Of a stretch of 64,000 nt of DNA, positions 1 through 64,000 are shown in pieces. This stretch comes from Vitrella brassicaformis CCMP3155 (taxonomy: Eukaryota > Protista > Chromerida). How positions within the stretch are numbered: the stretch's first letter is position 1; every line of letters starts with the position of its first letter. The stretch is taken from positions 1 to 64,000 of the forward strand of contig CDMY01000282.1 in assembly GCA_001179505.1 (NCBI GenBank), read 5' to 3'. Position numbers and translations under genes: made by a program. The notes under the pieces were generated by a model. It was not told the origin of the DNA. It ran no database searches and worked only from the letters and a program-made list of their open reading frames with translations.

Positions 1-494
1 AGTCATCGAAGGCAGTCTTCAATAGCCCCTTCAACAGGCGCGCTAGATTGATACATGTCTATTGATATCATCGCTGGATATCAATAGGTTCACATCCAAT
101 TGCATCCAGCGATGCATTGGTATACTTGGCGAAGCACGTCTTCAACAAGGGCGTGTCTTGTGTTCTTACTGCAGCCCTCTGAGTACCTGCGTGCTATCGC
201 CATTGTTGCATGCGTCGGTGTGCTTCTCCAACACTCGTGCTGTGCTCGTCTCTGTAAGCTAATTGAACCACCGCTTCGCACGCTTTTTTCGACCCCCGCC
301 CAATTCGCGGCCCGGGGTGCCCACGCAGTGGGTGCCCCTTACTCGGAATCCTGACAACAGCAACGATCAAAGCATCCAGCTCCGTTGCCCGCTGCCGAAG
401 CTCGCAAACTTTAGGACATTCCATGAAACCGCTCTCTCTCAGGCCTAGGGTGCATTACGTGATACCACTCTCTCTCCAAGTCCGGCGGAGGAAG

Positions 495-1441
495 ATGAAG
501 TACCTTTTCCTCGCCCTGGCCCTCTCAGCGATGGCAGCAAGATCTCAGCTCTGCGAGTTCGAGTGCCCGTCAGGGACGAAGATGCTGCAGGACTACGAAT
601 ACGTATCCAACGGGTGGTAAGCACACGAAATGTCACATAGAGGGAAGAAAGGCAGCGCGTTGCGTACGTACGCCGTGTTTGCCTTCCTTCAGTGGCTCGG
701 AAACGATGGGCATCAGAGTGGACCCTGGTCAGCAGACAAACAAACCACCAAAGAGAAAGGAAAACAAACAGCTCCGATCTCACATGGTGTGCTGTGTGTC
801 GGTTTTCACTCAGAATTCGCATTTGAACCTTGCTGCGATCTCCACGACGCGTGCTACGAGATATGCGGCATGGCCAGAGAGACCTGCGAGGACGAGTTCA
901 GCTCCTGCATGAAGAAGGTGTGTGACGGCCTCACCAACGAAGACGACAGGGCCCGGTGCTCAAACCAGCAGAAGCTCTTCGTCTTCGGCACGACCGCCTT
1001 CGGCTGCGTGTCGTTCCTCTCCGCACAAAAGGAGTCATGCACGTGCGCGGAGCCGAGTGCGTGTTCCCTGGAGGCGCAGGTGGCGCCGCCAGCCTTCATG
1101 GAGGGCGCTGCTGCTGCGGCGGCGGGGGAAGCGGCGTGCGACCCCGCCAAGCAGCTGATGAGGGGGGCGCTGGAAAAGATGTACGGGAAGCTGAGCATGG
1201 CCGACAAGGCGGGCAACGCGACATTCATCGAGTCCACGCTGGACAAACATGAGGCTAAGTACCCTGAGCTGGTGCTTTCTATGATCAAGTAGCTGCGACA
1301 GGAGAAGAATATGCAATCGGGACTGACTTGGCGTACACAGTGCGTGCGTGCGTGCGTGTGTGTGTGTGCAGGCAGTACCCCAAGCAGCTGATTAAGATGA
1401 AGGAGTGGGGCGCGTCGGACAATGATGCCGACAGAGTGTGA
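495..1441 (+). CDS. Secreted phospholipase A2, group XII-like, with C-terminal helical extension (about 4 exons; 3' end approximate)
   Basis: Signal peptide MKYLFLALALSAMAA. Spliced reading YVSNG-C-GSETMGIRVDPG-EFAFEPCCDLHDACYEICGMARETCEDEFSSCMKKVC contains the sPLA2 catalytic CCxxHDxCY motif and group XII-like Cys spacing. GT-AG introns keep the frame. Confidence 0.8.
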
Positions 1442-2843
1442 CCCCTCACTCATCCACTGGTGTGGAAGGAACAGCTGAGAGAGCAGGAGAGACGCAGCGC
1501 GAGCTGAGCCCGGTCGGTCCGGTGCTGGCCAAGTTTTCGCCCCACCGACCGACCACACTGCTTGCTGACTGCTTGATGTCCTCGAGTGAGTTAGCTTAGC
1601 AGCGCGCTCCGCGCATTTCAGTTAGTCAGTCGAGTGAGCAATAAATAGACCATGTACAGTGCGTGCAGATCAGATCAGCGTGTGTGTGCAGTGCATGTTG
1701 GTCTCTTTGCTGCGTGTACGGGTGTGAATATCTCCCGACGTGTGTGTGATGTGATGCGATGTGATGTGTGGCTTTGTCCACTGCCGGTCGGTCTGTCTGT
1801 CTAGATATGAGGGACGGGCTGCTGTGCATACGGCCGTGAGTGGCGGGGGATGGGTGGGGGGCGTTTTTCTGTGTTGCATGTGTGTGCGTGTGTGTGTGTG
1901 CTGCGTTGCGCCACTATGGCGCCAAAGTACTAATAGCGCTCTTGTGTCGTGTGTGGTGTGAACGCTAGATGCATGCTGCTGACGGAGCGTGTGCTGAGAC
2001 GGACTCAGTTCCTCACACGACCGACTGAATGCTCGCTTCACCCGTGTCATCCTTGCCTTGAATTGATTGCAGGCAGCTACACGTGAAGTGCGTCCGGTCC
2101 ACTCGGCCACTCCACACACACACCGACACACACATATACAGGCACATTGCAGGAAGGCAGGCAGCCAGCCAGCCAAGCAGGGGGGGTCATAATCCACAAA
2201 CTATCTTGCCAGTCCGTCCGTGTGTCTGTATCTGGCGCACACGAATTCCGAGCACTCTGTGTGTCGTGTGTGGTGTGCTGAGAGTGCGGGCAGGGCAGAG
2301 CCCTCTACCGTCGGTGGACCGGCAGAGAGATCCGACCCAGCCCAGCCCAACCCTCCCCTCCCTCCCTCCCTCCCTCCCCCGGTCACTATCAATCCGGCCG
2401 CCAATCACCACGCCCAGTGAGAAACCAGCAATGCGAGAAAGGGACAGAGAGAGATATTTACAAAGACAGCCATCCACCCACACACGCAAAGCAACGCAAC
2501 ACCATCGTCAGCCATCCAGCCATCCAGCCAGCCAAAAAAGGTGGGTGCATTTTCGGTGCATGTCCTGTCCTGTCCTGTCGCCCCTCAGATATCTGTGAGC
2601 GACAGGACAGGAGCGCATTCGGTTTGCAAACAAACACCAGCATAGCACCGTCCAAGCGCTAAGATAAAAGCAAAACCGCCATCCATCCATCCATCCATCA
2701 GAACCTCTGCACGACATCCATCCAGCCAGCCAGAACATGCCAACCATTACATTCCGCATTGCGTGCGATGTAAAAACAAGGCACGTCTCATCCCTCTAGG
2801 CGGCATCCACCCATCTGCTATCTCCTAGCGGCTTGGTCTGCCC

Positions 2844-3143
2844 NNNNNNNNNNNNNNNNNNNNNNNNNNNNNNNNNNNNNNNNNNNNNNNNNNNNNNNNN
2901 NNNNNNNNNNNNNNNNNNNNNNNNNNNNNNNNNNNNNNNNNNNNNNNNNNNNNNNNNNNNNNNNNNNNNNNNNNNNNNNNNNNNNNNNNNNNNNNNNNNN
3001 NNNNNNNNNNNNNNNNNNNNNNNNNNNNNNNNNNNNNNNNNNNNNNNNNNNNNNNNNNNNNNNNNNNNNNNNNNNNNNNNNNNNNNNNNNNNNNNNNNNN
3101 NNNNNNNNNNNNNNNNNNNNNNNNNNNNNNNNNNNNNNNNNNN
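2844..3143. other. Assembly gap (300 N)
   Basis: Run of N, followed by C-rich and (CCAG)n sequence. Confidence 1.
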
Positions 3144-4118
3144 CCTCCCCCTCCCCCAGCCAGCCAGCCAGCCAGCCAAGCTCAAGGCGAACACTCCGCA
3201 GCCAGACAGCCATACAGCCACACACACAGGCATCCAGACATCCGGCCAGCCAGACAGTCAGTCAGTCACCCCACGCTATATGCCCAGCCCGATACGTTGT
3301 GTGTGTGTGTGTGTGTGCTGGGTATCATTTATCTATTTCTTGAGGATGAGCCACAGGGCGTGGATCAGTCCCGGCAGGAAAAACTGCATATATGGCACAC
3401 ACAGACAGACAAACACATAGACGCAAACACAGCTGCTGTGTCAAACGCTCAAACACGGGGGTACATGCAGCCTGTCAGTGTGCAGAGGGTGCAGCCGCTT
3501 CGCTTACCAACAGGCACAGGATGATGTTGATGAGCAGATCCGTGCCGCACCCCCTGTCCAAAAACACCGCTGAAGGCATTGAAGGACACAACACAACACA
3601 CACAAGAGAAAACGCATTCTTCTCACTCCACGTCGGCAGGCCCTTCGCATCATGGCGATGTGTGCAGCCATCCATCGTCCCCTCCGTCCCATCCATCCAT
3701 CCATCTCACTACCGAGGGGGGGAATGAAGATGGCGATGATGATCAGGAGCAGGTCAGCGCTGGATGAGCCGCCGCGGGGCATGGTTCAATGGAGAACTCT
3801 GCGTCGGATGCACCTGGCGAGATTGGCGGAAGTGCCCCTTTCTGAAACCTTTTGCCGCTTGCGACTTGAAAGAGAGAGCGGTTTCACGGAATGCGAGCTT
3901 TTTCATTGAAGCGGAAGGCTAGAGGGAAGGCGGTATCGTGGGACGCAACTCCAGCGAACACCCACCACATCCAGCGCTCCAAACTGGAGAAAACCGCCGC
4001 ATGCTGCCTCTTGGGTTCGTGAGGCCTTCTCGTTGGTGATCCCGCATCGTGTTAACAGCCGTCGACTCGACTGAGGACCTGACCCACTGTTGTCTCATCC
4101 CCCCAGCCATCCCGCAAG

Positions 4119-7100
4119 ATGTCTGAAACAGGCGACGAGTCGGGCACGCCGGCCATGGCGACGAGCAACGTTCCTCAGTCGAGCGTGCCTGCGACGGTGG
4201 CCATCCAGAGCCTGACCGAGGTCATTCCCGCGGCCGAGCAGCCGCTGATGTTTTTCCTCAACGAGGGCGACGAGGAGCTGCCCGAAACGTGGCACGACAT
4301 GACGCGGCTCTTCCTGACGCCGGCCGAGATGTACGCCGAGACCGCCCTGCCGCCCGGGTCGCACACCCCTCCCTACCCCAAGACCCTCAACTTCCTCCAC
4401 TACTTCGGCTGGAAGGCCAAGCTCGAGCTGCTCCTCTGGACCCTGCAGGCCGTCAAGCCCCTCGACAGCTGCAACGGGGAGGCCAAGCACCCCCCCGAGC
4501 AGCAAGGGGAGGAGGGAGCGGAGGGGCAGGGCGGTGAGCCACAGGGCGGTGCCGGTGACAAGAGGGAGAGCGACATGACGGCCATGGAGCTGCACCTCAA
4601 GAACCAGCGTGAGTTCGTCGCTCGCCTGTTCTTCCACCTGTTCCGCGGCGACCTCAAGAATCGTCTCAAGGCGCTCGAGCAGGACGTGTCCAAGAACACC
4701 TTCGCCGTGTTTGTCAACGAGGCGGGCAACCTCGTGGGGTCCAAGCTGGGGCGCGAGCAGGTGCCGCTGATCCAGAACCTCATCCAGAGGATCAACGACA
4801 CACAACTGGCGCTCGGTGAGCCCGCGAGAGGTGGACAGGGAGGGAGGGAGGGAGAGCGGGAGGAATGCACCGCACACACAGACACAGACAGGCACACGCA
4901 CACCAGCAATCTGCATATTATCAGCAAAGACGTCAGTCTCTCGTGTCGGTGTGAGTGTGTGATGGTGCAGATGACGCCAGTCGTGTGAGGGAGATGGTGT
5001 CAGACGAGCTGATGGACATCCTCCGTGAGAAGTTTGAGTCGCGCCTGCCCGGTGGCCGGTGGGTGCCCTTCAACGCCCGCATCCTGAAGGAGGCCTTCTC
5101 GGAGTTCCTCTCTTACGACTGCCAGATCGACAACGCCACCACGCTCGGCCACCTGTGCTCGCCCGGCTGGAACGACATCATGTACGACATCCTGCTGCCC
5201 TGCCACGAGTGGCTCGAGATGCGCCTGACGCACGGCGATGAGGGAAGCCAGGGAGGTGGCAACGCCAGCGGTGGCACACAGTGGTTCTGCCGGCTCAAGT
5301 GCAAAGGTCAGTCAGTCAGCCTGTCAGTTGGGGGATCTTAGAGCGAGAGAGAGACGGAGAGGAGGGGTGGGTGGATGAACGGGCGATCTGATCTGATCTG
5401 AGTGGTGGTTGGCTGTTTGGTGTGTTCAGTGTCGGCATCTGAGAGCCGTCGCGAGCGCTACGCGAGCGCCAAGCATTTGCTGGAGGCGGAGCTCATCAAC
5501 TACCTGACAAATTACCAGCACGCCCAGGCAAGCTGAGCCGGCCCCCACACCCACCCCACCCCGCACCGATCAGCTCGCTGCTCGCCATCCGTAGCCATCT
5601 TTTCCCTGTCTCTGTGTGTGTGTGTGTGTGTGTGTGTGGTTCAGGTGCCGGCCGAGCAGGCAGTAGAGTACCTGAAGAGGGCCTTTGCGGCCCCAGCGGC
5701 CGACGAGGAGCGGATGGAAGATGACAGTGAGGACAGCCACCACCGCCGGCAGCAGGACCAAGAGGCGCAGCGATACGACTGGATCTCCGAATTCCTCGCG
5801 CGCGACACACACGACGGCACACACGTCGACAGACTGCGCAAGCTGCTCAAACGGTAGGTACCCACACACAAACCAGACAACACGAACATGCAACACACCA
5901 CGGTACCATGTGTTTCGTGTGTGTATGTCCTTCATTCAGTTCTGGCTGTGAGGGTTTCGAGCTCATCCGTTCCGGCTCCGGTGGCGTGCGGCTGCAGATG
6001 GCCGGCGCGTCATCATCCGCCACCCACCACGTGGTCGAGCCGCAGGCCGAGGGCGAAGGAGACGACGCCGAAGGCACTGGCGATGCAGCCTCCGAGCAGC
6101 AGCAGCAGCAGGACCGGGACCACCGCCACGAGCAAGGCGGCGACGAGGTGGACCTGTTGGCTGTGCCGTCGCAGTACCATGAGGGCGGGGGCAGCATGGA
6201 CGAGGAGGATGCCTTGTGGCAGAGCGACGGGAGTGAGGACGAGGGCGGTGAGTTCGAGTTGGTAGACGAGCAGGGGGGCGGGGTGCCGCTGGCTGGCGGC
6301 GGCGTCGGCGGCGGGGGGTCGGCACACCACACACCCAGGGCTGGCGGCATGCAGATGGACCAGCAGGGGCGGGTTGACAGTGTTGGCACCGAGGGCGAGT
6401 CCTCTGAGGGCAAAAAGAGAAAGGTAAATGCGGGGTGACACACCAACTAGACCAGACCAGCAAGAAGCGACCCGCCGCGGCGTTCACTTCACCTGTGTTG
6501 TGTGTGTGTTGTCGACTGATTCATGTCTGTCAGCGTAAGAGCAAGAAGAAGGATCGCGTGGGATCGCAGGAGGGCCCCCCGCCCAAGGTGGTGCGGCGTG
6601 AGGGCGCCCCGCTCGACTGGACCCACTACCTCAGGCCGGGCGTCTGGTGGAACTTCAGGGAACACGGCATACCACACGGAGGTACGCATGCCATGCTGCA
6701 TGCACACACACGGACTTAGTCAGTCTGGGTGTTAGTTAGGTGTACTGTACACCCATGTCATGTGTGTGTGGTGGTTGTGTTGTGTGGCTGGCGTGGTGCA
6801 GAGCTGTCGTTCGATCTGGTCAAGGAGCGGCTCAAGTATTTCCACGAGTACGTGACCGAGGCTGGCTGGCTGGCACTCACGCGTCAAAGACACCCGTGTG
6901 CACTCTGTCTGTCTGTATGTGTCTCGTCCGTGGATCGATCAGGCATTTCGTGCCGTCGTATCCCGGCAACCGTGACGAGGCGTTGGCCAAGATCTGCTAC
7001 CCATACCAACACCTCGACAACGTCTACGAGTTCGAAATGCTGCTCAACAAAAGGTAGGTAATATTACCTACCCGCGCCACATAAGACATCAGGCTCAACC

Positions 7101-10100
7101 CAACCATCTGTCGCTGGTGCTCTGCTTGCCTGTGCGTGGCGTTATGCCTGCCTGACAGCCTGGTGCAGAGTTTCAGTGAGACCAAGGGCATGGACGACAC
7201 GCGCATCGGCCCACGGCCCGTCTACCGCGGCCCGCCGGCGTTCCAGCCAGGCCTCATGGGGCCGAGACCAGACCTGCGACCGCCTTTCGTGCCCATGCCA
7301 ATCGGAGTCATGGGGGGCATGGGGGCCATGCCCATGCCGGGACAGATGCCGATGCCGGGGCAGATGCCTCCTTACGGCGGGGGCATGCCATTCACCGCAG
7401 GCCCCCCTGGCCCACCGCCCGAGATGATGTACGGTGTGGGCGTCGGTGTAGGCGTGGGTGTGGGAGGTGCCAACGGGAGCTTCCCTCTGCGACCACACTC
7501 CCATCCCCCTCCCCCGCCCCCTCCGCCCCCGACGATGGGCGGGATGGGCTATACAAGCCCACCGTCAGGGAGCCCGCCCGCAGGGCCTGTGGCTGCGGCG
7601 GGCATGCACTCCACACACATGCAGATGCAGGGAGCACGGCGGCCACCACACGTAAAAGAGAGAGAGAAAGACTTTCGATCACAACAGGGCAGGAGACATG
7701 AATCAATGGTTCTTCCGGTGTGTGGTGTGTGGTGTGATGGATCGATCAGCCTCCACCGATGACGGGTCCCCGGCCGCCAGAGAGCATGGGCGGCATCCCC
7801 CAGCCACCGAGTGTGATGATGGCCACCGCCAGCGCGCCACTCGACAGCGGCACCGCTGCCCCCGTCCTCAGACCCGCACCCAGACATCCACCCGTGCCAG
7901 ATCAAGCGATGCAGCCGCGGCCCCCTGGCCCGCCATCGCAGAAGCAGGAGACGCTGTTGATCATGCCCTCCGACACCGACATCATGAAGGCCATCCCCGT
8001 GCTTCAGCAAAACGAGGAGAAGCAGACCCATGAGGGCGGTGCAGGGCGGACTGGTGCGGCCGGAGGCGTCGCCCCTGCGCCGCCACAAGGGCCGGCACCC
8101 CCACCGGCCCCTGCTGCCGGACCGCCCCCTATGGCGAAGGGCCCTGGTCCGACCATTCTGCCCCCACCAAAGGTCAACCGTGGATTCGTCCACACTGGCG
8201 CTCCGCCGGGCAGGGGAGGGCCCCCGCCACCGCAGCACCAGAGGAGGGACTCAGGCTACGGCGGTAGGCGAGGCGCCACACGGAAGACGAAGACTGCATG
8301 TTACTTACTCGCACCTTCATCCTTCGTGTCTTTTGGTGTCCGTTGCGTTGTCAGGAATGGCCGGTCCCCATGTGCCTCCTCCTATGGGCCCTCCGGTGCC
8401 GAGCATGCCCGATAGCAGGGGTGACGTGTCGCGCCAGATGGTCTTCTACCCCAAAGCCAAGACCACCGGCACCAACAGGCTCGGGTCGCCCCCTCCTCAA
8501 GGCGCCCCCTCCACCCCCAGCACCACTCCCCAGCAACCACACGCCCGCCCTATGGGCGGCAGCCCCGCGCCATACCCTCCTGCTCAGCAGCCTGACATGC
8601 AGCAGCAGCAGCAGCAGCAACAGCACCAGCAGCAGGAGCAGTATGGCGGCCCTCCACCGATGGGGCCTGGGTCCGATGGCGCCTATCCGCCGCAGAGTCA
8701 GTGGGGCCCTCAGGGCGACCGCAGGGCGCCGCCACGCCCGCCAATGGACTATGCGCAGGGGGGTCCGGCGTATCCGCCCAGCAGAGGCCGCCGGAGCCCC
8801 TATCCCCCCGGTTGCGGTGGTGGTGGCGGTGGCGGCTACCAATATGACGAAGGGCAGCAGGGGTACGATCAGGGTGGTGGGCAGTATCAGCCCTACCCAC
8901 ATCCACAGCAGCGCGGCGAGGCAGCTGGACGACCAGGCGGCTATGACGGAGGCCAGTACTCTCAGTACGGGTGGCAGGACAAACCGGCGGCGGGCCAGGC
9001 AGGCGTGTCGCGCCCCTCCCCGGGCCAGCGAGACCAGCGGCCTCTCGACCGATCGTCTGCTGGTGCCTCTCGCGGCGTGAGTGGCAGCTACGGGCAAGGC
9101 GGGCAGGGCTACCCCGGCCAGGGACAGATGTACGGCCCTGGCCAAGCCCCAGCGGAGCAGCCGCAGATGGTGTGGGACTACCAGACCGGCGAGTACGTGC
9201 CAGCGTCCCGCGTGTCATCGCAGGCCGGCTCGCAGACAGGTGGGTCTGCCCCTGCTGTGATGGGGCAAGAGGGCGGACCGGGCGGCCGCCAAGCAGGAGG
9301 GGGACCAGGACCGGGGGGCTACTACTGGGAGCCACAGGACGGTGGCTACCAGGGGAGACAGCCGCAGCAGGGGGGCAAGGACGGCATGCAGTGGTACCCA
9401 GAGGGTGGCCCAGACTACCAGGCCGCACAGCCACAGGGACGGACGTCTCGCGGACCTCCCCCACAGTCCTATGGTGGTGGTGGACCCCAGCAGCAGCCCT
9501 ATTACCAGGGCGGGGGCGGCGGGTACGGCCCTCAGCGACCACAATCCGGATATGGTGGGGGATATGATGGCAGCTATGGGCCACCGCCTGATGCTCAGAG
9601 GGGTGGCGGGATGGCCTCTTCTGATGGTGGTGGTGGTGGCAGCAGACAGCAGCAGGACTACTATGGTGGGCCGCAGCATGGATACATGCCTCCTGGGCAA
9701 GGTGAGGAGAGAAGCAGACAGAAAGACAGACAGGCAGGGAAGACCGAGACGGTCACATGGAGGGGGCCATCGTCTTGTATTGCTTCTCGTCTATGTGTCC
9801 AGGCGGCCCGTCTGCTCCCCAGATGCGGCCCGGTTCCGGGTCAGCACCGAGTATGGGAGGCCCGCCACCCTACCCCTCCCAGCAACCAGGCGGCCCCTCC
9901 CAACAGCAGCATCAGCAGCAGCCTGACAAGAAGCCTCCCTATCCCGGCCAGGCGCCACAGAGCTACGATTACCCCTATGGCGGCGGTGCGGGTCCTGCAG
10001 CTCCCCCGGCATACCCGCCGAGTGGTCCGGCGGGCGCCGGGCCACGTGCGAGAGCCGGGCGAATGGCTATGGGGCCGGGGCAAGAGCAGCAGCAGCCGTA

Positions 10101-10194
10101 TGCCTTTCCGTCGTATCAGTACCCGCAACAGCAGCAACAGCAGCAGCAACAGCAGCAGCCATACAGCTATGGCGGCGGCGGAGGGTACCGATAG
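4119..10194 (+). CDS. Large multi-exon hypothetical protein: unassigned globular N-terminal half plus very long P/G/Q/Y low-complexity C-terminus
   Basis: ORFs 4119, 4955, 5618, 5908, 6523/6740, 7136, 7759, 8030 and 9757 chain through GT-AG introns (checked: 4817-4970, 5854-5939). Ends ...QQPYSYGGGGGYR*. No family recognised. Confidence 0.7.
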
Positions 10195-11739
10195 TTTGTC
10201 AGGGAGAGAGAGAGAGGCGCTCTGCGCGCGTGTGGTGTCTGCTTGGTCGGTCGACTGGGAGAGTTGGTGGCGGAACAGTATTTTCGTTCGTGCATCCTTC
10301 CTTGTGTGAGTGAATAAGAATGCGTCGGAGTGTGTGTGCGTGTGGATGTCATGCGCCATGTGCGAGCAGCTGCGTAGCTGACGGGGCTTTCAAGAGCGGG
10401 TGGGTGGGGGAGGGAGGGAGGGAGGGCTTCACACATACACAGACACGGAGGGAGGGAGGGAGGGAGGGAGAAGGGGAGAGGGGGACCGAGAATTAGTTGA
10501 GTGTTTGTTGGGCCGGCCGACTGAGATGAGAGGGGGAGTTGCCTGCCTGCCTGCCTTTCTGCCTGCGCAATACTTCCATGACGCCTGTGCGTGCGTATAT
10601 GTTGGTCTTTTTGCTCACTTTCAAGGGCCACATCCATCGAAGGGAAAGCAGAGCTCAGGCTGAGGCGAGCGATAAGTAAGGGGGTACATGCCATGGCCAT
10701 GCCGGTGTCGCGTCGATCGGGCGAGAAACCTTCAGTGGCGGACGCCGAGGGCATTCCATCCAACACACAACACAAGCCGTATACGTACGTCTCTGTACAT
10801 GTGTGTGTGTGTGTGTCATTTCCCATGTGTGGATCATGAGCACTGCTGAGCGAATGTGCCTCTTAGTTACCCACTTACCCACCGATACACAAGACATGGA
10901 CATCTAAAGCCTCCGCCCCGGGACTGTTCTTGTGTGCGTGGCTGCTTACGTATGTGAGTGAGAGAGCCTTTTCGTTCATTCACACGCATAGCATGAGCTC
11001 ATGGTCCGTCCGTCCGGCTGCTGGCTGGCTGTCTTGCCGTCACACACATTTATGTGGGTCCGTCTGGTCTGTCCATCCATCGGTCACTGACGATGCACTC
11101 ACGAGTAGAGTAACGACCACACGCGCGTAGCATAGCATAGCGGCATCCTTGGCTCGCTGCTGCTGGCTCGTCTATGGAGGGGCTCACTGACACACTGACA
11201 CCTTCACTCGCACAGCACAGCACAGCGCAGCACACGCGCATGCGGATCCATCCATAGTGAGGGGAATGGGTAAGAGGGCCGCGCGGCCGCCCGCCGACGT
11301 ATTCTAGTACTATTTAGCCGTCACTCCCTAGAGGGCGCTCCTCCAACGCACAGCACATGCCATGCCATGCCCTACACGAGGGTGGGTGGGTCTTTTACGC
11401 ATTGATTGCTTTCCTTCCCCCTGGTAGGGCGTCGAGCACAGAACACGCGGAGCACAAAGGGGAGCGGTGTGCGCTACACAGAGACTCCCTCACACCTGCA
11501 CTGCATGCGGACTACGCTACATATGACTGCTACACTCGGCTGTCTGTCTGAACTGTCTGAACTGTTTGCTTGCCCTGTCTGTCTGTCTACCTACTATCTC
11601 TTGCCTTTCTCCCTCCCTTACTCCCTGCCTCCCTCCGTCCCGCTTGATTGACTGATCGATCGATCAGCAGCAGGCATTTTCCGAGCCACCATTGCCTGGC
11701 CGCGGCCCCCGCCCCCCGTTGGTGTAGTCATACTCATGG

Positions 11740-14700
11740 TCATGGTAGTAGCGCGTCTGCTGCTCCACACCCACACTGACCACACGTGCACGTCTGTTCC
11801 CGCCGCCGCCCATACATGAAGGTGTGCCTGCCCCTCTGCTGCTCGCTCGCCGATACTGGTACTGATGGTGGTGGTGGGGGGTGGTGGGAGTGGGAGTGGG
11901 CAGGCTCGGGGCGGGCGGGACGTATGAGCGGGTCACAGCGAATCGGAGAGGCGGAGGCGGGGCGCCTGTAGACAGACAAGATGCGGTAGACGCCCAGTAG
12001 GTAGGATTGTCGGCCGACTGTGCCATGTCTTATGAGTCCTCCTGCGCGCGCACCTGTGGCTGTTTGCTTGGGGGGTGTTGTCGTCGCGCCACACATCATC
12101 GGAGGCCGAGACACCGGCTGACTGCGAGTCTGCACCTGCATGGCATGATGCAGCCAGCCAGCAGTTTAGTTTAAGTGTGTGTAGAGTGCCGTAGGTAGGC
12201 AGGAATGCACTGGTGCTATTTGGCTTACGTCACGTGCCTGTGTGTGTGTGTGTGTGTGTGGATGTGGCTGTGGATGTGCATGTGTGACAATCGGCTGCGG
12301 CCAGGGGCTGACGCTGTTGTAGCTCTTGATCGAGAGTGTGTTGTGTGTCTGTGGGGGCGTGTCGTAGCCGCCTCTCCTCACGACAGGCAGGTCGGTGTGG
12401 CCGAGGAATGCGCGTGTGCGTGTGTGCCTGTCCTGTAGCGCCCACCCGCCGTCCACGGCCACCTGCACTCACTCGTCAATACAGAATAGGATCTCTCTCT
12501 CTCTCTCTCTCGTCCGCGGCTCCCCTCACTGACTGACTACTTACCTGAATCGGGTCTTGCGTGCCTGCAGCAACACATACATACACAGATCTGCAGGTAT
12601 AGTATACGTAGCAATTTGTGTGATGTGTTGTGTGTCGGCTACGTCTCTCCTGCCGTAAAGATGTGGTGCTGCGGGTCCTTTCCTGATTGTTGGATGCAGA
12701 CAGACAGACAGAAGCACGGACGGACACCGTCAGCTCGTTGGCTTGGGAGGTTATACGTATGTTCGATCAACGAACCAAGGAATGAACCAATGGATGGATC
12801 ACTTGACTCACCTGTTTGGGCGTTCGCCGCCCCTCGTACTCGTGCATCGACCCAAGCTGCTCAACTCGCTGCACACACAGTGGGAACAAACCCACCAGCG
12901 ACAGAAACACAGAACCATATGTCCGTCCGTCACAGAAACACCGCTACAACATAACCTGCCTTGCTCTGCCTTCCTACCTGCGGCATTCCTTGACGATGGA
13001 TGCGCACATTGGGCACCACATGCGGGCCGCAATCGCCCACAGGCACCTCCAGAGTCTGCGGCCGTGGCTCAGGCTTCCTGATAAGGTTTTGCTTGAGGAT
13101 GTTCTGCGTGCCTTGATAGAAGGGCTCGGCCACTGGCCTGCACAAGACACATCAAAGACAGACATGGCATTGGAGAATGACATATGGGGAGAGAGACACG
13201 GCAGGCAGTGTTGTTCCTCCTTCCTTTAATTACTCAATCATGGGTCTCGGCGCTCTCAGTCTAACAGGGCTTGGCGCGAAGGCCCCTGCATTCGGTCCCA
13301 TCGCCGGCGCGCCGGGCATCGCTGGTAGTCTCGGAGGGGTAGCAATCCCTGCAATCCCCGGCGGCAGAGGTCGCACGAGAGCGGGCGGAGGCGTGCCGAT
13401 CGGTGATGGCAAAGGAATGTGTGGAGGATGGGCCATGCGGAAGGTGGGAGGCGTGAAGGGGCCTGGGTGATGATGCATGGGGACTAGAGCGCCGGTCGAG
13501 GGCGGGAAGGACACGATGGGTGTGGGTGTCGACGGGCGAGGAGGCGACAGTAGCAGGGGCGGCCGCATGCTGCCGTACGGATGCACATTAGTCGTGTCTG
13601 CAGCAAAGCAACCGATCCGATCCGTGTACACGGACAGACACATACATACACATATGTATACGTCCCTGTCTGTCTCCCTCTCCTTTGCTTACACTGCATG
13701 AGCTTCGGCGTCACGGGCCGCTGCACCAGCACAGGCGCTCCAGCAGGGCTGTGTGTGAGCTTGTTCAGAGGGTTCGCCTTGGCTGCAGCCAGACTCACTC
13801 TGGCGACCAGAGGCGAAGGCGAGCGGCTGGGCGACGGCAACGGGGGCTGCCGTGGCGGGGTCAGAGTGGGTGACGACACATTGACAAGGCGTGTGCGGAT
13901 AGGGGCAGACTGCGCACGCACTGGCCCGGGAGAGGGTGGCGGAGGGAAGGGCGGTGGCTGCACGCGTGATGGGGGAGGGGTCATTGTCCCCGGCGGCAAT
14001 GGCATCCTGATCGGCATCGTTGGTGTGAAAACAGGTGGCGGAGTGCCGGGGGGCGCGGGGAATGGCGGCCGAACGCTGTGCATAGGGGGAGAGGGAGGGA
14101 AATATGGAGGGGTCAGAGGCCGTCCAGGCCCGAAATGCGCCGAGGGGACGGGGGATAAAGGCGGCGGGCCGATGTACAATGGAGGGACCGATGAGGGCGG
14201 CGGGCGGACCGGTCCAGATGCGGGAGAAAAGGCCGCAGATGTCACTGGAGTGCTGGCTATGCTGGACGGCCTGCAGGAAGACGCAGAGGAAACGTGTCTG
14301 CCGTTGCAGAGATAGATGGAAGAGAAAGGAAACTCACTGAGTCTGTGGGTTGAGAGCACACTCGATCTCCTGCGCCACAGGGCCATCAGCATCGGCATCC
14401 GCTGTCTCCGTCTTGCCCTTTGAAAAGCTCGGGAACTTGCCCTTCTCAGACACCACTGTGCCGCGCGGTATCTCAGGCTCTCTTCGGCCCTTGTTGCTTT
14501 GGGCAGGAGACCCCTGCAGTGGGCCCCGTAAGCTCTTCCTCCCGCCCTATGGCAGACACCCATAAGAGAAAGCCAAGCAAAAGTGCGGCTGATCGATCCA
14601 CATGTATTTCTTCCTGGTCTTGTCCCTCCCTCCTCCCTCCCTCCGTCCCTGACCTTGGGGCTTATTCTTCCTTTGGGGCTGTTGCTGCCACCCATGTGTG

Positions 14701-17700
14701 TGTGTGCCCAGACCGGCATTGTTTGACTGTATGCATACGCCCCACCCGGCAGGACCTGCACCCCTTGCTGCACGCTCGGCGTCCAGTCGCCAACACCCAC
14801 ACTCTGCACGACAGGCTTAGGCTTCTCTGGCGCCGGCGGCCACAGGGGGACTTTGCCCTTCGTAACCGCCGCCTTGAGGCGACTTGCCTTGCCGGCTGCT
14901 GCCTTGTTGGCTGATCGTGCGCTGCCTGGAGGGGTGGCGCTTCTCCGACTCCGATCGGAGCGGGGAGTGACGCTCCTGAAGAGTTGAAAGGAATGGCATA
15001 CGGGGCAGGCAGACAGTGAGACGCTACAGTGTTATCTCTCGTACCTGTCCCTTCTGGGTGGGGACGGAGTTGCTCTCTTCTTGACGCTGACAGCCTTCTT
15101 TTTCTTGACCACAGCCTGTGGCGCCTTTCTGGGAGTCAACATTTCGCTTCTCGGTGTCAGCGATGCACTTGGCGGAGTCACCCCTCCAGGCGACCTCCGC
15201 CCTGGCAGTGGACTCTTCTTCGCGGCCCGCGCGACCTTCCGGGGGTCTCCCTTGGGGCTTCTCGAGGGGATTCTGCTGCCCTTCCCACTACTGGGCGTAA
15301 CGCTTCTCGGTGTGGACCTGGGGGTGAGGTTGTTTGAGCGTGCGTCGGTCAGTCGGGGCATCCTCGGTGCTGGTGGGGGGCTTCGCGACTTGCCCTTGAC
15401 GGCCTTGGTCTTGTTGCCTTTTGGTGGAGTGACTGGCGGGGAGCGTGATGGTGTGCGCGAGAGTGAGGCAGAGGGCAGATGGGATGCCGGACGGGAGGCC
15501 GGCCGAGACAGCGGTGGCGCCGCCGACTTGGAGGATGGCTGAGCTGCTGCACGGGCGCACAGCACGTGGGCAGACGAAATGCAGATGCAATCGTTGGCTG
15601 CAGCTGTGCGATCGTGTGTCTCACTCACTCACCTATCGTTCGTTTCTTCGGTGCTGCATTTCTGATCCGCTGACTGGACGTCGACCTTGGTGTGGGCGTC
15701 TGACTCCGACTGACACTGGCGCTGCCCGGCAGTCGCTTCCCTCTTCCGAGAGGCATGGAGCGGCTCTTGCTCGCCGCCCCAACCGCCGTGACGGCGCTCC
15801 TTTCCCTTCTCGGTGTGCTCGTTGGTGTCCTGTCTCGAGTCATCTTGGCGCTTGTGAGGCGAGGGACAGCCGGATGGGCCGTCTTGGTCTTGGGAGGGGC
15901 GATGGGGCGGGGGGATGGGGTGTGTCTGGACAGCCCGGTGCGCGAAGGTCTGAGGATTTCTCTCCCTCCCCCCAGCAGAGTGGGCTTCGGCGTCACTGGC
16001 GCGCTTGCATGGCGGTTCCTCGCTGGTGCCGTCACTTTGTGTCCTCCATGGCCGGACGATTCTTTCAGAGTCGAGCCGAAGGAGAACACCAGCCTCTCAT
16101 CCTCGTCGTGTCTGTGCTGCTTTTTGGGCACGAGAGGCGCCGATCGCGATTTGACGACAGAGAGAGGGGGCTGCATTCTCTGGGGTATTGGCTTTGCGAG
16201 TGTGCGCGACCGGCTGATGTTGGGTGTGTTTGCTGGGGCGGGGGGAAGCGAAGGCTGCCGCTTATTGGTCGGAGGAGTGTGGACGGGGAAGGGGGCCGTC
16301 TTGGCCAAACGAGGAGCCGTGACAGGCTTGGCCGTTGTTGAGGCGGTCTCGCGGGCGGCTGCCTTTGCCTTGAGGGGTATCTGTAGCAAAGAGGAGGTCC
16401 GGAAGGAAGAAGACAAACACACAAACGTACGGTGACCGCACTGCTGCATCCATGCATCCATACATACCCGCATGTCTTCTCGGAGTTTCTGGTGGGCCTG
16501 TAAAGACCGGCGAGGCGCCGACGGGGCAGGGGCATCCGACGCGCGCATTCTCCTCTCCTCCCGCAGCGACCTCAGCCCCTCATCCCGCTTGGCCGAGTTT
16601 TGCGAATGCTCCGACAGCCGCTCAACAATGGCCATGGCGCTGGCCCTTTGGCTGCGTATGCTCTCCACCTCTTCCTCGAGCTCGTGCATGGCCCGCTCGT
16701 ACTTGTGCCGACTGTGGGAGCTACTCAGCGTGTTGATGCTGAATCGGTGGTCGCGATGGTCCCCTGCAGACTCGGCGAGCCGGGTTGGTGGGGGCGTCTG
16801 GTGGATGGCAGTGTCGGCTGCGTCGATCTGTGGGGGAGGTGGGAGGGGTGAGAGGGCGTCGAGGGGCTGGGCGACAGTGATTGTGTCTTGCAGGTTGGTC
16901 GCCTCCTCGTGCAGGAGGACCTTCGGGAACTCTGTCGCCTGCATACATACATATATATTTATCACATCATGAGAATGCTGTGGTCGGCTGTGTCTTTTCC
17001 ACTTACGGCTCTCGTGACGAGGGGCCTGTTATCGCCAAAATGAATGGGGGTCGTCTTGCTCTGCGCGGGGGGCCTGGAGCTCAGTGCACGGGCGCCGTCA
17101 TGTGGCATATGGCCTAGTGGCATTTGTTTCAAGAAATCCGCGATGCGCTCCTGACGCGTGTGGCCTTCTGATGGATCAAAATGATCTGTCCCTCCACGAA
17201 GCAGCTGCAAACCAAACCAGCCCACAGACAGAGATTGTTCTCGTCTCATGCCTGTAGTATGCTTGAGCGAGCTGTCCGTCTCATTCACTTTGGGAGCCAT
17301 GGAAGTGAGCGTCCTCCTGCAGCGTTTCGATTCTCCTCTCACTCTCTGGCGGCGGTGGCTGATGCTCATCCTCCACGTTGACCTCCACCCCGTTGTCGAT
17401 GAAGCGGGGGTGGGAAGGCGGCGAAACGGGCCTGTCGCTGTGCACGAGCGACCGCAGCTCGTTCTTGAGCATCTTCATCTGGCTCTTGAACCGCTGCAAC
17501 ACCGACCGGTCCTGCGTGATGGTGTTGAAGCCAACTTGCCGGCGGATCCTGGCGGCTTTCTCGGCGAAGAGAAGGGCGAAAATCGACTCAGAAGTGAACT
17601 GCATGAACCAATCAGGGGGAGGGAGTAGAGGCATGGCCAAGAGGGGGGTTGTTGTTGTCTCGTCTCGCTTGCCTTGTGTGACGGGTGGAGGGTGACGACC

Positions 17701-19659
17701 ACAGAGAGTCTTCCTTGAGCAGCCAGTGCAGGATGCAGCAGCTTGACACAGACACACAGACAGACATAGGCAGGCAGGACACCAGTGTGTCCATCCTCTC
17801 TCTGCAAGGAGTGCATACCATACCTTGGTGAGTGTCGATGCGCGATACGGCACGTTGACGGCATGGTGTGTCTCCAACCGCGACTGCTCCCCCAGCTTCG
17901 ATATTACCTCAGACAACTGAAACAGACTCTTGGACACAGCGCGGCCCTCGGCCAGGCTCTCTGCGGTCTGATCGAAGTGCCTGATATGATTCTCGCTGCC
18001 CGCCAGCTCCGCGACGAACAACTTGCCTTCGTTGATGACCATCTCATCCGGATGAAGCCAACTGGATATGCGGCGATCTCGCCTGCACAGCAAGCGAATG
18101 ACATGACAAGCGGAGAGCTGTGTCGCATCCCTCCGGCTTCGGCACAGACGCATACATCCATACATATCATTCACGAGTGATGTCCGTTTGGTCGACTTGG
18201 GTGAGGGTTTGCTGTGGCATGTCTCCACAGTCACGCAGAAGACGGCGTGGCTGCGGGCCGCCAGACCGTCCCAACTCGTACGCGCAAACTTGCGGTGGGC
18301 ATACGCACTGACCGACCGAAGGAAGACATAAGAAGAAAAGGATGATACACACACACATTTGTGGTGGGCCAACGGTAGGGTAGGCACACTCACTTTGCGA
18401 CGGCATCTAGGATCTCGTACTCATCGCTGATGAGCCGCTCCTCCACCCCCTCCAGAAAGAACCCGCGACGAGGGTTCTCCCGAATCTGCAGACAGGAGCC
18501 AGCAAGCACACTCACTCACAACACCATCCATATTCCTATTTCCGTGCACAAGCCCACACCATGACAGACAGTGCTTACCGGCAGGACGTGCTGCGGCAGG
18601 GGGTCATCCCCCTCGGTTGCAGCAGCAGCGGAGCTGGCCGTCGCAAAAGGTCGATTACATTGTCACAATACACCTCGACATAATGACACCGGACGAGGAA
18701 CTCTGCCTCAGTGAAGCCCTGCTGGTACAGCGGCCGGTGCTTGGCCGTCTGGGCCGTGTTGTAGCTGCGGATGTGGTCCATCAAATCGAACAGCGCCTGC
18801 ATTGCATTGCAATGAGGGAGGGAAGGCACACAGACGGACAGAGGTTCTCGATGGACGTGTCCTCCCTCTGACTGAGGACCTGTGGAATGATCCCCGGTGT
18901 CTCCGGGTTGCCCATGACGGTGTGTCCCTTGCCGGAGCGTGTCTGCCCGTAGGCCATGAAGCAGTGCGTGACACCCTCTGTCGCAGCCAGCACTCCATCC
19001 TGTGCAGTCCTCTCGTACACTTCAGCATTGGTCGTCTCAGAACCCAACACACTGCACCCACACACACACACGCGGAAGAAAAGACACGTACTGCACCTGC
19101 ACCCACACGTGATCTTTGTCTCCTCTTGCCGTGTCTCGTCTGTCTGTCCTTGGCTGCACACACACATACCTGCCGTTGACTTGGAAGAGCCTTCGGACGG
19201 GCGCCAGCGCGTGATAGAGCCTGCCTGCGCCCCTTGTGAGCGTGGACGTGTCATAGTTGTCCAGCCTGTGCCGCCGGCTCACCACCGCACCACCCTGCAC
19301 CGCACTCGATCGGCGCCGATATGCCTCCTGACATGACACCCACCACACACATTCGTCCAGCCCTATCGAGATTGCTTGTGTCATCCTCACTGACTCACCT
19401 CTTCTACCGCGGCCCTCTGTTGCCGCACTGTCTCCATCAGCAATCGCTGATAGTGCTCGTCCATCCCGAATGCGTGTGATGCCGACAGGCCCTCGGTCGG
19501 CATCTGCTGTGCGAGCAGGCCGATCGTCTTGGCATCTCTGACCGTCCAGGCCTCAGTGTGACTCTCAGCAACCTCGTCGGGCAGGAGGGGACGGAGCCTG
19601 CAGAGGCAACCAACACCCACGAGAGAGGAGGCCTCAGTCAGCCATTGCGACGATGACAT
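11740..19659 (-). CDS. Kinesin-like protein (divergent motor domain, coiled coil, very long Pro/Ser/Arg-rich tail); 3' end approximate
   Basis: Motor motifs in the correct order on the minus strand: CRLRP, AYGQTRSGKGHT (P-loop), HYVEVYCDNVIDLL, IRENPRRGFFLEG, AARSHAVF (switch I), ELAGSE (switch II), SKSLFQLSEVISKL, VPYRASTLTK. Tail exons link in frame, e.g. RPMIE/PVAEPFY at 13230/13139 and GMPQ/RVEQLG at 12978/12869. Confidence 0.8.
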
Positions 19660-20041
19660 ACCGACAGGATCCTGGTGCAGGTGTTTCCATTCCTCCCTCC
19701 CCCCCTCACCGCACAAAGACATCTGAGTCGACTGCCTTGTCAGTGGCGAGGCCATACGATGACCGTTTGCTCCGGCCCTGCCGCACGGTACTGCTGTGGC
19801 GGTGTTCTGGAGACCCCCACGCAGCTGGGCGGTGGGGAGGCTCCCACATTCTCGAAAACACGACGGGGACCTCACTACTGTACTGCAGTGGGGGACTACG
19901 GAGGGGCGGGTTCTCTGACCTTCTCCGGGTGTTCTACCCGTTCTACAGCCGATGGAGCCTTCTACGATGGCTTCCCAGGGACAAACTGCCTTCCATATCT
20001 GCGAGCCAAGCTCGCAGGTGAGCTTGGGAGGAAGCGGAGAA

Positions 20042-22866
20042 ATGAGCATGGCGAAGCTACCAGCGGACGCCCAGACGTCGTACGTGCGGCGGGATGTGCT
20101 AAGCGGCCCTGACACATCGAGGTCGACTTCGAATGGCTACGTGGAGGGACTGCCCGCCAGCTGCCGCGTGTTCGAGGTGAGTGGATGAACAATGCCTATT
20201 TGCAGTCAGGTCATCGACTGGGGATTGTGGTGTATGTCCGTTTATTCCGTAGGATCAATTCACATCAGCGGTTGATACTGACCTGCTGTGCTCCATCTGC
20301 CGTGGCCTGGACCTCAATCTCGTGCTGTCAGGCTGTGGCAACGAGCACCTGTTCTGCAAGCAGTGCATCTGTGCATGGCTGGAGCGGAACAATACCTGCC
20401 CTATCTGTCAGGCCAACATCACAGCCGACGGCCTGCAGCGGCCGTCCCGCCTGATACGGGGCATCGTCAACCGCATTGAGGTGGTCTGCAGCTGCCGCCA
20501 GTGGCAGGGGCACTTTGTGGATCTCCCGCAGCACCTCAGGAGGTGCCGCAACAGACGATTCCCATGCAGGTGACCTGAGCGACGGGCTGTTCATGCCACT
20601 GTCTGGCTGGCTTGCATGCCTCTGTGTCTGTCTGCCTGTCTGTCTGTCTGTCTGTCTGTGTACAGGTACCGTCGTTATGGTTGCCAGGAGGAGTTGACTG
20701 AGGATGCTCTTGGCGAGCATGAGCGTGTCGCGGCGCCCCACCATCTCGGACTCCTGTCGGCGGCATTGCAGAAGACCGAGGAGAGGGAGAGGCGATACAG
20801 GGCTGAGATTGAATACCTCAGAAACACGGTAAGCAAATACACATACATACAGACACACAGCACAGCAGGGGCAGAAACGGAGTAATAGCCGCCGGCCGGC
20901 GTGTGTGTGATATGATATTTGTGCAGGTTGACAGGCTGAGTGATGTGATCTCTCGTGTGGCGCCCATGGAGTCGTGTTTGGCCTTCGGTGAGCCGCTGCC
21001 GAAGGTCTACGCCATCGGGCACGTCAGGGGCAGCACTGAGGAGCCGCTGCTCGAGTACTGGCACACGGACAAACGCCAGTGGGTGCAGGTCGGTAGATAC
21101 GAACGAAGACACCGAGGGAGGCATCCTCATGACTTACTTGTTGGTTTTGTCGACTTCCCTCCCTCCCTCCCGTCGTTGGTGCAGCTGTCGACGCTGCCGC
21201 AGGTGGACCCATCGTGGCGTGACTTCGCTCTGCTGATCCACCCACATCTGCAGGACAGGGACAGCGGAGGGTCGCCAGGCCTGCTGCTCATCGGTACGGA
21301 AAGGCCTGGCGGGCACAGACCGCTGTATGAGTATGTGTCCACAACACATTCCATTCAATCAACAGGTGGTAGGCGCCAGCAAGATGAGCGCCAGTCGTCG
21401 TCGGCCAGCAGCAGCTCCAGTGGCCTGGCCATGGGCATGCGGCGCAGGCGGAGCGCCGCGGGGCTGGGTGGCGGGGAGGCCTCAACCAACATCTGCCTCA
21501 TGTATGCCGTGGTCTCCAACCGGTGGCTGGAGATGGCTCCCATGTGTGTTGCCAGAGCAGCCCCGGTACGCTCGCCTCGCTGAGATGAGTACATTACTGC
21601 AGCCCGTTGGTTGCAATCACCCCAGGCACCATCACTCGTGTGTTTGTATTCTCTCTGTCTTTTGTCAGGCTGTTGCAGAGTTGAAGGGTGACGTTTATGT
21701 GTTTGGCGGGTGGAGCTGCTCAGAGCAGAAGCCCGTGACGTCTCTCGAGGTCTACAAGACCGCCAAGAACGTGTGGAACGTCATGGGCATCCCGCCTTTC
21801 GTCGGACATGTCTTCTGCGCCGTCGGCTACCAGGGCAGGATATTTGTCCTCGCGAAGCCTCGTAAGCGACCCACTCACTCACTCACACACACACACACTA
21901 CGCTCTCTGTTGAAAGGCTTCCGTTGTTGTCTGTCAGATGATGCAGTGGCCTTCCCCCAGTTCTTACCGCACTCACCCGAAAGTGCCCCGGCCCCCACCC
22001 CTCCTCGCCACCCCTTCTCCCTCCCCCGGGCGTCCTTCCCATTCCCTGCACCACCAAGTCCATTCGCCAACAGGGGGAAGGAGAAGGATAACGGCCCCTG
22101 CCCCCCGTCCCAACCCACAGACCCATCACACAGCGGAGACAAGAGAGATGTGCCGCCGGCGATCCCGCCGCCCCCGCCAGAGAGGCGTGGGAGTCTGCGG
22201 ATGCTGGCGAGTAGGAGGCAGACGGGCGGCGGTGGTGGTGACGAAGGGAGGGAGGACATGGGTGGTGCCGGTGGTAGTGGGTCTGTGGTGCGGTGTGCGG
22301 CGCAGTGCTACTCGTTAGATCCGGTGCGGGGGCTGCAGGAGTCAGGGTCGGGGTGGCAGCCGGTCGAGATGTGCGGCTGCCAGGATGCCACACAGGTAGG
22401 TATTGTACCAACGGAGCGTAACACAAACAGCAGCAATCAATATATGTGAATGACACTGCACGTGTGCATCTTTCTCTCTCTGTGTTCGTGTGGGTGTGGT
22501 GTTCCATCCAGTTGTGTGTGATTGAGGGTCGGCTGTACGCCGAGTGCACTGCGGTCGACTCGGACACCCGGGAGATCGGCCCTGCCGTGCAAATGTACTC
22601 GGTCGAGACCAACAGGTCAGACCCACCCCATCCCACCCACCACCACACACAGATGCAGATGCACAAGTACTGAGGAGGAATATTGACGCCCTCCCTCTCC
22701 CTTATGCCGAGTCAGGTTCACGCTGTTGAGTCGTGTGTCGACAGGTGTGTTGGCGCCCAAGATGGCCACCGTCCGACAATGCGGACTGCCTCTGGAGGAA
22801 AAGCTCAGATGGCTGGCAACTGTCGGTGGCGAGCGCGGGCACAAGCGGGCAGCCGTGTGGGTGTGA
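20042..22866 (+). CDS. RING-finger / TRAF-type Zn finger / coiled-coil / kelch-repeat protein (putative E3 ligase)
   Basis: Spliced DQFTSAVDTDLLCSICRGLDLNLVLSGCGNEHLFCKQCICAWLERNNTCPIC (C3HC4 RING). Followed by RLIRGIVNRIEVVC...HLRRC...CRYRRYGCQEEL (TRAF-Zn-like) and kelch blades such as RWLEMAPMCVARAAP-AVAELKGDVYVFGGW. Start codon uncertain. Confidence 0.8.
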
Positions 22867-23053
22867 TCGGTGGGTGGGCATCTGTGTCTAAGTGTGTACG
22901 TCTGTCGTGTGCTCTCTCTCTCTCTCTTGCGAGACATTTTTTTCCTTATTTGTGAGGGGTGAGTGGGACATTGTCATGCTGGTGTGAAAGCATTCGTCTC
23001 GTGACATGGAAACAAATGTTCCTCATAGCTAACCAGAATATCAGCACAGAAGG

Positions 23054-24450
23054 TCAGCACCCACACGCAGCCGCCTCAACATTGGCCTGTGAAGCCCCCA
23101 CCCCAACTGTTGCTGCCGCCGGTCTTCTTATAAACTGGTTGAGCGGTGTGCAGCAGCGGACCGAGTGATACAGCAGCCAGTGCTGGCGGTACCGACTATT
23201 GGCCAACCAGGGCTTCAGCAGGCCGTTCCAGTGCAGAATGCGGCCCCTGTTGGTTGGTTGGTTGGCCAGACATGACATGCAGTGGGGCTCGGCGTTCTGT
23301 GGGTGTGGTGTGGTTCCTGAACTGACTGACCTTGACAGTGTGTCTTGTGAGGGCGGGTCCGCAGCGTCGTAGCCCAGCTTGAGAACGTTCCACTCTGGGT
23401 CGAGGATGGCCATGACTCTGTTGCGGAAGAGGATATTCATGGGCAGCTGGCTGGACTCGGCCGTCGACATGCCGCGAAAGGAGGTGATGTTCAGACTCCG
23501 GAGGAGACCTATCAGTCCCTGCAGGCATCGTCAGCAGCAGCGGCAGCGGCACACCGGTTCTTGATCTCTCTCTCTCTCTCTCTCTCTTTCTCTGTGTGTG
23601 TGTGTGTGTGTGTGTCTCGCTCCGTGTTGTGTGCATGGTGCAAACCTCTGCCTCGTCGGTGAGTCTGTCTCTCCTCCACATGGTGAGGTTGAGCACCAGC
23701 ACTCCCGCGTTGAACATCTGCAGGTCCCTCGCCACAGTGAGGCGCGAACGAAGCACCCGGTACGCATCCAACCCTATTGCCGCGCTGATGTCGTAGTTGA
23801 GCCTGGTGAAGGAGCGCGGGACGGCTGCAAGGCCGGCCTCTCTGCCGGCAGCTCGCCGAAAGGCCCCGAAAAAAAGATCAGAAACGTCACCCTGGTCGGC
23901 AAGAGAAAGGGAGGGAGTAAGGCGTAAGATGCATGGCATGGTGCAAGGGGTGTGGTGTGGGCGGTCACCTACCTGTATTATGGTATCTGGGTCGATCCAG
24001 ATGACTCGCTCGATTGACCCGGGCAGAAAGCGAGCCAGGTAGAAACGGACGAAGTTGAACACGACCTGGTCCCCATGGCCGCCTTGAGCTACTGTGATGT
24101 TGTCACTGGAGACACCATGCAGCACCACCCTCCGGCTCCACTGACGGCCGGCTCCCTCTTCCTCAGCACTAAACACGCCAACGCCCTTTCTCGCGCCATC
24201 CGCGCACTTCATTAGCCTCTTGAGGCAGTCTATGTCTCCTTTTGCAGCAAACACATGCACCTCGACCTACACACACAGAGAGGAGAGACATGTATGATCC
24301 TATAAGTGGCGTATGGGGACGTACCGTACCTCATTGTGCACTTTCAGGTTCCTCCAGAGAGATCGCAGCAAAGCCAGCAGCCCGGCGTACTGCTGCCGAT
24401 CTGTGGCGGTGGCCAGGTAGACAGTCCCACCTCGGTCGCGGCTGTCCTGC
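23054..24450 (-). CDS. Glycosyltransferase family 8 protein (5' exon not resolved)
   Basis: FNFVRFYLARFLPGSIERVIWIDPDTIIQGDVSDL (DxD), FNAGVLVLNLTMWR, SQLPMNILF, ILHWNGLLKPW are typical GT8 motifs. An upstream exon reads VYLATATDRQQYAGLLALLRSLWRN. Confidence 0.85.
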
Positions 24451-24700
24451 TAGGAGAATGGAAGCCCACTGCCTAGCCAGGGTTATTCTGTGTGTGTGTG
24501 TGATTTATGGGTGCGTGTGAGGCGTCGCTGGGGCTGGAGCCGCCGATGGAATGGGACCGTCTGATGCCGTTGAGGCAGGCAGCCTAATACCAAATTAATA
24601 CCACTTGATTGAACCGCCCATTCGCACAAGCAAGACGAAAGTCCACGCATGCAGGCAGGCATACATACAACACGGCAGCTGATGCCGCTGGTCTGTCTGT

Positions 24701-24769
24701 GTGTGTCTTTGTTGTTGGGTCGAGTGTGTATTTGTTGTTGGGTCGAGTGTGTCTTTGTTGTTGGGTTGA
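24701..24769. repeat. Minisatellite, 3 x 23 bp (GTGTGTCTTTGTTGTTGGGTCGA)
   Basis: Three adjacent near-identical copies at 24701, 24724 and 24747. Confidence 0.9.
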
Positions 24770-24819
24770 GCGATCCACCGTGGTGTTGCGTGCGCGTGTG
24801 CGGCTCGGACTTGGACCGG

Positions 24820-25689
24820 TTACTCGTGAAACTCATACATCTTCTCCTGATATGCACACACACATTTCAATCGCCTTCACACCACAAATCTCACCTTCTC
24901 ACGTCTGCCTGCGATCGCGTGGTTCATCGCCCTCTCGATGCTGTTGCCGTGATCACTGGGCTTGACGGGGACCTCCTGCCGCTGGCCGTTCTGATGCCAC
25001 CTTACTAGCCAAACCTTGTCGCGTTTGTGCCAGAGCACCCCAGGGGTGTGACACACTGGATCTCCCTCCTGCGTCGCCCGCCGCGCGCCAGGCCTGCCTC
25101 CGTGTTGTGGATCTTGCTTGCGGTGTTTGAGCTCAAGCTCTCGCGTGTAGTTCTCGGCAGCTTCCTGAACCAAATGCACACATCTGCGTCCGCGCCTTTC
25201 TCCCCACTCCCTCACGCTAACCCTGGCCCCCTGCTCCCCGAGCAGCTTGATGCTGAAGGACTTGCCGCCTGCGGGTCGCTTGCCGTTGACCCGGGGCGGC
25301 TTCGCCTCCCATGCGTGGTTACCGACATGGTAGCTGCAGTTGGGCACCTGCGATTGGCGTGCTGCCACCTTGATGGTGGTTTTGCCCTCGCTGGGCCCGG
25401 CTGCCGCCTCCCACGTGGGCTCGCTGGCATACTGCGGATTGCCGGCGGGTCGTTTATCCTCCTCGGTCCGCTCGTACGGCAACTCTAACACATCCATCAA
25501 ACCGACGAGGGCAGACATGTATCTCGATGATGTCACTGCACCATCCTGCCTGCTGACCTGTCTTGTGCTCCTGCTTGGCCTTTTTGGTGAGTTTGGCGAG
25601 GTAGTTGTCGATGCCTGCGCGCCTCTTGACGCGCGCGGCGACGCTCGTGTCGAACTTGTCACCATCACCCACGCCACCGCCCTCACCTG
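24820..25689 (-). CDS. ApiAP2-family transcription factor with two AP2-like domains (5' end unresolved)
   Basis: VPNCSYHVGNHAWEAKPPRVNGKRPAGGKSFSIKLLGEQGA.EAAENYTRELE and TPGVLWHKRDKVWLVRWHQNGQRQEVPVKPSDHGNSIERAMNHAIAGR match the ApiAP2 pattern (GV.W....AW..RW....K.FS....G...A...A). Last exon EKMYEFHE*. Confidence 0.7.
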
Positions 25690-25760
25690 CACACACACAT
25701 CCACTGTCAGACATCACCCACAGATGGACTTTTCCTCCGCTTGCGGTGATGTGTCTGCAG

Positions 25761-26226
25761 GCGGAATTGTGGAAGAATGAGGTACTACGGTAAAGAAGGT
25801 GCTATGTGGGGGGAAAATCTATGTCCATGTCTTGTCAGTGGGGTCTGGGGACGATCGCGCTCAGCAAGAAAGAAGAGAAGAAAGCTCGGGGGCTTTTGCA
25901 GGTGCCCGCCAGTGGCCATGTTGGACGGGCGAAAGCAGAGAAGTGGAAGACAAAGGTACGCCAACACGGTCATTGCAAATCATTGCAACAATGTCGCAAT
26001 GACTCCCTCGTCGCAGTTATGGGGCTTCGTCCAGGGTCAGCTTGAGACCATCGTGGCGAATCGGACACAAATGAAGTTGAATGTAAGTGCAAGCAAACGG
26101 CTGGTTGGTCGCGCAATGGGTGATTTGTCGTGTGCGTGTCCTCAGATGCTACTCGAGAGAGTCAAGGAGGGTGCTCTGCGAGAGACATTCCGGCAGCTTC
26201 GCGATATACGACTTCAGAATATATGA
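25761..26226 (+). CDS. Possible small spliced hypothetical ORF, antisense to neighbouring genes
   Basis: Good splice sites (AAAG/gtacgc, tcgcag/TT, GAAT/gtaagt, cctcag/ATG) join WGLGTIALSKKEEKKARG...KWKTK-LWGFVQGQLETIVANRTQMKLN-MLLERVKEGALRETFRQLRDIRLQNI* in frame. No start codon or family identified. Confidence 0.3.
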
Positions 26227-28752
26227 CATGAATCCGTACAAGTGGAGAGACACTCCCGCCAGCAGCGAGTCGAGGCTGATATCGGGACACTTGCCAGACA
26301 CACCCACACCATGGCTGCTGATGTGAGGCAGGTGAGACCTCTCGAATGAGTAGGTGCACACGCCTCCGGGCCCTTCGCGCAGCTGACATTGCCCAGGCAA
26401 GCAACATCTGGGCTCACTCTGTATGTTGGCAGGTCCTGGCTGCGTGAGTGAGTACTTCTATGTGTCCTTGTTGGCGTAGTAGAGACGCCTCAATTGTCGA
26501 GGGCAGGTCCTGTTGGCTCCCTTTCAGAGCTTTTCCCACCTCAGCGTACCTGGAAGACGGGACAGCCACACTCTGGCTCCTTCATCCTCTCCCCTACTTC
26601 TGACGAACCTACCATTTCTCCCTCAGCACAGTGAGTGTGGTCAGTTTGCCGAAGGAATCGGAGCTCATTATGGCATGGTGCACCTTTATCTGACCAAAAC
26701 AATTCAGTGATAATCAAATCGATAACACGACACGCAAGACATGTATGTATGCAGCCTGTACATACCCTTTTCAATGGCTTTTGGAGCGCGTCCGGCCCCG
26801 ATGCGACGACATCAGGGGGCATTGTGGCCCAGCTGATGTTCACACTCGGGTCGCTCAGCAGCACCCACAACACAGTGGACCGAAAGCGGCCGTGCGGGAG
26901 AGCCAGCATGAGGTCGCGGACATGTTGCCAGAAGTGGAGTGAGCGGCTGTTGCACCTCATGGCGAAGAAGCCCGTGTTGATCGGCCCGCCCCCGCCCGCT
27001 TGGAAACATATGTCGTTGCTGCTGAGGCAGGCGGACACCGCCTTAGCCCAGCCTGGGAAAAACTGCATGTCAGTGCATGACATGAATGCGGAGGAGACAT
27101 AATAGACAGCCAGCGGAAACCAGCACCGACCCAAGAGGTCCTTACTCACTCAGTCCCTCACCTGCAGGTCGATGTCGCTACAGACGACGGCGACGTCTGA
27201 CTCACTCTCCTCCTCCCCAGCCATCATGTTGTCTCGCACCACGTCGACCCAGTACTGCGCTTGCTGGTGAATGGCGTTGTACCACCCCGGCGACCGGTAT
27301 GTGGCTGCACCACTGTTGTCGATCAGCTTGGCGTGCACGGGCCGAGACACATTGCTGCCTTTCGGCATGATGGAAGACACAAAACCTGAAAAACAGGAGA
27401 GAGAGGACAGGTCAGTGGATGGCGTCGTTGTGCATGTCTCAACTGTCGTGCTTCCCTTACGCACTTGTCCGGACGAACTGTTGAAACACTTGGCCAAACC
27501 TGCAGCCAGCCGGCACACAGTAAATGAATGGCATGGATCGGACACGTGAGCCGTGTGTCTGTCCATTCTATCTATTCACTTACTTTGTGTCGTTCTGCAG
27601 CGAGAAGACGCTGTACACAGCACGGATGGGTGGCGGCGTGTCTCGCTGCAGAACGACGGGAGACACGGCCTTCATCCGGAAGTCCTCAACCCTCATCCCA
27701 GGCCTCTCCCAGCCTCCTTTGGCCACCAGAGCATGGGATGCGCCACGTCGCAACAGCCAGCATGCATCGTCTCTCAGCTTCCGCACATTTGCCGTCTTGT
27801 CGAGGGACCCCAGCATCAACTCATTCATGTGGTGACGGAGATACCAAGTGGGATAGAACTGACTCTCGACACTTACGCACTCCTACTGGACCAACACGCT
27901 CAGAGCCCCCCGTACCGTACCAATGTCTCGTTGTTGTCTATGTGTGTGCAGTGTACAGTACACTGACTGACCTTTGAGCCTGAGATAGCCTCCACAACAC
28001 GAAAACTCGCCTGAACACGGAAGTCCCTCGGGAACTGCCGCCGCACAGCCGCCTTGTCGTAGAAGCCGAGGCGAACCAGATTGCCCCTCACTGGTCCATA
28101 GAGGAAGAAGCCGGGGTAGAGAACAGACTCGAAGGACACATAGCCCGGCACACCGCTGAGCGCCTCCCTCTGGTGGAAGGAGCAGTGGATGGACTGCTGC
28201 AGCAGCTGGTCACCGAGCAGTGGATGCACGCTGCTGTGTTTGTCCAGGAGGGGTCTGAGGAGTTGCGAGTCGACGAGGAGGACGAAGTCGCTGAGCCTCG
28301 GGCTGAAATGGAAGAGGCAGTGAGCCCTGTCCGACTCGCGCGACCTGCGTCAACACATTCATCACCACAACATGCACACAGACCGCTCGCCCGCCCGCCC
28401 GTGATAGAGTGACGGATGAAGGATGAACCGTGACACCCGTCTTCGGTTGCGGATAGAGCAAGGCTCACCGTGACGGGCCCACGTAGTTGCCGGCCGGCTG
28501 GAAGGTCACCCACCCATCTGCGCCATCGATTGCGGCGGGGTGGGTATTGACATTGTCCCCTGCAGTGCCAGCCATCGAGCCGGTCGCGTTAGGGGGTGTT
28601 GAGGAAGAGGCCTCATTGTCAGGGTGCGGATCTGATTCCAGCAGGAACCTCTGGAGAAACAGCCGGAGAAGCATTATGTTGCCGACCACGACCAGGCTTG
28701 TCAGCGAGAGCAGGAAACCTGCAACAAGAGCCCGAATCTTGCGCTGCTCCAT
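26149..28752 (-). CDS. Type II membrane protein: AbfB/CBM42-like beta-trefoil fused to a nucleotide-diphospho-sugar transferase (GT77-like); 3' end approximate (26149 or about 26415)
   Basis: N-terminal signal anchor IRALVAGFLLSLTSLVVVGNIMLLRLF. AbfB repeats GYVSFESVLYPGFFLY...ASFRVVEAISG and ECVSVESQFYPTWYLRHHMNELML...DDACW. In-frame splicing (NDTK/FGQV...VRTS/FVSS) into YRSPGWYNAIHQQ, VVCSDIDLQFF (DxD), INTGFFAMRCNSRSLHFW and IKVHHA. Confidence 0.75.
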
Positions 28753-28828
28753 TCTCTTCTTTTTGAGACTGAGTGAATTAAGCTCGGTGAGACGCCCCAC
28801 TTAGCCCCCCTCTAAATCGAGAAGCATG

Positions 28829-31800
28829 TCACTTGGCCCAGTAATATTTCCCGACCATACCCTGCGGCACTGTCAGGATGCTGCCGCCCTTGCTGTCTGT
28901 GTCAGCCCCCTTTCTCCCCAGCAGCCCCCTCATCTCCTCACGCACCGCCCCCGTCACACCAGGCACGACACAGCCAATCATCGCCCCCCTCTCTGGCGGC
29001 CTCGCACAGGCGGACCAATGCTGGCCGGTGCGTGGCATGTACTTGAACACTTCCTCCGACCAGACGGGATTGCTCCAGAACTGCTGCTTGACGTCCTGGG
29101 CGAAGCGAACGGGCCTGCCTTTCTGCGCGGCCTTGCGGTAGTGCGTCATCAGGTGCCTTGAACGGATGTGCGCACACAGATACACCGACAGGGCGCCGGC
29201 ATAGTGATCGCTGATGCACACATGCACAGGGACGGAGGGAGGGAGAGAGACAGGGAGAGAGAGGCGATGCGCATCGAAACAGGCGGCAGACTTGGTTATC
29301 ATTGGTGCAGGGCTTACTGGAGTCCGATGATCTGGAAGAAGTTGTGAGTCCCGATGTGCCACTTGTCGGGAAGCCGGGCGGGGCAGCATTGCTGGAACAC
29401 GCTGCGGACGCGGCGGATGAACTCATCCTCGCTGCACCTGCACACAGTACAGTGCGCACCACAACACCTCTCGCACGTATGCATGCGCCCGTAAGCAGCC
29501 CTATCTACTGTCGGTCGTCAGTAGATACCTACTTACTTGTCGGGGTCCATGTCTGGTCCGTGGATGTAGTGGTCGACGATAGAGTACTGCAGGATGGACA
29601 GCCGCTCATGGACGCTGTACGGCACACGCCTACACCCATATTGACACACACCAACATAGAGAGCCATCAATCACCATGATGCTTACGGTGCGTTGGGTGG
29701 CTGGCTGGCTCCATGTACCTACCTGACCAGGTCTTCAGTCATCCTGGCGCCTGTCTCGAGGTGCTGCGCCAGCTCGTCTAACACGCGAGGCTCGCGGACC
29801 AAATGCCTGCGCACACACACACACACACACACGGTTGATCGTCCTCTGTGCTACCTACGTCCGTGTGACCCTTCCCTCACTCTTGCATGACGGCAGCAGT
29901 TTCGATGAGGTCCAGCGGGACAACTTGGGGCGCACGAAGCACACTAAGGATGCCAGCAACATCACCCTGATAGACACAGCACGGCACAGGCAGACATGAA
30001 ACCACACAGTCCGTCCGTCCGTCCGTCGGTCACCTCGTCGGCCCCGAGGGCATCGAATGGACGTCCATTTAAGGGCGTGTGGGGCATGACAGCGGGTTGC
30101 TGCCCCTGCCTGAGCCTTTGCTGCATGGCCTTCATCAGAAACAGGAAGTGCAGACAGTGGCCGAACTCATGCGCCACCTTATCCGATACCTGCATCCACG
30201 GGACACACCAACACAACACACCAACACAGGGATGCGCACATGGATGGTGACACCGGTTGCCTGCCCATTCTGTCTGTTGCTGACTGACTGACCGACCGCA
30301 TGGAAGGGCACTGGCATGGACATAGGTCCCGGCTCGACAGGCGTCTCCACCATGAGCCTCACATGCCCCAGCCCCACCACGTGGCACCCCGCCCCGCCAC
30401 TCCGCTCATCGGCCATGATATCCACATACACGTAGCCCAAGTGGGGGTCGTCATCACTGCCACCTCGGCGGTCCCGGTCCTTCACCGCGTAGATGGCCAC
30501 CTGCTGCGGCCAGCCGTAGTTGTGCCTCGCTGCCGGCACGCGCTCGATGTCGACCTGATAGACGGACTCAAAGATGGCGCGGAGGCGGTCGAAGTAGGTG
30601 TCGTGGGCGAAGTACTGTGCCAGCTCGTGAGTGGTGTCTAGGTGAGAATCCTGATATCAGTGAAGAGAGAGGAAGGAAGGACGCGATCGAGTGAGTGTTG
30701 TTGGTGTCGATCCTCCCCCGCCCAGCCCAGCCCAGCCCACCTTTGCAGCGAAGTGAATCCAATCGTGGAGTTCCATCCGCTGCCCCTTGTCCCCCTTCCC
30801 CTTCCCCTTCCCCCCGCCTGCACCGAGCTCTCGCCTTGCCCTCTCCTCCACCGCCTTGACATGCGGCTGCGCGGCTCTCCACAGCTCCTGATGCAGCGCG
30901 CCAATGCTCTCAGGGGTCTCCACCGTCAGCTTTGCCAGGCTGTAGTCGCGCCAACAAGAGAATCCCAACTCTTTTGCCATGGCTCTGCGGCTCCTGAGGA
31001 CTGCCAGAGTGGCCGCCGCCTCTTCCTTCGGGTCAACCATCTCCAGCATGGCAGTCAGGAGCTTGGCGCGGGTCTCACTGTCACTCACATGCGCCAGGTG
31101 GAACTCGATCTCTTGCCGGGCCACTGGCGCCCTCAACACGTCGGGGTTCCTCACTGAGACGTAAGAGGCCTTCCAGGCATCATCGGCAACATAGTGCGCT
31201 GCAGGAATGTCCACCGCCGCGTTGCCGCAGGCTTTCCTCTCCTGAGCCGCGAGCATCGCCGCCGCCTCATTATGGACGGACAAGAGAGCCGCGGTGCCCT
31301 TGTTGCCCACAGAGAGGAACAAAGCCTCGTTAGCCGTCACAGAGGGGCACCGACTGATGGCCCTCATCACTTCCGCCCTTCTGTCTTTCTCTTGGTTCCG
31401 CGATTGCTCGCTGTCCTTCGAATGGTCCGTGTGGATGGCCTCGACCGAGTCATGGACGAGGCATTCGCACCAGCCAGCCGCTCTAGAGTAGAAACGGCGG
31501 CGCATCGAAGAGCTCGTCATGATATCCAAGCTCTCGAGCGCCGACCACAGGACCGCTGCACGGTTGCACGCACTCTGCAGCCCCGGCAACGTCGACGGGC
31601 TCTGCAGGTACCGGCTGACTAGACGCGCAACATGCCTCTCCTCCCCAGTCGCTTTGTCCTCGGTCAGCTCGCCTTTCGCCTTCATCGCCACCGCTGCCGA
31701 GTGCGTGTCGACCAGCCGCGTGAAGCGCCTCATCAGATCTCTGCGTGCGGCGTTGCACGCCCACCGAGAGAACGCCATCAGGCTGAGCGGCCCCGAAGGA

Positions 31801-31985
31801 AGGATGCCCTTGACCTGCTCGTCCACGAACCGTTGCACTGCGTTGTCTCTCCTCAGCCATCCGGATGTGGCATTCCATTGGCCGATGAGCCATTGCTGCC
31901 TCCGGTATGTCCAGCCGGTGACTCGCCGTCGGAACAGGTTCAAGTACAGACAGGTGTAGGCGATGATCAGGTCCGGGCTCGCCAT
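28829..31985 (-). CDS. Peptidase family M3 (oligopeptidase A / thimet / MIP-like), divergent
   Basis: VAHEFGHCLH zinc motif (HEFGH at 30157-30171). Downstream PLDLIETAAVMQE matches the third-ligand D.VE.PSQ.ME segment. Also RRAMAKELGFSCWRDYSLAKLTVETPE, LGYVYVDIM and HYAGALSVYL. Confidence 0.8.
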
Positions 31986-32155
31986 CGCTCGTCGCTTCCA
32001 AGCTCAAGTGGTTGGAGCGCAGATCCGTCGTTATATCGACTCGAAAAGCACATTGGTGTCGTCCAAGCAGTCTACAAAGCGTTGGAAAGCCCTTCAATGA
32101 ATACCTCGTCGCTGATCTGCAAGCTTAGCTGCGAGCTTGCAGATCACGCATGTGT

Positions 32156-33002
32156 ATGGCGCTACCCGTCCTGCTTCTCGCCGTTGCTGCGGCTATCGAG
32201 GCTCACGCGGTGCGGACGACGGCAAACAACGAGCCGCTCCTCCCCACATCTCAGCCGCTGGGCCCAGACCAGGAGGGAATCAGGCAGCCCGGTTCTCAAA
32301 AAGGTGATGATGATGCTGTAGTTGGTCAGCCCATCGCTGTTCATCGCCGCAACAGCACCACCAAGGCGCAGGGGGAAGGCTTGGCTCCTCCGTCTGAAGG
32401 CCACGCGACCCGTTCGCGCGAGAAGGCCTCCCTTCGGTCATCCGATGCTAGCCGGCTCATTGCTGATAGCGACACAGGTCATCCCCATTCTCGCAGGCGT
32501 GAAGGCGCGTCAGATGGCGGGTCAGATCTGGATGGCGCACTTGAGGGTCACACAGGGAGGCGGCAATCGAGCCTGTCATCGATAATCGACGAGACTGTCG
32601 CGGGCGTGCCCAAGAGTAAGGAGGGAAGACATACAAACAGAGAGGAGTGACGTGAAGGCGGACTGTGTAACACTCTCTCTCCCCTGTGTTGAAATGTCAG
32701 TCCCTGGCGTGTTCGATGCGCTGTGGCACGGCCACACCCTGACGGCGAAACAGCGGCGAATCGTTTTCCTGGTCCTGCTGGATCTTATCGCAATGGGCCT
32801 CTTCCTGGCTTTCGTCCCCTGTGTGCTCGCAATGGTAAGACAGACAGACAGACAGACACGCAGGCAGAGAGAGAGCACGGATGGGTGGGGGATTGGTCTG
32901 GAGGACGCGGTCCTGTGTTGCGGCTGGTTGTGTCTGCAGTCGAAACGGCGGCCACCGACACCACGGGCAGCCATCCACTCGTTGACGCCTGTAGATGAAT
33001 AG
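32156..33002 (+). CDS. Hypothetical type I membrane protein (signal peptide, low-complexity ectodomain, one TM, short tail); 3 exons
   Basis: MALPVLLLAVAAAIEA signal. Spliced VAGVPK-IPGVFDALW...RRIVFLVLLDLIAMGLFLAFVPCVLAM-SKRRPPTP...VDE* with canonical donors (gtaagg, gtaaga). Confidence 0.65.
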
Positions 33003-33629
33003 ACTGCCTGAGTCCTGACTGAAGGCAGGTCTTCCCCACCCTGCCCTGCCTGCCTGCGTGTCTAGATGCTTAGATGGAATGACCGATGTGTAAGAGCGGG
33101 CCTGTGCCGCACTCTCTCCTCTCTTGTCCCGGCTTTGCTGCTGGTATGGTCGTCGCCGAAGGTGGAAGGCCCTATCCACACCTCCCTGAGTTGGCAGGCA
33201 GTCATCGCGTGAGCAGCGAGCCAAGGAAATGGAAGAGAGGTGGGGCGGTGCGGATGGGCTGGGATGGGCGGAATGATGTGTAAGTAAGGTCTTTATCAGT
33301 CAGTGGGGTTGAGGGCTGGGTGTGTGTATGTTATGTTTGGGTATATCAAGGGGCAAGGCAAGGCAAAGAAAGGTATTTGTCTGTACAGTGCGTCTCTCCC
33401 TCCCTCTCTGTCTGTCTGTCTGTCTAGCACGAGCAATGGATGCATCCACGTGTGCATCGTCGTGCTTGTGAATTCATCGGCCGTTCATGTCTGTGTGTGT
33501 GCTGCAAGTGTCTAGAAAGATACATACGGTGAATAGGTGTCTTACACTAGAGATAATGATGGATCGGACCCCTTCCCGCAATTTACAGGGAACTGGAAAC
33601 AAAGCAAAAAAAAGGCAATTTGATGGTAT

Positions 33630-34236
33630 ATGACACTAGTACTGCACGTCCTATTAGTGCTGGTGGGCGTTCTCTTTTGCGGCTGTGAGGGGGTGCCGCT
33701 CACCCGTGGCTTCAGACATCGCGATAGACGATGTGCCGTCGGCGCACAGGCAAGAGCAGAACCATATGCATGCAGATGGGAGAAAGCAGAGACCTGCAGC
33801 GCTGCACGGACGGGCTATCTATCTATCTATGGGGCCCTTGTGTCTGCCCTGCACTGCCTGCAGGAGATCAACGACATGCGTTCCACCCGGCACAACATGA
33901 ATTGGTGCCGGCCCAGCTATCCCTTGTCAAAACAGGTTGGTGGGTCAAAGGGAGGCAGGCACCATGAAAGACGCTCGATAGATGCCTCCTGTCCTGCCAT
34001 CTATCCATCCATCCATCCATGTGTCTGCCACCATTGTGTGTCGTGTCGTGCAGAAGTATCTGGCTCCTAAGTGGCAGCGCGAGTACAAGAAGACCATTGA
34101 GCGGCTCACTACCCTAGGCACGGCTGGGACCTCTAACTTCACCGGGGAGGACCCGACCTATCGCACAAGGCTCATCGGGCCACGCGCACTCCTCTTTGGG
34201 CTGCAGCAGGGGCAGTACTACATTCACCAGCAGTGA
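33630..34236 (+). CDS. Small secreted hypothetical protein (spliced)
   Basis: Signal peptide MTLVLHVLLVLVGVLFCGCEG. Exons EINDMRSTRHNMNWCRPSYPLSKQ and KYLAPKWQREYKK...YYIHQQ* are joined by a GT-AG intron. Confidence 0.5.
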
Positions 34237-34735
34237 GGGAGGGATGGGTGGTGAGTGAGAGGAGGCCGCGTGACAATTGTGGGAGGGCTGGGCAAGGCAG
34301 GGCATGCACCTTCCCTTTCTCACCCGCCCGAGGTTGTGCTCTTTTCCGCTTTTTTGCTGAATATTCGTGGGTTGGGGGACGTCGGTGGGGAGAAATAAGG
34401 CTCCTCTGCTCAACAGCGGCATGAGTGGTGGACCCTGTTTCTGATGAATCGGGTGTGGATGTGATGTGCGTCAGTTCCGTGGGTGCCGTGTTTAGTCTTT
34501 ATCTGAGCTGCCTTGCCCAACAACGCATTTTTCGGTCACGGCTGCGTGTGTCATGGCAACAAGTCAACCACAGACACACATGTGTCACTGATGTGTCATG
34601 ACAGTGCTGCGTCGCCAAAGCGATAGTAAACAAACGGATGGCTGCATGACATGAAGACAAAAGATGGCACCACATGCACACCTACCTTGCCACGTATACG
34701 TGTGTATACACAACTCTCTCGATGCTCTCTCGACC

Positions 34736-35035
34736 NNNNNNNNNNNNNNNNNNNNNNNNNNNNNNNNNNNNNNNNNNNNNNNNNNNNNNNNNNNNNNNNN
34801 NNNNNNNNNNNNNNNNNNNNNNNNNNNNNNNNNNNNNNNNNNNNNNNNNNNNNNNNNNNNNNNNNNNNNNNNNNNNNNNNNNNNNNNNNNNNNNNNNNNN
34901 NNNNNNNNNNNNNNNNNNNNNNNNNNNNNNNNNNNNNNNNNNNNNNNNNNNNNNNNNNNNNNNNNNNNNNNNNNNNNNNNNNNNNNNNNNNNNNNNNNNN
35001 NNNNNNNNNNNNNNNNNNNNNNNNNNNNNNNNNNN
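34736..35035. other. Assembly gap (300 N)
   Basis: Run of N followed by poly-C. Confidence 1.
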
Positions 35036-36199
35036 CCCCCCCCTCCCTGGTGACAAAAAGAGCTAGGTGTCACATTCATTACATACTCACACTCATTGCA
35101 GAGTAGCATTAGGAGGCAAGAAGAAGAGCAAGCCAGATAAATAGAGCAGGCAGTCACAGTCATGTCAGCACCGCACCCATGCACTCAGGCAGGCAGGCAG
35201 GCAGGTAGGAAGTCAGTCGCGTCTCTCAGCTCTAGTTATTTACACACCTTCATGCCCACACCAACATGCTCTCGTGCTCTGCCACATGCACAGGTAGAGA
35301 AGACTACACACACGTACCCTCACTCCCTCCTCCCTCACCCACATCTATGGACCTCCCCTCTCTCCCTCCCTCCCTCCCTCTCATCGTGTTGTCTCTCGTC
35401 GGGTTGGCTGTCTCGCTCGGTCGCTCGCCGTGAGGGGCGTTGCCTTTGGCGGGAGGTCCCCATCACGTGGTACACGTATTCGTATGCACACTCAGACAGA
35501 CAGACAGACAGCGATCGTCGCTCGATCAGACATTCAGGCAGAACGACCACTTCACTGCAGGCAGAAGACAGGCAGACAGACAGAGAGAGAGGTCAGCACA
35601 GGAGCACAGGCAAGTGAGAGTAGTGGTGGTGACCCCAGTAGGGCATGGGATGGATGGATGGGTGCCCGACGATGTGTGAGGGTGATGTGAGCGATGGACG
35701 GACGAGAGGAAGATGCAGTCAGTCAGTCAGTCAGCGCAAAACAGAGTAATCATCACTGGCCCGCAAAACAACGAGGGGAGAACCAAGCCTGCCTGCACAC
35801 GAACTCTGTGTATGTGTGTGTGTGTGTATGTGAGGCGATGGGACGGGAGGGGAGGGGAGGTGGGGCAAAATCGACGAATCAGTCTAGTCAACCTGTCTGT
35901 CTGCCAGCCTAGCGACTAGTCTCCCACGATCAATCAAGCACTCAAGGACTTGCCTCCTTGCCTTCCTCCCCTCTCCTCTCCTCCCCTCCCCTCCCTCCCT
36001 CGCTCTCAAGCAAGACCCAAATCCCACTCGCTAACCCCTTCCGCCACACCATCCATCCCCCGCCCTGCCCCCTTCCCTTCCTCTCTGTACACGCACGCAC
36101 CAAGCGTGCAGCGAGTGCGGCAGTGCGGCAGGCAGCAGCTAAGTGCAAACTAGCAAATTCGATGATGTTAATCCACCTCTATCTATTCGACTCGGGAGG

Positions 36200-37841
36200 C
36201 TAGCTGGTCCTGACGATGACCCTGTTGCCGAGCTTGACGAGGGCTCTCCGTGCGGGCGAGTCGGGCAGCACCGACAGCCACTCCACCGCCTGCTGGGCGT
36301 GCCATCGCGCCAGGCTCTTGGTCCGCTCCAATCCCTGCACGCCATCAACACACACAGGAGAGGAGACCAGTGACGGACGGAGGGGTTTGCCGGAGTCGAT
36401 GTGATGCACGTGCTATGCTCGTCGGCCGACCTTGCTCCTCTCGAGTAGTTTCCTGGCGCGGTCCACATCACCCGGCTGCTTGAACTTGCGCCGTATCATG
36501 GCATTCAGCTCGGGATACTCCTCTGCTGCAAAGAGGATTGGCGCAGTGGCCTGGCCGTTGTTCAAGTCAGAACACGCCGGCTTGCCTGATCGACAGAGAC
36601 GACACGAGCAAGAAGAGACAAATGAGCACCCACTAAACGGACGGATGGGGGGGGTCCTCTGATTCGCAGCTTACCGAGGAGGTCAGCCGACTGAGTGAAG
36701 TCGAGCAGGTCGTCTACTATCTGGAAGGCCAAGCCAAGATGGTACCCATACTTCTCTGCCGCGACCGTCTCCTCACTGGTCGACGCGAAGCCTCCCAGCA
36801 GTGCCGCGCTTCTCGTCGAGCAGGCGATGAGGGAGGCTGTCTTCATGTAGGTCTTCTTCATGTACCTGCAAGTTTTGCCACAGAAATGCGAACCTTTCCG
36901 AAAGGATGGTAGACGGGCGTGATGTGCTGACCAGTCGAATGTTGTCAAATCGTCCGGCTCGGCCTTGGCCTGCATCACCTCGCCCGTCACAAGCGAATCA
37001 AGCGCATTGGCCATCGTCTCGACGACCTCCACGTTTCCAAGCTGAGCAAGGAGGACCGACGCTCGCGCGAGTAGGAAGTCTCCCGCGAGCACAGCCACTT
37101 TGTTGGAGTAGAGCTTGTGCACAGAATCACCGCCTCTCCTCGTCTCAGCGTCGTCCAGCACGTCGTCATGAATGAGCGACGCAGTGTGGATCATCTCTGT
37201 GATCTGACAGACAGACACCACACCACACCACAGCACACAAGGCGCATTCCCTCGCGTGTGCCGGCTCTCGTCTCCTCCCTCCCGTGTGTGTGTGTGCGTA
37301 CCTGGCCGAGCCGCCTTTGCTTGTCGTACACGTCAGCACTAGGCATGTCGTCTACATCCTTGTATGACACGCTGTCCCCCACATCCGCACCACTGTTGGC
37401 CGCGGCAGCAGCCGCCCGTGAGATGAGCATCACTATGGTCGGCCGGAACTTTTTGCCGCTCTTGAGGCTGAAGAAGTGGGAAGCCGCCATCTTCAGCACC
37501 GGGTGGTCCGTGTCCACCACTTCTCTGACCTGGTCAGCAAGGGACAGTAGGTCGTCACCGACATAGTCAAACGGATCAGGGCCGCTAGGCGGGCTGTTGA
37601 CATCGACGAGGGACTCCACTTTGGCATTGACAGGCTGAGCCGCAAGCACACGCTCGCGTGGGCGAAGCGCCAAGCGATGTGAAGAGCGGGCAGGGGAGGC
37701 GGCTTGAGGGGCGACAAAGCCTTCAGATGCCTCAAGCAGGGCGGAGAGGTCATCGTCATCGACAGGCCTCACGGAGAGCGCCCGGGAGAAGGTCAGGAAT
37801 GTGGTGCTGAGGGCCAGAAAAGAGAGCAGGGATGAAACCAT
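36200..37841 (-). CDS. SPS: Solanesyl/polyprenyl diphosphate synthase, probably plastid-targeted
   Basis: GKKFRPTIVML, EMIHTASLIHDDVLD (FARM), KVAVLAGDFLL, GEVMQ, KTASL, FQIVDDLLD (SARM), GKPACSDLNNGQATAPILFA. N-terminal signal peptide MVSSLLSFLALSTTFLTFSRA plus transit-like segment. Confidence 0.9.
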
Positions 37842-37997
37842 AGTCAGATGATAAGTAAGAGAAGAAGTGGGAAGATGATAAGACAACACCAGAAGATCAG
37901 ATGATGGAGACTACCCTCTTTTGGCAGTTCAACGGCCAGTGATCGCGAGCTTGAAATGGCGTCTGACGAAGTGAGGCGAGTGAGTGCCTGGCACTGA

Positions 37998-40175
<2,178 letters not shown>

Positions 40176-40969
40176 CTGATGTGCCTGCCGTGCATGTGTG
40201 CATCAGATATGTGGATGGGATGTGGGTGAGACATTGACATTGACCTTGTGTCTGTCATGCGCAAAGCACCGACCGACCTACCGACAGATCGATGGATGGA
40301 CGTGCTGCTGCTTCTTGAGTGAATGGCCGTGCAGGCAGTGGTCTGGTGTTCGTATGTGTCTTCCGTGGACATGGACACGCACGTGGAGTCGACGAGAGAG
40401 AAGATGAGTCACAGTCACCACCACCATCACCACCACCATCATCACTTTCAGACAGGAATGCACCGGTGTGTGTGTGCGCGATATGACTGACGCAGATGCG
40501 GAGGGCACCAAAGGTGCCCGAAGCTACCCGGGACACACCACAGACAGACAGACAGACAGACGGACGGAGAAAGCCACAGACAAAGAAAAGGAAGGCAAAA
40601 CAGAATGGCACACGGCGCTTGAGCGAAGAAAAGAAAACCTCGCTAGCTCAGAAATCCACATGACGGTGCGTTCCCCGGTAAAGACAGACAGACAGACAGA
40701 CAGACAGATAGAGAGGCGAAAGAGAAGCATCGGCCTTTTGCCAATGCCCGTCACGTCACGCGCCTGTTGCCCTTCCCCCCTCGATCTGCGTTATCTGATA
40801 CATAATTCATTGGCTGTACACATGAAAACCGCGACACACACACACACCCGCACGCCCACACCTGTGAGTGCGCCACTGCGCATACAGAGAGAGACCACAA
40901 AAAGGAAAACGAGCTCTGCCCATCCCGGCCCCCACGACCCTCTCGATCACATCATCCTCGTCTGTCAGC

Positions 40970-41462
40970 TCAGCTCAAGAGCAGCACGCGCCGGGGTCCG
41001 CCATCGCTGGGAAGGGGAAGAGGCAGGTCCTCGCCTTCACACCCTGGACGCACAATCAAACAAGCAAACAAACAAACAAACGTGCATCAATGCAGGAACA
41101 CCAGCCTCCTCACGCTAAAGTACCGAGTCGGGAGGGGCACGGGCGGCCCGATTGCTGCAGACGCCGGGGGCCACCATCGCTGGGACGGGGGAGGGGAAGG
41201 GGGTCGCCTTCGCACCCTGCAAACACACACACACGGATGGCACACTCGACAAACCTCCTTACTGGGGTGCACGTGTGTCTGGCTTACCGAGTCGAGAGGG
41301 GCAAGGGCGAGTGGTCCCCGGGCCTCGTAGCCGTCGGAGGCGATCAGGGATGGGCCGCGGCACTGGGCCTGGCCTGTTCGTGTCACCCTCGGGGACAATG
41401 GCGGTCGCCACTGCGAGAAGGCAGACGGTCACTCCGAGCAGGAAAGCCGAGAAACGAGCCAT
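40970..41462 (-). CDS. Small secreted repeat-peptide precursor (113 aa, 3 exons)
   Basis: Exons 41462-41288, 41216-41124 and 41043-40970 with GT-AG phase-1 introns give MARFSAFLLGVTVCLLAVATA-IVPEGDTNRPGPVPRPIPDRLRRLRGPGTTRPCPSRLGCEGDPLPLPRPSDGGPRRLQQSGRPCPSRLGCEGEDLPLPLPSDGGPRRVLLLS*. Confidence 0.75.
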
Positions 41463-41536
41463 CTTTCTCGACGCGGACGGAAGCTGGAGAGCGAGGGGGC
41501 AGCTGGCGAGGGTTCAGGAGGAAATAGCCAGCGAAA

Positions 41537-41878
41537 ATGACCGAGAATGACCGAATGAGGTTTTTATACAGTGTACAGTACCAGAAGGATCGCGGAACGG
41601 TTCTCGACTTTTTCCAGGAGCTGGCTCCCTCCCGTCTCCCAGCCCGTATGGCGTCATCGAGCGCACGTTCGTCGCAGTACTTGCCTGAGGAAGTGCCCTC
41701 TGCCAATCCACCACCGTCAGCAGGAGTGCCAGGCCTCTCCCGTGCCGTGCCCAGCCTCAGAGCAAGCCCCAGAACCGTCGTCACGCCCACTCCGAGGGCC
41801 TTATCGAACATCCAGAGGGTGGGCATGCAATGCATGGCAATGGCTGGGCGAGCCACCGTTGACCCACACATGTGGTGA
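41537..41878 (+). CDS. Possible hypothetical protein (first exon only)
   Basis: Open frame MTENDRMRFLYSVQYQKDRGTVLDFFQELAP... diverging from the secreted-peptide gene. Downstream exons unresolved. Confidence 0.25.
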   Translation: MTENDRMRFLYSVQYQKDRGTVLDFFQELAPSRLPARMASSSARSSQYLPEEVPSANPPPSAGVPGLSRAVPSLRASPRTVVTPTPRALSNIQRVGMQCMAMAGRATVDPHMW

Positions 41879-42483
41879 CTGTTGTCTGTGCAGCCGGAGA
41901 GGCGGCCTCAGCACCGGCTGCCGGGGGCGCCCGACACCGAGGCGTGGCTCAAGTTCTTCTGTCGAGGGCTGATTGCCACCCTGACTGTGCTTACGATGTT
42001 CCTTGGGGGATGGCTCTTGATGAAACTGATGACAGCTGGACGGAACTAAGTCGTCTTGCATGCCGTGTGCTGAGGGGTAGCAGAGCCATTCATTCGATTG
42101 CCAATAGGCCGTCAGTGAGTGCACTGACTGACAAGAGAGCGATTCAGACAGACAGACAGACAGACAGGCACGCACGCAGACATACACGCAGACAGACATA
42201 TATGGTGTCTTGGGTCGGTCGGGGAGGGGAATTAGCTAGTAGGGCATAGCATGTACTCACGCACACCGTGGATGGATGTGGATGCAGGTCACTCACTCAC
42301 TGACTGACTCATCAATCATTCCAAGTCACAAATAAGACTGACTGACTGAATCAATCAATATACTTATTGGGTGGATGGGATGGATGGGTGGGTGGGTGGG
42401 TGGGATGGGGTGGGATGACCTCACCCCCGTCCGTTCGGGACGCGTGTACCCTCTCGTCTACTGCTTACGTCTCGCGGCCGGCC

Positions 42484-42491
42484 TATATAAA
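42484..42491 (+). promoter_or_regulatory. TATA-box-like element (TATATAAA)
   Basis: Canonical TATAWAWR match in a GC-rich context (gcctatataaagc). No clear downstream CDS. Confidence 0.3.
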
Positions 42492-43800
42492 GCTCCCTCA
42501 CGTAGCACACAGGCAGGCAGGCAGGCAGGCAGACAAAGAGAGAGACGCACACACGCACCCACCATTATCCAGCCGCAGCTCGGCAAACGGCGGGGACCAC
42601 TGAGCAAGTTCACATCCGCCCGCTCGCCCAGGGACTTCATTCATTCATTCATTCGACAGCCACTGAAAAACTGCTTTCTCTGTCTTGTCTTGTCTGTGGT
42701 TGACCTTACAAAGGTCCTCCCTCACATGCGCACACACAACAAAAGGTTCTTCGCTCCCCTCCAGCCCATGGCCTCGCCTTCCCACGTTTCTGTTGCTGGC
42801 CTTATCTGAAGGCAGAGAGACAGCCAGACAGACGGCAGGGCAAGGCAAGACCGACAGCCATTCACCACACAGGCAGAGGCAGGCAGCCAGGGAGGGGGAC
42901 GTGGGGAGTGGGAGACGGGGAGTCGAGGGCAGCAGCAGACAGCAGCAGACACCGGCATACGACGGACGGACACGCCGTTCATGTCATGCACTCGCTCAGT
43001 CGTTGGTTGATGCGATGCACACGCGGCAAAAGCCAGCTCACAAAGAAAGCACTTCTTGATTGATAAAAAAGGGCGGACGGACGGACTTCCGGGAGGCACA
43101 CGATAGATAGATAATTAGAGATATGGGGGGTTACATTAAACAGACAGACTCAGACAGACACGGTGGGTGCGGTGCATACCATTCATCTCATCCATACAGC
43201 CGAGCCGCCACGGAGAGGGGGAGGGGGGGAGAGGAAAAACATACAGACACCGAGTACCAGCAGCAGCAGCAGCAGCAGGTGAGGGGACACACACACGTCT
43301 TCCCAAATCGATGAATAAACAGCAGCGCCCGGGTGTTTTCATGTGTGTGTGTGTGTGTGTGTGTATGGCGGCTACAGCCCTCGCTCGCGCGCTAGGCCCT
43401 GTACACGCAACACGGTTCGCAAACAGCAGGCAGCCACGGAGATAGATAAAGACCCCCTCAGCCAGCCAGCCCCTCATTGAATGCATTGCAATCACGGACG
43501 CGCACATCTCTCTTTTGGGGACGCATTGGTCTGTCTGCCTGCATGCCTACGTACTTACTCTACCAGGTACTTACGTACCCATTCACAAAGAAGACACTCG
43601 TCGTATATACAACAGCGCCCGCCCTCCCGCCCTCCATCCATCCATCCATCCCACCATCCCACCACCCACCACACACACGCACAGAGAGAGGGGGGGCGGG
43701 GGCAGGGGAGGGAGGGGAAGGGGGGCCGCCGCAGAACCCCAAAAGCTCACGACAGGTAAGGAACAGCCATTGGTCTCTGTCCGCTTGATCGTTGGTTGCT

Positions 43801-45404
43801 TCAATCGTTGTTGCTGCCTCCGAAGAGCATGAGGATGAACAGGAATATGTTGATGATGTCAATATACAGCGCCTGACACACACGCACACCCACACCCACA
43901 CCGCATTCACTGGTAAGCCTGTCGACCGTGTCCTGTGTGTGCTGTGCTGAGCTGGCTGGAGGGACTGACCAGTGCTGCGAAGACATAGTCGTCGACGGAG
44001 AACTCGAATGTCCGGTGTTTGCCTCCGACCAGCAGCTGCGTGTCGTAGACGAGGTAGAGCGAGAAGATGAGGGCCCCCGCGGCGCCGTACACCTTCTGCA
44101 GGATGGGCACGGTAGGGATGAAGAAGGCCGCTATTATGCCAAACAACAGCAGCACTATCAGCGCCACAAACAGGTAACCTCCTTTGGCTGCAGACACAGA
44201 CACACACGGACAGAAAGAGAGGTAGAGAGCATAAGACAGCATCGTGCCGGGCAGCACGATGATGGATCCGATCCGATCCGATCCTCTTGGTTGTGTTTGT
44301 ACTTACAGGTGAAGTCGATCTTGGTTTGTATGGCGAATAGCGTGCATGCGATGAAGACCCCCGCGGTGATGCCGACGGCTACGCCCACCGCCGTTATGTC
44401 ATACTGCGTCGTCACCACCTGCACACACAATGAATGCCATGTGTTGCGAGGAAGGGAGGCACGATTGATGTATGTCGTTCTGGTGCCTACTTACGCCAAC
44501 TAGGAAGCCCTGTGCGGCCGTGAAGAGCAGCAGCAACACATAGTTGAGCGGGAAGGTTCGCGCAGGGCCGGAGCAGCACGACAGAGCTGAACACACACAC
44601 ACAGATACAGATACAGACACAGACACAGACACAAGAGGTGGGTGCATCACACGGACGGGATGTGAAAGAAAGAGCTGCTCCGGTCGGTGTGTGCTATTTT
44701 GCGTACCGATGAGGGTTCCGAAGGTGAGCACGAGTGCCAGGATGAACAGCCAGCTGTTGTTCGTCAGGAAGGTCTTCGCCCCGGGCGCATAAAGGATGGC
44801 ACAGCCGATGCCAAAGGTGATCTGAACACACACGCAACGCAACAAACCAACACATCAGTTAGCACAGGTTGCCGCTTCCAGTCAGTCTGCCCGTCTGTCT
44901 GCCCATCTTGGTGCCAGCCACGTGTGGTCCTTTCCCTCCCTCCCTCCCTCCCTTCCTCCCTCCCTCTCTCACCAGCAGTTGTATGCTGAGGACAGTGTAG
45001 ACCTTGCGGATGAAGCCGTGCCTGATCTCAATCGGCAGGTCGGCGTGCATCATGGTCCCGCCGCCATACGCCGTCCCCCCATACCCACCGCCGTACGCGC
45101 CCACATCGCCATAACCGCCACCGCCACCGCCTGCATAGCCAACAGCCGTGTTGTTGCCCTGATAGGCTACTCCACCCGCTACCACAGGGCCGTGGACGAC
45201 GGGTGAGGGGATGGCACCCATCGGGTATGCTCCCTGGCCGTAGTTGGTGCCGTATGCGGTGGTCTGGACGGGCTGGGAGGAGGTGTTCTGATAGGGTGGC
45301 TGGGTGGAGGTCTGGCCGTAGTTGGCGGCGGGGGGGTGGTTGCCGTAGCTGGGCGGCTGGACGGCATATGGCTGTTGCGGTAACCCTTTCTCCGGGTCAT
45401 ACAT
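43801..45404 (-). CDS. Bax inhibitor-1 / TMBIM (lifeguard/GRINA-like) membrane protein
   Basis: Pro/Tyr/Gly-rich N-terminus, then IRHGFIRKVYTVLSIQL, FPLNYVLLLLFT, TLFAIQTKIDFT, SLYLVYDTQLLVGGKH, SVDDYVFAAL, LYIDIINIFLFIL. Confidence 0.92.
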
Positions 45405-45678
45405 CGTGTGGAAGAGCGCGTTGGTGTCTGTCGTGTCGAGTGGCCGCTTCTTGCTTGGCAGCGTCAGTCACGAACCGCGGAGCGAGAGAACAGAGATCTA
45501 TCGCCCTTGTCTATCGAGCCTTGAGATTATTTGCCCAAGCAACCCACAAAGTTGGAGAGATCTTGGCACACCCGCTTCGCTCTCTGTTGCTGTCGTGCGA
45601 CTTTCTCCGTGTTGCGAGCTCAGAATCGCGAGAGCTCCGTGAAACCGCTCTCTCGGGGCAAAAAGGGCGGCTAGACGG

Positions 45679-47011
45679 ATGGTTTTGACCGAAGCTGGCA
45701 CCCCGGCTCTTGTCGCCCTGGCAGTATGCTCATTCATCGTCACGTGGGCGGTCTCTTTTGCCTCCTGCACTGTGCTGTCACGCACGCCAGAGCTGCTAAA
45801 GGAACGGCTCAAGGGCGTCTTGTGCTTCGGCGTCGCCGCCATGCTGAGTGACGTGTTCCTGGTGAGATCTGCAGATAGAGTAGACAACTACCCGGCCAGA
45901 TCCTCACTGTCTGGCTGTCTGTTGTGTGTGTCTGTGTGCGGTGCGTGTGTGTTATGCTGCAGCACATCATTCCTCACGTGTACGGCGATATGGCGAAGCT
46001 TGATAGGTAACGAACGGACAAGAACAGACAGAGATGGGAGTGGTGTGTGTGTGTTTGCCGGCATGCCATGGGTGGTCTGTCTGTCTGCGCAGCGCCAGTG
46101 TGGAGGAGTCGATGGTGACCAACGGGGTCGGCTTCCTTCTCGGAATCGCCGTTGCCCATGGCCTCGACATCCTCCTGCAGGCCTACCACGTTGAGCCCAG
46201 CTCACCACATGGCGAAGAGCAGCAACACGGTGCCGACACCAGCGATGCACAGCACGACAGTGTCGGTGAGAAGGTCTCTTTGCGACTGCGGGCGACGGCA
46301 AAGGGAGAGGCGGAAGAGGGCGAGGATAGAGAATTGGTCAGCAGGGAGGGTGGCGGTGGTGCCAGGCGGGCCGCGTTGCCATTATGGAGGGTGCTGAAGC
46401 CTGTGGCTGCTCTCAATCTCATGTCTGACCTGCTGCACAACGGTACGGTGAGCAGGGGACTTAGTGATGTCATTCATGTCAATACATCAATAAACGGCAC
46501 CATGTATGTCATCGCAGGTCTCGACGGGATGAGCATCGCGGTGTCATTTCAGACCAACCGGCGCATCGGTCTGTCCACATCGCTGGCCATCCTGGCGCAT
46601 GAAGTCGCGCAGGAATTCGCAGACTTCGCTATACTCGTCCACTCAGGTACGTTCGTTCACAGCTTGCCAAGCCAGGAACCACACACACTCCTCCTTATCT
46701 CTTTCCCTCCCTCCCTCCCTCTAGGCCTGTCGCCGTATCAGGCACTCGTCCTCAACGTGGCGGTGTCTTTTTCTGCCATCGTCGGAGGTGCTCTCACCCT
46801 CCTGCTCGGGGCCGGTCTCTCTGAGTTGTGGAAAGACTTCCTGCTGTGTTTCGCCGGCGGCAACTTCCTCTATATTTCTCTGTTCGAGATCCTCCCCGAG
46901 ACGGTGACGGCCACGACGGCCGGCGGAGGTGATCAGCGAGGCGGCCAGCGTGTTGCGGGCTTCCTGCTGGGCTTCCTGTGTCTGTATGGCGTGCGGTGGA
47001 TGGAGCAGTAG
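45679..47011 (+). CDS. ZIP-family (LIV-1-like) metal transporter
   Basis: AAMLSDVFL, FLLGIA, His/acidic loop, LNLMSDLLHNG-LDGMSIAVSF, LAILAHEVAQEFADFAILVHSG, LLCFAGGNFLYISLFEILPE. Confidence 0.9.
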
Positions 47012-47751
47012 CGTAGGTGGCCCTGACGATCGAGCGCGTGAAGTGCAGCGAGCCAGTCACTCTCAGCGTGTTTGCTGTGCTGTGCTGTGCTGTGTGGGCG
47101 TTTTTTGGGGTCTGGAGAGGCCAGAGAGACAGAGAGAAAGAGGGAGAGAGAGAGAGAGAGAGAGAGATGGCGTGTGGGGTACACTCGCACTGTACATAGG
47201 CTAGGCGAGTACTGTCGGTGGGTAGGTAGCCTGCCCACCAGGGCACATAGCACTGCGTGCAACTCACCATGGTTTAAGTAGCGATGCATCTCTCAGTTTT
47301 GGTTGAACTCACTGCATGCATGTGGTGTGGCATTGGACTCAATCTATCAAATCCGTCATATACCCAACGTGGCACTCTCCAGCGCAACTAACCCCTGCCC
47401 AACCGGCGTCACAAGTACTTCGGACAGACAGAGGCAGATACAATACACGCAAATAAATACGCGGTGGACAGATGAGAGAATGATCAGTCGATATATCGCC
47501 GTCACACACACGGATGGAATGGAGATGGAGCCGATGTCTTGAATCAATCACACACACGAACGAGAGATTCGTCGCACTACTGACTCCCACGCCCCCATCC
47601 CACGGTCTTACAAGGACGAAGCCACGGGGGGCACACAAGTACATATCGTACCGACACACATGTATGTAATCAATCCACAATCAATTCAAGTCAGTCACAG
47701 CAAAGCCAGGCAGCCGCGATCAGTCGCTTGGTCAGCCAGCCAGTCAGTCAG

Positions 47752-49645
47752 TCAGTCGGGCAGGAGGATGACCTTGATGGACTCGGAGGACTTGTTGACC
47801 ATCTCAATGCCCTCGACCACCCTGCTCAGGGGCAGCCGGTGGGTCACGATCTCTGAAAAAGGCAGGCCGTGACAGTCATGCAAGGGCGTATGTATTCTCT
47901 GGCTGTCTGCCTGTACGTATCGCGGTCACCTTCAACGGGTATCTGTTTCTTCTCAATCATGCTGATTGCCTTGGGGAACGTCCTGGTGTGATAGGGAGAG
48001 AGGGACGAGACATCCGTGGTGATCCATGTGTGTGCACTGCACCGACCAACCCACTGACCTGGGTGAGAGGTGTCCACCCACGATGGTGAGCTCCTTGCAA
48101 TCGCCAATGATCGACCAGTCAGCCGTCGTCTCCTGCCACATACGCACACGCAAACACACCCCCTAATCGCCGTCCGTCTTGTCGACACGCACACTGCTGT
48201 CTTCGTCTGCAGGTGTGCTCGAAGCACCTACCTTGCCGAACACGGAGAACTCAACGAATCGGCCCATTCTGGCGATCATGTCCAGCCCCTGCCAGGCCAG
48301 GCAGACACATTCATCAATCAGCCGACCAACAACAACCGACACTTTGGCGTGGAGAGCATATGGTTGAGTGTATCGGGGTACCTGCACGACTGAGTTGGGG
48401 TGTCCCGTGGCTTCGATATAGACGTCACACCCATAGCCGCCTGACAACCGCATGACCTCCTTGACCACATCACATTTGCCTGTAGGCATGGATCCGTTCA
48501 CCACTGATGGACAGACACTGCCAACCGGCCCCTTGCACCCTCTCACTTGGGTTGAGGACCACATCAGCGCCGCATTTCTTGGCCACCTCCAGCTTCCAGT
48601 CGTACAGATCAAGCGCTATCTAAATCGACCACACACACAACACTTACAGGCGTCTGATTCGCAGCTAGCACTCTCCGCACACAACTCCTTTTCTGTGGCA
48701 CCGACCGCACCAGAAGCTTGGGTGACTTTTGCCTGACGCCGCCGACCATGCCTAGACCGATAGGACCTGCATGCCATGCACCACATGGCACGTGAGAGAT
48801 CGCATGGGCGTGTGTGTGTCTTGTCTTGAGTTCTTGCTTCCTGGCTGGCTGGCTGGCTGGCTTGCTGACTGACTGACCGCATCCCGAGACGACCACAATG
48901 TCGGAGAACTGAACCGCACCCAACTCCACGCCATGCAACGAACAGGCGAGCGGCTCAGTGTAGACGGCATGCTCCTGAAATGACGCAAGCAAACAAACGC
49001 CACCACCCGCCCATGCCTTCTTGCTTTCGACTTCCTCTGGGCATTCACCCACCCCACCCCACACCTACCGGGGGCACGCTCTTGTCGATCTTGTGGTTCC
49101 TCGCCCTCGCAGGCAGCAGCACATAGTCAGCCATGGCCCCCTGTGTGCACTGGTGGAACCCATAGACGTCGTGCGGAATGCACATCTGATACGCCCCCCT
49201 CTCGCAGTATCGGCAGACGTCGCAGGGGCAGATCTGCTCGGATGTCACTTGGTCGCCGAGCGAGATCCCGTGCTTCTCCCCCGCCCCCTCGCCCAACGCC
49301 ACAACATTGCCCACGAACTCATGACCGGGACGGACAGGCGGCTCCACGTACCTCGGGGTCTTGCGGCCATCACCCCAGAAGCGCGGCGCCCCGGCAAAGC
49401 ACTTGGCGTCACCCGCACAGATGCCTGACAGAAGGGGGAAACCAGCAGGGAATCATCATTTGAAGATCTATGGCAGACACGCGAAGTGCGCGAGCACCTA
49501 TGGCGGAGACCTTCAGCAGCACCTCCCCCGGCCCTGGTGCCGGTACTGTGATGCCGTCCTCGTGGCGGTAGTCACCGGGCCCGTAGCACACGACCCCTCC
49601 CATCGTCGATGGCACATCCTCACCATAAACCGCCATTGTTGTCAT
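47752..49645 (-). CDS. Zn-dependent MDR polyol dehydrogenase, erythritol/L-threitol dehydrogenase (EltD)-like
   Basis: VVCYGPGDYR, ICAGDAKCFAGAPRFWGD, RPGHEFVG, EQICPCDVCRYCERGAYQMC (structural Zn), EPLACSLHGVE, GCGPIGLGM (Rossmann), GGYGCDVYIEATG, DWSIIGDCKELTIVGGH, IVTHRLPL, KVILLP*. About 8 GT-AG introns. Confidence 0.9.
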
Positions 49646-50639
49646 TTCCTTTCGCGCTCAGCCTCCTCCTGTTGGTCGGCGATTCGAATTCATCTACGAG
49701 AGCAGGAGAGAGAGAGAATCTCTTCGCTTCCAAGCTTAGTGGTTTGGTAGGGCATGTGATAGTCGCTTGTGTGATTGCGTTTGATGGGCTGTTCGGTTTA
49801 TACCAGAGTGTTGCTATCATCCATGCCGTATGGTGCGCATGTGTTTCTGCGATCGCTTGTGTCTTTGCGTGTGCAAATCCATACCGACTCTACATCAGAC
49901 GTGCTGGTCGCCCATGCTTCCGTGTAAACGATGACTTCCAAGCTCGCGTTCTCGATCAGAGAGGAGAGGCTTTTTCCCATTCCCAAGTGCATGTGGGAGT
50001 GCCTGGCATGCCGTGGTTATGCGAAGAATCGTGCAGAAAGACTGCAGGGGTCTCCTGTGCTCTTTGTGAATGTGCTTTGCGCAAGGTGATACTGGAAAGC
50101 TTCAGCTTATCCACAATGTCACAGGCCGTGATTGATTGATTGATTGATGGGGCAGTCTGACATCAGTGTAGACGCGGAAAGTCGAGACCCTGTCAACCGA
50201 ATATAAAATGGAGACAGCGATCCCCCGCCCGTCCACCGCTCCATCCCCGCCCTTGTGGACCATGTGTGTGGTGGTCCGATGGCTGTCGTATCGACCTCTT
50301 TCCCTCTCTCGAGCGATAGACATCCCCTACACGGCAGCCAGCCACTATATAACGCCACAAATGCATGACAAACAGACAGACAGACAGCCAACCACCTACG
50401 CAACGATCACACAGACTCCACCAGTGTGTATGTGTGTGTGTGTCGGCTTTGAAACAACGGCAGCAGCGCAGCGATAGATCGACAAAGAAAATCAGAGAAA
50501 CCACACACCATCTGGGCACTGTCATAAATGGCACGAACGGACGCCGATAAAGCATAAACATAAAGACACTCGACACTCACACACAGCACAACACATCACA
50601 ATACAGCACAACACAGTCTCCCAACCCTCTGCTGCATCG

Positions 50640-50679
<40 letters not shown>

Positions 50680-50979
50680 NNNNNNNNNNNNNNNNNNNNN
50701 NNNNNNNNNNNNNNNNNNNNNNNNNNNNNNNNNNNNNNNNNNNNNNNNNNNNNNNNNNNNNNNNNNNNNNNNNNNNNNNNNNNNNNNNNNNNNNNNNNNN
50801 NNNNNNNNNNNNNNNNNNNNNNNNNNNNNNNNNNNNNNNNNNNNNNNNNNNNNNNNNNNNNNNNNNNNNNNNNNNNNNNNNNNNNNNNNNNNNNNNNNNN
50901 NNNNNNNNNNNNNNNNNNNNNNNNNNNNNNNNNNNNNNNNNNNNNNNNNNNNNNNNNNNNNNNNNNNNNNNNNNNNNNN
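50640..50979. other. Poly-C tract (about 40 nt) plus assembly gap (300 N, 50680-50979)
   Basis: Directly visible. Confidence 1.
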
Positions 50980-51163
50980 GGCAACACACACACACAGACA
51001 CCCCTCTATCAGCTTGCCTACGGTTGGCCGTCCCCTGTCACCCACCCAACCCCACCCCACCCAGAGAGAGAAGGACTTCACGCAGGCAGGCAGGCAGGAA
51101 GGCAGGGTGTCAGATAGGATTTCTACGGTCATTCAGTTCCAGTCTGTCTGTCAGCAGGTGGTT

Positions 51164-52305
51164 CTAAGCCGCCTCCTCTCTGAACGCCACCTCCACCAAC
51201 TCCTGCAGCGTCAACTTCATCTCGCGGTCCGCACAATGGCTGGCAGCGAATCCAAAGCGCATCTTAAACACATCAACACGCTCCCGGGGGGTTGCTGCGG
51301 TGGTCCTCTCGAGGGCCGTCGTGATGAAGAGGCGGATGATCTGGCTGATGCGGTGCCAGAGAGGGGCGAGCAGGTAGGGAGGAATGGCGTTGCACATGTA
51401 GCCGGCGATTTCCATCTTGATCTCCTTCATAATCCCGTCGTTGGTGGCTGCACGGGTGGACCAAAGTGGCCGTAGCGCGCGTTCGAGGGAGCGGAAGATC
51501 AGCCGGAACAAGTCGTGTTGAAGGTAGGCAAGATACGCGTCAACGACGCGTTGGTTGGCATCCATGCCAACCTCCCCAGCCGGCTGCCTCTCGGCACCCC
51601 TGCCGACCACAAATCGGCACCGTGCCGCAGCAGTCCCCGCAGCAGACCGTTGGCGTTGGGACGGGAAGCGGCGAGCTGCAGGGGCGTGGCTCCCGCCGTG
51701 TCAGTCGTGTTGAGGGTATAGGTGAAGCCCCTCCTCACCAGCAGGTCGATGAGTTTCTCCTGTGCTGCCTCGCTCCTCAGGGGGTGCCGGCAGAACTCAT
51801 GGATGGGCAGCCGACGATTGGCGTCACGCTGGCGGAGCTGCCCGGGCTCCAGCTCGACCAGGCGGCTCACCATTGCCAGCTTGACGATGGGCTGCATGAA
51901 GGGGTTGTGCCGCGCCACATCGAACAGCAGCTTCAGCTGCGCCAGCCCCGACGAAGGGTCGCCGACGTCGCTGTCCATGATGTAGTTGAGCATAATGTGG
52001 GCGACGTCGTATCTGCCGCAGACAATGGCGACTCTCGAGGGATAGGGGTCGCCCCTCAGCGCCTCTTCAGACCCCAACCTCGCTAGGAATGTGTGGATGA
52101 TGGCCGGGGCGTCCGCCAGCGAGGACTGCGCGACCAAGCTGATCAGCCTCATAGGGCGACCGCGAAAGAACAAGCGCTGCGAAGGGTCGGCATCCGTGAG
52201 CGTCCCGAACATGAACTCTTCCCAGAGCTTCAGCGTGTTCAGGTTTGCATCCCGCGAAAAGCTGACTCGGCCGCGCTGCGGTCGCTGCCGATCTGTAACC
52301 CTCTG
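51164..52305 (-). pseudogene. Ankyrin-repeat protein locus with apparent frameshift near 51550-51595
   Basis: Ankyrin-like RDANRRLPIHEFC and TTDTAGATPLQLAASRPNANGLLRGLLRHGAD lie in one frame (ORF 51499-52212). The protein-like C-terminus QRVVDAYLAYLQHDLFRL...EEAA* lies in another (ORF 51164-51610). I found no plausible intron that joins them. Confidence 0.55.
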
Positions 52306-52419
52306 CTGTACTCAGTGAGATATATAGAAAAATCACAGGATGAAGACGCCGCTTCTCGAGGGTCAGATCTTGACCAAGAGAAAACGCAATCAGGCGGAGA
52401 GGCATTGTCTCGACTGTTG

Positions 52420-52540
52420 ATCGATGCGCCGCTCAGCTGTTGGAGTATCGGTCGCCCTCCCTCACCAGCAGGTCGACGAGCCCCTCCTGTGCGGCCTCGC
52501 TGCTGGGAGGATGTCAGCTGTTCTGTTCTATGCAGCCGCC
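52420..52540 (-). repeat. Degenerate duplicate of the ankyrin segment at about 51720-51790
   Basis: ctcaccagcaggtcgacgagcccctcctgtgcggcctcgct versus ctcaccagcaggtcgatgagtttctcctgtgctgcctcgct. Translates SEAAQEGLVDLLVREG versus SEAAQEKLIDLLVRRG, followed by a stop. Confidence 0.75.
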
Positions 52541-52589
52541 CTGCGCCGTCGCCATCTCAGCCAGCCTCCTCTTCAGCCTGCCACACACA

Positions 52590-52624
<35 letters not shown>

Positions 52625-53593
52625 GATGAGCGAGAGAGAGTGTGGGTGTGGGTGTCGTCTTGTCCATGTCTGTGTGGCCCATGAAAATGTACCTGGTTGA
52701 CGTCCAGGAGCTCGTGGTGCCGCTGGTCGTCTCTCCGGCCTAGAGAGAACGACTTACGTACGACCCAAATCACAATACACATGTACGACGATAGAGTGAT
52801 ACATACGCAAACATAGGGCCCCCGTGTGTGTGGTGATGGCGCGTGGTATAAGGGGCTCGATTTGCGCTTGCTGACCACCAGCACGCTGCGCTGGCTGCGG
52901 TATCCGTCTCCGCAGCCAGCTGGCGGCACCACACCACACCACACAGATGGATGTCCGCCATTCCTCGCTTGGCAATCCATTTCTTTTTCCATTTGCTTAC
53001 CAGCACCAACCTTCTCCATCAAAATGCACGGCCCCCTCTCAAACTCAGCCGTCGCCCCTCCCTCGGTAAGTCCCACTAACGCTCTCGGTCGCAGCTCTGG
53101 CACGTCAGCCGCATCTGCTTTGTTCCCGTGGCGATCCGGCAGCGCCGTCAGCTGCACCTGGGCGTCCTGCAGATCCGCCCTCTCCTCAGCCCATTGCTGC
53201 AGCTCTCGCAGCCTCTCTGCCTCAAGGACCGGCGAGGCCCTCAACGAGCAGCGCCGCCCTGCCGTATCCCCGCCCTTCTTTCACGGCTCCCTCGCCAGAT
53301 TCTTGCGCACCACCGGCACGGGCACGTAGCCCGGTAAAGTGCCAGGGCACACTCAGCATATTCCAACCAGCGGCACCTCGAAAGAGAAAAAGAAACGCAG
53401 CTGCTAGCGCTGGTGGGAGAGGGATGCGATGGGAAGAAGGTCGAAGCGCGAAATGGCGGAACGGGGAGAAAAGAGCCGTCCTGTCTCGGCGAGAATCGCG
53501 AATTCTCGACGTGTAAACTCATGGTTCCAGCCCATGCCCTCCCTCTGTGTTGCTGGAGTTTGAAAGAGAAAATACCGTCAGCAGCGTTTCGAG

Positions 53594-55248
53594 ATGGATG
53601 AGGGCGTTTCGGGCGGCCTGGGAGGGAGCAGCGTGGTGGGAAGCCGAGCAGCCTCTCCCACGAGCAGGAGCGGCACCAGATCTCCATTCTGTGAGGCCGT
53701 GAGAGACCTCGAAAACTCTTTCCTCGCTGGTACTTACCGACAGATGGATGGATGGATGGATGGATGGATGGATGGATGGATGGACACCTGTGTGTGGTGA
53801 ATGGCCACTTGCCTTAATTGCAGAGCGCAAGAAGAACGACGCGGCCTTGCATGAGATCAAGCGGCTGCAGGATGTGCTGCGCCTCTCAGAGAGCGCCAGC
53901 AAGGTCAACACGGACGTGCTCCGAGAGCGCAACGTAGCCCTCAAGAAGAGGGTAAGGGAGATGGCCGGCTGGAGCTCTCACCCGTCCTTCTTCTCGAGAG
54001 GTCTGCTGTCTGTGTGTGTGTGTGCAGTGCCACGAGGCAGAGTCACTGGCCCGTACATCGCAGGAGCATCTGCAGCGCATCAAGTAAGTAAGCAGGAACC
54101 GCCAGCCTCTAAGCATTTGTGCGCAGCGAGTGTGATGTGTCGGTCCATCCCATGCCATGAATGCGTGAAGGCGAGAGCGCGATGCGGCCGTGTCTGCAGC
54201 CGAGGCGGCCGCACGGCAGGCTGATAGCATGAGGGACGAAATCGCACGGTAGGAGGGCGGGGAGGAAGATGTACGCATCAGAGGGGAGAGGGCAAGTGAT
54301 GTGCATGTCAACGACGCAGGCTCGAAGAGGCCAACGCGAAATTGGCAGAAGAGGTATGTGCGTGGTTCGGAGAAGAAGGGGAGCCATGGAGGGGAGGGAG
54401 GATCCGCAGCCTGGCCTCTGCTGAGCCGAATGTGTGGATGTGATGTGTTCAGGCGTCTGGGCGTGAGGCTGCCTATCAGGCTGTCGTGGCGCAGATAGAG
54501 GACCTCATCGCACAGAGGGCCGCACTACAAGCACAACTCGACGACAAAGACCGGCAGCTCAACCAAGCCAAGGTATACAGGCAGGTTAACCTGCAGGCAC
54601 GGGACGTTGGTGAGTGTGTGTGTGTGTGTCCAGAGTGCGTGTGATTTGCTGAGCGTGCACGCGGCCGAGCGCACGATAGACCGTCTGCAAGGGGAGCTGA
54701 GGGATGCACACGCACAAGCGGAGTATCTGCAGTGTGTCCTCCGTGCGTTTCTCAAGGGTACGTATGTCATTCGCGGTGACATACATTCATCCACATGCAT
54801 GTGGGCCGCTGATTGCTTGCGTGGTTTCCCTTCACTCACTCAGGGACCATGCGAAAAGCCGACATCCAGCGAGTTCTGGTGAGCCGCCTGCATGTCCACA
54901 TGACGCTTGTTCGTTCTGCAATGAATGAATCCCACGGTGTGTCAGGATCGGTCCGGCACTGCGTCGGCGGCATCTGCATCAGCCACCCCCACAATGAGGG
55001 GCGCCCTCACACCCAACACCTCCTGCGCCAACCTGGCCCACCTAGCAGCATCGAGCGCATCAAGCCTGCCGAGACCGAAGCGGCCGCCGCTACCCCGCCC
55101 CCCCGCTGCTGCTGCTGCTGCTGCTGGGGGTGGCGAGGGAGGGGGATCCATATGGCCGATTAGTGTGCAAGGGATAGCTGAGAGGGCGAGCAAGCTGATG
55201 AGACAGCATTCGAGTATAGTCGGTGGGACCTCATCTGAGGGCAATTGA
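53594..55248 (+). CDS. Hypothetical coiled-coil protein (multi-exon)
   Basis: Exons ERKKNDAALHEIKRLQDVLRLSES, IEDLIAQRAALQAQLDDKDRQLNQAK and AAERTIDRLQGELRDAHAQAEYLQ show heptad character and GT-AG boundaries. Confidence 0.6.
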
Positions 55249-55858
55249 TTGAGGGTGGATGGCTTGGCGGATGCGATGCAGGAGTGCGGCGCCAGTCAGT
55301 GGATGGACTGATATGGGTTTTGAGCGTCACATCGATTGTCGCCATTGTCGACTGCTTAAAACACTTCATGAAGCAAGCTACCTACATGACAATGTCATGT
55401 GTGTGCATGGAAAGTGGGTCGCATCAGTCACAGCTGGCACACCACACCCGGCAGGCAGGCAGGCAGGCTAGTCAAGCAGCCGCCCTCTCCCTCTCTCTCT
55501 CACGCACTCACACACGTTCTGTCGCATCGGCTTCAGCTGGGTTCCTTGCGGCTGTGTGCACATGTACATGTGACGCCCTCCCTGTTCCAATCGTCGGTGG
55601 ATGAAGGCACACTACACGAGGCAGTGTACTGTCATATACACCGCCTCGTGTCGGCCACCTCAATGCACCCGACAATCAGAACAGGGCACACAAGCTGGCT
55701 GGGAGCGACACATTGGCCAAAAGCGGGACGTCACACGCACATACACACACGCTCTCCATTTACCGTCCCCTCTCTCCCCAGCCCCAGACAAACGCACGGC
55801 ATTCATTCTCTGACACTACGGACGGACGCAGCCCTGTCTTTCCTTGTCTGTCTACCCA

Positions 55859-57399
55859 TCAAGCTTCGGCAGCCATGGGTTCCGCCCCATTAACCGCCTC
55901 GCCAGCGGCGGCCGTGGCGGCAGCACTCCCCTCCACCTCCCCCGCCTCTTGCTGCGCCTGCCCAGCCTCCCCCTCGCCCCCGCCCTGCTGTCCACCCTCG
56001 ACCTCTTGCTGCTGCTGCTGCTGCTGCTGCCCAGACCACTCAGCTTCGCCACCGTTGTGGTTGGCCGCCGGCTGCTGTTGCTGCTGCTGCTGCTGCTGGG
56101 GGCTGGCATTGTTGCCGCCATTGCCGGTGTTGTTATTGTTGACGGCCTGGGCAGCGTGTGTGGGAGAGGCCTGCTGGGCGGCGCTGGCGATGGTGGCCTG
56201 TGGCTTCATGATGGCGAGGGCGATGAAGTCCCCGATCTGGAACTTGACGCTCTGCAGGGAAATGTTGTCGTCGTTGCCGCGGCGGGTCGAGTGCACGCTG
56301 CCCATCTTGACCATCGTGTTCTTGCCCTGCCGATCTGGCCAGCAATCGATGAATGACAACACACACACAACACCAGACCAAGGAAAGAACGATGGATGAC
56401 CACAGTGTGTGGCCATCATATATATGCCCACCCACCGACCCACCTGGGTACACGAGTTGGAACTCGAGTCGTGCGTCGCGGGCCCTGGCCTCGTCAGCCA
56501 CGTCTTTGATGAGGTCCGTCAGCTCCCGCAGAGTGGCGTCCTGCCAGGTGTACACCTGCAGCTCGGTGTTGTGCAGGGCCTCCTTGCCGCGGTGAGCGAA
56601 GTCCAGGATGTCGTGGCGGCTGTTGATCTTGTAAAACACGCGCAGCAGGAACGGGCACGTCTTCTCGCGGTCCACCAGCTGCCGGGGTGGCCCTCGGTGA
56701 AGCGGACCACCACCACCCACACCGCCCGTCCGGGCAGGGCCGGAGGCGCGACTGAAGGGAAACAAACCATTCGACGTGCGAAGTGTCAAGTGTGTTGTAC
56801 GTGTGAAATGATTTCTGCATCATATATCAGCAGCCTGCCATTCGACAGGTCTACCTGTAGGGAGCAGGGCGGTTGTCGCGCCGGGGGTCGCCAATGCGCG
56901 GCCCGCCTCCCCCACCTGGGGGAGGGCGGCTGAACCTGTCACGCTCTCTGTCACCACGCACATCTCTGTCTCTGGTGTCACGATCACGATCACGGTCACG
57001 ATCTCGGTCCCTGTCTCGGTCGCGATCTCTGTCCCTTGGCCCATCGCCGTTCCTCATCCTGCTGTCACGCTCGCGGTCCTGCCGACAGAGACAGCAGACA
57101 GACACAGAGACAGACAGACAGACAGACAGAGAGGCGTCACTCCTTCCTTGGTGCGCGTGTCCGCATCTGTGGGTGCATTGTGTGTGGTGTGCTTCGCTTG
57201 GTGCGTGCGCACCAGGTCCATGAACACCTCACGACCTCCGGCACGGCGAGGTCCATCACGGTCCTGCAACACACAAACAAACTCGCTCATCCAGATGCCA
57301 AAGCCACAGGTGCTGGATGGTCCCTGTGCGCCAGTCAGTGACCTTGTCGATGTCCATGCGAAGATCTCGCTCTCGGTCCCTGTCACGGCGGGAGTCCAT
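55859..57399 (-). CDS. SAP18: SAP18 (Sin3-associated / ASAP complex subunit) with RD-rich N-terminal and Q/N-rich C-terminal extensions
   Basis: VDREKTCPFLLRVFY, ELQVYTWQDATLRELTDLIK, LEFQLVYPD, DDNISLQSVKFQIGDFIALAI are SAP18 signatures. Upstream exons MDSRRDRDRER... and RDRDRDRD. Confidence 0.93.
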
Positions 57400-57613
57400 C
57401 GCGCTTCTGAGCAGCGACAACAAGGGCAGTCGGCGCCAATGAAAGAGAAGCCTTCCCTTCCCTTCCCGCTTAGAGGGTCTTCCCTGCGAGATGCGAGCCT
57501 GAGCTGAGCTCGCAATACGAGGCAAACGACTTCGAATGCCGGAGACTCACTTACGCTGTCATCAAGGGGATGTACCATTCAGAAGGTGTGAGGCTCTGAA
57601 TTATCCATTGAGG

Positions 57614-58258
57614 ATGTTGCGCGGGGACATGCTGATTCGCTTCGGCTGCTATCTGGGGCTGTGTGCTGAGGCCTTCATACCAACACGAGTGCCGATCCAT
57701 CGCCTGTCCAGCCTGGGCGCCTCGTCCAGCGCTGACCCATCCAGCAAGACATCCCGGAGATCTGTGCTGAATCGGGTGCTGCTGCTCTCCCCATTCATCG
57801 GTGCTTCCCTGCCCAGGTCGCCGTCCGCCATTGCAGAGGAGCCGCCGAAGCTGGACGTGCGGACTGTGGCCGAGACCGTTAGGCGCGACTTCCTCCAAGG
57901 CCAATACTACGTGACCGGCGACCTCACGCCATCCATCTATGCCAAAGACTGCATCTTCATCGACCCTACGGTGACGGTACAAGGGGTGGACACGTACGTG
58001 AGGGCTGTGAGGAACCTTTTCGATCCCGCAACGTCACAAGCTGACTTGTTGGGGCTGGAGGTGCTGGATGACTCGCATATCCGCGTGGAGTGGCGGCTGG
58101 GTGGGTCGCTGAAGCTGCCGTGGAAGCCGGTGGTGAAGCCTTATACGGGCAGGACGCTGTACACGCTGAATGACAGGGGGTTGATAGTAAGGCACGAGGA
58201 GGAATGGGACATATCGGCTGCTCAGGCGTTTCTCTCGACCTTCATACCGGCGTTCTAA
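57614..58258 (+). CDS. DUF2358 / SnoaL-NTF2-like protein with plastid (probably thylakoid-lumen) presequence; intronless
   Basis: QYYVTGDLTPSIYAKDCIFIDPT, VEWRLGGSLKLPWKP, YTGRTLYTLNDRGLIVRHEEEWDIS are typical of this algal/plant family. The N-terminus has a signal peptide, a Ser-rich transit region, SRRSVL and SAIA. Confidence 0.8.
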   Translation: MLRGDMLIRFGCYLGLCAEAFIPTRVPIHRLSSLGASSSADPSSKTSRRSVLNRVLLLSPFIGASLPRSPSAIAEEPPKLDVRTVAETVRRDFLQGQYYVTGDLTPSIYAKDCIFIDPTVTVQGVDTYVRAVRNLFDPATSQADLLGLEVLDDSHIRVEWRLGGSLKLPWKPVVKPYTGRTLYTLNDRGLIVRHEEEWDISAAQAFLSTFIPAF

Positions 58259-58462
58259 CTATATATGGCTGTAGGTAGGCTGCTGCTCTGACTGAGTGTT
58301 TTTTCTTGTTAACACATTGTTAGGGAGGAGTGCATGTAAGCACGGACCAAGACGGGAAGACAGACTTGGCAGTGGGTGCATTCATGGTGGCCATGTAACA
58401 AATACAAGATAATGCACGGCATGAAGGTCGAGTCCATGTGTGTGAAGTCCGTGTATCCATCA

Positions 58463-58678
58463 TCACTTCTTGGGTGCGGACAGTAGGCTTTCGAGTTGGT
58501 CCTTGAGTTGCTTGTTGGTCTTTTTGAGGAACTCCACCTCCTCACCGTGCTTGGACTCCTCCTGCCACGCACACATCAATCAAACCCAGCGATTCACACC
58601 AACACACACATGACTGACAGAGACACCAGCAACTGATGCCACCTCGCCTCTCTACCTCTGCCACTCTCTCTGCTTTTT

Positions 58679-58730
<52 letters not shown>

Positions 58731-59475
58731 TTTCCACCTGACCTCTTGTCGTTTCTCTTCATATGACTGTTCCACCTGGACGATCTTCTGCTGGAGCCTC
58801 TCGACCTCCTCCTGCAGGTCCTTGTTCGTCTGCATCAACCCCTTGATACGGTCGTCGTGCACCGTGCGTCGCTGCTCCGCTTGCAGCGCCTGCAGAGAGA
58901 CAGACAGACAGACACACACAAACAGAGAGGGAGGAGGGAGACACCATCCGCCCGCCCCCAAGGGAAAAGGAAAAGCCTCCGCGTCCATTTCTCTGCCTGA
59001 CGCTGACCTTGCGCATGCCGAAGGCGATGGACGACTCATACAGCGACTGGTAGGCCGCAATGGTCATGCGAATCTCATCCCGCACCCGCAGCAGCAAGAG
59101 GCCCCTCTCCGCACAGATGATGGTCACCTGGCGGATGAGCTCGTCGAAGCACTGGGCATAGAGCTCCTCCCGGATGGGGCAGATGCCCGTCTCCCGCGCC
59201 TGCCGCTGCTGCAGCCGCTTGTCCAGCTCCTCCTGCAAATTGATGACGTCCGAGCGTGTGGCGGGAGTGCTCGAGACGTACTGCACCCACAGCTGGTCGT
59301 CCTCGGTCCATTCGCGGGGCGGGAGGATGGAGTTGAGGATGTCCTCCGTCTGGGAGGTGTTCGGCGGCTTCTCCACGGGCTTGGCGGTGGCGCCCTTCTT
59401 GCCTTTGCCCTTCTTGTCTTTGGAGGACGTGCTCACCAGGATGGGCGTGTTGTACTTGATCAGAGACGACTGCAT
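58463..59475 (-). CDS. DNALI1: Axonemal inner-arm dynein light chain p28
   Basis: SLIKYNTPILVS, TEDILNSILPPREW, WVQYVSSTPATRSDVINLQEELDKRLQQRQARETGICPIREELYAQCFDELIRQVTI, YQSLYESSIAFGMRKALQAEQ, EEVEFLKKTNKQLKDQLESLLSAPKK*. Confidence 0.97.
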
Positions 59476-59838
59476 GTTGACTGACTGATGGGCGGATGGC
59501 TGGAGGAGGACTGTTTCCTTGCGAGCTCGCCCCCATCCCCCGGGACATGTGAGCGACCACTTCACATACACATGCATGTGTTTGCACTGAGATCTAAAAG
59601 GCGGAAGGTTTGCTTGCAATGACTGGCCGATCCGATGAGCTGCTGACACACGCTGTACACTAATGACGTCCTTCCTCGCCAAGAAAAGTATGGTGCCTGC
59701 CCGCTTGTCTGCCTGTCCGCTGACATTCGGCGACTGACTGTTTGGTGTTATGTACACTCACGCTTCCTTCCCCTTCAGCTAGCTAGCCACTCAGACAAAC
59801 ACCGGGCATGCATCTCACTCAGTCATCCCAACCAACAT

Positions 59839-62800
59839 TCAGTCGGCTAGCTTGGTGTACTGGGGAGGCCGCACTATCCGCCGCACCACCTGATGGATGG
59901 ATGGATGGATGGAGGCAGACAGACAGACAGACAGGCAGGCAGGCGTGGGCCCGTGGTCTACTTATGTATTATGTGTGTGTGCTGACCTGCCAGACGTGTG
60001 GGGGGCCCCATGATGCAGCCACAATCACCGCACACTTCCACAGGAAGGTCGACGTCATGATGAACTGACACAAGCAGGCACAAGACACACAGGACACACA
60101 CACACACACATCCATTTATAGGAGTGAGTGGTGTCAGAGAGGACAAAAAGATCTGTGAGATGTGCTTACGAAGATGTCGAAGTATGTGCGCAGGATGAAC
60201 ATGGAGAAGATGTACACAATCACCGTCAGGATCTCGGCCGTTATCATCAGCGGATGCCTGGTTTTAACGAACACACACGCACACACACACACACACACAG
60301 AGCAAGACGCTCCCTCGGCTGGTTGTTTGCCGTGCCCCTTTATCAATCACCATTGGCTGACCATGTGTGCACTTCGGAGGCGACATTGAGCAGCTCTGAG
60401 AGGATGAGTGCAGTGAATGTGATGGCCACGATGTTCATGAACTCCTCCTCGAACAGCAAGATGGCCAATATCATTATCACCGCACCCTAACGAACACACA
60501 AATATATACCCACACACGCACACACACCAACAGTGCCGCTCTGTCTGTGGGCGTCAGTCACACTGGACGGACTGACTGACCTGGTAGATAGACTTCCAGA
60601 CCCATCCGAAGAAGGTCTTGATGGACATGACCCGCCCGTTGCGCAGCGTCTGGTACAGCTCGGGGTACATGAAGATGACGCTCTCGGGCAGCTCGACGTC
60701 CAGCACCAACGCAAACACTGGAGCCATCGTGTAGAACGTCGAATAACCCACAGACAGCATCCCCTGATTGGCAGGCAAACGACACGAAGCGGGCGGGAGT
60801 GAGTGTTTCCCGTCGCTTCTGTCTGCACAGGTGCGAGCTGAGTGTGCGAGGGTGAGGTGAGTGGTCGGTCCCCCACCTGGAAGATGGGCAGTGCGATGAA
60901 GAAAAAAATCGCCGAAAACAACACCTAAATGTGTGATGGTGGCACACACACCAAGAGCACAGCACGGCAGCATTGATTGTGTGGTCGTTCGTGTCGAGCT
61001 GTGCATCTGTGTGTTAGTGCATGGTTGTGTTGTACCTGTATGATGGCGATGATGAGCCCCCTGTGGATGACGAACTGGGCGAGTTTGGCCGACCGCTGGT
61101 AGCTGTTGCGCCCGTGCCACAGCAGCAGCCGACGCAGATAGCAGAACTGGGTGATGGAAAAATCAGCCGCCAACGACGCCTGCTTGCCCTCCTTCCCTAC
61201 TATACCCACCTAAGTAAGATGCATGCCACACACAACACACAACACACACACACAGGTATTGCCTTCCTCGTTTGGTTGGTGCAGGCTTTGGTGGCTCACT
61301 CCACTCCACTCACCCCCACGTCAGCAGCCTGGATCATGGACACGTCATTGCCGCCATCCCCAATGGCACACGTCCGCTTGCCCGTGTATTTCTTGATGAG
61401 CCGCACCACGTCAGCCTTCTGCGTGGGCGAGCAGCGGCAGCACACCACAGCGGGCGCCAGGCATGCCGTCTCGATGAATGCCGCCTCGTGGTGGTGCAGC
61501 AGCATCGCCAGCACCTTGCCGTCCACTATCAGGACCGTCTCCGTGGGCCCCGTGGCGAACCGCTCGAGCGCCTGGATGGCCTGCTGCGGCGTGGCCAGCT
61601 CGCTGCTCGACAAAGTCATCAGCGAATGGAGGCGGCTCTTCAGACCTGACAGACACCACACCACATCAGTGTGAGGTCATAAGAGGTGAGGAGTGTGTTG
61701 GGGTCACATACATACCGGCAGAAATGGCGATGCACGTGGCGGTCTCGACTTTGTCTCCTGTGAGCATCCAAACCCTCACCCCGGCGTGTCGCAGCGACTC
61801 GAGTGTCTGCTGCACATCCTGCTGCAGCTTGTCCTCCACACCAGTAAGCGCCAGGAGGTCCAGGTTGATCTCCAGCGAGTCCACCACCTGACGCACACGC
61901 GCCGCGCGATCCGTCATGGCCGACCGGGCCTCCGCAAACCTTATCAACGGACGATCCACATAGCCACACACCCACACACAGACACACATGAATTAAGGTA
62001 TATGGTTTGTGCACAGCTGTTTGTGTACCTCTTGTTGAAATCATCGAATTCAGGGGAGGATATTTCCCTGTATGCGAGCACGAGTGTCCTCAGCCCCGTC
62101 CTGGCGAAGTTGTCGCACTCCTCTGACAGCCAGCTGGTGCCGCGGTGGGACAGACGGGGAATCATCACCGACTCAGCACCCTAGACACACACACAGAGAG
62201 AGAGAGTACCTCTCAGGCCGTTTGGGAGAACTCTCTCTCCGTGTATGTTATGTGTGTCTCAGACCTACCTTGATAAAGAAGAGTATGCGTTGGTCTGGCG
62301 AGTCCCGCGCCCTCACGACAATGCCCATGCGCTTCGACTCAGATGTGAAGGGGAAACACGCCAGGATCTCGTAGCAGTGGCACACACCATGCGGATCCTG
62401 CACACACACAGAGAAAGAAACCCAGAGAATGAATTCGTTGCCCTCTCTCTCTTGCCATTCTTGACTGACAACTGACTGACAGGAGTGCGTGCGTAGCGTA
62501 CCCTCAAAGTGATGGAGTGCTGATCTCTCTCCACCAGCTTGACCCCCACAAGCGAAGCGAATTTGACCAGAGCAACCTCGTCCGGGCTGGCGGCCTGGAA
62601 GGTGACTTCCCCCGTCTCCTCGTCCGTCACGGGGGTGACGTTGTGGCAGAGCGCCAGGCCGGTGATGGCGTGCCGCAGTACCTGACGCACCTCCACGTGC
62701 CGCTTGCCCGAACCGAATCCCGAGAGAGAGAGGCCGCCCACTGCTGATGATGCTGACGCTGACGCTGATGAGTGGGCAAGGGAGGTGTTGGAGGGCGAGG

Positions 62801-64000
62801 AAGGGTCGTCCGTGCTGAAGCTCATGCGCAGGGCGTGCCTGCAGGACTCACACAGACACAGACACATACGCACACACACATGGATGGGTATGTGTCTGTG
62901 GGTCGCACTGTCGGTCAGTCGGTCTGTCTGCGTGTCTGTCTGTGTTTGGCCCACCCCACTGCCGAGTCGCGCACCTACCTGACTTCATCGAAAGACTCTT
63001 CCCCGAAGGCGGCTCGGCCGAGGTGAATCTTCTTGAAGACCATCTCGTTCTGTGTGAGTGTGCCGGTCTTGTCGGAGAGGACGTAGTCCATCCTGCCCAG
63101 CTCCTCTGGGATGGTGGAAGTGCGCACCACAGTGTCGGGGATCTTGGGGTCGCGCATGATCTGCACCGAGTAGACTGTCTTGGCCATGTCGAGGTTGACC
63201 CGCATCGAGATCGGGATGATCGACGAGAGCATCAACAGAAACCTGCGCGGTGGGCACACAGACAGACAGACAGACACACGTCTCTCTGCGTCTGTCTGTG
63301 TCTGAGTGCGGGTGTGTGTTGTGTGTTGTGCGTTGTGTACCTGAAGAAGTAGATTGGCCAGATGCCTTCGAAGCCCTTGCAGACGGTGAGGAGGAAGCTC
63401 AGGGAGATGAGGAGCACAAACAGGAGCTTGGACAGCAGATTCACTTCAAGCTCAAACAAACCAGTCTGCACCACGTGGTGCACGCACGCATCAAAAAGAC
63501 ACACATGGCGCTTGCGCGTTTCCGCCTTCCTGCTCGGTGCTCGCATCCCACCTTGGTCACTGAGCTGCTCGCGTTCATCACAGCTCTGGTCTCCTGCACA
63601 CATTGACCCACATCCACATCAACACGCACCCTCTCCCTCCCTCCCTCCCTCCCTCGCTCCGTCTGTCCGTCCGTCCGACCTTGCCAGTGTATATGCACAG
63701 CCCGAGGCACGTGCCTGACGCCACGACAGCGTTGCTCCAGAGGGTGTTATCGAGGGTGAGGCCCTCCACGTGTGTGTCGGTGCTGGCCATCGAGTGGACG
63801 GCCGTCTGCGCCTCGACGTCCCCGTCCACTGCGTCGGGTGACTCCAGGTTGGGCTCCGAATACATCTGGTGGATCAATCAAGGCAGGAGAAGGAAGCAAC
63901 GACATGTGGCGTTTTGGGAGCGTGGCTGAGGGATGAGGCGGGCGGGTGGCGGGGCCTACCGAGCCGTCCTCGGCTTCATGGCTGATGCGTCGCGGCTGGT
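59839..64000 (-). CDS. ATP9: P4-type ATPase (phospholipid flippase), ATP9/Neo1 class; 5' part lies beyond the window
   Basis: [24 protein letters not shown] (phosphorylation site), [86 protein letters not shown]; ends [10 protein letters not shown]. Confidence 0.96.

What the first reader, a model, noticed from the sequence alone, without database searches (positions are those of the whole stretch)
26149..28752. Arabinose-binding AbfB/CBM42 beta-trefoil fused to a GT77-like glycosyltransferase: candidate reader-writer arabinosylation enzyme
Seen: one spliced reading frame links a signal anchor, two clear AbfB-type repeats (VSFESVLYPGFFLY at about 28100-28140; VSVESQFYPTWYLRH at about 27832-27877, each followed by an F/W-ending strand) and a GT-A fold with DxD (SDID, 27168-27179) and INTGFFAMR. 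Known: CBM42/AbfB binds L-arabinofuranosides and normally accompanies hydrolases (GH54, GH43, GH127/DUF1680). PF03407/GT77 includes the plant RRA and XEG113 arabinofuranosyltransferases that extend Hyp-arabinosides. Inference: a Golgi transferase that recognises existing Araf and elongates it. I know of no description of this architecture, and it would imply arabinosylated wall/cyst glycoproteins in an alveolate.
Basis: partly seen in the sequence, partly recalled or inferred. Interest (0 to 1): 0.8.

Follow-up and report, generated by a model that had tools for sequence, protein, structure and literature searches.

The report
Trefoil lectin fused to glycosyltransferase
One gene of the alga Vitrella brassicaformis encodes a membrane-anchored enzyme in which an arabinofuranosidase-type (CBM42-like) sugar-binding trefoil sits in front of a divergent GT77-like glycosyltransferase; the domain combination is real and I found no description of it, but nothing shows that it reads or writes arabinose.

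Summary
On the minus strand, eight RNA-supported exons (28752-26414) give a roughly 574-aa type II membrane protein. It has a signal anchor, an AbfB/CBM42-like trefoil and a GT-A glycosyltransferase with DxD (SDID), NTGFF and HH motifs.

- **Trefoil:** Pfam AbfB scores 35.5 bits (cut-off 22.8) on the public model.
- **Fusion:** one exon (E3) encodes both the last trefoil repeat and the first strand of the GT fold. One 1312-nt cDNA contig also spans both halves.
- **Transferase:** it misses Pfam PF03407's threshold but is a clear remote member. hhalign gives 100% probability. AF2 gives pLDDT 90.5, and the nearest Atlas fold is a PF03407 cluster.
- **Relatives:** two paralogues in the same genome have the same architecture. 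One was probably noted earlier by the scan on other DNA (s1-248803). An apicomplexan (Rhytidocystis) transcriptome holds further homologues.

The arabinose reader-writer reading is not supported:
- No UDP-arabinose mutase (RGP) or UDP-galactopyranose mutase was found in the genome.
- Only one trefoil pocket keeps the His and Asp, and the paralogues lose them.
- GT77 enzymes transfer several different sugars.

Caveats:
- The only cDNA contig uses a CAG acceptor that puts a TAG in frame. The full-length frame needs the TAG acceptor 3 nt downstream.
- The public model wrongly merges the upstream M3 peptidase gene.

The parts
28469..28752 (-). Exon 1: ATG 28752, a short basic tail (MEQRKIR), a hydrophobic signal anchor of about 24 aa (about 28731-28654), an NAT sequon and the first trefoil-like strand (GWVTFQPAGNYV)
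   Evidence: Frame and translation. Intron 1 joint in X5. The topology is inferred from the sequence.
27972..28344 (-). Exon 2: the end of the first trefoil unit and the middle AbfB-type repeat (GYVSFESVLYPGFFLYG...QASFRVVEAISG). The pocket His and Asp are replaced here (YG, Q).
   Evidence: The AbfB hit on P0002 residues 967-1080 maps to 28184-27754. Residue-level PDB alignments.
27883..27885 (-). In-frame TAG between tandem acceptors (CAG|TAG|GAG). It is included in the only cDNA contig and excluded in the public model.
   Evidence: Joint 27885/27972 in X5 record 14, ambiguity of 2 nt at most. Phase arithmetic. P0002 reads ISGSK|ECVSV.
27584..27882 (-). Exon 3: the last AbfB repeat (ECVSVESQFYPTWYLRHH...RDDACW; His at 27834-27832, Asp at 27768-27766), a linker, and the first strand of the GT-A fold (IRAVYSVF, from about 27627). 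The fusion point lies inside this single exon.
   Evidence: Pfam AbfB 22.5 bits on this exon alone and 23.7 bits in the genome scan. PDB CBM42 matches. In the AF2 model, strand 14-21 of P0002:1110-1348 has block pLDDT 94.
27465..27499 (-). Exon 4: a 35-nt micro-exon (FGQVFQQFVRT), part of the first helix of the GT-A fold
   Evidence: Two joints in X5 record 14. Present in P0002.
27162..27385 (-). Exon 5: GT-A strand 2, a long helix and the DxD motif (SDID 27179-27168)
   Evidence: D110 and D112 are invariant in the 100-sequence alignment A3.
26766..27062 (-). Exon 6: the GT core (FFPGW...NDICFQ...PINTGFFAMRC...FW..VRD...GRF). INTGFFAMR lies at 26981-26955.
   Evidence: Paralogue matches.
26613..26689 (-). 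Exon 7: the VHHA motif (His-His 26680-26675) and a conserved Lys (26647-26645). This is probably the C-terminal metal and nucleotide-sugar contact of the GT-A fold.
   Evidence: H218, A219 and K228 are nearly invariant in A3. The function of these residues is inferred.
26414..26549 (-). Exon 8: the last 44 codons and stop TGA 26416-26414. It is missing from the public model, which retains intron 7 and ends at ...REKW.
   Evidence: Joint 26546/26610 in X5. Phases. End of P0002.

Best explanation
This is one gene of Vitrella brassicaformis. It encodes a roughly 574-aa type II membrane protein of the secretory pathway. The order of parts is a short cytoplasmic tail, a signal anchor, a luminal CBM42/AbfB-like beta-trefoil, a short linker, and a GT-A glycosyltransferase domain.

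The transferase belongs to a divergent branch of the PF03407 (Nucleotid_trans, GT77-like) superfamily. It keeps every invariant residue of that branch: DxD, D..CFQ, NTGFF and HHA..K. It is therefore probably an active, metal-dependent, probably retaining transferase.

Inferred mechanism: the trefoil acts as a lectin or acceptor-holding module. It would keep the catalytic domain on a glycan or glycoprotein substrate, as the ricin-type lectin domain does in polypeptide GalNAc-transferases. At most one pocket, in the last repeat, still looks sugar-competent.

The sugars read and transferred are unknown. L-arabinofuranose is unlikely, because no known route to a furanose donor was found in the genome.

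Shown: gene structure, fusion, domain families, fold, paralogues. Inferred: topology, activity, lectin role.
For: Fusion:
- X5 cDNA contig record 14 (1312 nt) joins 28345 to 26610 across six introns.
- Exon E3 alone encodes the last AbfB repeat and GT strand 1.
- In the paralogues, the trefoil repeats and the GT N-terminus lie in one uninterrupted open frame (L012 1-1266, L010 711-1301).

Trefoil:
- PF05270 scores 35.5 bits, E 1.3e-8.
- The only PDB sequence matches are CBM42 modules.
- The nearest language-model clusters are AbfB, at 0.94.

Transferase:
- The profile of the three paralogues' core found 285 proteins at E <= 1e-3.
- 95 of 100 aligned hits carry PF03407.
- hhalign of the family against PF03407-positive proteins gives probability 100%, E 1.4e-39.
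- AF2 gives pLDDT 90.5 and pTM 0.89.
- The top Foldseek PDB matches are retaining GT-A enzymes: glycogenin, PBCV-1 A64R and alpha-1,3-GalT/GTB.
- The nearest Atlas model is a PF03407 cluster, TM 0.72 with 199 residues aligned.
- The invariant D110, D112 and G145 and the near-invariant F115, D131, Q135, F146, H218, A219 and K228 are all present.

Family:
- Paralogues P0001 and P0003 in the same genome and homologues P0005/P0010 in Rhytidocystis pertsovi.
- The similarity of P0005 extends into the first trefoil unit (E 3e-6).

Against arabinose: no RGP and no GLF match.
Against: - The only cDNA contig over the E2/E3 junction carries an in-frame TAG. The abundant mRNA form may therefore encode only 219 aa.
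- The window protein itself gets no PF03407 hit at E <= 1, and the paralogues reach only 15-16 bits against a cut-off of 22.
- The trefoil fold could not be modelled (pLDDT 31.7 with 4 sequences).
- Two of three pockets lack the binding residues, and the paralogues lack them in the last repeat too, so lectin activity is uncertain.
- Localisation, donor and acceptor are untested.
- Contigs cannot show transcript ends or isoform ratios.
Confidence: 0.65

Rival explanations
1. This is a Golgi arabinofuranosyltransferase that binds existing L-Araf through the CBM42 trefoil and elongates it with UDP-Araf, implying arabinosylated wall or cyst glycoproteins.
For: - The trefoil is of the CBM42 type, and the characterised CBM42 modules I read about or recall bind Araf.
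- The last repeat keeps the pocket His (YLRHH) and Asp (RDDACW).
- From established knowledge, PF03407/GT77 includes the plant RRA and XEG113 enzymes.
- A UDP-glucose/GDP-mannose dehydrogenase-family gene is present, so the UDP-GlcA to UDP-Xyl route towards pentoses is conceivable.
Against: - No match to RGP/UDP-Ara mutase PF03214 anywhere in the 72.7-Mb genome.
- No UDP-Galp mutase either.
- The pocket Tyr is not conserved and the other pockets are degenerate. The paralogues lose the His or the Asp.
- The GT domain is closest to about 230-aa metagenomic PF03407 proteins (nearest Atlas cluster 91% bacterial). Plant GT77 members were not compared directly.
- GT77 sugar specificity is mixed.
Confidence: 0.1
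2. The trefoil is a degenerate CBM42 relic that no longer binds sugar. It serves as a stem, spacer, oligomerisation or protein-recognition module for an otherwise ordinary Golgi transferase.
For: - The binding residues are missing in two of three repeats here and in the last repeat of both paralogues.
- The trefoil regions of the paralogues are so diverged that word search and exon search do not connect them.
- The Rhytidocystis homologue has long low-complexity insertions and no Pfam AbfB hit.
Against: - The last repeat of the window protein keeps His and Asp at the CBM42 positions.
- The module has been kept in three paralogues and, at least in part, in an apicomplexan.
- One working pocket is enough in some CBM42 and CBM13 modules (PMC12493170).
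Confidence: 0.2
3. At this locus the fused protein is rarely or never made. The main mRNA includes the TAG at the E2/E3 junction and yields a 219-aa truncated product or is degraded (unproductive splicing or incipient pseudogene). Function would then rest with the paralogues.
For: - The only cDNA contig across the junction uses the proximal CAG acceptor, with shift ambiguity of 2 nt at most.
- Logan contigs keep the commoner variant.
- An unspliced contig also crosses intron 1.
Against: - Downstream of the TAG all seven remaining exons stay open and in phase.
- Every invariant catalytic residue is kept.
- Tandem NAGNAG acceptors commonly give both forms (general knowledge).
- Contigs cannot give isoform ratios.
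Confidence: 0.1
4. The public gene model is right, and the protein is a 1348-aa triple fusion of M3 peptidase, trefoil and glycosyltransferase.
For: The public model CEL99502.1 / A0A0G4EQ25 (P0002) joins ...TVPQG to FLLSLTS.
Against: - X5 contigs run collinear with the genome across both ends of the proposed intron (28771-29210 and 28467-28787). No such joint is listed.
- The M3 frame has its own stop at 28831-28829.
- The proposed splice would delete the ATG and half of the signal anchor, which both paralogues have at their own N-termini.
- Contig word depths differ about ninefold (117.5 against 13.3). The tool warns that such depths are a poor measure, so this is only suggestive.
Confidence: 0.03

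Closest known systems
CBM42 / AbfB domain (PF05270) of GH54 and GH43_26 alpha-L-arabinofuranosidases and of the RsgI5 sensor (PDB 1WD3, 3AKF, 3KMV, 9NXI, 9FNK)
   Same: It has the repeat signature VS.ES..YP..YLRH ... DA.F. Pfam scores it over threshold on the whole protein. All PDB sequence matches are CBM42 modules. His and Asp of one pocket are conserved.
   Different: It is attached to a transferase, not a hydrolase or sensor. It lies in a eukaryotic membrane protein's luminal stem. Two pockets are degenerate and the pocket Tyr is absent. There is an extra N-terminal repeat-like unit. The fold was not confirmed by a model.
PF03407 Nucleotid_trans / CAZy GT77 (plant RGXT, RRA, XEG113; Dictyostelium AgtA)
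   Same: It has a GT-A fold and a DxD followed by F.P. It shares the N.GF motif and the C-terminal HH..K. It is a type II membrane protein. hhalign gives probability 100% against PF03407-positive proteins, and the nearest Atlas fold is a PF03407 cluster.
   Different: It falls below Pfam's gathering score. It forms a small separate branch seen in Vitrella, Rhytidocystis and a few transcriptome or metagenome proteins. It has an N-terminal trefoil. Donor and acceptor are unknown. CAZy and dbCAN assignment was not run.
Polypeptide GalNAc-transferases (GT27 catalytic domain plus C-terminal ricin-type CBM13 lectin)
   Same: It has the same logic: a Golgi type II GT-A enzyme carries a beta-trefoil lectin that can hold it on already glycosylated substrate (a reader-writer).
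   Different: The catalytic and lectin families differ. The lectin is N-terminal here and C-terminal there. There is no evidence here that the lectin reads the enzyme's own product.
Stand-alone PF03407 proteins of about 230 aa from metagenomes, and multi-domain relatives (the Atlas's nearest PF03407 clusters are mostly bacterial or viral)
   Same: They are the closest sequence relatives of the catalytic domain outside the family (E 1e-9 to 1e-13). They share the same invariant residues.
   Different: They have no trefoil and mostly no membrane anchor. Their partners, where present, are other GT, methyltransferase or radical-SAM domains.

Membership tests
CBM42 / AbfB (PF05270) | Match to the Pfam model at or above the gathering score (22.8 bits) | tested here: met
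   The score is 35.5 bits, E 1.3e-8, on P0002 residues 967-1080. Exon E3 alone gives 22.5 bits and 23.7 bits. Paralogue P0001 gives 21.7-22.8 bits.
CBM42 / AbfB (PF05270) | Beta-trefoil fold of three subdomains | tested here: inconclusive
   AF2 with a 4-sequence alignment gave pLDDT 31.7. The nearest language-model clusters are AbfB and then ricin-type trefoils. Internal repeats are not significant by BLASTP.
CBM42 / AbfB (PF05270) | [quoted passage not shown] | tested here: inconclusive
The last repeat keeps His (YLRHH) and Asp (RDDACW) but not the Tyr. The middle repeat has YG and Q. The first repeat has neither.
CBM42 / AbfB (PF05270) | Binding of alpha-L-arabinofuranosyl residues | not testable with these tools
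   This needs ITC or a glycan array on the recombinant module.
PF03407 Nucleotid_trans / GT77 | Match to the Pfam model at or above the gathering score (22 bits) | tested here: not met
   There is no hit at E <= 1 on P0002 or at E <= 10 on the exons. The genome scan lists seven other PF03407 loci but not this one. The paralogues score 15.0-15.8 bits.
PF03407 Nucleotid_trans / GT77 | Homology to family members by profile methods | tested here: met
   The profile search found 285 hits. 95 of 100 carry PF03407, best E 1.9e-18. hhalign gives probability 100%, E 1.4e-39, over 193 columns.
PF03407 Nucleotid_trans / GT77 | GT-A fold with a DxD metal site | tested here: met
   AF2 gives pLDDT 90.5. 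Foldseek matches retaining GT-A enzymes at E 3e-6 to 3e-5. The best Atlas match is a PF03407 cluster at TM 0.72. The DxD is invariant.
PF03407 Nucleotid_trans / GT77 | CAZy GT77 assignment (dbCAN model) and position relative to the RRA/XEG113, RGXT and AgtA clades | not tested
Hyp-arabinoside arabinofuranosyltransferases (RRA/XEG113-like function) | Availability of the donor UDP-L-Araf (UDP-arabinopyranose mutase, RGP, PF03214) | tested here: not met
   The six-frame genome scan found no match at E <= 1. The control genome Haloferax matched, so the scan can detect the family.
Lectin-bearing Golgi glycosyltransferases (GalNAc-T type reader-writer) | A GT-A catalytic domain and a beta-trefoil lectin in one luminal polypeptide behind a signal anchor | tested here: met
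   The resemblance is of design only, because the families (GT27, CBM13) differ.

The most novel reading that the evidence does not exclude
The family is a true furanoside reader-writer. The surviving CBM42 pocket would bind an Araf- or Galf-like residue on a wall or cyst glycan. The GT77-like domain would add the next such residue, using a donor made by a route unrelated to the known RGP and GLF mutases. That would reveal an undescribed glycan shared by chromerids and early-branching apicomplexans such as Rhytidocystis.
Probability: 0.08. Interest if true: 0.75.

Novelty: new variant of a known kind. Interest (0 to 1): 0.45.

Why it matters
- **New context for CBM42:** it puts a CBM42-type module, known to me only beside glycoside hydrolases and one bacterial sensor, on a biosynthetic enzyme.
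- **Parallel to GalNAc-transferases:** it gives the GT77-like superfamily a lectin-bearing branch comparable to the GalNAc-transferases.
- **Lineage:** the family occurs in a free-living photosynthetic relative of apicomplexans and in an early-branching apicomplexan. It may therefore mark a wall or cyst glycan pathway of that lineage, whose wall chemistry is little known.
- **Annotation:** the public model of this gene merges it with an M3 peptidase, drops its start codon and signal anchor, and misses its last exon.
- **Limits:** the enzyme's sugars are unknown, and the specific arabinose story has evidence against it. The value for now is a well-defined candidate, not a pathway.

Tried and rejected
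- **Exon-by-exon Pfam:** it gave only the borderline AbfB hit on E3 and nothing for the GT exons.
- **Word searches:** searches of the GT exon and of the trefoil region of P0002:830-1348 found nothing. Length limits and divergence make these blanks uninformative.
- **Trefoil paralogues:** a genome search with exon E2 found no paralogue, because the trefoils are too diverged.
- **Trefoil alignment and model:** MAFFT of the trefoil regions is unreliable. AF2 on it failed (pLDDT 31.7), so no fold search was run on that model.
- **Internal repeats:** BLASTP of E2 against E3 shows no significant internal repeat.
- **Literature:** searches for CBM42 with glycosyltransferase, GT77 with Vitrella and GT77 with beta-trefoil gave no description of the architecture.
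- **M3 merger rejected:** the public model's merger with the M3 peptidase was considered and rejected (see rivals).
- **More 3' exons rejected:** No minus-strand joint lies below 26546. The joint at 26331/26432 is GT..AG on the plus strand only and belongs to a convergent transcript.
- **Joined model left out:** I did not build or search my own joined 574-aa exon model. I used the public protein P0002, which is identical from residue 13 of my model to the end of exon 7.
Full report
**Where and what**

The window is contig C282 of a 72.7-Mb, 1064-contig genome. Exact look-up of the encoded proteins identifies it as Vitrella brassicaformis CCMP3155. The feature lies on the minus strand.

**Gene structure**

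Run X5 behaves as cDNA. Its contigs skip seven short stretches that resolve to GT..AG on the minus strand. The exons are:
- E1 28752-28469
- E2 28344-27972
- E3 27885 or 27882 to 27584
- E4 27499-27465
- E5 27385-27162
- E6 27062-26766
- E7 26689-26613
- E8 26549-26414

Phase arithmetic keeps one frame from ATG 28752 to TGA 26416-26414, about 574 aa. One contig of 1312 nt (record 14) runs from E2 to E7, so both halves sit on one RNA.

There is one caveat. That contig uses the CAG acceptor at 27886, which places TAG (27885-27883) in frame directly after E2. The open frame requires the tandem TAG acceptor 3 nt downstream. The public model uses that acceptor, but I have no read evidence for it. 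Contigs cannot give isoform ratios.

**The fusion is not a model artefact**

- Exon E3 by itself encodes the last AbfB repeat (ECVSVESQFYPTWYLRHH) and, 85 codons later, IRAVYSVF. In the confident AF2 model that segment is the first strand of the GT-A fold.
- Two paralogues found with the GT exons (C320 and C149) carry the trefoil-like repeats and the GT N-terminus in one uninterrupted open frame (L010 711-1301, L012 1-1266).
- Their public proteins, P0003 (484 aa) and P0001 (570 aa), begin with their own signal anchors.

**Public annotation**

The window gene's public protein is P0002 (CEL99502.1 / A0A0G4EQ25, 1348 aa). It joins the upstream Peptidase_M3 gene (PF01432, 70 bits) to residue 13 of this protein and ends at ...REKW by retaining intron 7. 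The evidence points to two genes:
- The X5 contigs are collinear with the genome across both ends of the proposed joining intron, and no such joint is listed.
- The M3 frame has its own stop at 28831-28829.
- The contig word depths differ about ninefold, which is only suggestive.

P0002:831-1348 is identical to my exon model for E1 (from residue 13) through E7. I therefore used it, by reference, wherever a contiguous protein was needed. I neither built nor searched a joined string of my own.

**Trefoil**

- Pfam AbfB (PF05270) scores 35.5 bits, E 1.3e-8, on P0002 967-1080 against profile positions 37-136, with a cut-off of 22.8.
- E3 alone is borderline at 22.5 and 23.7 bits.
- phmmer against PDB returns only CBM42 modules: RsgI5, SaAraf43A, C. 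thermocellum CBM42, A. kawachii AbfB and AtAbf43C. E values run from 1e-5 to 0.25.
- Language-model neighbours are AbfB clusters at 0.94, then ricin-type trefoils.
- AF2 with only four diverged sequences failed (pLDDT 31.7), so the fold itself is not shown.

In AtAbf43C each working CBM42 pocket uses His, Tyr and Asp (PMC12493170). In the residue-level alignments:
- The last repeat keeps His (YLRHH) and Asp (RDDACW, aligned to EDATF of AkAbfB) but not the Tyr.
- The middle repeat has YG and Q at those places.
- The paralogues lose the His (YIRYG in P0001) or the Asp (REAASF in P0003).

**Transferase**

No exon and no public model of this gene reaches PF03407. The paralogues reach 15-16 bits against a cut-off of 22. 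Remote membership is nevertheless clear:
- A profile of the GT core of the three paralogues (A1, rows by reference, exon by exon) was searched against 1.84 billion representatives. It found 285 proteins at E <= 1e-3.
- 95 of 100 aligned hits carry PF03407, best E 1.9e-18.
- hhalign of the family (A6) against 40 such proteins (A7) gives probability 100%, E 1.4e-39.
- The AF2 model of P0002:1110-1348 has pLDDT 90.5 and pTM 0.89.
- Foldseek finds retaining GT-A enzymes first: glycogenin, PBCV-1 A64R, alpha-1,3-GalT and GTB.
- The nearest Atlas model is a PF03407 cluster, TM 0.72 and rmsd 2.7 over 199 residues.
- All invariant and near-invariant columns of the 100-sequence alignment are kept in this protein: D-x-D, F, D..CFQ, N.GF, HHA and K. 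It is therefore probably active.

**Distribution**

- Strong hits (E < 1e-28) are only the three Vitrella proteins, a repeat-rich metagenomic protein matched in 28 short stretches (P0004), and a 1184-aa transcript product of the apicomplexan Rhytidocystis pertsovi (P0005). A second Rhytidocystis fragment is P0010.
- P0005 also matches the first trefoil unit of P0003 (E 3e-6), but it has no Pfam AbfB hit.
- P0006, from a 1.9-kb Logan contig (sample ERR6349594), has an anchor and the GT but no trefoil.
- A dinoflagellate (Polykrikos) protein is a weaker relative.
- AbfB is not among the 25 of 29 partner families listed for 30 long relatives. The listed partners include GT2, GT4, GT47, methyltransferase and radical-SAM domains.

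**Arabinose?**

- The genome gave no match to RGP/UDP-arabinopyranose mutase (PF03214) or to UDP-galactopyranose mutase (PF03275). The scan is exon-wise, but both families are well conserved.
- A UDP-glucose/GDP-mannose dehydrogenase-family gene exists.
- From established knowledge, GT77 contains xylosyl-, galactosyl- and arabinosyl-transferases.

**Mechanism proposed**

The enzyme is a type II Golgi or ER-lumen protein. This is inferred from the basic tail, the anchor of about 24 residues and four N-x-S/T sequons. Its GT-A domain would transfer a sugar from a nucleotide donor with a DxD/His-bound metal. The trefoil would hold the acceptor glycan or glycoprotein, as in the lectin-bearing GalNAc-transferases.

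**Verdict**

- The architecture is real, conserved in a small alveolate family, and apparently undescribed.
- It is a new variant of the known class of lectin-bearing glycosyltransferases.
- The arabinose reader-writer function is unsupported and partly contradicted.

Noticed in passing
window 28829-29400 and upstream, minus strand: An M3-family peptidase gene ends with its own stop at 28831-28829. Its cDNA contig (depth 117.5) reaches 28771, and the downstream gene's contig reaches up to 28787. The public model CEL99502.1 merges the two genes into one 1348-aa protein.
   Followed up: partly
window 25934-26457, plus strand: A spliced plus-strand transcript has GT..AG introns at 25954-26014, 26083-26145 and 26332-26432. 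It is seen in X1 and X5. It converges on and overlaps the 3' end of the transferase gene (last exon and 3' UTR) in antisense.
   Followed up: no
window 26201-26230: In all four runs a contig leaves the window sequence after 26230 (loose end CAGCCGATTCTACC...). This could be a second haplotype, a repeat copy or an assembly alternative at this point.
   Followed up: no
G000 C149:104.5-107.6 kb (L012) and C320:21.1-24.3 kb (L010): Two paralogues have the same anchor, trefoil and GT architecture (CEL93245.1, 570 aa; CEM02176.1, 484 aa). The public model of the C320 copy seems to skip part of the trefoil and the GT N-terminus that are open in the genome.
   Followed up: partly
G000 C254:71.7-83.3 kb (L002, L003, L005): Three canonical PF03407 genes (91-111 bits) lie within 12 kb of each other. 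Further copies lie on C647, C411 and C793. The genome thus has a sizeable GT77-like set although no RGP mutase was found.
   Followed up: no
P0004 (1913 aa) and P0008 (437 aa), metagenomic: Two proteins match only profile positions 68-92 (the NTGFFAMRC region), 28 and 13 times over. This is an odd tandem repetition of a GT-core motif or a compositional artefact.
   Followed up: no

Follow-up and report, generated by a model that had tools for sequence, protein, structure and literature searches.

An orphan three-exon gene of Vitrella brassicaformis predicted to encode a secreted repeat precursor with candidate RRL cleavage sites

A small minus-strand gene of Vitrella brassicaformis CCMP3155, lying in the 64,000-nucleotide window (positions 1 to 64,000 of contig CDMY01000282.1, the whole stretch of DNA analysed here), encodes a 113-amino-acid product that is best explained, with a rough probability of 0.45, as an orphan, selected and secreted repeat protein whose Arg-Arg-Leu (RRL) sites would be cut to give loop peptides. 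The internal repeats and the orphan status were observed directly, while secretion, loop closure and cleavage are predicted with graded strength from the leader, the codon pattern of the duplicated exons and the proteases encoded in the genome.

Gene model, repeat architecture and selection

Sequence reading, recomputed by script, gave three exons separated by two GT-AG introns of 71 and 80 nt, and the exon total of 342 nt equals 113 codons plus the stop. Exon 1 (41288..41462, minus strand, as are all features of this gene; 175 nt) carries the ATG, the predicted signal peptide and repeat unit 1, and ends with RPCPSRL plus the G of a split codon. No further upstream in-frame start was found for it, and its translation is 100% identical to residues 1-58 of a public protein, P0001. 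Intron 1 (41217..41287; 71 nt, GTAAGC..TTGCAG) is followed by exon 2 (41124..41216; 93 nt), which holds repeat unit 2 (CEGD..PRRLQQSGRPCPSRL), and intron 2 (41044..41123; 80 nt, GTACTT..GTCCAG), containing an (ACAA)n microsatellite, is followed by exon 3 (40970..41043; 74 nt including TGA), which holds a truncated repeat unit 3 (CEGED..PRRVLLLS). Both introns are in phase 1 and a Gly codon is rebuilt at each splice junction. The three-exon model of the initial annotation was thus confirmed by exon-wise translation and by the identical public protein, while its description of three phase-1 exons stands in full for exon 2 only, which is symmetric (phase 1-1), exon 1 merely ending and exon 3 merely starting in phase 1. 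We located an intron of the neighbouring TrpRS-like gene by frame continuity across two joined exons, and this homology-anchored intron is 70 nt in length (GTAGGT..TTGCAG); given that the two introns described here are of the same style, they appear typical for the Vitrella genome.

The protein consists of the leader and three units of 38, 31 and 23 residues, the last being truncated. Exons 2 and 3 both open with GGTGYGAAGGCGA, and exons 1 and 2 both close with CGCCCNTGCCCCTCNCGACTCG followed by GTA, so that direct reading agreed with the shared exon starts and ends claimed earlier; RPCPSRLGCEG..PSDGGPRR was likewise seen twice, both in the exon-wise translations and in P0001. The similarity of the exon segments (z=10.2 and 6.8 versus shuffles) bears out an exon-level internal duplication and is far above chance. 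In addition, the part of exon 1 past the signal peptide is a divergent third copy of the unit (residues 22-59 versus 60-90, z=7.5, reached in 0 of 2000 shuffles), the similarity of which persists (z=3.8) with the identical RPCPSRLG tail removed; this copy is older than the others, and its head has Pro in place of Cys. Conserved elements of the unit are EG[DE], PxPxP, RR[L/V] and RPCPSRLG followed by C, with PRR at the end of units 2 and 3, and the stretch after RRL is the most variable in each unit (RGPGTT, QQSG and LLLS).

Cysteines occupy positions 14, 54, 60, 85 and 91, and the four within the mature part form two C-x5-C pairs (54/60 and 85/91). The first CPSRLGC motif (Cys54 to Cys60; 41212..41303) is split by intron 1 and the second (Cys85 to Cys91; 41039..41139) by intron 2, and each exon junction therefore builds a heptapeptide that would be able to close as a disulfide loop. 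Pro, Leu, Arg and Gly prevail in the composition of the protein (18% Pro, zero Lys). The mature part is probably largely disordered, with which the low-confidence ESM Atlas model of the 113-residue sequence (pTM 0.15, pLDDT 0.54) is consistent.

The copy families detected by a repeat finder are spaced 173 and 164 nt apart, and the intron lengths are not multiples of three. Since neither spacing is divisible by three, a single frame for all copies exists only in the spliced minus-strand reading. Introns 1 and 2 retain a residual similarity to each other (z=3.5, or z=2.3 without the splice-site ends). These features show that tandem duplication produced the repeats, the copied module being about 164-173 bp long and comprising part of an exon and one intron, and that this duplication is old, with a dS of about 0.6 and introns nearly randomised. 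Each copy stayed in frame because exon 2 is symmetric, as in other genes grown by symmetric-phase exon duplication, in which a phase 1-1 exon is likewise copied in tandem together with its intron and the frame is kept; the mechanism is a textbook one, and nothing is unusual here beyond the very small size of the gene.

We compared the duplicates codon-wise, using 18 codons from the starts of exons 2 and 3 and 7 codons from the ends of exons 1 and 2. Third codon positions account for 10 of the 13 nucleotide differences (binomial P=0.0016), and nine codons differ synonymously and three non-synonymously. A Nei-Gojobori count on the concatenated homologous codon pairs gave pS 0.419 and pN 0.075 (dN/dS of about 0.13; Fisher P=0.0008). 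This pattern indicates that the spliced minus-strand frame is truly coding and that it has been under purifying selection since the duplication. Selection on the Cys and RR residues, which had been set beforehand as a refutation test, came out favourable as judged between the paralogous repeats; given that the gene has no orthologues, conservation was judged only among the three paralogous units of one gene. Taken on these counts, the gene is very probably real and under selection. An antisense ORF (40868-41527, plus strand, 219 aa) was considered and rejected: it runs through both introns, and because the 173- and 164-nt spacings put the duplicates into different frames, it cannot explain their codon-wise conservation. 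GC content by codon position was also discarded as coding evidence, since Pro, Arg and Gly codons dominate and shifted frames look alike.

Leader, RRL sites and maturation

The predicted signal peptide covers residues 1-21 (41400..41462) and comprises an n-region MAR, a hydrophobic core with a Kyte-Doolittle maximum of 2.84 at residue 11 (9-residue windows) and a heuristic cleavage site, the -3/-1 rule being satisfied after residue 21 (Ala-Thr-Ala before Ile). The signal-peptide-like N-terminus claimed from the sequence is thus supported, by heuristic means, through both core and cleavage rule. Acidic residues follow directly behind the predicted cut. Acidic residues straight after a leader speak against a bipartite plastid transit peptide, and such a transit peptide is accordingly argued against here. 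No C-terminal retention signal or GPI-type signal was found in the 113-residue protein. We infer that the leader is a cleaved signal peptide which brings the product into the secretory pathway, and the product is probably soluble and secreted.

Behind this leader, RRL site 1 lies at residues 43-45 (41328..41336; codons CGA CGG CTA), where RLRR corresponds to the furin-type R-X-R-R and RRLR fits RxLR, and RRL site 2 lies at residues 76-78 (41158..41166; codons CGG CGT CTG), where RRLQQ fits RxLxQ. A degenerate third site, RRV, is present at residues 107-109 (40985..40993; codons CGG CGC GTG). Between units 1 and 2 all three codons of Arg-Arg-Leu differ, every change being synonymous. Toxoplasma ASP5 strictly requires R-R-L at P3-P1, leaves P1' and P2' free and allows sites near either end (PMC4764566). 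The earlier reading of RRL as a TEXEL-type motif agrees with this rule, RRLRG (residues 43-47) and RRLQQ (residues 76-80) both satisfying RRLxx and RRV of unit 3 failing it.

The genome also encodes a candidate enzyme. On contig C688, a 388-aa open frame (locus L016:1468-2631, minus strand of the locus) matches Plasmodium plasmepsin V (PM V) with E=4e-39 (PDB 4zl4 and 8tyf), as against 3e-7 for other aspartic proteases and pepsins, and it contains the DTG and DSG motifs, a PM V-type Cys-rich insert and a YxEGSQ flap. These features identify a PM V/ASP5-clade protease in this free-living alga, the C688 locus being one of about a dozen pepsin-family loci (~12) in the genome. In models of ASP5, the P3 Arg is clamped by a Glu and a Gln (PMC4764566), and the aligned Glu and Gln of the Vitrella protease would be the same clamps.

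In the mechanism that we propose, residues 22-45 (24 aa, ending in RRL) would form a pro-region comparable to the diatom RXL domain and to the N-terminal pieces of PEXEL and TEXEL proteins, and the Vitrella plasmepsin V/ASP5-type aspartic protease would cut after Leu45 and Leu78 in the ER or Golgi. Two peptides would be set free in this way, about 33-35 residues in length and carrying a single C-x5-C loop apiece; the signalling, antimicrobial or adhesion role that the initial annotation suggested for such peptides is speculative. We put this assignment of enzyme and products forward tentatively, at somewhat less than even odds. In its favour, RRL was kept through synonymous changes with a variable stretch behind it, the pattern of a cleavage site and its spacer; the matching protease is encoded in the genome; and a leader followed by 24 residues ending in RRL matches the layout of the diatom RXL domain. 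Set against it, ASP5 would leave the RRV of unit 3 uncut, and RRL is statistically unsurprising. Among composition-matched shuffles of the mature part 29% contained at least one RRL, and among single-unit shuffles 8.7% did, so that RRL alone is not beyond chance in this Arg- and Leu-rich protein, and since both RRL sites go back to a single ancestral site, they do not count as independent evidence.

The same statistics bear on the possibility that the protein acts intact, as a small, secreted, disordered and proline-rich repeat protein, e.g., a component of the cell wall, the sporangium wall or a surface matrix, with RRL being incidental and the CPSRLGC loops and RR being conserved as a binding or structural surface. 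The frequencies of RRL and RR inside composition-matched expectation would fit such a role, as would the 18% Pro, the PxPxP motifs and the absence of a predicted fold. Unit 3, moreover, keeps RR though its Leu has changed to Val, and selection on RR may therefore have a cause unrelated to an RRL protease. By contrast, the most variable stretch sitting right behind RRL, the retention of RRL through synonymous changes and the matching protease in the genome are not what an incidental RRL would lead one to expect. We regard an intact role as unlikely on balance, while of all alternatives it survives best.

Cleavage may instead follow the dibasic Arg-Arg, carried out by a subtilisin-type convertase of the Kex2/furin type as in fungal Kex2-processed repeat proteins (KEPs) and animal prohormones. 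By definition, KEPs are secreted and give 4 or more fragments, each 2 aa or longer, on KR/RR cutting (PMC6339444). Cutting at RR in silico gave four fragments (23, 33, 31 and 5 residues) whose ends are uniform, ..PSDGGP(RR), which is within the KEP fragment rule, the signal peptide being a heuristic call. All three units carry RR, encoded differently in each; RLRR at the first site agrees with the furin-type R-X-[KR]-R; and the genome contains well over 30 S8 subtilase loci. However, the kexin/furin P-domain (PF01483) was not found in the genome by an exon-wise search, which does not prove its absence, and at least one RR occurred in 93% of shuffles. In addition, only two full CPSRLGC cores are present, the first fragment being a divergent copy without the loop, and this is under the usual KEP threshold of at least three core repeats. 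Dibasic processing is thus rather improbable, and the RRL cut described above is the reading we prefer.

Annotation, orphan status and genomic surroundings

A search with the open frame of exon 1 retrieved the identical 113-aa protein (P0001) from NCBI, UniRef and EukProt, where it is listed as 'unnamed protein product [Vitrella brassicaformis CCMP3155]'. The gene model is therefore already public as an uncharacterised product, and the expectation of the initial annotation that gene callers would probably miss it proved wrong. The published Vitrella annotation was made by Augustus with RNA-seq intron hints, and ab initio models were also kept (PMC4501334). Given that the pipeline retained such models, annotation alone is no proof of expression.

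This raises the alternative that the locus is never, or no longer, expressed, the ab initio model then describing a duplicated ORF that is silent or decaying. RNA-seq support was reported for 18,240 of the 23,503 predicted Vitrella genes, leaving about 22% without it (PMC4501334), and the gene is a singleton orphan, which would fit this alternative. A dN/dS of about 0.13 over a dS of about 0.6, by contrast, demands long-lasting selection on the frame, and the start and stop codons are intact, as are the splice sites (4 of 4). The gene also fills a gap of its own and stands alone there, its neighbours being the plus-strand TrpRS-like gene, with its end near 40083, and a minus-strand gene that lies beyond about 43.9 kb, and a TATA-like TATAAAAA element (41561..41568, minus strand), possibly a core promoter, lies about 99 nt upstream of the ATG. 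A silent locus is thus very improbable. Least credible of all is an uncleaved signal anchor, which would make the product a small type II membrane protein with its repeats displayed in the lumen or outside: residues 4-23 do form a run of about 20 consecutive, mostly hydrophobic residues (about 18-20), but the small-x-small site A-T-A before I is a good one, the core is broken by Gly, Thr and Cys, and a single positive charge precedes it.

Relatives were sought exon by exon and then with the whole of P0001. Searches of the own genome covered the 72.7-Mb assembly of 1064 contigs, in which no paralogue was detected by a DNA-level search, by an exon-wise protein search or by a degenerate CPSRLG+GT pattern, the count of the latter being equal to that of a backwards-read control. 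Both the 5.8-billion word search and an exhaustive HMMER search of 1.84 billion representatives returned, as a true relative, only the protein itself. Three weak matches that the exhaustive search also gave (P0002-P0004) proved to be tandem-repeat proteins with scores from summed weak alignments, and they were rejected as relatives because neither the Cys pair nor RR is kept. None of the 600 pattern matches from a scan of metagenome contigs was confirmed. No Pfam family was hit at E values up to 10, the best PDB match (E=0.28) was not significant, and the ESM Atlas yielded no usable feature match, its structure neighbours all lying below TM 0.4. An Rfam search of 38-46 kb found nothing. The protein is thus a species-only orphan, with no paralogue, no relative anywhere searched, no Pfam family and no confident fold.

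The surroundings of the gene are rich in simple repeats. Dense tetranucleotide microsatellites, (GGGA)n, (ACAG)n, (AGAC)n, (ACAA)n, (CAGA)n, (TGGG)n and (CAGG)n, extend over the non-coding DNA of 40049-43902; many lie within the 2.4 kb upstream of the gene, in which no convincing ORF was found. A 16-nt inverted repeat of 81% complementarity pairs the 3' flank (40931-40946) with the end of exon 1 (41292-41307, CCCTTGCCCCTCTCGA) and is probably due to chance. On the plus strand, the TrpRS-like gene occupies 38070-40083 with its 70-nt intron at 38529-38598, and its C-terminal part looks by eye like an EMAP-II/tRNA-binding domain that is putatively fused to the synthetase. Beyond it, a minus-strand ORF (36562-37236) with ..LIHDDVLDD.. 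and ..QIVDDLLD.. is by eye a putative trans-polyprenyl diphosphate synthase. The upstream neighbour (43907-45404, minus strand) has several exons, an N-terminus rich in Pro, Gln, Tyr and Gly, and membrane segments that resemble TMBIM/Bax inhibitors by eye, and a plus-strand ORF at 46034-47011 contains ..AILAHEVAQEFADFAILV.., a ZIP metal-transporter-like signature by eye.

Comparison with known processing systems

The closest likeness in layout is to the RXL propeptides of diatom silaffins, cingulins and silicanin-1, which also belong to free-living algae of the same supergroup, and silaffin precursors are repeat polyproteins as well. The sequences share no similarity, and diatom RXL proteins are biosilica-associated with a Lys/Ser-rich mature part, whereas the 113-residue protein is without Lys and without Ser/Lys-rich silica-forming segments. 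Vitrella is not known to be silicified. The diatom RXL domain consists of about 30 aa that follow the signal peptide, end in RRL and are proteolytically removed (30 aa in Sin1), by a protease that is still unidentified (PMC5525289). Residues 22-45 of the Vitrella protein, 24 aa in length and ending in RRL, have this layout.

TEXEL/ASP5 and PEXEL/plasmepsin V substrates likewise enter the secretory pathway, and both Vitrella RRL sites fit the strict ASP5 P3-P1 rule. In PEXEL proteins the pentamer is expected shortly after the ER signal. When compared with the PEXEL form RxLxE/Q/D, site 2 (RRLQQ) fits but lies 55 aa past the predicted cut, while site 1 (RRLRG) lies at a fitting distance, 22 aa past it, but has Gly at position 5. 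TEXEL and PEXEL license an effector; in Vitrella, the RRL sites instead separate tandem repeats, with RRV as a third site. Vitrella brassicaformis is a free-living alga (PMC4501334), and there is therefore no host cell and no export, unlike the case of PEXEL and TEXEL proteins.

Fungal KEPs, such as the precursors of alpha-factor and ustiloxin, likewise combine a signal peptide with tandem, near-identical cores between dibasic sites, but they stem from a different lineage, share no homology and are not matched in number by the two full cores and one divergent unit of the Vitrella gene. As in oomycete RxLR effectors, RRLR (residues 43-46) is found about 25 residues or less from the predicted signal-peptide cut, and the RxLR motif is itself subject to proteolytic processing (PMC11754927). 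The 113-residue protein is without the EER motif and without a WY or effector domain, and its organism is no pathogen, so that the RxLR likeness is a motif resemblance only.

Taken alone, this gene is one among thousands of uncharacterised Vitrella orphan genes, and it has grown by exon duplication in a textbook manner. What makes it valuable is its use as a small and clean test substrate: a predicted signal peptide leads into a putative 24-residue pro-region with RRL at its end, a second RRL stands between two near-identical 30-residue cores, and the organism possesses a plasmepsin V/ASP5-type protease yet has no host to export into. It is conceivable, albeit doubtful, that P0001 is a substrate of a pre-parasitic PM V/ASP5-type protease, for which cleavage at RRL in the ER or Golgi would be ordinary maturation of pro-peptides and polyproteins and which the PEXEL/TEXEL export of parasites would have re-used later. 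If the RRL sites are cut, the gene would help to reveal the role of this protease family before parasitism, and the processing of apicomplexan PEXEL/TEXEL, oomycete RxLR and diatom RXL proteins would be linked as one old secretory maturation system.
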